This document shows, one piece after another, positions 1-17,953 of a stretch of DNA of 17,953 nucleotides. The stretch is from a bacterium. Its GTDB lineage: Bacteria; Eisenbacteria; RBG-16-71-46. Under the pieces are notes generated by a model, which was not told the DNA's origin, searched no databases, and worked only from the letters and a program-made list of their open reading frames with translations. The position numbers were made by a program, and so were the translations under genes. The number at the start of each line of letters is the position of its first letter. The stretch's first letter is position 1. Location: contig JAYWEM010000147.1 of NCBI GenBank assembly GCA_043779265.1, positions 1-17,953 of the forward strand, given 5' to 3'.

Positions 1-1
1 G

Positions 2-277
2 CTCCCTCAGTCGCAGCGACGAGGAGATCGCCTCGATGGCATCCCAGAACGCCTGCGCTTCCGTTTCGCGCGCGGCGCGGCGAAGCGCGCTCGAGGCGAC
101 CTGGCCGCTCAGCCGGGCGCTCAGCAGGCGCACCATCTCGCCGGCATGGTTGCGGCGCTGGCTGCGTGTGGAGCGATGGGCGGCACGGGTGAGGAGCAAC
201 GCCAACCCGATGGCGGATCCGAGCGACAGCACGGCCAGCATCGTGGCGATGATCCCAGGCGGCAGGGAGTCGATCAT
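2..277 (-). CDS. Partial (runs off left edge) membrane-anchored hypothetical protein, possibly a helical/HEAT-repeat protein
   Basis: Not in the ORF track; translated by hand from ATG at 277: MIDSLPPGIIATMLAVLSLGSAIGLALLLTRAAHRSTRSQRRNHAGEMVRLLSARLSGQVASSALRRAARETEAQAFWDAIEAISSSLRLRE..., open to the edge. Hydrophobic N-terminal helix followed by a basic patch; sigma28-like promoter directly upstream. The HEAT-repeat call is a guess. Confidence 0.7.
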   Translation of the reverse strand, partial: MIDSLPPGIIATMLAVLSLGSAIGLALLLTRAAHRSTRSQRRNHAGEMVRLLSARLSGQVASSALRRAARETEAQAFWDAIEAISSSLRLRE

Positions 278-287
278 GGTCCCACAA

Positions 288-314
288 GCATCGGCTCGGA
301 TGTCGATTCCTTGA
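288..314 (-). promoter_or_regulatory. Putative sigma28 (FliA/SigD/WhiG-type) promoter for the left-edge gene
   Basis: Minus strand reads TCAAG (314-310)-N14-GCCGATGC (295-288), versus consensus T(A/C)AAG-N14-GCCGATAA; ends 10 nt before the ATG at 277. Confidence 0.6.
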
Positions 315-364
315 GCCTCGACCGCGATTCCCCGGCCGAGCTAAATGGCGGAAAGCATGGGACA

Positions 365-380
365 TGGCGTGCAACTCGCA
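365..380 (+). promoter_or_regulatory. Possible sigma54 -24/-12 element
   Basis: TGGCGTGCAACTCGCA has GG-N10-GC spacing and partly matches TGGCACG-N4-TTGCW; faces the 531-5356 operon. Several mismatches. Confidence 0.3.
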
Positions 381-437
381 ATGGGCCCACCCCGGGCTCA
401 CGCGAACCGCACGGAAGGCCGATGGAGGGGAGTAGGT

Positions 438-474
438 GCGGGGCGCGACCGTTGACGCGGTCGGAGCGCCCCGC
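438..474. repeat. Inverted repeat (9+5 bp arms, 3-nt bulge) with TTGACG as the loop
   Basis: GCGGGGCGC-GACCG (438-451), loop TTGACG (452-457), CGGTC-GGA-GCGCCCCGC (458-474). Confidence 0.75.
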
Positions 475-481
475 GTAGCAT
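452..481 (+). promoter_or_regulatory. Putative sigma70 promoter of the prolyl/pyrrolyl operon
   Basis: TTGACG (452-457)-N18-TAGCAT (476-481), about 50 nt upstream of the TTG start at 531, which has AGGAG at 519-523. Confidence 0.6.
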
Positions 482-530
482 TTCAGGCCCTGCTCAGCCC
501 TCTCCCCCGAGCCGCGTCAGGAGTCAGTCG

Positions 531-1403
531 TTGGTCTCCCCAGGCACCGCCACGCCCGGTCCCACGCGCGCCGCAGCACCCGAGACGCCCTTCTTCTTCG
601 AGTCGGACGACCGGCCCTGCTACGCCGTCTCGCACGCTGCCGCCCAGTCGCGCAAAGGCGCGCCGGTGCTCGTGCACGTGCACAGTCTCGGCATCGAGCA
701 GCTGACGCTCTATCGCCAGGAGGTTCTGGTCGCACGCGCCTCGGCGGCGCGAGGCATCCCCGCGCTGCGCTATCACTCGCGTGGCCACGGCGATTCGGCG
801 GGCGACTTCGCGGCTGTCTCGCTCGCGCGGCTGGTGACCGATGCGCGCCATGCGGCCGATGAGGCCAAGCGCCGCTCGGGTGCGACGCGCGTCGCGTGGC
901 TCGGCGTGCGCTTCGGGGCACTGGTGGCCGCTCTCGCCGCGCGCGAGCGCACCGACACCGCCGGGTTCGCGCTGTGGGAGCCGGTGCTCAAGCCGGCCGA
1001 TCACTTCCGGGCGCAGTTGCGATTCCTGCTCTTCTCGCGCATCGCGGGCGGCGTGCGGCCCGAGGCGACCGCCGATCAGTTGCTGGCGCAGGCGAGGGCG
1101 GGTGGCGAAGTGGATGTGAACGGCTACCTGTTGCATCGCGAGATCCTCGAGAGCTCCGATGGCGCCTCGCTCGCCGATGCGCTGGCGGGAACGCGTGTGC
1201 CGGTGCTGCTGGCGCAGGTGCAACAGCGCGCCAAGTTGTCGCCCGGGTTCGAGGCGCTGTGCACAGCGCTGCGCGCGGGTGGCGCGGCGGTGAGCACGGC
1301 GCTGATCCACGAGGAGCCCGGCTACCAGAACATCGCGAATCCCGCGTGGGAGTCGCCGCCTCTGACGCGAGCGATCCTGGAGTGGCTCGATGCCCTGGCG
1401 TGA
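531..1403 (+). CDS. Alpha/beta-hydrolase-fold protein, probably non-catalytic; similar to exosortase A-associated hydrolase 2 (TIGR03101-like)
   Basis: RYHSRGHGDSAGD motif of the Hydrolase_4-like fold; nucleophile elbow is W-L-G-V-R-F-G (Arg127 in place of Ser); LWEPV strand; no obvious C-terminal catalytic His motif. TTG start with AGGAG RBS. Confidence 0.8.
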   Translation: MVSPGTATPGPTRAAAPETPFFFESDDRPCYAVSHAAAQSRKGAPVLVHVHSLGIEQLTLYRQEVLVARASAARGIPALRYHSRGHGDSAGDFAAVSLARLVTDARHAADEAKRRSGATRVAWLGVRFGALVAALAARERTDTAGFALWEPVLKPADHFRAQLRFLLFSRIAGGVRPEATADQLLAQARAGGEVDVNGYLLHREILESSDGASLADALAGTRVPVLLAQVQQRAKLSPGFEALCTALRAGGAAVSTALIHEEPGYQNIANPAWESPPLTRAILEWLDALA

Positions 1404-2346
1404 GACCCCGGAACAGCTCGCGCGCGCCCGCGCCGAGGTGCCCGTCACGATCGTGACGCCGCTCGGCACGCTGTTCGGCATCTACACGCCGGCCGATCCC
1501 ACCGCGGTAGCCGCGGGTCGCTGCGCCGTGCTGTTCACGCGGCCGCGCTCGCATCGCAATCGCATGTGGGTCGAAGGGGCGAGGCGTCTGTCGCTGCAGG
1601 GTTTCTCGGCCTTCCGCTTCGACTATCACGGCTGTGGCGACAGCGAGGGCGAGAGCCACTTCAACGACCCCAACACCCCCAACCAGGCTGACGGCATCGC
1701 CGTGCTGGTGCACTTGAACGAGCACTTCGGCGAGCAGCGTTTCCTGGTGGCGGGGGCCTGCTTCGACGCTCGCACCGCGCTGAGCATGTTCGCGGGCGCC
1801 GGCGACGTCGTGGACGGCATGGTGTTCTACGCGGCGCCGGTGATGGAACTGGAGACGCTGGTCAAGGCGCACGCCGACCACAAGGATTGGCGCCACATGG
1901 CGCGCGCGCTCGGCAATGCGGAGAACTGGAAGCAGCTGGGCGATCCGGCGAGGTGGCGCTACATGGCCACGGTGCTCGGGCGTGTCGCCCGCCGCTCGAT
2001 GCCGGCCACCGCCGCCTCGACCGAGCCCGCCAACGACACGCCATTGGCCGACAGCTTCGTGAGCCACTTCCGCGCCCTGGTCGCATCGAAGTCACGGGCG
2101 CTCTTCATCTATGGTGAGGCCGATGTCGAGTTGATCTCATTCCGCGTCGCGCTCGACACGGTGTTCCAGCGGCTGAGCCCCGAGGAGCGCTCGCGCATCG
2201 AGTTCGAGTTGTGGCCGGGCGACGTGCATGGATTCCTGAACCTGCCGATGCAGCGCCGCTCGCTCGAGCGCGCCATGGACTGGTTCCAGCAGTTCCACTC
2301 CGCGGCCACGGCCGCCACGGTCGGCAGCAACGGCCGCAAGGGATGA
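1390..2346 (+). CDS. Alpha/beta-hydrolase-fold protein with Cys nucleophile (putative acyltransferase/thioesterase); similar to exosortase A-associated hydrolase 1 (TIGR03100-like)
   Basis: SHRNR motif, RFDYHGCGDSEGE, elbow G-A-C-F-D-A (Cys124, nt 1759-1761), candidate Asp in YGEAD and His in GDVHGF. Overlaps the previous gene by 14 nt; GGAG RBS at 1379-1382. Confidence 0.8.
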   Translation: MPWRETPEQLARARAEVPVTIVTPLGTLFGIYTPADPTAVAAGRCAVLFTRPRSHRNRMWVEGARRLSLQGFSAFRFDYHGCGDSEGESHFNDPNTPNQADGIAVLVHLNEHFGEQRFLVAGACFDARTALSMFAGAGDVVDGMVFYAAPVMELETLVKAHADHKDWRHMARALGNAENWKQLGDPARWRYMATVLGRVARRSMPATAASTEPANDTPLADSFVSHFRALVASKSRALFIYGEADVELISFRVALDTVFQRLSPEERSRIEFELWPGDVHGFLNLPMQRRSLERAMDWFQQFHSAATAATVGSNGRKG

Positions 2347-2356
2347 GGGGCATCGC

Positions 2357-3505
2357 GTGGATTTCGAGCTGAGCGCCGAACAGGTCGAGCTGCGAGACGC
2401 CACGCGTGCTTTCGCGCGCGAGGCCCTGAACGACGGGCTCGAGCAGCGCGATCACGAGGGCACGTTCCCTCGCGACTGCTGGAAGAAGTGCGCCGACTTC
2501 GGGCTGCTCGGGCTGCCGGTGCCGGCCGAGTACGGCGGCCAGGGGCAGGACCTGATCACCACCACCATCGCCATGGAGGCGCTGGGTTGGGGTTGCCGCG
2601 ACAACGGCCTGGTGTTCAGCCTGAACGCGCAGATGTGGGCGGTGCAGATGCCGATCGTCCACTACGGCACCGAGGAGCAGAAGCGCGAGTGGCTGCCTCG
2701 CCTCGTCTCGGGCGAGGCCATCGGCGCGCACGCGATCACCGAGCCCGATGCCGGCAGCGACGTGATGGCGCTGGGCACGCGCGCCGAACGAGTGGACGGT
2801 GGCTACCGCCTGAACGGTCAGAAGACGTTCTCGACCAACGCGCCGATCGCCGATCTGGCGCTGGCGTTCGCGTATGTGGAGCGCGGCGAGGGCAAGTCGC
2901 GGGCGCTGACGGCGTTCCTGGTGCCGAAGAGCGCCAAGGGCGTCACGTTCGGCAAGCCGATTCCCAAGATGGGACTGCGCACCTCGCCCATGGGCGAAGT
3001 GGTGTTCGAGGACTGCGTCGTGCCCGAGTCGGCGAGGCTCGGCCCCGAGGGCGCGGGCATGCGCATCTTCAACAGCGCGATGGAGTGGGAGCGCGCCTGC
3101 ATCTTCGCCGGGCACCTGGGCGCCATGGAGCGCCTGCTCGAGGACTGCATCTCGTACGCCAAGAAGCGGCGGCAGTTCGGCCAGCCGATCGCCAAGTTCG
3201 AGGGCGTCGCCGGCAAGATCGCCGACATGAAGGTGGCCATCGAGGCGGGGAGATTCCTGCTGTATCGAGTCGGCTGGCTGACCGGAAAGGGCAAGAGCGC
3301 CGTGCTCGAGTCGGCGATCGCCAAGCTGTTCGTGAGCGAGATGCACAGCCGCGCCGCGCTCGATGCGCTGCAGCTGCACGGCGGCTACGGCTACATGAAG
3401 GAGTACCCGATCGAGCGCGAGGTGCGTGACGCCCTCTCGGGCACGCTCTACTCGGGCACCTCCGAGATCCAGCGCCGCATCATCGCGCGCTGTCTGGGGC
3501 TCTAG
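2357..3505 (+). CDS. L-prolyl-[PCP] dehydrogenase (acyl-CoA dehydrogenase family; AnaB/PltE/RedW-like)
   Basis: ACAD motifs ITEPDAGSD, LNGQKTF, KMGLR, RQFGQPI, LHGGYGY. Subfamily features recalled from AnaB/PltE: GCRDNGLVFSLNA, FNSAMEWER (Glu245, IVD-type catalytic base position), YSGTSEIQR..LGL end. Adjacent to an A domain and carrier protein. Confidence 0.88.
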   Translation: MDFELSAEQVELRDATRAFAREALNDGLEQRDHEGTFPRDCWKKCADFGLLGLPVPAEYGGQGQDLITTTIAMEALGWGCRDNGLVFSLNAQMWAVQMPIVHYGTEEQKREWLPRLVSGEAIGAHAITEPDAGSDVMALGTRAERVDGGYRLNGQKTFSTNAPIADLALAFAYVERGEGKSRALTAFLVPKSAKGVTFGKPIPKMGLRTSPMGEVVFEDCVVPESARLGPEGAGMRIFNSAMEWERACIFAGHLGAMERLLEDCISYAKKRRQFGQPIAKFEGVAGKIADMKVAIEAGRFLLYRVGWLTGKGKSAVLESAIAKLFVSEMHSRAALDALQLHGGYGYMKEYPIEREVRDALSGTLYSGTSEIQRRIIARCLGL

Positions 3506-3506
3506 G

Positions 3507-5084
3507 GTGAGCGACGTGCTGCTGCCGCACCTGGTGACGCGCGCCGCGCAACGGCGGCCGCAGGCCGCCAGCGTGGTGATGGACGGCCGCACGCTCGATT
3601 ACGGCGCGCTCGAAGCGGCCTCCAACCAGTTCGCCCGCTCTCTGGTGGCGCACGGCGTGCGCCGAGGCGATCGTGTCGGCCTGTGGTTGCCCAAGTCGCC
3701 CGAGGCGATCGTCGCGCTCTACGGCATCATGAAGGCGGGCGCGGCGCACGTGCCGGTGGACCCGCAGGCGCCGCCGGCTCGGCTCGCCTACATCGCGCGC
3801 GACTGCCAGATTGCGGGGCTCGTCACGGTGTCGGATCGCGCAGCGGCGCTGGACGAGGCGTTCGGCACGCAGGCCCCGATGCGCGCGTTGTGGTTCGCCG
3901 ACCTCGGCGCGGATGCCAGCGCCCCTCGCGTCGCGGCGCTGCCCGGCGTGCCGTGGAGCGCGCTGGCCGGCGAGTCGGCCGATGCGTTCGCCTGCCCGTC
4001 GCTGGCCGACGACCTCGCCTACATCCTCTACACCTCCGGTTCGACCGGTGAGCCCAAGGGCGTGATGGTGTCGCATCGCAACGCGCGAGCGTTCACCGAC
4101 TGGGCGGCGGAGCAGTTCGCGTTGACGCACGAGGATCGCGTCGCCAACCACGCGCCGTTCCACTTCGATCTCTCGACCTTCGATCTCTACTCGAGCGCCT
4201 ACGCGGGTGCCTCGGTCCACCCGGTGTCGCCGCGCATCTTCTCGTTCCCGGCCGCGGTGGCGAAGCAATGGGCGAACGATCGGTTGAGCGTCTGGTACTG
4301 CACCCCGAGCTCGTTGATCCTGATGCTCACTCGAGGCGGCATCGACAAGCTGGATCTCTCGGCGCTCCGGGTGCTGCTGTTCGCGGGCGAGGTGTTCCCC
4401 AACAAGTACCTGCGCCAGATGATGGCGCTGGCGCCGCACGCCCGCTTCGCCAACCTCTACGGCCCCACCGAGACCAACGTGTGCACCTGGCACGAGGTGA
4501 GCGCTGCGCCCGCCGACGAGACGCCGCTGCCGATCGGCCGCGCCTGTCCCTATGACGAAGCGCTCGTGCTCGACGAAGCGCTCGCGCCCGTTCCCGAGGG
4601 CGGCGTCGGCGAGTTGTGGATCCGCGGCGCGACCGTGATGCAGGGCTACTGGGGCCGACCCGAGCGCACCGCACTCTCGCTGCAGACCATCGATGTGGCT
4701 CCCGGCCTCTCCGACCGCGCGTATCGCACCGGCGATCTGGTCCGGATGCGTCCGGACGGCGACCTGGAGTTCCTCGGCCGGCGCGACCATCAGGTGAAGA
4801 CGCGCGGCTATCGCGTGGAGTTGGGCGAGATCGAGACGCGGCTCGCCTCGCATCCGGCCGTGGATGAGGCCGTTGTCGTGGCCATCCCCGATGACGAGAT
4901 CACCAATCGGCTCAAGGCCGCTGTCGTGCTGGCGGCTGATGGGGCGGTGACCGCGGACGAGCTCAAGCAGCACTGTGCGGCGATGCTGCCGCGGTATATG
5001 GTTCCCGAGACCATCGAGTTCCACGCGCATCTCCCGCGCACGAGCAGCGGCAAAGTCGACCGCCGCGCCCTCACCGACGCCTGA
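3507..5084 (+). CDS. Stand-alone amino acid adenylation enzyme, L-proline--[PCP] ligase (AnaC/PltF/RedM-like)
   Basis: Core motifs LAYILYTSGSTGEPKG, FDLS, NLYGPTE, GELWIRG, YRTGD, GRRDHQVKTRGYRVELGEIE, LPRYMVP, SGKVDR. No C or T domain. Pocket read manually against GrsA gives DLFYLALVCK. Start reassigned to GTG at 3507, 1 nt after the upstream stop. Confidence 0.88.
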   Translation: MSDVLLPHLVTRAAQRRPQAASVVMDGRTLDYGALEAASNQFARSLVAHGVRRGDRVGLWLPKSPEAIVALYGIMKAGAAHVPVDPQAPPARLAYIARDCQIAGLVTVSDRAAALDEAFGTQAPMRALWFADLGADASAPRVAALPGVPWSALAGESADAFACPSLADDLAYILYTSGSTGEPKGVMVSHRNARAFTDWAAEQFALTHEDRVANHAPFHFDLSTFDLYSSAYAGASVHPVSPRIFSFPAAVAKQWANDRLSVWYCTPSSLILMLTRGGIDKLDLSALRVLLFAGEVFPNKYLRQMMALAPHARFANLYGPTETNVCTWHEVSAAPADETPLPIGRACPYDEALVLDEALAPVPEGGVGELWIRGATVMQGYWGRPERTALSLQTIDVAPGLSDRAYRTGDLVRMRPDGDLEFLGRRDHQVKTRGYRVELGEIETRLASHPAVDEAVVVAIPDDEITNRLKAAVVLAADGAVTADELKQHCAAMLPRYMVPETIEFHAHLPRTSSGKVDRRALTDA

Positions 5085-5101
5085 AGAGGCAAGAGAGAGT
5101 C

Positions 5102-5356
5102 ATGAGCCTGACCGCCACCGAGACCACCATCCGTCAGTTCCTCGTCGAGGACGTCTTCTACGATCAGGATCTCAACGGCTTGGGTGTCGAGGACTCGCTG
5201 CTCGCCAAGGGCCTGCTCGATTCGCTCTCGATCTTGAAGACAGTGACGTTCGTCGAGGAGAGCTTCGGCGTGACGATCCCCGACGAGGATGTGCTGCCCG
5301 ACCACTTCGAGAGCGTGCGGGCGATCGCGGCGCTGGTGGAGAAGCATCGCGCGTAG
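5102..5356 (+). CDS. Free-standing peptidyl/acyl carrier protein (AnaD/PltL/RedO-like)
   Basis: 84 aa, acidic; GLLDSL phosphopantetheine site (Ser41); FVEESFGVTIPDEDVLPDHFESV..IA typical of type II PCPs; purine-rich RBS upstream. Confidence 0.92.
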   Translation: MSLTATETTIRQFLVEDVFYDQDLNGLGVEDSLLAKGLLDSLSILKTVTFVEESFGVTIPDEDVLPDHFESVRAIAALVEKHRA

Positions 5357-5359
5357 CGT

Positions 5360-7668
5360 TCACCGCCCGCGCAGTGCCCGCACGGGTTCGTGACCCACGC
5401 CGAGCAGCATGAACGCGGCGCGGTCGCGGATCGGATAGCGCTCGCGCACCATCTGCGCGCGCATGCGGTGCAGCGCCTCGTCGCGCGGCAGGCCGGCGCG
5501 CAGCCCCGCATAGAACAGTTCCATGGCGCGCCTCGCCGCCGCGTCGCGAACCGGCCAGCGCGTGCTCAGCACGCTGCGCGTGCCGGCCAACAGGAACGCG
5601 CGCGGCAGTCCGAACACGCCCTCACCCCTCATCTCGACGCCCTCGGCCGAGGCGCAGCTCGAGAGCACGACGAGGTCGGCGGGCAGCGTCAGTTGGCCGA
5701 TGTCACGCGCGGTCAGCAGCCCGTCCGGGCCCGCCAACGCGAGGCCGGCGGCGTCCGGGTCACGCGGATCGATCCAGGTGTGCGTGGCCAGATGCAGCAC
5801 GGCATCGCGCGCACGTGCGGGCTCCACCAGCCGCGCGCGAGTCGCTTCGGCCCCCATCCACACGCGAGCACCCGGCGCGGCCACGGCCCGCGCCTCGGCC
5901 CGCGCTTGCGGCAATGGCTGGCGAGTGCGGTCGCGCACCGCGTCGCCGGCACGCTGGCCGATGGTGTCGAGCGTCGTGCGCGCGAGCGCCGGGTCCGCCC
6001 ACACGGACATGCCCGATGACGCGGCCGGTCGGCGCTGGAGCAGCAGGAGGACGCTGGCCGACGGCGTCTGGCTCAGGGGCCAGCGGTCGGCGAGGGCACG
6101 GCCATCCGGCAGCGGCAGTTCCTCCAGCGGCACATCGGTGAGCGAACGGTTGGTGACCAGGATCAGCCGGCGCGTGCTCGCCGGGATGCGGCCGAGCAGC
6201 GGATGCAGCCAGGCGCGCGCGAACGCGGTGAGTGCGGGCAGCACGCTGGCGGCGTCGCGTCCGGATTGCAGCGCGCTCCATACCTGCCGCGGCTGCGACA
6301 GCGGTTGCGCGCGCCCGAGGTTCACCGCGATCACGCTGTCGGGGGTGATCACGAACGCCAGCGCGGGATTGCGCTGGTTCTCGGTCCACTGCAGAAGCGT
6401 CGCACCGCTCTCACGCAACAGCTTCTGGAGCGACCTCAGTGATGCGAGTGAGTCGTCATCGGCGAGCTGTTCGCGCAGGGCCCAGGCGCGGCCGCGGTCG
6501 GCTGCGCGCCACGCTTCGACCGTGCGGCCCTGTGGGTGAGACAGCGCGCCCATGTGGCATACATCTCGCCGCCTCGGATCGACAGTCCGGCCTGGCTCTC
6601 GGCCGAGCCGATGCCCTCGCGCACACCCTCGAATCGCGGGATGGCGCGCGCCAGCGTGGTCTCGGCCTCAGTGATGCGCCCGAGGTTCGCGAGCGACAGC
6701 GCGAGCAGTGCGATGGAACGGGACTCCAGCAGGCGATTGCGTGCTCGGATCGCGTCCTCGCGCGCCGAGTCGGCCTGTGCGAGTGCGCGCGCATTGTCGC
6801 CCGTCTCCCAATAGTAGGAGCCCAAGGCCAGGCGGGTGCGCATCAAGTGCTGCCGGTCGCCACGGATGCGGTCCACATGCAGGGCCTCGCGGAACATGGC
6901 GAGGGCCTCGGCCGACCGATCATTGGCCATCAGCGCCCGCGCCCGCAGGCTGAGGGCGACGGCGAGTTGCAGACTCGTGCCGAAGCGGCGAGCGGCGGCC
7001 AGTCCGCTGTCGGCGTGCACCAGCGCCTCGCGTGTCCGCCCGGACGCGAGCAGCATCTGCCCCAGGCCGGTGTGGGCTTCGGCCAGCGGCACATCGCGCT
7101 TGGAGCGCTTGGCCGCCTCGAGCGCGCCACGCGCCGCGCGCTGGGCCTCGGACAATCGGCCGAGGGTGCCATAGGCGCTCGAGAGCGTGCCTCGCGCGAG
7201 CGACAGGTCGATCCAGTTCTTGCGGCGGATGCAGAGGGGTTCGACGCCGAGCAGCAACTCGATCGCCTGCTCGGGCGAGCGGTTGATCAGCTGTGAGGCG
7301 AGCAGGATGCGCGAGCGGATCTGCATGCCCTCGTCGCGTGCGCGGATGGCGAGGTGGAGCGAGCGCCGCAGATGGGCCTCGGCCTCGGCGTCGCGGGCGA
7401 GTCGGCCGCTCAATCCTCCCGCGCGATAGAGCATGAGCGACGCCAGGGAGTCCATCCCCGCTGCTTCCAGCGTATCGGTGAACGCCAAGAACTGCGGCAC
7501 CAGTCTGCTGGCATCGGTCTCGCCGCGACGAGCCTGCTCGCGCGATTCGACGAGCGCATCGGCGCGCGCCTGCAATCGCAGGCGTTCGGCCGGACCGGGC
7601 GCAGCGCGCGCCACGGTGGCTGCAAGCACCAACACGAGCCCGGCGGCCAGGACGCCGCGCGCGTTCAT
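5360..7668 (-). pseudogene. Signal-peptide + TPR + CHAT (caspase-like) protease, about 769 aa if intact, split by a 1-nt frameshift near 6533-6537 (pseudogene or sequencing error)
   Basis: 5' frame from ATG at 7668 (ATGA overlap with tatD): MNARGVLAAGLVLVLAATVARA then TPR-like helices ending GGEMYATWARCLT. The 3' frame continues QGRTVEAWRAADRGRAWALREQL and contains CHAT motifs PLPQARAEA, VLHLATH, LVVLSSCAS, GEGVFGLPRAFLLAG, STRWPVRD, FY, AAFMLLG. Confidence 0.85.
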
Positions 7669-8456
7669 GTGTGTGCCGCCGGCGCCGGGTCGGGGGCGAT
7701 CGGGAGCCGGAACAACTCGCGTGAGTTCCGCCTCGTGATCGCGACCGCCTGCGCTGGTGTCCAGTCGCGCAACTCGCACAGCCGGCGTGCGACTCGGGTC
7801 AGTAGCGAGGGCTCGTTGCGCTTGAGCGACCTCGGCTCGGGTTCGAGATAGGGCGAGTCGGTCTCCAACACCAGCATGTCCTCGGGTGCCTGCCTCACGG
7901 CCTCGTCCAGCGCATCGTGGCCGTAGGTGAGCACGCCACCCAGCCCGAGCTTGAAGCCGATGGCGCGCGCGCGCTCCATGGTCGCCGCATCCTGATCGAA
8001 GCAGTGCAGCACGCCGCCCGCCTGGGGCCGCATCTCCTCGAGGATCGCCATCACCTCGTCGAGCGCGCTGCGCTGATGGATCACAACCGGCAGGCCGACC
8101 TCATCGGCGAGCGTCAGTTGGGCGCGGAACCAACGCTCCTGGTCCTGTCGCGGCGAGTAGTCGCGGAAGAAGTCCATGCCGGTCTCGCCGATCGCCACGA
8201 CGCGGGCGTGCCGCGCGTGCGAACGCAGATCGCTCAGCGCCTCGATCGGCACCTTGCCGGCTTCGCTCGGATGCACGCCGACGGCGAGGAACAGATGGGC
8301 GTGCTCGGCTGCGAGCGCGAAGCCCTTCTCCCAGATGCCCGGCCCGTAGGCGATCTCGATCGCGTGCGTGATGCCGACGTGGCGCATGCGGTCGAACACC
8401 TGCGCACGATCCTTGTCGAAGCGCTTGTCGGCCAAGTGGCAGTGCGTGTCGATCAT
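7665..8456 (-). CDS. tatD: TatD family metal-dependent DNase/hydrolase
   Basis: MIDTHCHL, GVHP, IGETGMD, VIH, LHCF, LETDSPYL, RNEP motifs; canonical position downstream of metG. Confidence 0.96.
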   Translation of the reverse strand: MIDTHCHLADKRFDKDRAQVFDRMRHVGITHAIEIAYGPGIWEKGFALAAEHAHLFLAVGVHPSEAGKVPIEALSDLRSHARHARVVAIGETGMDFFRDYSPRQDQERWFRAQLTLADEVGLPVVIHQRSALDEVMAILEEMRPQAGGVLHCFDQDAATMERARAIGFKLGLGGVLTYGHDALDEAVRQAPEDMLVLETDSPYLEPEPRSLKRNEPSLLTRVARRLCELRDWTPAQAVAITRRNSRELFRLPIAPDPAPAAHT

Positions 8457-8471
8457 GGTCGGCGCGCGGGG

Positions 8472-10190
8472 CTACTCGGCTGCGGTCGTCAGGCTCTTCA
8501 GATCGATGCGCGGGAACAGGATCGCCGAGGCTCCGAGAGCGCGGCCGTCGCCGGGTCCGAACGAGGGCACCGCCTTGGTGCCGGGCGCTCCGGGCGATCC
8601 AGCGTGCCCGAGCAGCGTCCACAGCTCCTCGCACTTGGCGGGCATCGCGGGCCACGCCCAGATGGCCGTCAGCCGCAGCACCTCGAGCAGCGTGCCGAGC
8701 GATGTCGCCAGCTCCGCGCGCCGCGCCGGATCTTTGGCCAGCTCCCAGGGCTTGGAGCGATCGGTGAACTCGTTGGCGCGCTCGATCACGTTCCACGTCT
8801 GGTCCAGCGCCTCGTGGAGCCGCAGTTCCTCCCACGCCTTCGGCGCCTCGATCGCGGTGACGTCGGCGGTATCGAAGATCGCCTGCAGCGCGACCCGGGC
8901 GTCGCCGGTGAACGCATCGGGCGCCCACTCGGTCGGCGCGGTGCCCTCGAAGTGGCGGCCGGTGAGGTTGAGCGTGCGGTTGGCGAGATTGCCGAGCTTG
9001 TTGGCGAGGTGCGTGTTGCAATGCTCGACCATCTGCTCGAGCGTGAACTCGCCGTCTCGCCCGGTGGGGAAGCTGTCGAGCAGGTAGAACCTCACCGCAT
9101 CGGCGCCGAACGTGCGCGCCATCTCGACGGGGTCGACGAGGTTGCCGAGCGACTTGGAGAGCCGCTCGCCCTTGGCGTAGATGAATCCGTGCACATACAC
9201 CTGTCGCGGCAGCGGCACGCCGGCCGCGAGCAGCATGGCCGGCCACAGGATGCAGTGGAACCGGCTGATGTCCTTGCCGATCAGGTGGAACGCGTTCGTG
9301 TACAGCGGCTTGCCGGTGCCGGCCCACGCCGCGCCGGGCTTGCCGGAGCCGTCGAGGTCCTGGAACTCGTCCTCGCGCGCGGCGCCGGGGCCGCCCGCGT
9401 CCCCCTCCTTGGCGAGCCACCAGCTCGAGTACTTGCGCTCGGGCCAGCCGATCGCCGAGAGGTAGTTGAGCAGCGCATCCGCCCACACGTAGGCGACATG
9501 GCCCTCGTGGCCATCGAGATCCTCGGGAAGCGGCACGCCCCAGGTGAGGTTGGGCCGCGAGACGCTCACGTCCTGCAGCCCGCCCTTGATGACGTTCAGT
9601 ACCTCATTGCGACGGTAGTCGGGCTGGATGAACTCCGGGTGCGCCTCGATGTGCTTGAGCAGCGCTTCGTCGTACTCGGAGAGCCGGAAGAAGAAGTTCG
9701 ACTCGCGGATCTCCTTGGGCGCCACCCGATGCTCGGGGCAGTGACCGTTCTCATCGAGGTCCTTCTCGGTCTTGAACGCCTCGCAGCCCTCGCAGTACAG
9801 CCCCTCGTACTCCTTCTGGTAGAGCACGGGTTCGGCCGTCTTGGGGCTGAGGCCATCGCGGAGCCGGCGGAACAGCTCCTGCACGGCCATCTCGTGGCGG
9901 CGATCGGTGGTGCGGAAGAACTGGTCGTAGCCGACGTTGAGTTCGGCCCAGGCGGCCACGAACGTCTGCGATAACTCGTCGACGAAGGCCTTGGGTTCCT
10001 TGCCTGCGGCCGCGGCGGCCTTGGCGATCTTCTGGCCGTGCTCGTCGGTGCCCGTCAGGTAGTACGTCGTGTCGCCGCGCTGGCGGTGCCATCGGGCGAT
10101 GGCGTCGGCGAGAACCTTCTCGTAGGCGTGGCCGAGATGCGGCTGGCCGTTCACATAGTCGATCGCGGTCGTGATGTAGAAGCGTGGCAC
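8472..10190 (-). CDS. metG: Methionine--tRNA ligase (short MetRS1 type, no C-terminal tRNA-binding appendix)
   Basis: FYITTAIDYVNGQPHLGHAY (HIGH), TGTDEHGQK, YCEGCE...CPEH knuckle, YVWADAL, HLIGKDISRFH, RLSKS (KMSKS), NKLGNLANR. Start reassigned to GTG at 10190 with GGAG RBS at 10200-10197. Confidence 0.97.
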   Translation of the reverse strand: MPRFYITTAIDYVNGQPHLGHAYEKVLADAIARWHRQRGDTTYYLTGTDEHGQKIAKAAAAAGKEPKAFVDELSQTFVAAWAELNVGYDQFFRTTDRRHEMAVQELFRRLRDGLSPKTAEPVLYQKEYEGLYCEGCEAFKTEKDLDENGHCPEHRVAPKEIRESNFFFRLSEYDEALLKHIEAHPEFIQPDYRRNEVLNVIKGGLQDVSVSRPNLTWGVPLPEDLDGHEGHVAYVWADALLNYLSAIGWPERKYSSWWLAKEGDAGGPGAAREDEFQDLDGSGKPGAAWAGTGKPLYTNAFHLIGKDISRFHCILWPAMLLAAGVPLPRQVYVHGFIYAKGERLSKSLGNLVDPVEMARTFGADAVRFYLLDSFPTGRDGEFTLEQMVEHCNTHLANKLGNLANRTLNLTGRHFEGTAPTEWAPDAFTGDARVALQAIFDTADVTAIEAPKAWEELRLHEALDQTWNVIERANEFTDRSKPWELAKDPARRAELATSLGTLLEVLRLTAIWAWPAMPAKCEELWTLLGHAGSPGAPGTKAVPSFGPGDGRALGASAILFPRIDLKSLTTAAE

Positions 10191-10224
10191 GCAGGTCTCC
10201 GGGGCTGACGATTGGCGAACGGGC

Positions 10225-10230
10225 AGTATA
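10225..10230 (-). promoter_or_regulatory. Putative -10 element (TATACT) for metG-tatD-CHAT
   Basis: AGTATA on + strand = TATACT on minus, about 35 nt before the metG start; no good -35 seen. Confidence 0.45.
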
Positions 10231-10283
10231 GCCGAAGGCTGACAATTGCCGACCGCCCGTGTGATGGCGGCCGACCTGGCCCG

Positions 10284-10289
10284 TAGAAT
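10284..10289 (+). promoter_or_regulatory. Putative -10 element (TAGAAT) for a leaderless ECF sigma transcript
   Basis: TAGAAT followed 7 nt later by ATG at 10297; no Shine-Dalgarno present; -35 weak (GTGATG). Confidence 0.45.
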
Positions 10290-10296
10290 CTCCATG

Positions 10297-10842
10297 ATGG
10301 CCATCACGGATCTGATGTTCGGACGGCTCGGGGCCCTGGACCCGGCGAGAGCGGCGGACTGGGACGCCCTCTACTCGGCGCTGCTGCCGCGCGTCTACAA
10401 CTTCTTCCGGTACCGGGTGGGGCACGGACCGGAGGCCGAGGATCTGACGGCCCTGACCTTCCAGAAGGCATGGCAGGCGAGGGCGAAGTACCGACGCGAC
10501 AAGGCCGCCTTCTCGACCTGGCTGTTCACCATCGCCCGCCACGTGGCGGTCGACCACTACCGCAGTCGCCGCGTGCACCAGCCGCTGGATCGAGTGCTGG
10601 AGGTCGCGGGAGGAGCCGAGGCGGACGAGGCGTCCGTGCTCCGGTCCGACCTCGACAAGCTCGGGCGGCTGCTCGCCGATCTGCCGGAACGTGAGCGCGA
10701 GCTGATCGCACTCAAGTACGGCGCCGAACACGAGCATCGCGACATCGCCCGCATCATGGGGCTCCGTGAGAGCAACGTCGGCACGATCCTGCACCGCACC
10801 GTCGCGGCGCTGAGATCGCGCTGGCAGGAAGGAGAGCAGTGA
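10297..10842 (+). CDS. ECF RNA polymerase sigma-70 family factor
   Basis: Region 2 (LY..LLPRVYNFF..EAEDLT..TF.KAW, FSTWLFTIAR..AVDHYR) and region 4 (LPERERELIALKY..IARIMG..ESNVGTILHR). Start uncertain (10294 or 10297). Confidence 0.93.
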   Translation: MAITDLMFGRLGALDPARAADWDALYSALLPRVYNFFRYRVGHGPEAEDLTALTFQKAWQARAKYRRDKAAFSTWLFTIARHVAVDHYRSRRVHQPLDRVLEVAGGAEADEASVLRSDLDKLGRLLADLPERERELIALKYGAEHEHRDIARIMGLRESNVGTILHRTVAALRSRWQEGEQ

Positions 10843-11828
10843 CGATGGACGATCGATTCCTGCATGAGCATCGCCGCGAGCCGCGCCCCGGATTCGAGCG
10901 CGCGCTGCGTGAGAACCTGCGCGAGCAGGCGCAGGAGGCTTCGGAGCGCCGTGGCTTCCGACTGCACCCGGCATTGAGCGGCGCGCTCGCCGTCGCCTTC
11001 GTGGCCGTGTTGTTCAGTGTGCCGGCGGTACGCGCCACGGCGAGCCAGCTTTTGGATCGCTTCCGCGTGCAGAACCTGACGGCCGTGCCGTTCGATCCCG
11101 CGAGACTCGAGCGGCTCAAGGCGCTGGCGGATTCCAAGGGCGAGGGCCCAGGGCTGTTGGGCTTCGAGACCGAGGTGCTGCGCAAGCCGGGCGAGCCGCA
11201 GGTCCATCCGAGCCCGGAAGCGGCTGCTGCTGCATCCGGGCTCATCGTGCGCACGCCGTATGACCTGCCACGCGGTTTCTCGCTCGAGCGGGTCTCGGTG
11301 AGCGGGGATGCCGAGGTGCGGATGACGGCCAACACCCAGGAACTGGGCTCGATGCTCGAGCTGCTCGACCTGCGGGATGTCCGCGTTCCGAGCGAGTGGC
11401 ACGGCCGCAGCGTGACGCTGCGCGTGCCGCGCATGGTCACGATGCAGTACGTCAACGGCGAGCGTCGGGCCGAGTTCAAGCAGGCCGCCTCGCCCGAAGT
11501 GGACCTGCCGCCGGGCGCCGAGTTGGCGCAACTCGGCGAGATCGCGTTGCGGGTGCTGGGGCTCGATGCCGACGAGGCGAGGCGCACCGCCTCGCGCATC
11601 GACTGGAACAGCACGCTGCTCGTACCGGTGCCGATGGATGCGACGGCGTTCCGAGAGATCACGATCCACGGCCAGAAGGGCCTGCTGGTCGAGAGCACCA
11701 AGGCGCGGGGAAGCGGCGGCGCCAAGAGCGGCGGCCTGGTGCTGTGGACCGAGCACGGCCGGGTGTACGCGCTCGGCGGCAATATGAACGCGGGTGATCT
11801 GGTCGTGATGGCCGAGTCCGTGCGGTAG
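10839..11828 (+). CDS. Putative transmembrane anti-sigma factor with extracytoplasmic (DUF4367-like) domain
   Basis: GTGA overlap with the ECF gene; short charged N-terminus (EPRPGFERALR), one TM helix (LSGALAVAFVAVLFSVPAVRA), FRV motif, PYDLPRGF, C-terminal LVLWTEHGRVYALGG. Confidence 0.75.
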   Translation: MTMDDRFLHEHRREPRPGFERALRENLREQAQEASERRGFRLHPALSGALAVAFVAVLFSVPAVRATASQLLDRFRVQNLTAVPFDPARLERLKALADSKGEGPGLLGFETEVLRKPGEPQVHPSPEAAAAASGLIVRTPYDLPRGFSLERVSVSGDAEVRMTANTQELGSMLELLDLRDVRVPSEWHGRSVTLRVPRMVTMQYVNGERRAEFKQAASPEVDLPPGAELAQLGEIALRVLGLDADEARRTASRIDWNSTLLVPVPMDATAFREITIHGQKGLLVESTKARGSGGAKSGGLVLWTEHGRVYALGGNMNAGDLVVMAESVR

Positions 11829-11838
11829 TTTCGTCCGC

Positions 11839-12756
<918 letters not shown>

Positions 12757-12758
12757 CC

Positions 12759-13592
12759 ATGCGCGACATCCTGGTGATGGCCCACCTGACGCTGTTCGAG
12801 GCGCTGCGCCGCCGCATCCTGGTCGCGGCGCTGATCTGCGGCCTCGCGTTCCTGGTGCTGTTCGGCATCGGCATGCACTTCATCGCGGCTCAGGCGGGCT
12901 CGCAGACCGGCTCCGAGGTCGAGCGCCGCTTGGTGCTCAACCTCATCACGCTGGCCGGACTCTATGCCGTCAACTTCCTCACCGTGATGTCGGCCGTGCT
13001 GCTGCCCGTGGATACGCTCGCGGGCGAGATCGCCTCGGGCGTCACGCAGACGGTGGCCAGCAAGCCGATCCGCCGCTCGAGCATCGTGCTCGGCAAGTGG
13101 CTCGCCTATGTGGTCGTCGTGAACGGCTATCTGTTCCTGCTCGCGGGCGGCGTCGTGCTGATCTCGCGGCTGGTGTCGGGTTTCATGCTGCCCCGATTCG
13201 AACTCGGCCTGCCGCTCATGATGCTGGAGGCCGTGGTGCTCGTGTCGCTGTCGATCGCTGGCGGAACGCGATTGAGCACCGTCACCAATGGCGTCGTCGC
13301 GTTCGGGCTCTACGGCCTCGCGTTCATCGGCGGATGGGTCGAGCAGATCGGCGCGCTCGCCCACAACGACGCGGCGCGCCGCGTCGGCGTCGTGGCCAGC
13401 CTGATCATGCCCTCCGAGAGCATGTGGCAGCTCGCCGCTTCTCAGATGCAGCCGGCCCTGATGCGCGAGATGCACGCGACCCCGTTCTCGCCCGCCTCCG
13501 TGCCGAGCCCGATGATGGTGTGGTGGGCTGCGGGCTATGCGGCGGTGCTCGTGCTGATCGCGTTGCGGAGTTTCGGCAAGCGCGGGTTGTAA
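12759..13592 (+). CDS. ABC-2 type transporter permease
   Basis: About six hydrophobic helices; GEIASGVTQTVASKPIRRSSIVLGKW loop typical of ABC2_membrane permeases; 2 nt downstream of the ATPase. Confidence 0.93.
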   Translation: MRDILVMAHLTLFEALRRRILVAALICGLAFLVLFGIGMHFIAAQAGSQTGSEVERRLVLNLITLAGLYAVNFLTVMSAVLLPVDTLAGEIASGVTQTVASKPIRRSSIVLGKWLAYVVVVNGYLFLLAGGVVLISRLVSGFMLPRFELGLPLMMLEAVVLVSLSIAGGTRLSTVTNGVVAFGLYGLAFIGGWVEQIGALAHNDAARRVGVVASLIMPSESMWQLAASQMQPALMREMHATPFSPASVPSPMMVWWAAGYAAVLVLIALRSFGKRGL

Positions 13593-13599
13593 AGCGGCC

Positions 13600-14385
13600 T
13601 CAGCGGCCCTCGCGCTTCAGTGGCCCATCGGCTCGGGCGAACGAGCGGACCGCGGCGTAGGGCACGACGAAGTCCGTGGGCCCCATCGCATACGGCGCGA
13701 TCTCGTAGGCGTCGAAGCGAAAGCGCAACCCGGCGCTCGTAAGAGCGAAGTTGTCGTTGACGAGGAAGCGGCCGGATGCGAACCAGAACCCGAGGCCGTC
13801 GAGTGAGACGTCGTGCGTCAATTCGCGCGCGGTGCGGAAGTAGGGCTCACAGACGGCGGACAGCGAGTCGCGCGAATCCGCGCGGAACAGGTCGGCGTAG
13901 GTCAGCCTCCGCCCATCGTTGCGGTCACGCACCTGGCGCCTGGACTGCGTGTTCGGGTGTGCCCCGCCCAGATAGCTCGATTCGACGAACGACAGACTCA
14001 GCGTGCCGAGAGTGTCGCCGAGCACTTCGACGCGGCGGTTCAAGTGCCAGGGCTGACGCAGGCCGGTTCTCTCCTGCACGAGCACGAGCTCATCGAAGAA
14101 GGCCCGCGTGAGCGAATCCTCGTGCGAGAACGCCGAGCCACCGCCCCAGCCGGCGAGGACGAACGCCCGCGTCGCCTCGCTGAGCGAGTCCGCAACCCCC
14201 GGGGCTCCGCCCTCGAAGCGCGGCCAATCGAGCACGACGCGCGAGGTGTCGGAGCCGATGATGCAATCGCTCGAGACCTGAGTCGAGGCGTAGTGGACGA
14301 CGGGCGCGGCCTCTCGCTTCGTGGGCGCACACGATGCGCTCAACGAGAGCAGCGCCAGCAGGCAGAGTGGGCGAGCGCGCTTCAC
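13600..14385 (-). CDS. DUF3298/DUF4163 (RsiV/PdaC-like) lipoprotein
   Basis: GTG at 14385 overlapping the ricT stop (GTGA); MKRARPLCLLALLSLSASC lipoprotein-like signal; YLGGAHPN, LTYADLF, NFALT..GL.F.F..YEIAPYAMG motifs. Confidence 0.85.
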   Translation of the reverse strand: MKRARPLCLLALLSLSASCAPTKREAAPVVHYASTQVSSDCIIGSDTSRVVLDWPRFEGGAPGVADSLSEATRAFVLAGWGGGSAFSHEDSLTRAFFDELVLVQERTGLRQPWHLNRRVEVLGDTLGTLSLSFVESSYLGGAHPNTQSRRQVRDRNDGRRLTYADLFRADSRDSLSAVCEPYFRTARELTHDVSLDGLGFWFASGRFLVNDNFALTSAGLRFRFDAYEIAPYAMGPTDFVVPYAAVRSFARADGPLKREGR

Positions 14386-15239
14386 GAGGGCTCCTTCGGC
14401 TTCTTCTTGCCGCAGTTGCAGTCGCCGCACTCGTGGTAGGGGCCGGGGGGCAGGTCGTCCATCACGATGCGGTGTTCGCCGCCTTCGTCGTCGCGAACCC
14501 ACACGGCCTCCAGGTGGAGGTCGGTGCGCGTCACGGTCATCAGGCCCTGGCCGGTCTTCAGCTGAGCGCCGACGGGCGGCAGCTTGGTGGCGGCGTCGCG
14601 ATAGCGCGTCAGCTCGTAGGCGAGGCAGCACATGAGTCGGCCGCAGGCGCCCGAGATCTTGGCCGGGTTCAGCGAGAGGTGCTGCTCGCGGGCCATCTTG
14701 AGCGTGACGGGATGGAACCCCTTGAGCCAGGTCGAGCAGCAGAAGGCGCGGCCGCACGGGCCACAGCCGTCGAGTCGCTTGGCGCGGTCACGCACGCCGA
14801 TCTGCCGCAACTCGATGCGGGTGCGGAACCGTCCGGCGAGGTCCTTGACCAGTTCCCGGAAGTCCACCCGCTGCTCCGCCGAGAAGAAGAAGGTAATGCG
14901 GTTGCGGCGAAAGGCGACCTCGACCTCGGAGAGATCCATCTTGAGTTCTCGCGCCGCGATGCGTTGGCGGCAGAAGGTGAGCGCGTCCTTCTCCATCTCA
15001 CGGTTGTGGTCGTCCTGGTCGAGGTCCTCCTCCTCGGCCTTGCGGATGATCTCGCTCGTCACATTGCCCGGCTTCTTGAGCGAGACCAGCGTGGGGTCCT
15101 TGAGGAAGACACGACCGAACGTCTCGCCGTGTTCGCCCTGCACGATGACGTCGTCGCGGAGCGCGAGCCAGAGGTTGCGCGAGTTGAGGAAGAACTCGCG
15201 CCGCGCGCCGCGCAGGGTGACCTGCACGATGTCGGACAT
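14382..15239 (-). CDS. ricT: PSP1 domain protein, RicT/YaaT-like Fe-S regulatory subunit
   Basis: RVDFRELVKDLA..FRTRIELRQIGVRD, GCGPCGRAFCC, MAREQHLSLNPAKISGACGRLMCCLAYE; AGAGG RBS. Confidence 0.93.
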   Translation of the reverse strand: MSDIVQVTLRGARREFFLNSRNLWLALRDDVIVQGEHGETFGRVFLKDPTLVSLKKPGNVTSEIIRKAEEEDLDQDDHNREMEKDALTFCRQRIAARELKMDLSEVEVAFRRNRITFFFSAEQRVDFRELVKDLAGRFRTRIELRQIGVRDRAKRLDGCGPCGRAFCCSTWLKGFHPVTLKMAREQHLSLNPAKISGACGRLMCCLAYELTRYRDAATKLPPVGAQLKTGQGLMTVTRTDLHLEAVWVRDDEGGEHRIVMDDLPPGPYHECGDCNCGKKKPKEPS

Positions 15240-15492
15240 GGTGGCCTCTATCGCGGGGCGGGGGCCGCCGCGGATGCCGCCCGAGTGGGGCGGCCGGATG
15301 GGTCGGGAGCAGGGTCGGCGACATGCCGCACCCGTGTTCGCGACGATAGCGCAACCGCGACGAGGAAGTCAGCGGCCAATACAGGGCCGTCGGTCACGCC
15401 TCGGCAGTGGCCGCGTAAGCGAGACGGCGGAACGGAGCGCTCCCAGACGCCTGACACGAAACGACCGGGAACTCTCACATCCAGAGGTGCTC

Positions 15493-16401
15493 ATGATTCC
15501 GGCTCCCCGCCCGCTGATGCGGGCCTCATTGGCCGTGCTCGCTTTGTCCGTTGTCCTGCTCGCCGGGTGCGGCGGCCAGGGTTCCCCGCTCAGCCCCGCT
15601 GTCACCACGCCGGGCGAACTGGCGCCCGGCACCGACCTCGCCGCCACCATCGAATCCGAGTCCGATGATGCGGACGAAGTGCCATCGTGGGCGACTCCGA
15701 TCCACGGTCCGACGATTATCGATGCGCCGGGCGTCTACAAAGTGGTGAAGGACATCGGAGCCGACCCCGCGACCGGCGTCGCCATCACCATCCGAGCGAG
15801 CGGCGTGTTGCTCTCGCTGGGCGGGCACACGCTGACGGGGCCCGGGAACAAGCAGGGTCGCGCGATCGTGATCGAGAATGCACGGCACGTCCGGGTCGCC
15901 AACGGACGGATCGAGCGATTCGGGGTCGGGGTCGAGATGAACGGCGTCGAGAAGAGCGCGGTGCGCGGGCTGTGGATCCGTGGCGGCGACGAGACCGCGG
16001 ATCCGGCCAACGGCAATCCGCCCCAGATCGGCGTGATGCTGGTGAACAGCGCGTTCAATCGCGTCGCACGAGTGGAGGCTCGCGGAGTCAATCTGGGGCT
16101 GTTCATCCGGGGCGAGGGTTCGTACTCCAACGTCCTGCGCCGTAACACGGTCGTCGCCGGTGACCACGGGCTGCTGGCGATCTGCTACAACCCGGCCGCC
16201 GGAGCGGGCCAAGCGGGTCCGCAGAGGGACCTGGTCGAGCGCAATCGGCTCTCGCGGTTCGGCATCGGGATCCAGACGAGCGCGGGTTCGCAGAATAACG
16301 TGTTCCGCAGGAACGTCATCGACTACTTCGTGGCTCCCTACGAGGATCTGAACGGGACCAACGTGTTTCGCGATAACGTCACGCAGCAGCTGACGCGCTG
16401 A
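15493..16401 (+). CDS. Lipoprotein with right-handed parallel beta-helix (pectin-lyase-like/NosD-like) domain
   Basis: AGAGGTG RBS then ATG at 15493; lipobox LLAGC (Cys26); PTIIDAPGVYKV, AITIRASGVLLSLGGHTLTG, V.NG.I..FGVGV and repeated G-I/x-N-x-N beta-helix turns. Confidence 0.85.
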   Translation: MIPAPRPLMRASLAVLALSVVLLAGCGGQGSPLSPAVTTPGELAPGTDLAATIESESDDADEVPSWATPIHGPTIIDAPGVYKVVKDIGADPATGVAITIRASGVLLSLGGHTLTGPGNKQGRAIVIENARHVRVANGRIERFGVGVEMNGVEKSAVRGLWIRGGDETADPANGNPPQIGVMLVNSAFNRVARVEARGVNLGLFIRGEGSYSNVLRRNTVVAGDHGLLAICYNPAAGAGQAGPQRDLVERNRLSRFGIGIQTSAGSQNNVFRRNVIDYFVAPYEDLNGTNVFRDNVTQQLTR

Positions 16402-16452
16402 GCGTCACGCGATCTCACGACGGACGCAGCGGCGGCTCGAGCCGTCGCCGCG

Positions 16453-17952
16453 TCAGGTCGTGGGCGCGGAGAGTGCCGCTCGGACGCTTTCGAGCAACTG
16501 CGTCGGCGTCCATGGCTTCGGAAGGAAGGCCGTGGCACCCTCGAGTCCCTTGGCCTCACTCGGGGCGAAGCCGCTCGAGATGATCACCGGGACGCCAGGA
16601 GCGATCGACTTGAGCTGATGCAGCACGTCCGCTCCACTGCGGCCGGGCATCACCATGTCGAGCAGAACGAGCGAGATGCGATCGCTGTTGGCGCGCGCGA
16701 GCCGCAAGGCCACTTCGCCATCCGTCGCGACCACGACGCGGAACCCGGCGGATTCGAGTGCGGTGGTGGCGAGATCGCGGACAATCGCCTCGTCGTCCGC
16801 GATGAGCACCAGCTCCCCGTTGGCGAGTTGGATACCGGTTGTGCGCTCCGCGGGCGTCGGCGCTTCGGCCTCATCAGCAGCAGGCAGGTAGACGCGGAAC
16901 GTGGTCCCGCGCTCCAGCTCGCTGTCCACCTCGATCCAACCATGATGCTTACGCACGATTCCGTAGGCCATCGCAAGACCAAGCCCGGTGCCGACGCCGA
17001 CGGGCTTGGTGGTGAAGAACGGCTCGAAGATGCGAGGCAGGACATCGGGTGCGATGCCCGCGCCATCGTCCTCGACGCGCATCTCCAGATGACGGCCCGG
17101 CTTGACGTCGTCGTACCGGACGTCGGGCTCCTGCAGTTCGACCATGTCGAGGCGCACGCGGATGCGGCCGCCCTCGGGCATCGCGTCGCGGGCATTGATG
17201 CAGAGATTGAAGAGCACCTGCTGCGCCTGCACCGGGTCGACGAATGCAGCCGGGATCCCGCTCGCCGCGCTCGCTTCCATCTGCACCGTGCTCGGCAGCA
17301 TGCGGCGGAGCAGCTCGATGGACTCGTGCACGACGCGCTCGAGATCCGTGGCCCTCGGATGGCTTTCCAGCTGCCGACTGAACGCCAGCAGCCCACGGGT
17401 CAGTTCGGCGCACCGGTGTGCGGCCCGGCGAGCGACGCGCAGGTGGTGGGAGCGCGGGTCGTCGGCTGCCATCTCGTCCTCGACCAGGGCGATGTGGCCG
17501 ATGACGCCGGTGAGGGCGTTATTGAAATCGTGCGCGATGCCGCCAGCGAGCGTGCCGACCGTCTCCATCTTCTGGGCCTGACGGTACTGCTCTTCGAGCG
17601 CGCGCTGCTCGGTGATGTCATCCATCGTGCCGTACATGCGGGCGGGGCGGCCGTCCTCGAACTCGAAGAAGCCCCGGTCGCGGATCACGATCCAGTGTCC
17701 CACTCCGTGCCGGAAACGGTATTCCTCGTTGAACGACTCGCCCGTCAGGAGCACGCGCTCGAGGTAGCGGTTGACCCGGTCACGGTCATCGGCATGCACG
17801 CGCTCGAGCCAGTAGGCCCACTCGGTGTCGAGATCGCGGAAGGCCTCGTGCCCGAGCACTTTGAGGAAGTTGCCGCTGCGGCGCACGGTGCGATTCACCA
17901 TGTCCCACTCGAAGACGATCTGACCGGTCGCGACCGCCACCTTCTCGTAACG
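16453..17952 (-). CDS. Partial PAS-domain hybrid sensor histidine kinase/response regulator (CckA-like architecture)
   Basis: Frame open to the right edge ([17 protein letters not shown]); PAS/PAC (VHADDR, EEYRF, DDITEQ); H-box [20 protein letters not shown]-box [11 protein letters not shown]1 DDGAGI; F-box FEPFFTTK; G2 GTGLGL; REC domain (IADDE, LLDMVMP, FLPKP). Confidence 0.95.
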
Positions 17953-17953
17953 G

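Follow-up and report, generated by a model that had tools for sequence, protein, structure and literature searches.

An operon of an Eisenbacteria relative joins a predicted proline-to-pyrrolyl module to an Arg/Cys alpha/beta-fold pair that may acylate a glycan building block

Where does a pyrrolyl group go when the operon predicted to make it on a carrier protein offers no polyketide synthase (PKS) to receive it? The question is raised by five genes of an uncultured bacterium, in the 17,953-nt stretch analysed here (the window), which is the entire contig C147 of genome G000. As listed in Table 1, two alpha/beta-fold proteins (Ha and Hb) are followed by a dehydrogenase, an adenylation (A) enzyme and a free peptidyl carrier protein (PCP). 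The ORF coordinates bear out the layout given in the first-pass annotation, with intergenic gaps of -14, 10, 1 and 17 nt in order, a divergent ORF starting at 277 on the left and, on the right, a convergent ORF whose end at 5360 is 3 nt from the operon. The earliest in-frame start of the A gene is 3426, and start 3507 was adopted because it fits relatives of about 525 aa. The operon had also been credited with its own promoter, which corresponds to a predicted sigma-70-type site: TTGACG-18-TAGCAT was found once against 0.1 expected from shuffled sequences, and in 17 of 19 loci, the window's own included, both hexamers recur with unrelated spacers about 930-1010 nt 5' of the second gene. The apparent completeness of the operon is borne out on its left side as well. 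The left end of the contig shares a 99-nt overlap with contig C8, where the rest of the divergent gene, encoding HEAT repeats, is followed by rsmA, a membrane protein and an unassigned 555-aa protein, so no pathway gene is lost there, and further operon genes beyond this end were rejected. The HEAT gene adjoins the cassette in some genera only.

Table 1. Features of the five-gene operon (window coordinates)
Feature	Position	Strand	Basis
Predicted sigma-70-type promoter, -35 TTGACG, 18 nt, -10 TAGCAT	452-481	+	Site search against shuffles
Ribosome-binding site AGGAG, 7 nt 5' of Ha TTG start	519-523	+	Sequence reading
Ha: alpha/beta-fold pseudo-enzyme (hydrolase-2-like), 290 aa	531-1403	+	TIGR03101 104 bits; elbow G-V-R127-F-G
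Hb: alpha/beta-fold Cys enzyme (hydrolase-1-like), 318 aa	1390-2346	+	TIGR03100 52.5 bits; Cys124-Asp245-His280
FAD-dependent prolyl-carrier dehydrogenase, 382 aa	2357-3505	+	PDB matches; PigA model 421.6 bits
Stand-alone proline adenylation enzyme, 525 aa	3507-5084	+	Pocket code DLFYLALVCK; adenylation-domain model
Free peptidyl carrier protein, 84 aa, attachment Ser41	5102-5356	+	PP-binding; PDB matches

For the last three genes, family models and PDB matches agree with the trio of A enzyme, free PCP and dehydrogenase that had been proposed. The A enzyme scores 399 bits with the amino acid adenylation domain model, above the cut-off. Its nine pocket positions are the same in 20/20 cassette enzymes, and of the nine shown, eight are shared with PltF (6O6E), seven with 7THN and four with DltA. 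This closeness to PltF supports the proline activation claimed earlier, and the protein is best described as a putative proline-specific stand-alone adenylation enzyme. The carrier matches 2MY5, 6CXT_A, PltL and PigG in the PDB. The best PDB match of the dehydrogenase is the prolyl-ACP dehydrogenase 4IRN (E 8e-117), then 6CXT_B and 5ZW0; its four top PDB rows are prolyl-carrier dehydrogenases, ahead of acyl-CoA dehydrogenases, and in a tree its clade is separate from the genome's ordinary ACADs (support 100/100). The same three components, a flavin dehydrogenase with a free carrier and a stand-alone A enzyme for proline, occur as PltF/PltL/PltE, PigI/PigG/PigA, Bmp4/Bmp1/Bmp3 and AnaC/AnaD/AnaB, and among solved structures each protein of the trio is closest to modules of this type; PltF-PltL and Bmp1-Bmp3 are described in PMC8857579. 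The window dehydrogenase differs from PigA and RedW-type enzymes in scoring under both curated cut-offs (NF053553, 421.6 of 500 bits; NF045652, 405.5 of 650 bits). Judged by A enzyme, carrier and dehydrogenase class, the trio is a predicted type II proline-to-pyrrolyl module, PltFLE-like.

The oxidation probably proceeds to the pyrrole level. PltA-type halogenases lie 5' of pair-plus-trio cassettes at L046/L047 and L114, and these neighbours point to an aromatic pyrrolyl product. The halogenase of L046/L047 has PltA as best match (E 1e-102), and its locus falls within the window's own dehydrogenase clade (11 rows, support 100/100); L114 is more distant from the window. It is quite improbable that the oxidation halts at pyrroline-5-carboxyl, as in AnaB, or that an unoxidised prolyl group is transferred. 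Such an outcome would fit the lead of 4IRN among the PDB matches (394 bits against 302 and 297 for the next ones), which we take to be AnaB, whose oxidation ends at pyrroline, and it would also fit G063, where the pair, A enzyme and PCP are kept and no dehydrogenase was found. It agrees poorly with the halogenases adjoining homologous cassettes and with the instability of a free pyrroline acyl group unless a PKS step follows immediately.

A PKS, halogenase or KSIII-like partner had been reported absent from the window, and this holds genome-wide: no PKS, condensation domain, halogenase or KSIII-like transferase was found in the genome (92% complete, 195 contigs), FabF is its only ketosynthase type, and a PKS/NRPS/halogenase partner elsewhere in it was rejected. 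The genome encodes two carriers and a single AcpS-type transferase. In related loci, KS or C probes matched 0/38 pair loci and 0/19 trio loci (flanks 4-21 kb). The incomplete, fragmented assembly and a second FabH at C53 leave room for a trio that feeds an assembly line or KSIII-like transferase elsewhere, possibly unassembled, with the pair merely editing mis-loaded carrier; however, this FabH scores above the fabH cut-off, and with the genome content and empty probe searches just given we regard this as very improbable. Where the Plt, Pig, Bmp and Ana modules have such partners, the window operon has an Arg/Cys alpha/beta pair.

This pair had been likened to hydrolases 1 and 2 of exosortase A loci. 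TIGR03101 and TIGR03100 are indeed the best models for Ha and Hb, in the same gene order, but both proteins miss the hydrolase 2 and hydrolase 1 thresholds by a wide margin (104.4 against 202.75 bits and 52.5 against 168.45 bits, respectively). The adjacent Arg and Cys elbows typical of TIGR03100/TIGR03101 pairs are present, GVRFG/GACFD in the window and GIRLG/GLCDA in the cut-off-passing members of L132, where these true members adjoin a carrier and a ligase. The designation as a hydrolase pair needs correcting. Hb has an intact nucleophile-acid-His triad, with C124, D245 and H280 invariant in 22 sequences and the Cys at the strand-helix elbow of its model (pLDDT 83), but Ha carries R127 at the nucleophile elbow, invariant in 21 aligned sequences, and lacks the catalytic His. 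Going by these residues, only Hb can be catalytic, and Ha would be a pseudo-enzyme. The Arg and Cys halves are fused in 69 of the 150 best relatives, a naturally fused Arg/Cys protein gives a predicted fold of pTM 0.89, and Ha relatives are fused behind A-PCP or PKS carriers; Ha and Hb very probably act as a heterodimer. PDB searches returned no solved homologue of the pair, the best alignments spanning one domain, and no CouN7, CloN7 or CmaE among the matches. A Cys-half profile retrieved 1,538 representatives at 1e-30 and 7,104 at E up to 1e-10, the latter set taking in ordinary hydrolases too.

Co-inheritance of pair and trio, set beforehand as a refuting test, was followed in 201 genomes of the phylum (Ca. 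Eisenbacteria relatives). Besides the window's genome, 35 encode Hb; among these an A orthologue is present in 35/35, Ha in 34 and the dehydrogenase in 32. By genus, the operon occurs in 17/18 genomes of g4, 2/16 of g3 and 0/7 of g11. Exosortase occurs in just 14 of the 35, and in 0/18 genomes of genus g4, 17 of which have Hb; in the window's genome it is on a different contig. The suggested exosortase A/PEP-CTERM association was accordingly dropped: given the missed cut-offs and this distribution, the resemblance is one of family and not of pathway, and the exosortase locus was rejected as a required acceptor pathway. Aminotransferase C42 was rejected as acceptor gene because it does not follow the operon (17/86 in the family, 0/18 in g4). 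Glycosyltransferase (GT) cluster C1 and a second aminotransferase, at 891-1988 of contig C152, proved too widespread to discriminate; nearly all members of the family encode them (63, 67 and 71 of 86), which makes them permissive only. No co-conserved acceptor gene was found in this sample, and close-clade flanks are often housekeeping genes.

We propose, at roughly even probability, that a heterodimeric acyltransferase acylates a glycan building block, made elsewhere, with pyrrole-2-carbonyl. The A enzyme would load L-proline onto the PCP, primed by the AcpS-type transferase, and the flavoenzyme would oxidise prolyl-S-PCP to pyrrolyl-2-carboxyl-S-PCP. Ha, dead with Arg at its elbow, may serve as docking or structural subunit for the carrier, and Cys124 of Hb would accept the acyl group as a thioester, from which an amine or hydroxyl on a sugar unit in the cytoplasm (a nucleotide amino-sugar or lipid-linked repeat unit) would be acylated. 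The outcome would be an envelope polymer, its glycan encoded elsewhere, decorated with pyrrole-2-carbonyl.

Transfer by the pair is likely, hydrolysis less so. The nucleophile is Cys instead of Ser in 147 of the 150 best matches, which suits transthioesterification, for which CmaE, SyrC and GrgF are precedents on Cys, and hydrolysis needs no dedicated dead subunit. A two-part thioesterase releasing free, diffusible pyrrole-2-carboxylate or a halogenated form is nevertheless suggested by the nearest solved folds (esterases and one thioesterase), by the carrier's match to Bmp1 (6CXT_A, labelled alpha/beta hydrolase fold protein), presumably an ACP-thioesterase, and by pairs standing directly after NRPS/PKS carriers, in thioesterase position, at L048, L049, L121, L122, L135, L138 and L155. 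This position fits plain chain release equally well and counts against our proposal. At L048, however, a separate ordinary thioesterase already adjoins the pair, and sister trios without the pair are joined by acyltransferases, not thioesterases; we judge free release improbable.

The aminocoumarin pyrrolyl transferases CouN7/CloN7 and the aminoacyl shuttles CmaE/SyrC have an alpha/beta fold and a covalent intermediate; they are single proteins in antibiotic clusters, with the acceptor pathway alongside. In PMC8748450, CouN7 is a stand-alone enzyme shifting carrier-bound pyrrolyl, and CmaE and SyrC do likewise for aminoacyl groups. By this analogy, which compares descriptions, pyrrolyl hand-off by a stand-alone alpha/beta-fold enzyme is already known, whereas the window has two subunits, one dead, and no adjacent acceptor pathway. 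The off-loading envisaged by the first-pass annotation thus survives as transfer to an acceptor encoded elsewhere, our best reading, but the novelty of the gene set is limited by off-loading of the CouN7 type.

We infer a glycan as that acceptor from three kinds of neighbourhood, and on this comparative evidence it is the best reading. Among relatives of the pair, 6/6 annotated plasmid regions have a carrier or ligase system and three lie within polysaccharide clusters, where other pair relatives are also located. The distant pair-plus-trio loci L110, L114/L115 and L116 stand among glycosyltransferase, deacetylase, Asn-synthase-like and SGNH genes, and at L039 and L040, in genus g6, a sugar-transferase/GT cluster adjoins the cassette. 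Partners are swapped in the sister trios that lack the pair: a hexapeptide acyltransferase is adjacent in 9/16 loci and a membrane-SGNH protein in 4/16, the dehydrogenase tree mixes the partner types (6 changes against a minimum of 2), and the best NCBIfam models for the swap-in acyltransferases are NeuD/PglB, WbbJ and EpsC. These sugar-acyltransferase-like partners and the polysaccharide clusters of the wider family make it unlikely that the same chemistry serves a non-glycan acceptor (lipid head group, polyamine, small metabolite or protein). In favour of the latter, the operon has its own predicted promoter and no fixed glycan gene and moves among housekeeping sites, no glycan genes were found near L046/L047 and L107, and CouN7 moves pyrrolyl onto a small-molecule substrate (PMC8748450).

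Returning to the glycan acceptor, the exosortase A hydrolases 1 and 2 share gene order and Arg/Cys elbows with the window pair, which is far below their cut-offs, not exosortase-tied and supplied with a proline-derived donor. In the literature searched, mostly outside subscription journals, we found neither a tested function for the TIGR03100/TIGR03101 family nor a pyrrole-decorated cell-surface sugar; for Burkholderia cenocepacia Bcam1334, a relative, PMC3584217 offers only a guess, that of a hydrolase acting in polysaccharide quality control. In aminoacyl-ACP-ligase clusters of Azospirillum and Mycetohabitans, the fused hydrolase belongs to the pair family. Tentatively, and with somewhat less than even confidence, the Arg-pseudo/Cys pair could be a general carrier-to-glycan acyltransferase across many phyla, connecting polysaccharide synthesis with A enzymes, aminoacyl-ACP ligases and both NRPS and PKS lines, with surface glycans bearing pyrrole-2-carbonyl and in some lineages halopyrrole.

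If true, the proline-to-pyrrole module would shift from antibiotic synthesis into envelope chemistry, and NRPS/PKS lines apparently without thioesterase would have in the carrier-off-loading dead-plus-Cys heterodimer a new kind of release module. With five proteins, proline and ATP, the operon offers the smallest and wholly soluble system in which to test a large family, whose members include TIGR03100/03101, the Azospirillum/Mycetohabitans protein and Bcam1334, which belongs to a biofilm polysaccharide cluster. DltA/C/B/D achieve carrier-dependent envelope acylation with a membrane transferase. Like them, the window joins an A enzyme, carrier and transferase in a free-standing operon with the polymer made by other genes, but it adds a predicted oxidation step and aromatic acyl group and has a soluble alpha/beta heterodimer for the membrane transferase; no MBOAT was found in this genome. 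For the membrane partner of the sister trios, an MBOAT label was not adopted and stands as a lead, as Pfam MBOAT was unmatched in 5/5 genomes and no PDB match was obtained. The same protein gave a weak DltB match (E 2e-4), with Atlas leads at 0.88.

The operon proved to be a real, self-contained unit encoding Ha (an alpha/beta pseudo-enzyme), Hb (an alpha/beta Cys enzyme), a dehydrogenase, an A enzyme and a PCP; Ha and Hb are the pair here, the other three the trio, and all five the cassette. The sequence bore out the five ORFs, gaps of -14, 10, 1 and 17 nt and both flanking genes described in the first-pass annotation. A sigma-70-like site upstream was the sole one within 200-700 (0.1 expected). 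Both promoter hexamers were kept in 17/19 loci, with unrelated spacers, and the overlap between the first two genes likewise recurred in 17/19. The window is all of contig C147 of genome G000 (3.43 Mb, 92% complete, 195 contigs), and a 99-nt overlap joined its left end to contig C8, with a HEAT-repeat gene and then rsmA onward.

Across 201 genomes of the phylum, a close Hb occurred in 35 others, all within the family (35/86), together with an A orthologue (58% or more) in 35/35, Ha in 34/35 and the dehydrogenase in 32/35 at the threshold used. The first four genes stood in order on one contig in 24 of the 35, and contig ends broke the cassette in seven. Pair and trio lay on separate contigs in three genomes (G014 and G189 being the true separations); in genome G063 an SGNH gene occupied the dehydrogenase slot, and the two genomes with an A orthologue but no Hb were both fragmented. 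These results show that pair and trio are a stable unit among family genomes, which is not a statistic because kin are not independent.

The A enzyme had the pocket code DLFYLALVCK, with its nine pocket positions invariant across 20/20 aligned cassette enzymes; the code of one NRPS control in the alignment differed. The two best solved matches of the pocket region were L-proline-carrier ligases, and at the nine positions shown it was identical to 6O6E in 8/9, 7THN in 7/9 and DltA in 4/9. The four best PDB rows for the dehydrogenase were 4IRN (a prolyl-ACP dehydrogenase, which we take to be AnaB), 6CXT_B and two L-prolyl-PCP dehydrogenase sequences; its profile scores fell under the PigA and RedW-type model cut-offs. 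The carrier matched 2MY5, 6CXT_A, PltL and PigG. Excerpts of PMC8857579 describe 6O6E as PltF-PltL, with proline loaded by PltF, and 6CXT_B as Bmp3, which converts carrier-bound proline to pyrrole. Proline would very probably be loaded as Pro-S-PCP, which the dehydrogenase would probably oxidise to pyrrolyl-S-PCP.

Halogenases beside homologous cassettes bear indirectly on this predicted oxidation level. A PltA-type halogenase lay upstream of the cassette at loci L046/L047, whose dehydrogenase falls inside the window's own clade (11 rows, support 100/100), and likewise at L114/L115. At the latter, ChlB4, presumably a halogenase of non-pyrrole type, scored about equally as match, so the class is not pyrrole-exclusive. 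Pyrrolyl-PltL is the chlorination substrate of PltA in the excerpted text of PMC13311259. Transfer of a pyrroline or prolyl group appears quite improbable.

As had been claimed for the window, no PKS/NRPS-type partner was detected there with KS and C probes, which matched 7/8 control loci, 0/38 pair loci and 0/19 trio-only loci (some near-duplicates; flanks 4-21 kb). A condensation domain, flavin halogenase and MBOAT were sought in the 92% complete G000 genome and none was found. It held one full ketosynthase (FabF region) and six short weak hits, two carriers, one AcpS-type transferase and two FabH-type proteins, the second above the fabH cut-off. At other loci the pair comes immediately after NRPS genes (L121, L122, L135, L138, L149, L155, L178), and the Ha half follows a carrier by direct fusion in a PKS (L048), a PKS-NRPS (L049) and 4/32 longer matches of A-PCP type. 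We regard a hidden assembly line as extremely improbable.

Hb kept Cys124, Asp245 and His280 in 22/22 aligned sequences, and its confident model placed Cys124 at a strand-helix elbow. In Ha, Arg127 at the nucleophile site was invariant in 21/21, and a conserved His was absent across these sequences. No hydrophobic N-terminus was seen by eye in either. The pattern is family-wide: among the best 150 matches of a sequence library search, 147 had the Cys elbow and 69 were long fusions holding both halves, the dead half bearing Arg in 61, His in 7 and Gln in 1; fusion P0036 carried an extra polysaccharide deacetylase. The predicted fold of the natural fusion P0057 (pLDDT 88, pTM 0.89) suggests halves packed in a fixed arrangement; P0057 is a relative, matching the Ha profile with one half and the Hb profile with the other, and is distinct from the window's own proteins. 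No solved structure spanning both was found, the best aligning 266 of 614. The likeness to exosortase hydrolases 1 and 2 noted earlier stood as a resemblance to TIGR03100/TIGR03101, whose above-cut-off members in L132 share the Arg and Cys elbows, but Hb and Ha missed both cut-offs in the HMM check and lacked the exosortase association. In the literature searched, TIGR03100 appeared in a single paper, as the putative hydrolase Bcam1334, which belongs to a polysaccharide cluster for biofilm in B. cenocepacia (excerpts of PMC3584217). Fusions and residues point to a Ha-Hb heterodimer that would act through an acyl-Cys124 intermediate.

Trios of a sister lineage, which occur without the pair, served as natural control (16 loci; A enzymes 41-56% identical, with proline-like codes in 15/15 read, 7 the same as the window's). 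A hexapeptide acyltransferase adjoined in 9/16 (8 by Pfam; clustering assigned the ninth, which a contig end truncates) and a membrane protein that includes an SGNH-type part in 4/16; one locus lay among glycosyltransferases and a flippase, and two were cut off. Four hexapeptide proteins scanned gave NeuD/PglB, WbbJ and EpsC as best models, all below cut-off. There is weak evidence that the membrane partner is MBOAT-like. In the dehydrogenase tree (33 rows, with 14 pair loci picked from a larger set), the three partner types require 6 changes (minimum 2), and L114, a pair locus, clusters with two hexapeptide loci (support 100/98). Partner types swap along the tree; therefore, the slot beside the trio is filled by interchangeable acyltransferase-like proteins. 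This swapping is the strongest reason for reading the pair as a transferase. Release of the free acid is unlikely.

Membrane proteins fused or paired with SGNH in L167, L168, L172, L177 and L114 had an MBOAT-like motif with an invariant His and did not match Pfam MBOAT; they are possibly an unmodelled MBOAT branch. Genome G098 held both trio plus pair (L038) and trio plus membrane-SGNH protein (L172).

Concerning the acceptor, distant pair-trio loci L110, L114/L115 and L116 sit amid glycan genes; none were near the cassette in L107 or L046/L047, as read. In genus g6 the cassette adjoins a sugar-transferase/GT cluster (L039, L040), which in G043, G098, G010, G063 and G099 lies 11-19 kb away on the same contig. 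Because the GT cluster and one sugar aminotransferase are widespread (63-71 of 86 family genomes), while a second aminotransferase and the exosortase (just 14/35 Hb genomes) do not track with the cassette, no single acceptor pathway is picked out. Six plasmid regions were read of 59 record matches: three had relatives of the pair beside aminoacyl-ACP ligase/DUF1839 clusters, and in the other three they were part of a polysaccharide cluster and lay no more than 10 kb from a carrier system. An acceptor other than a glycan is fairly unlikely. In Azospirillum and Mycetohabitans, a fused Arg/Cys protein ends an aminoacyl-ACP ligase/acyl-CoA dehydrogenase/DUF1839/GH2 cluster and may be its off-loading step.

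The system is real and coherent, a known proline module with a putative, uncharacterised off-loading enzyme. Partner swapping and context suggest that the acyl group would pass to a sugar in the cytoplasm, at an amine or hydroxyl; for the whole scheme, pyrrolyl handed by Ha-Hb to a sugar acceptor, we see roughly an even chance. In function, the proposed action is like that of CouN7, by which a pyrrole acid unit is handed from a carrier to a free substrate, and of CmaE-type shuttles (excerpts of PMC8748450). Neither a pyrrole-acylated glycan nor this gene set was reported in the literature searched (few subscription journals). A polysaccharide locus of exosortase/EpsI type in G000 (L079, contig C150) also includes genes for a deacetylase, a CapA-like protein and GNAT, and a rough proteome scan gave a single clear PEP-CTERM-like tail.

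Coordinates of features in the window, its genome and related loci
Location	Strand	Feature	Reading
Window 452-481		Sigma-70-like site	
Window 5360-7668	-	TPR-CHAT gene split over two frames, change near 6530; single 769-aa ORF in L042	Frameshift or assembly error
Window 10246-13592	+	ECF sigma factor, unassigned 329-aa gene, ABC-2 transporter; near cassette in several relatives	Apparently synteny with tatD-metG
G000:C1:37-5305		Orthologues of g6 sugar-transferase/GT cluster	
L029:4175-5416		Class I SAM methyltransferase directly upstream of Ha	
L032:8641-9468		Same, second genome	
L033:11315-12184		Same, third genome	
L107:5895-7391		Thiolase-like gene directly upstream of pair-trio cassette; carrier 2.8 kb off, opposite strand	
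L114:1142-20304		PltA-type halogenase, PCP, pair, dehydrogenase, proline enzyme, deacetylase, Asn-synthase-like, SGNH, membrane-SGNH genes	Candidate halopyrrole-decorated glycan cluster
L114:15059-17713		Membrane-SGNH protein	
L178:4072-13191		NRPS genes, phosphopantetheinyl transferase and pair directly adjoining genes for glycosyltransferases or polysaccharide export	Candidate peptide-decorated polysaccharide locus
L188:1-20870		As L178	Candidate, as L178
L183:5323-12909		DUF1839-type cluster with fused Arg/Cys protein	
L185:5148-11256		As L183	
L187:3790-11788		As L183
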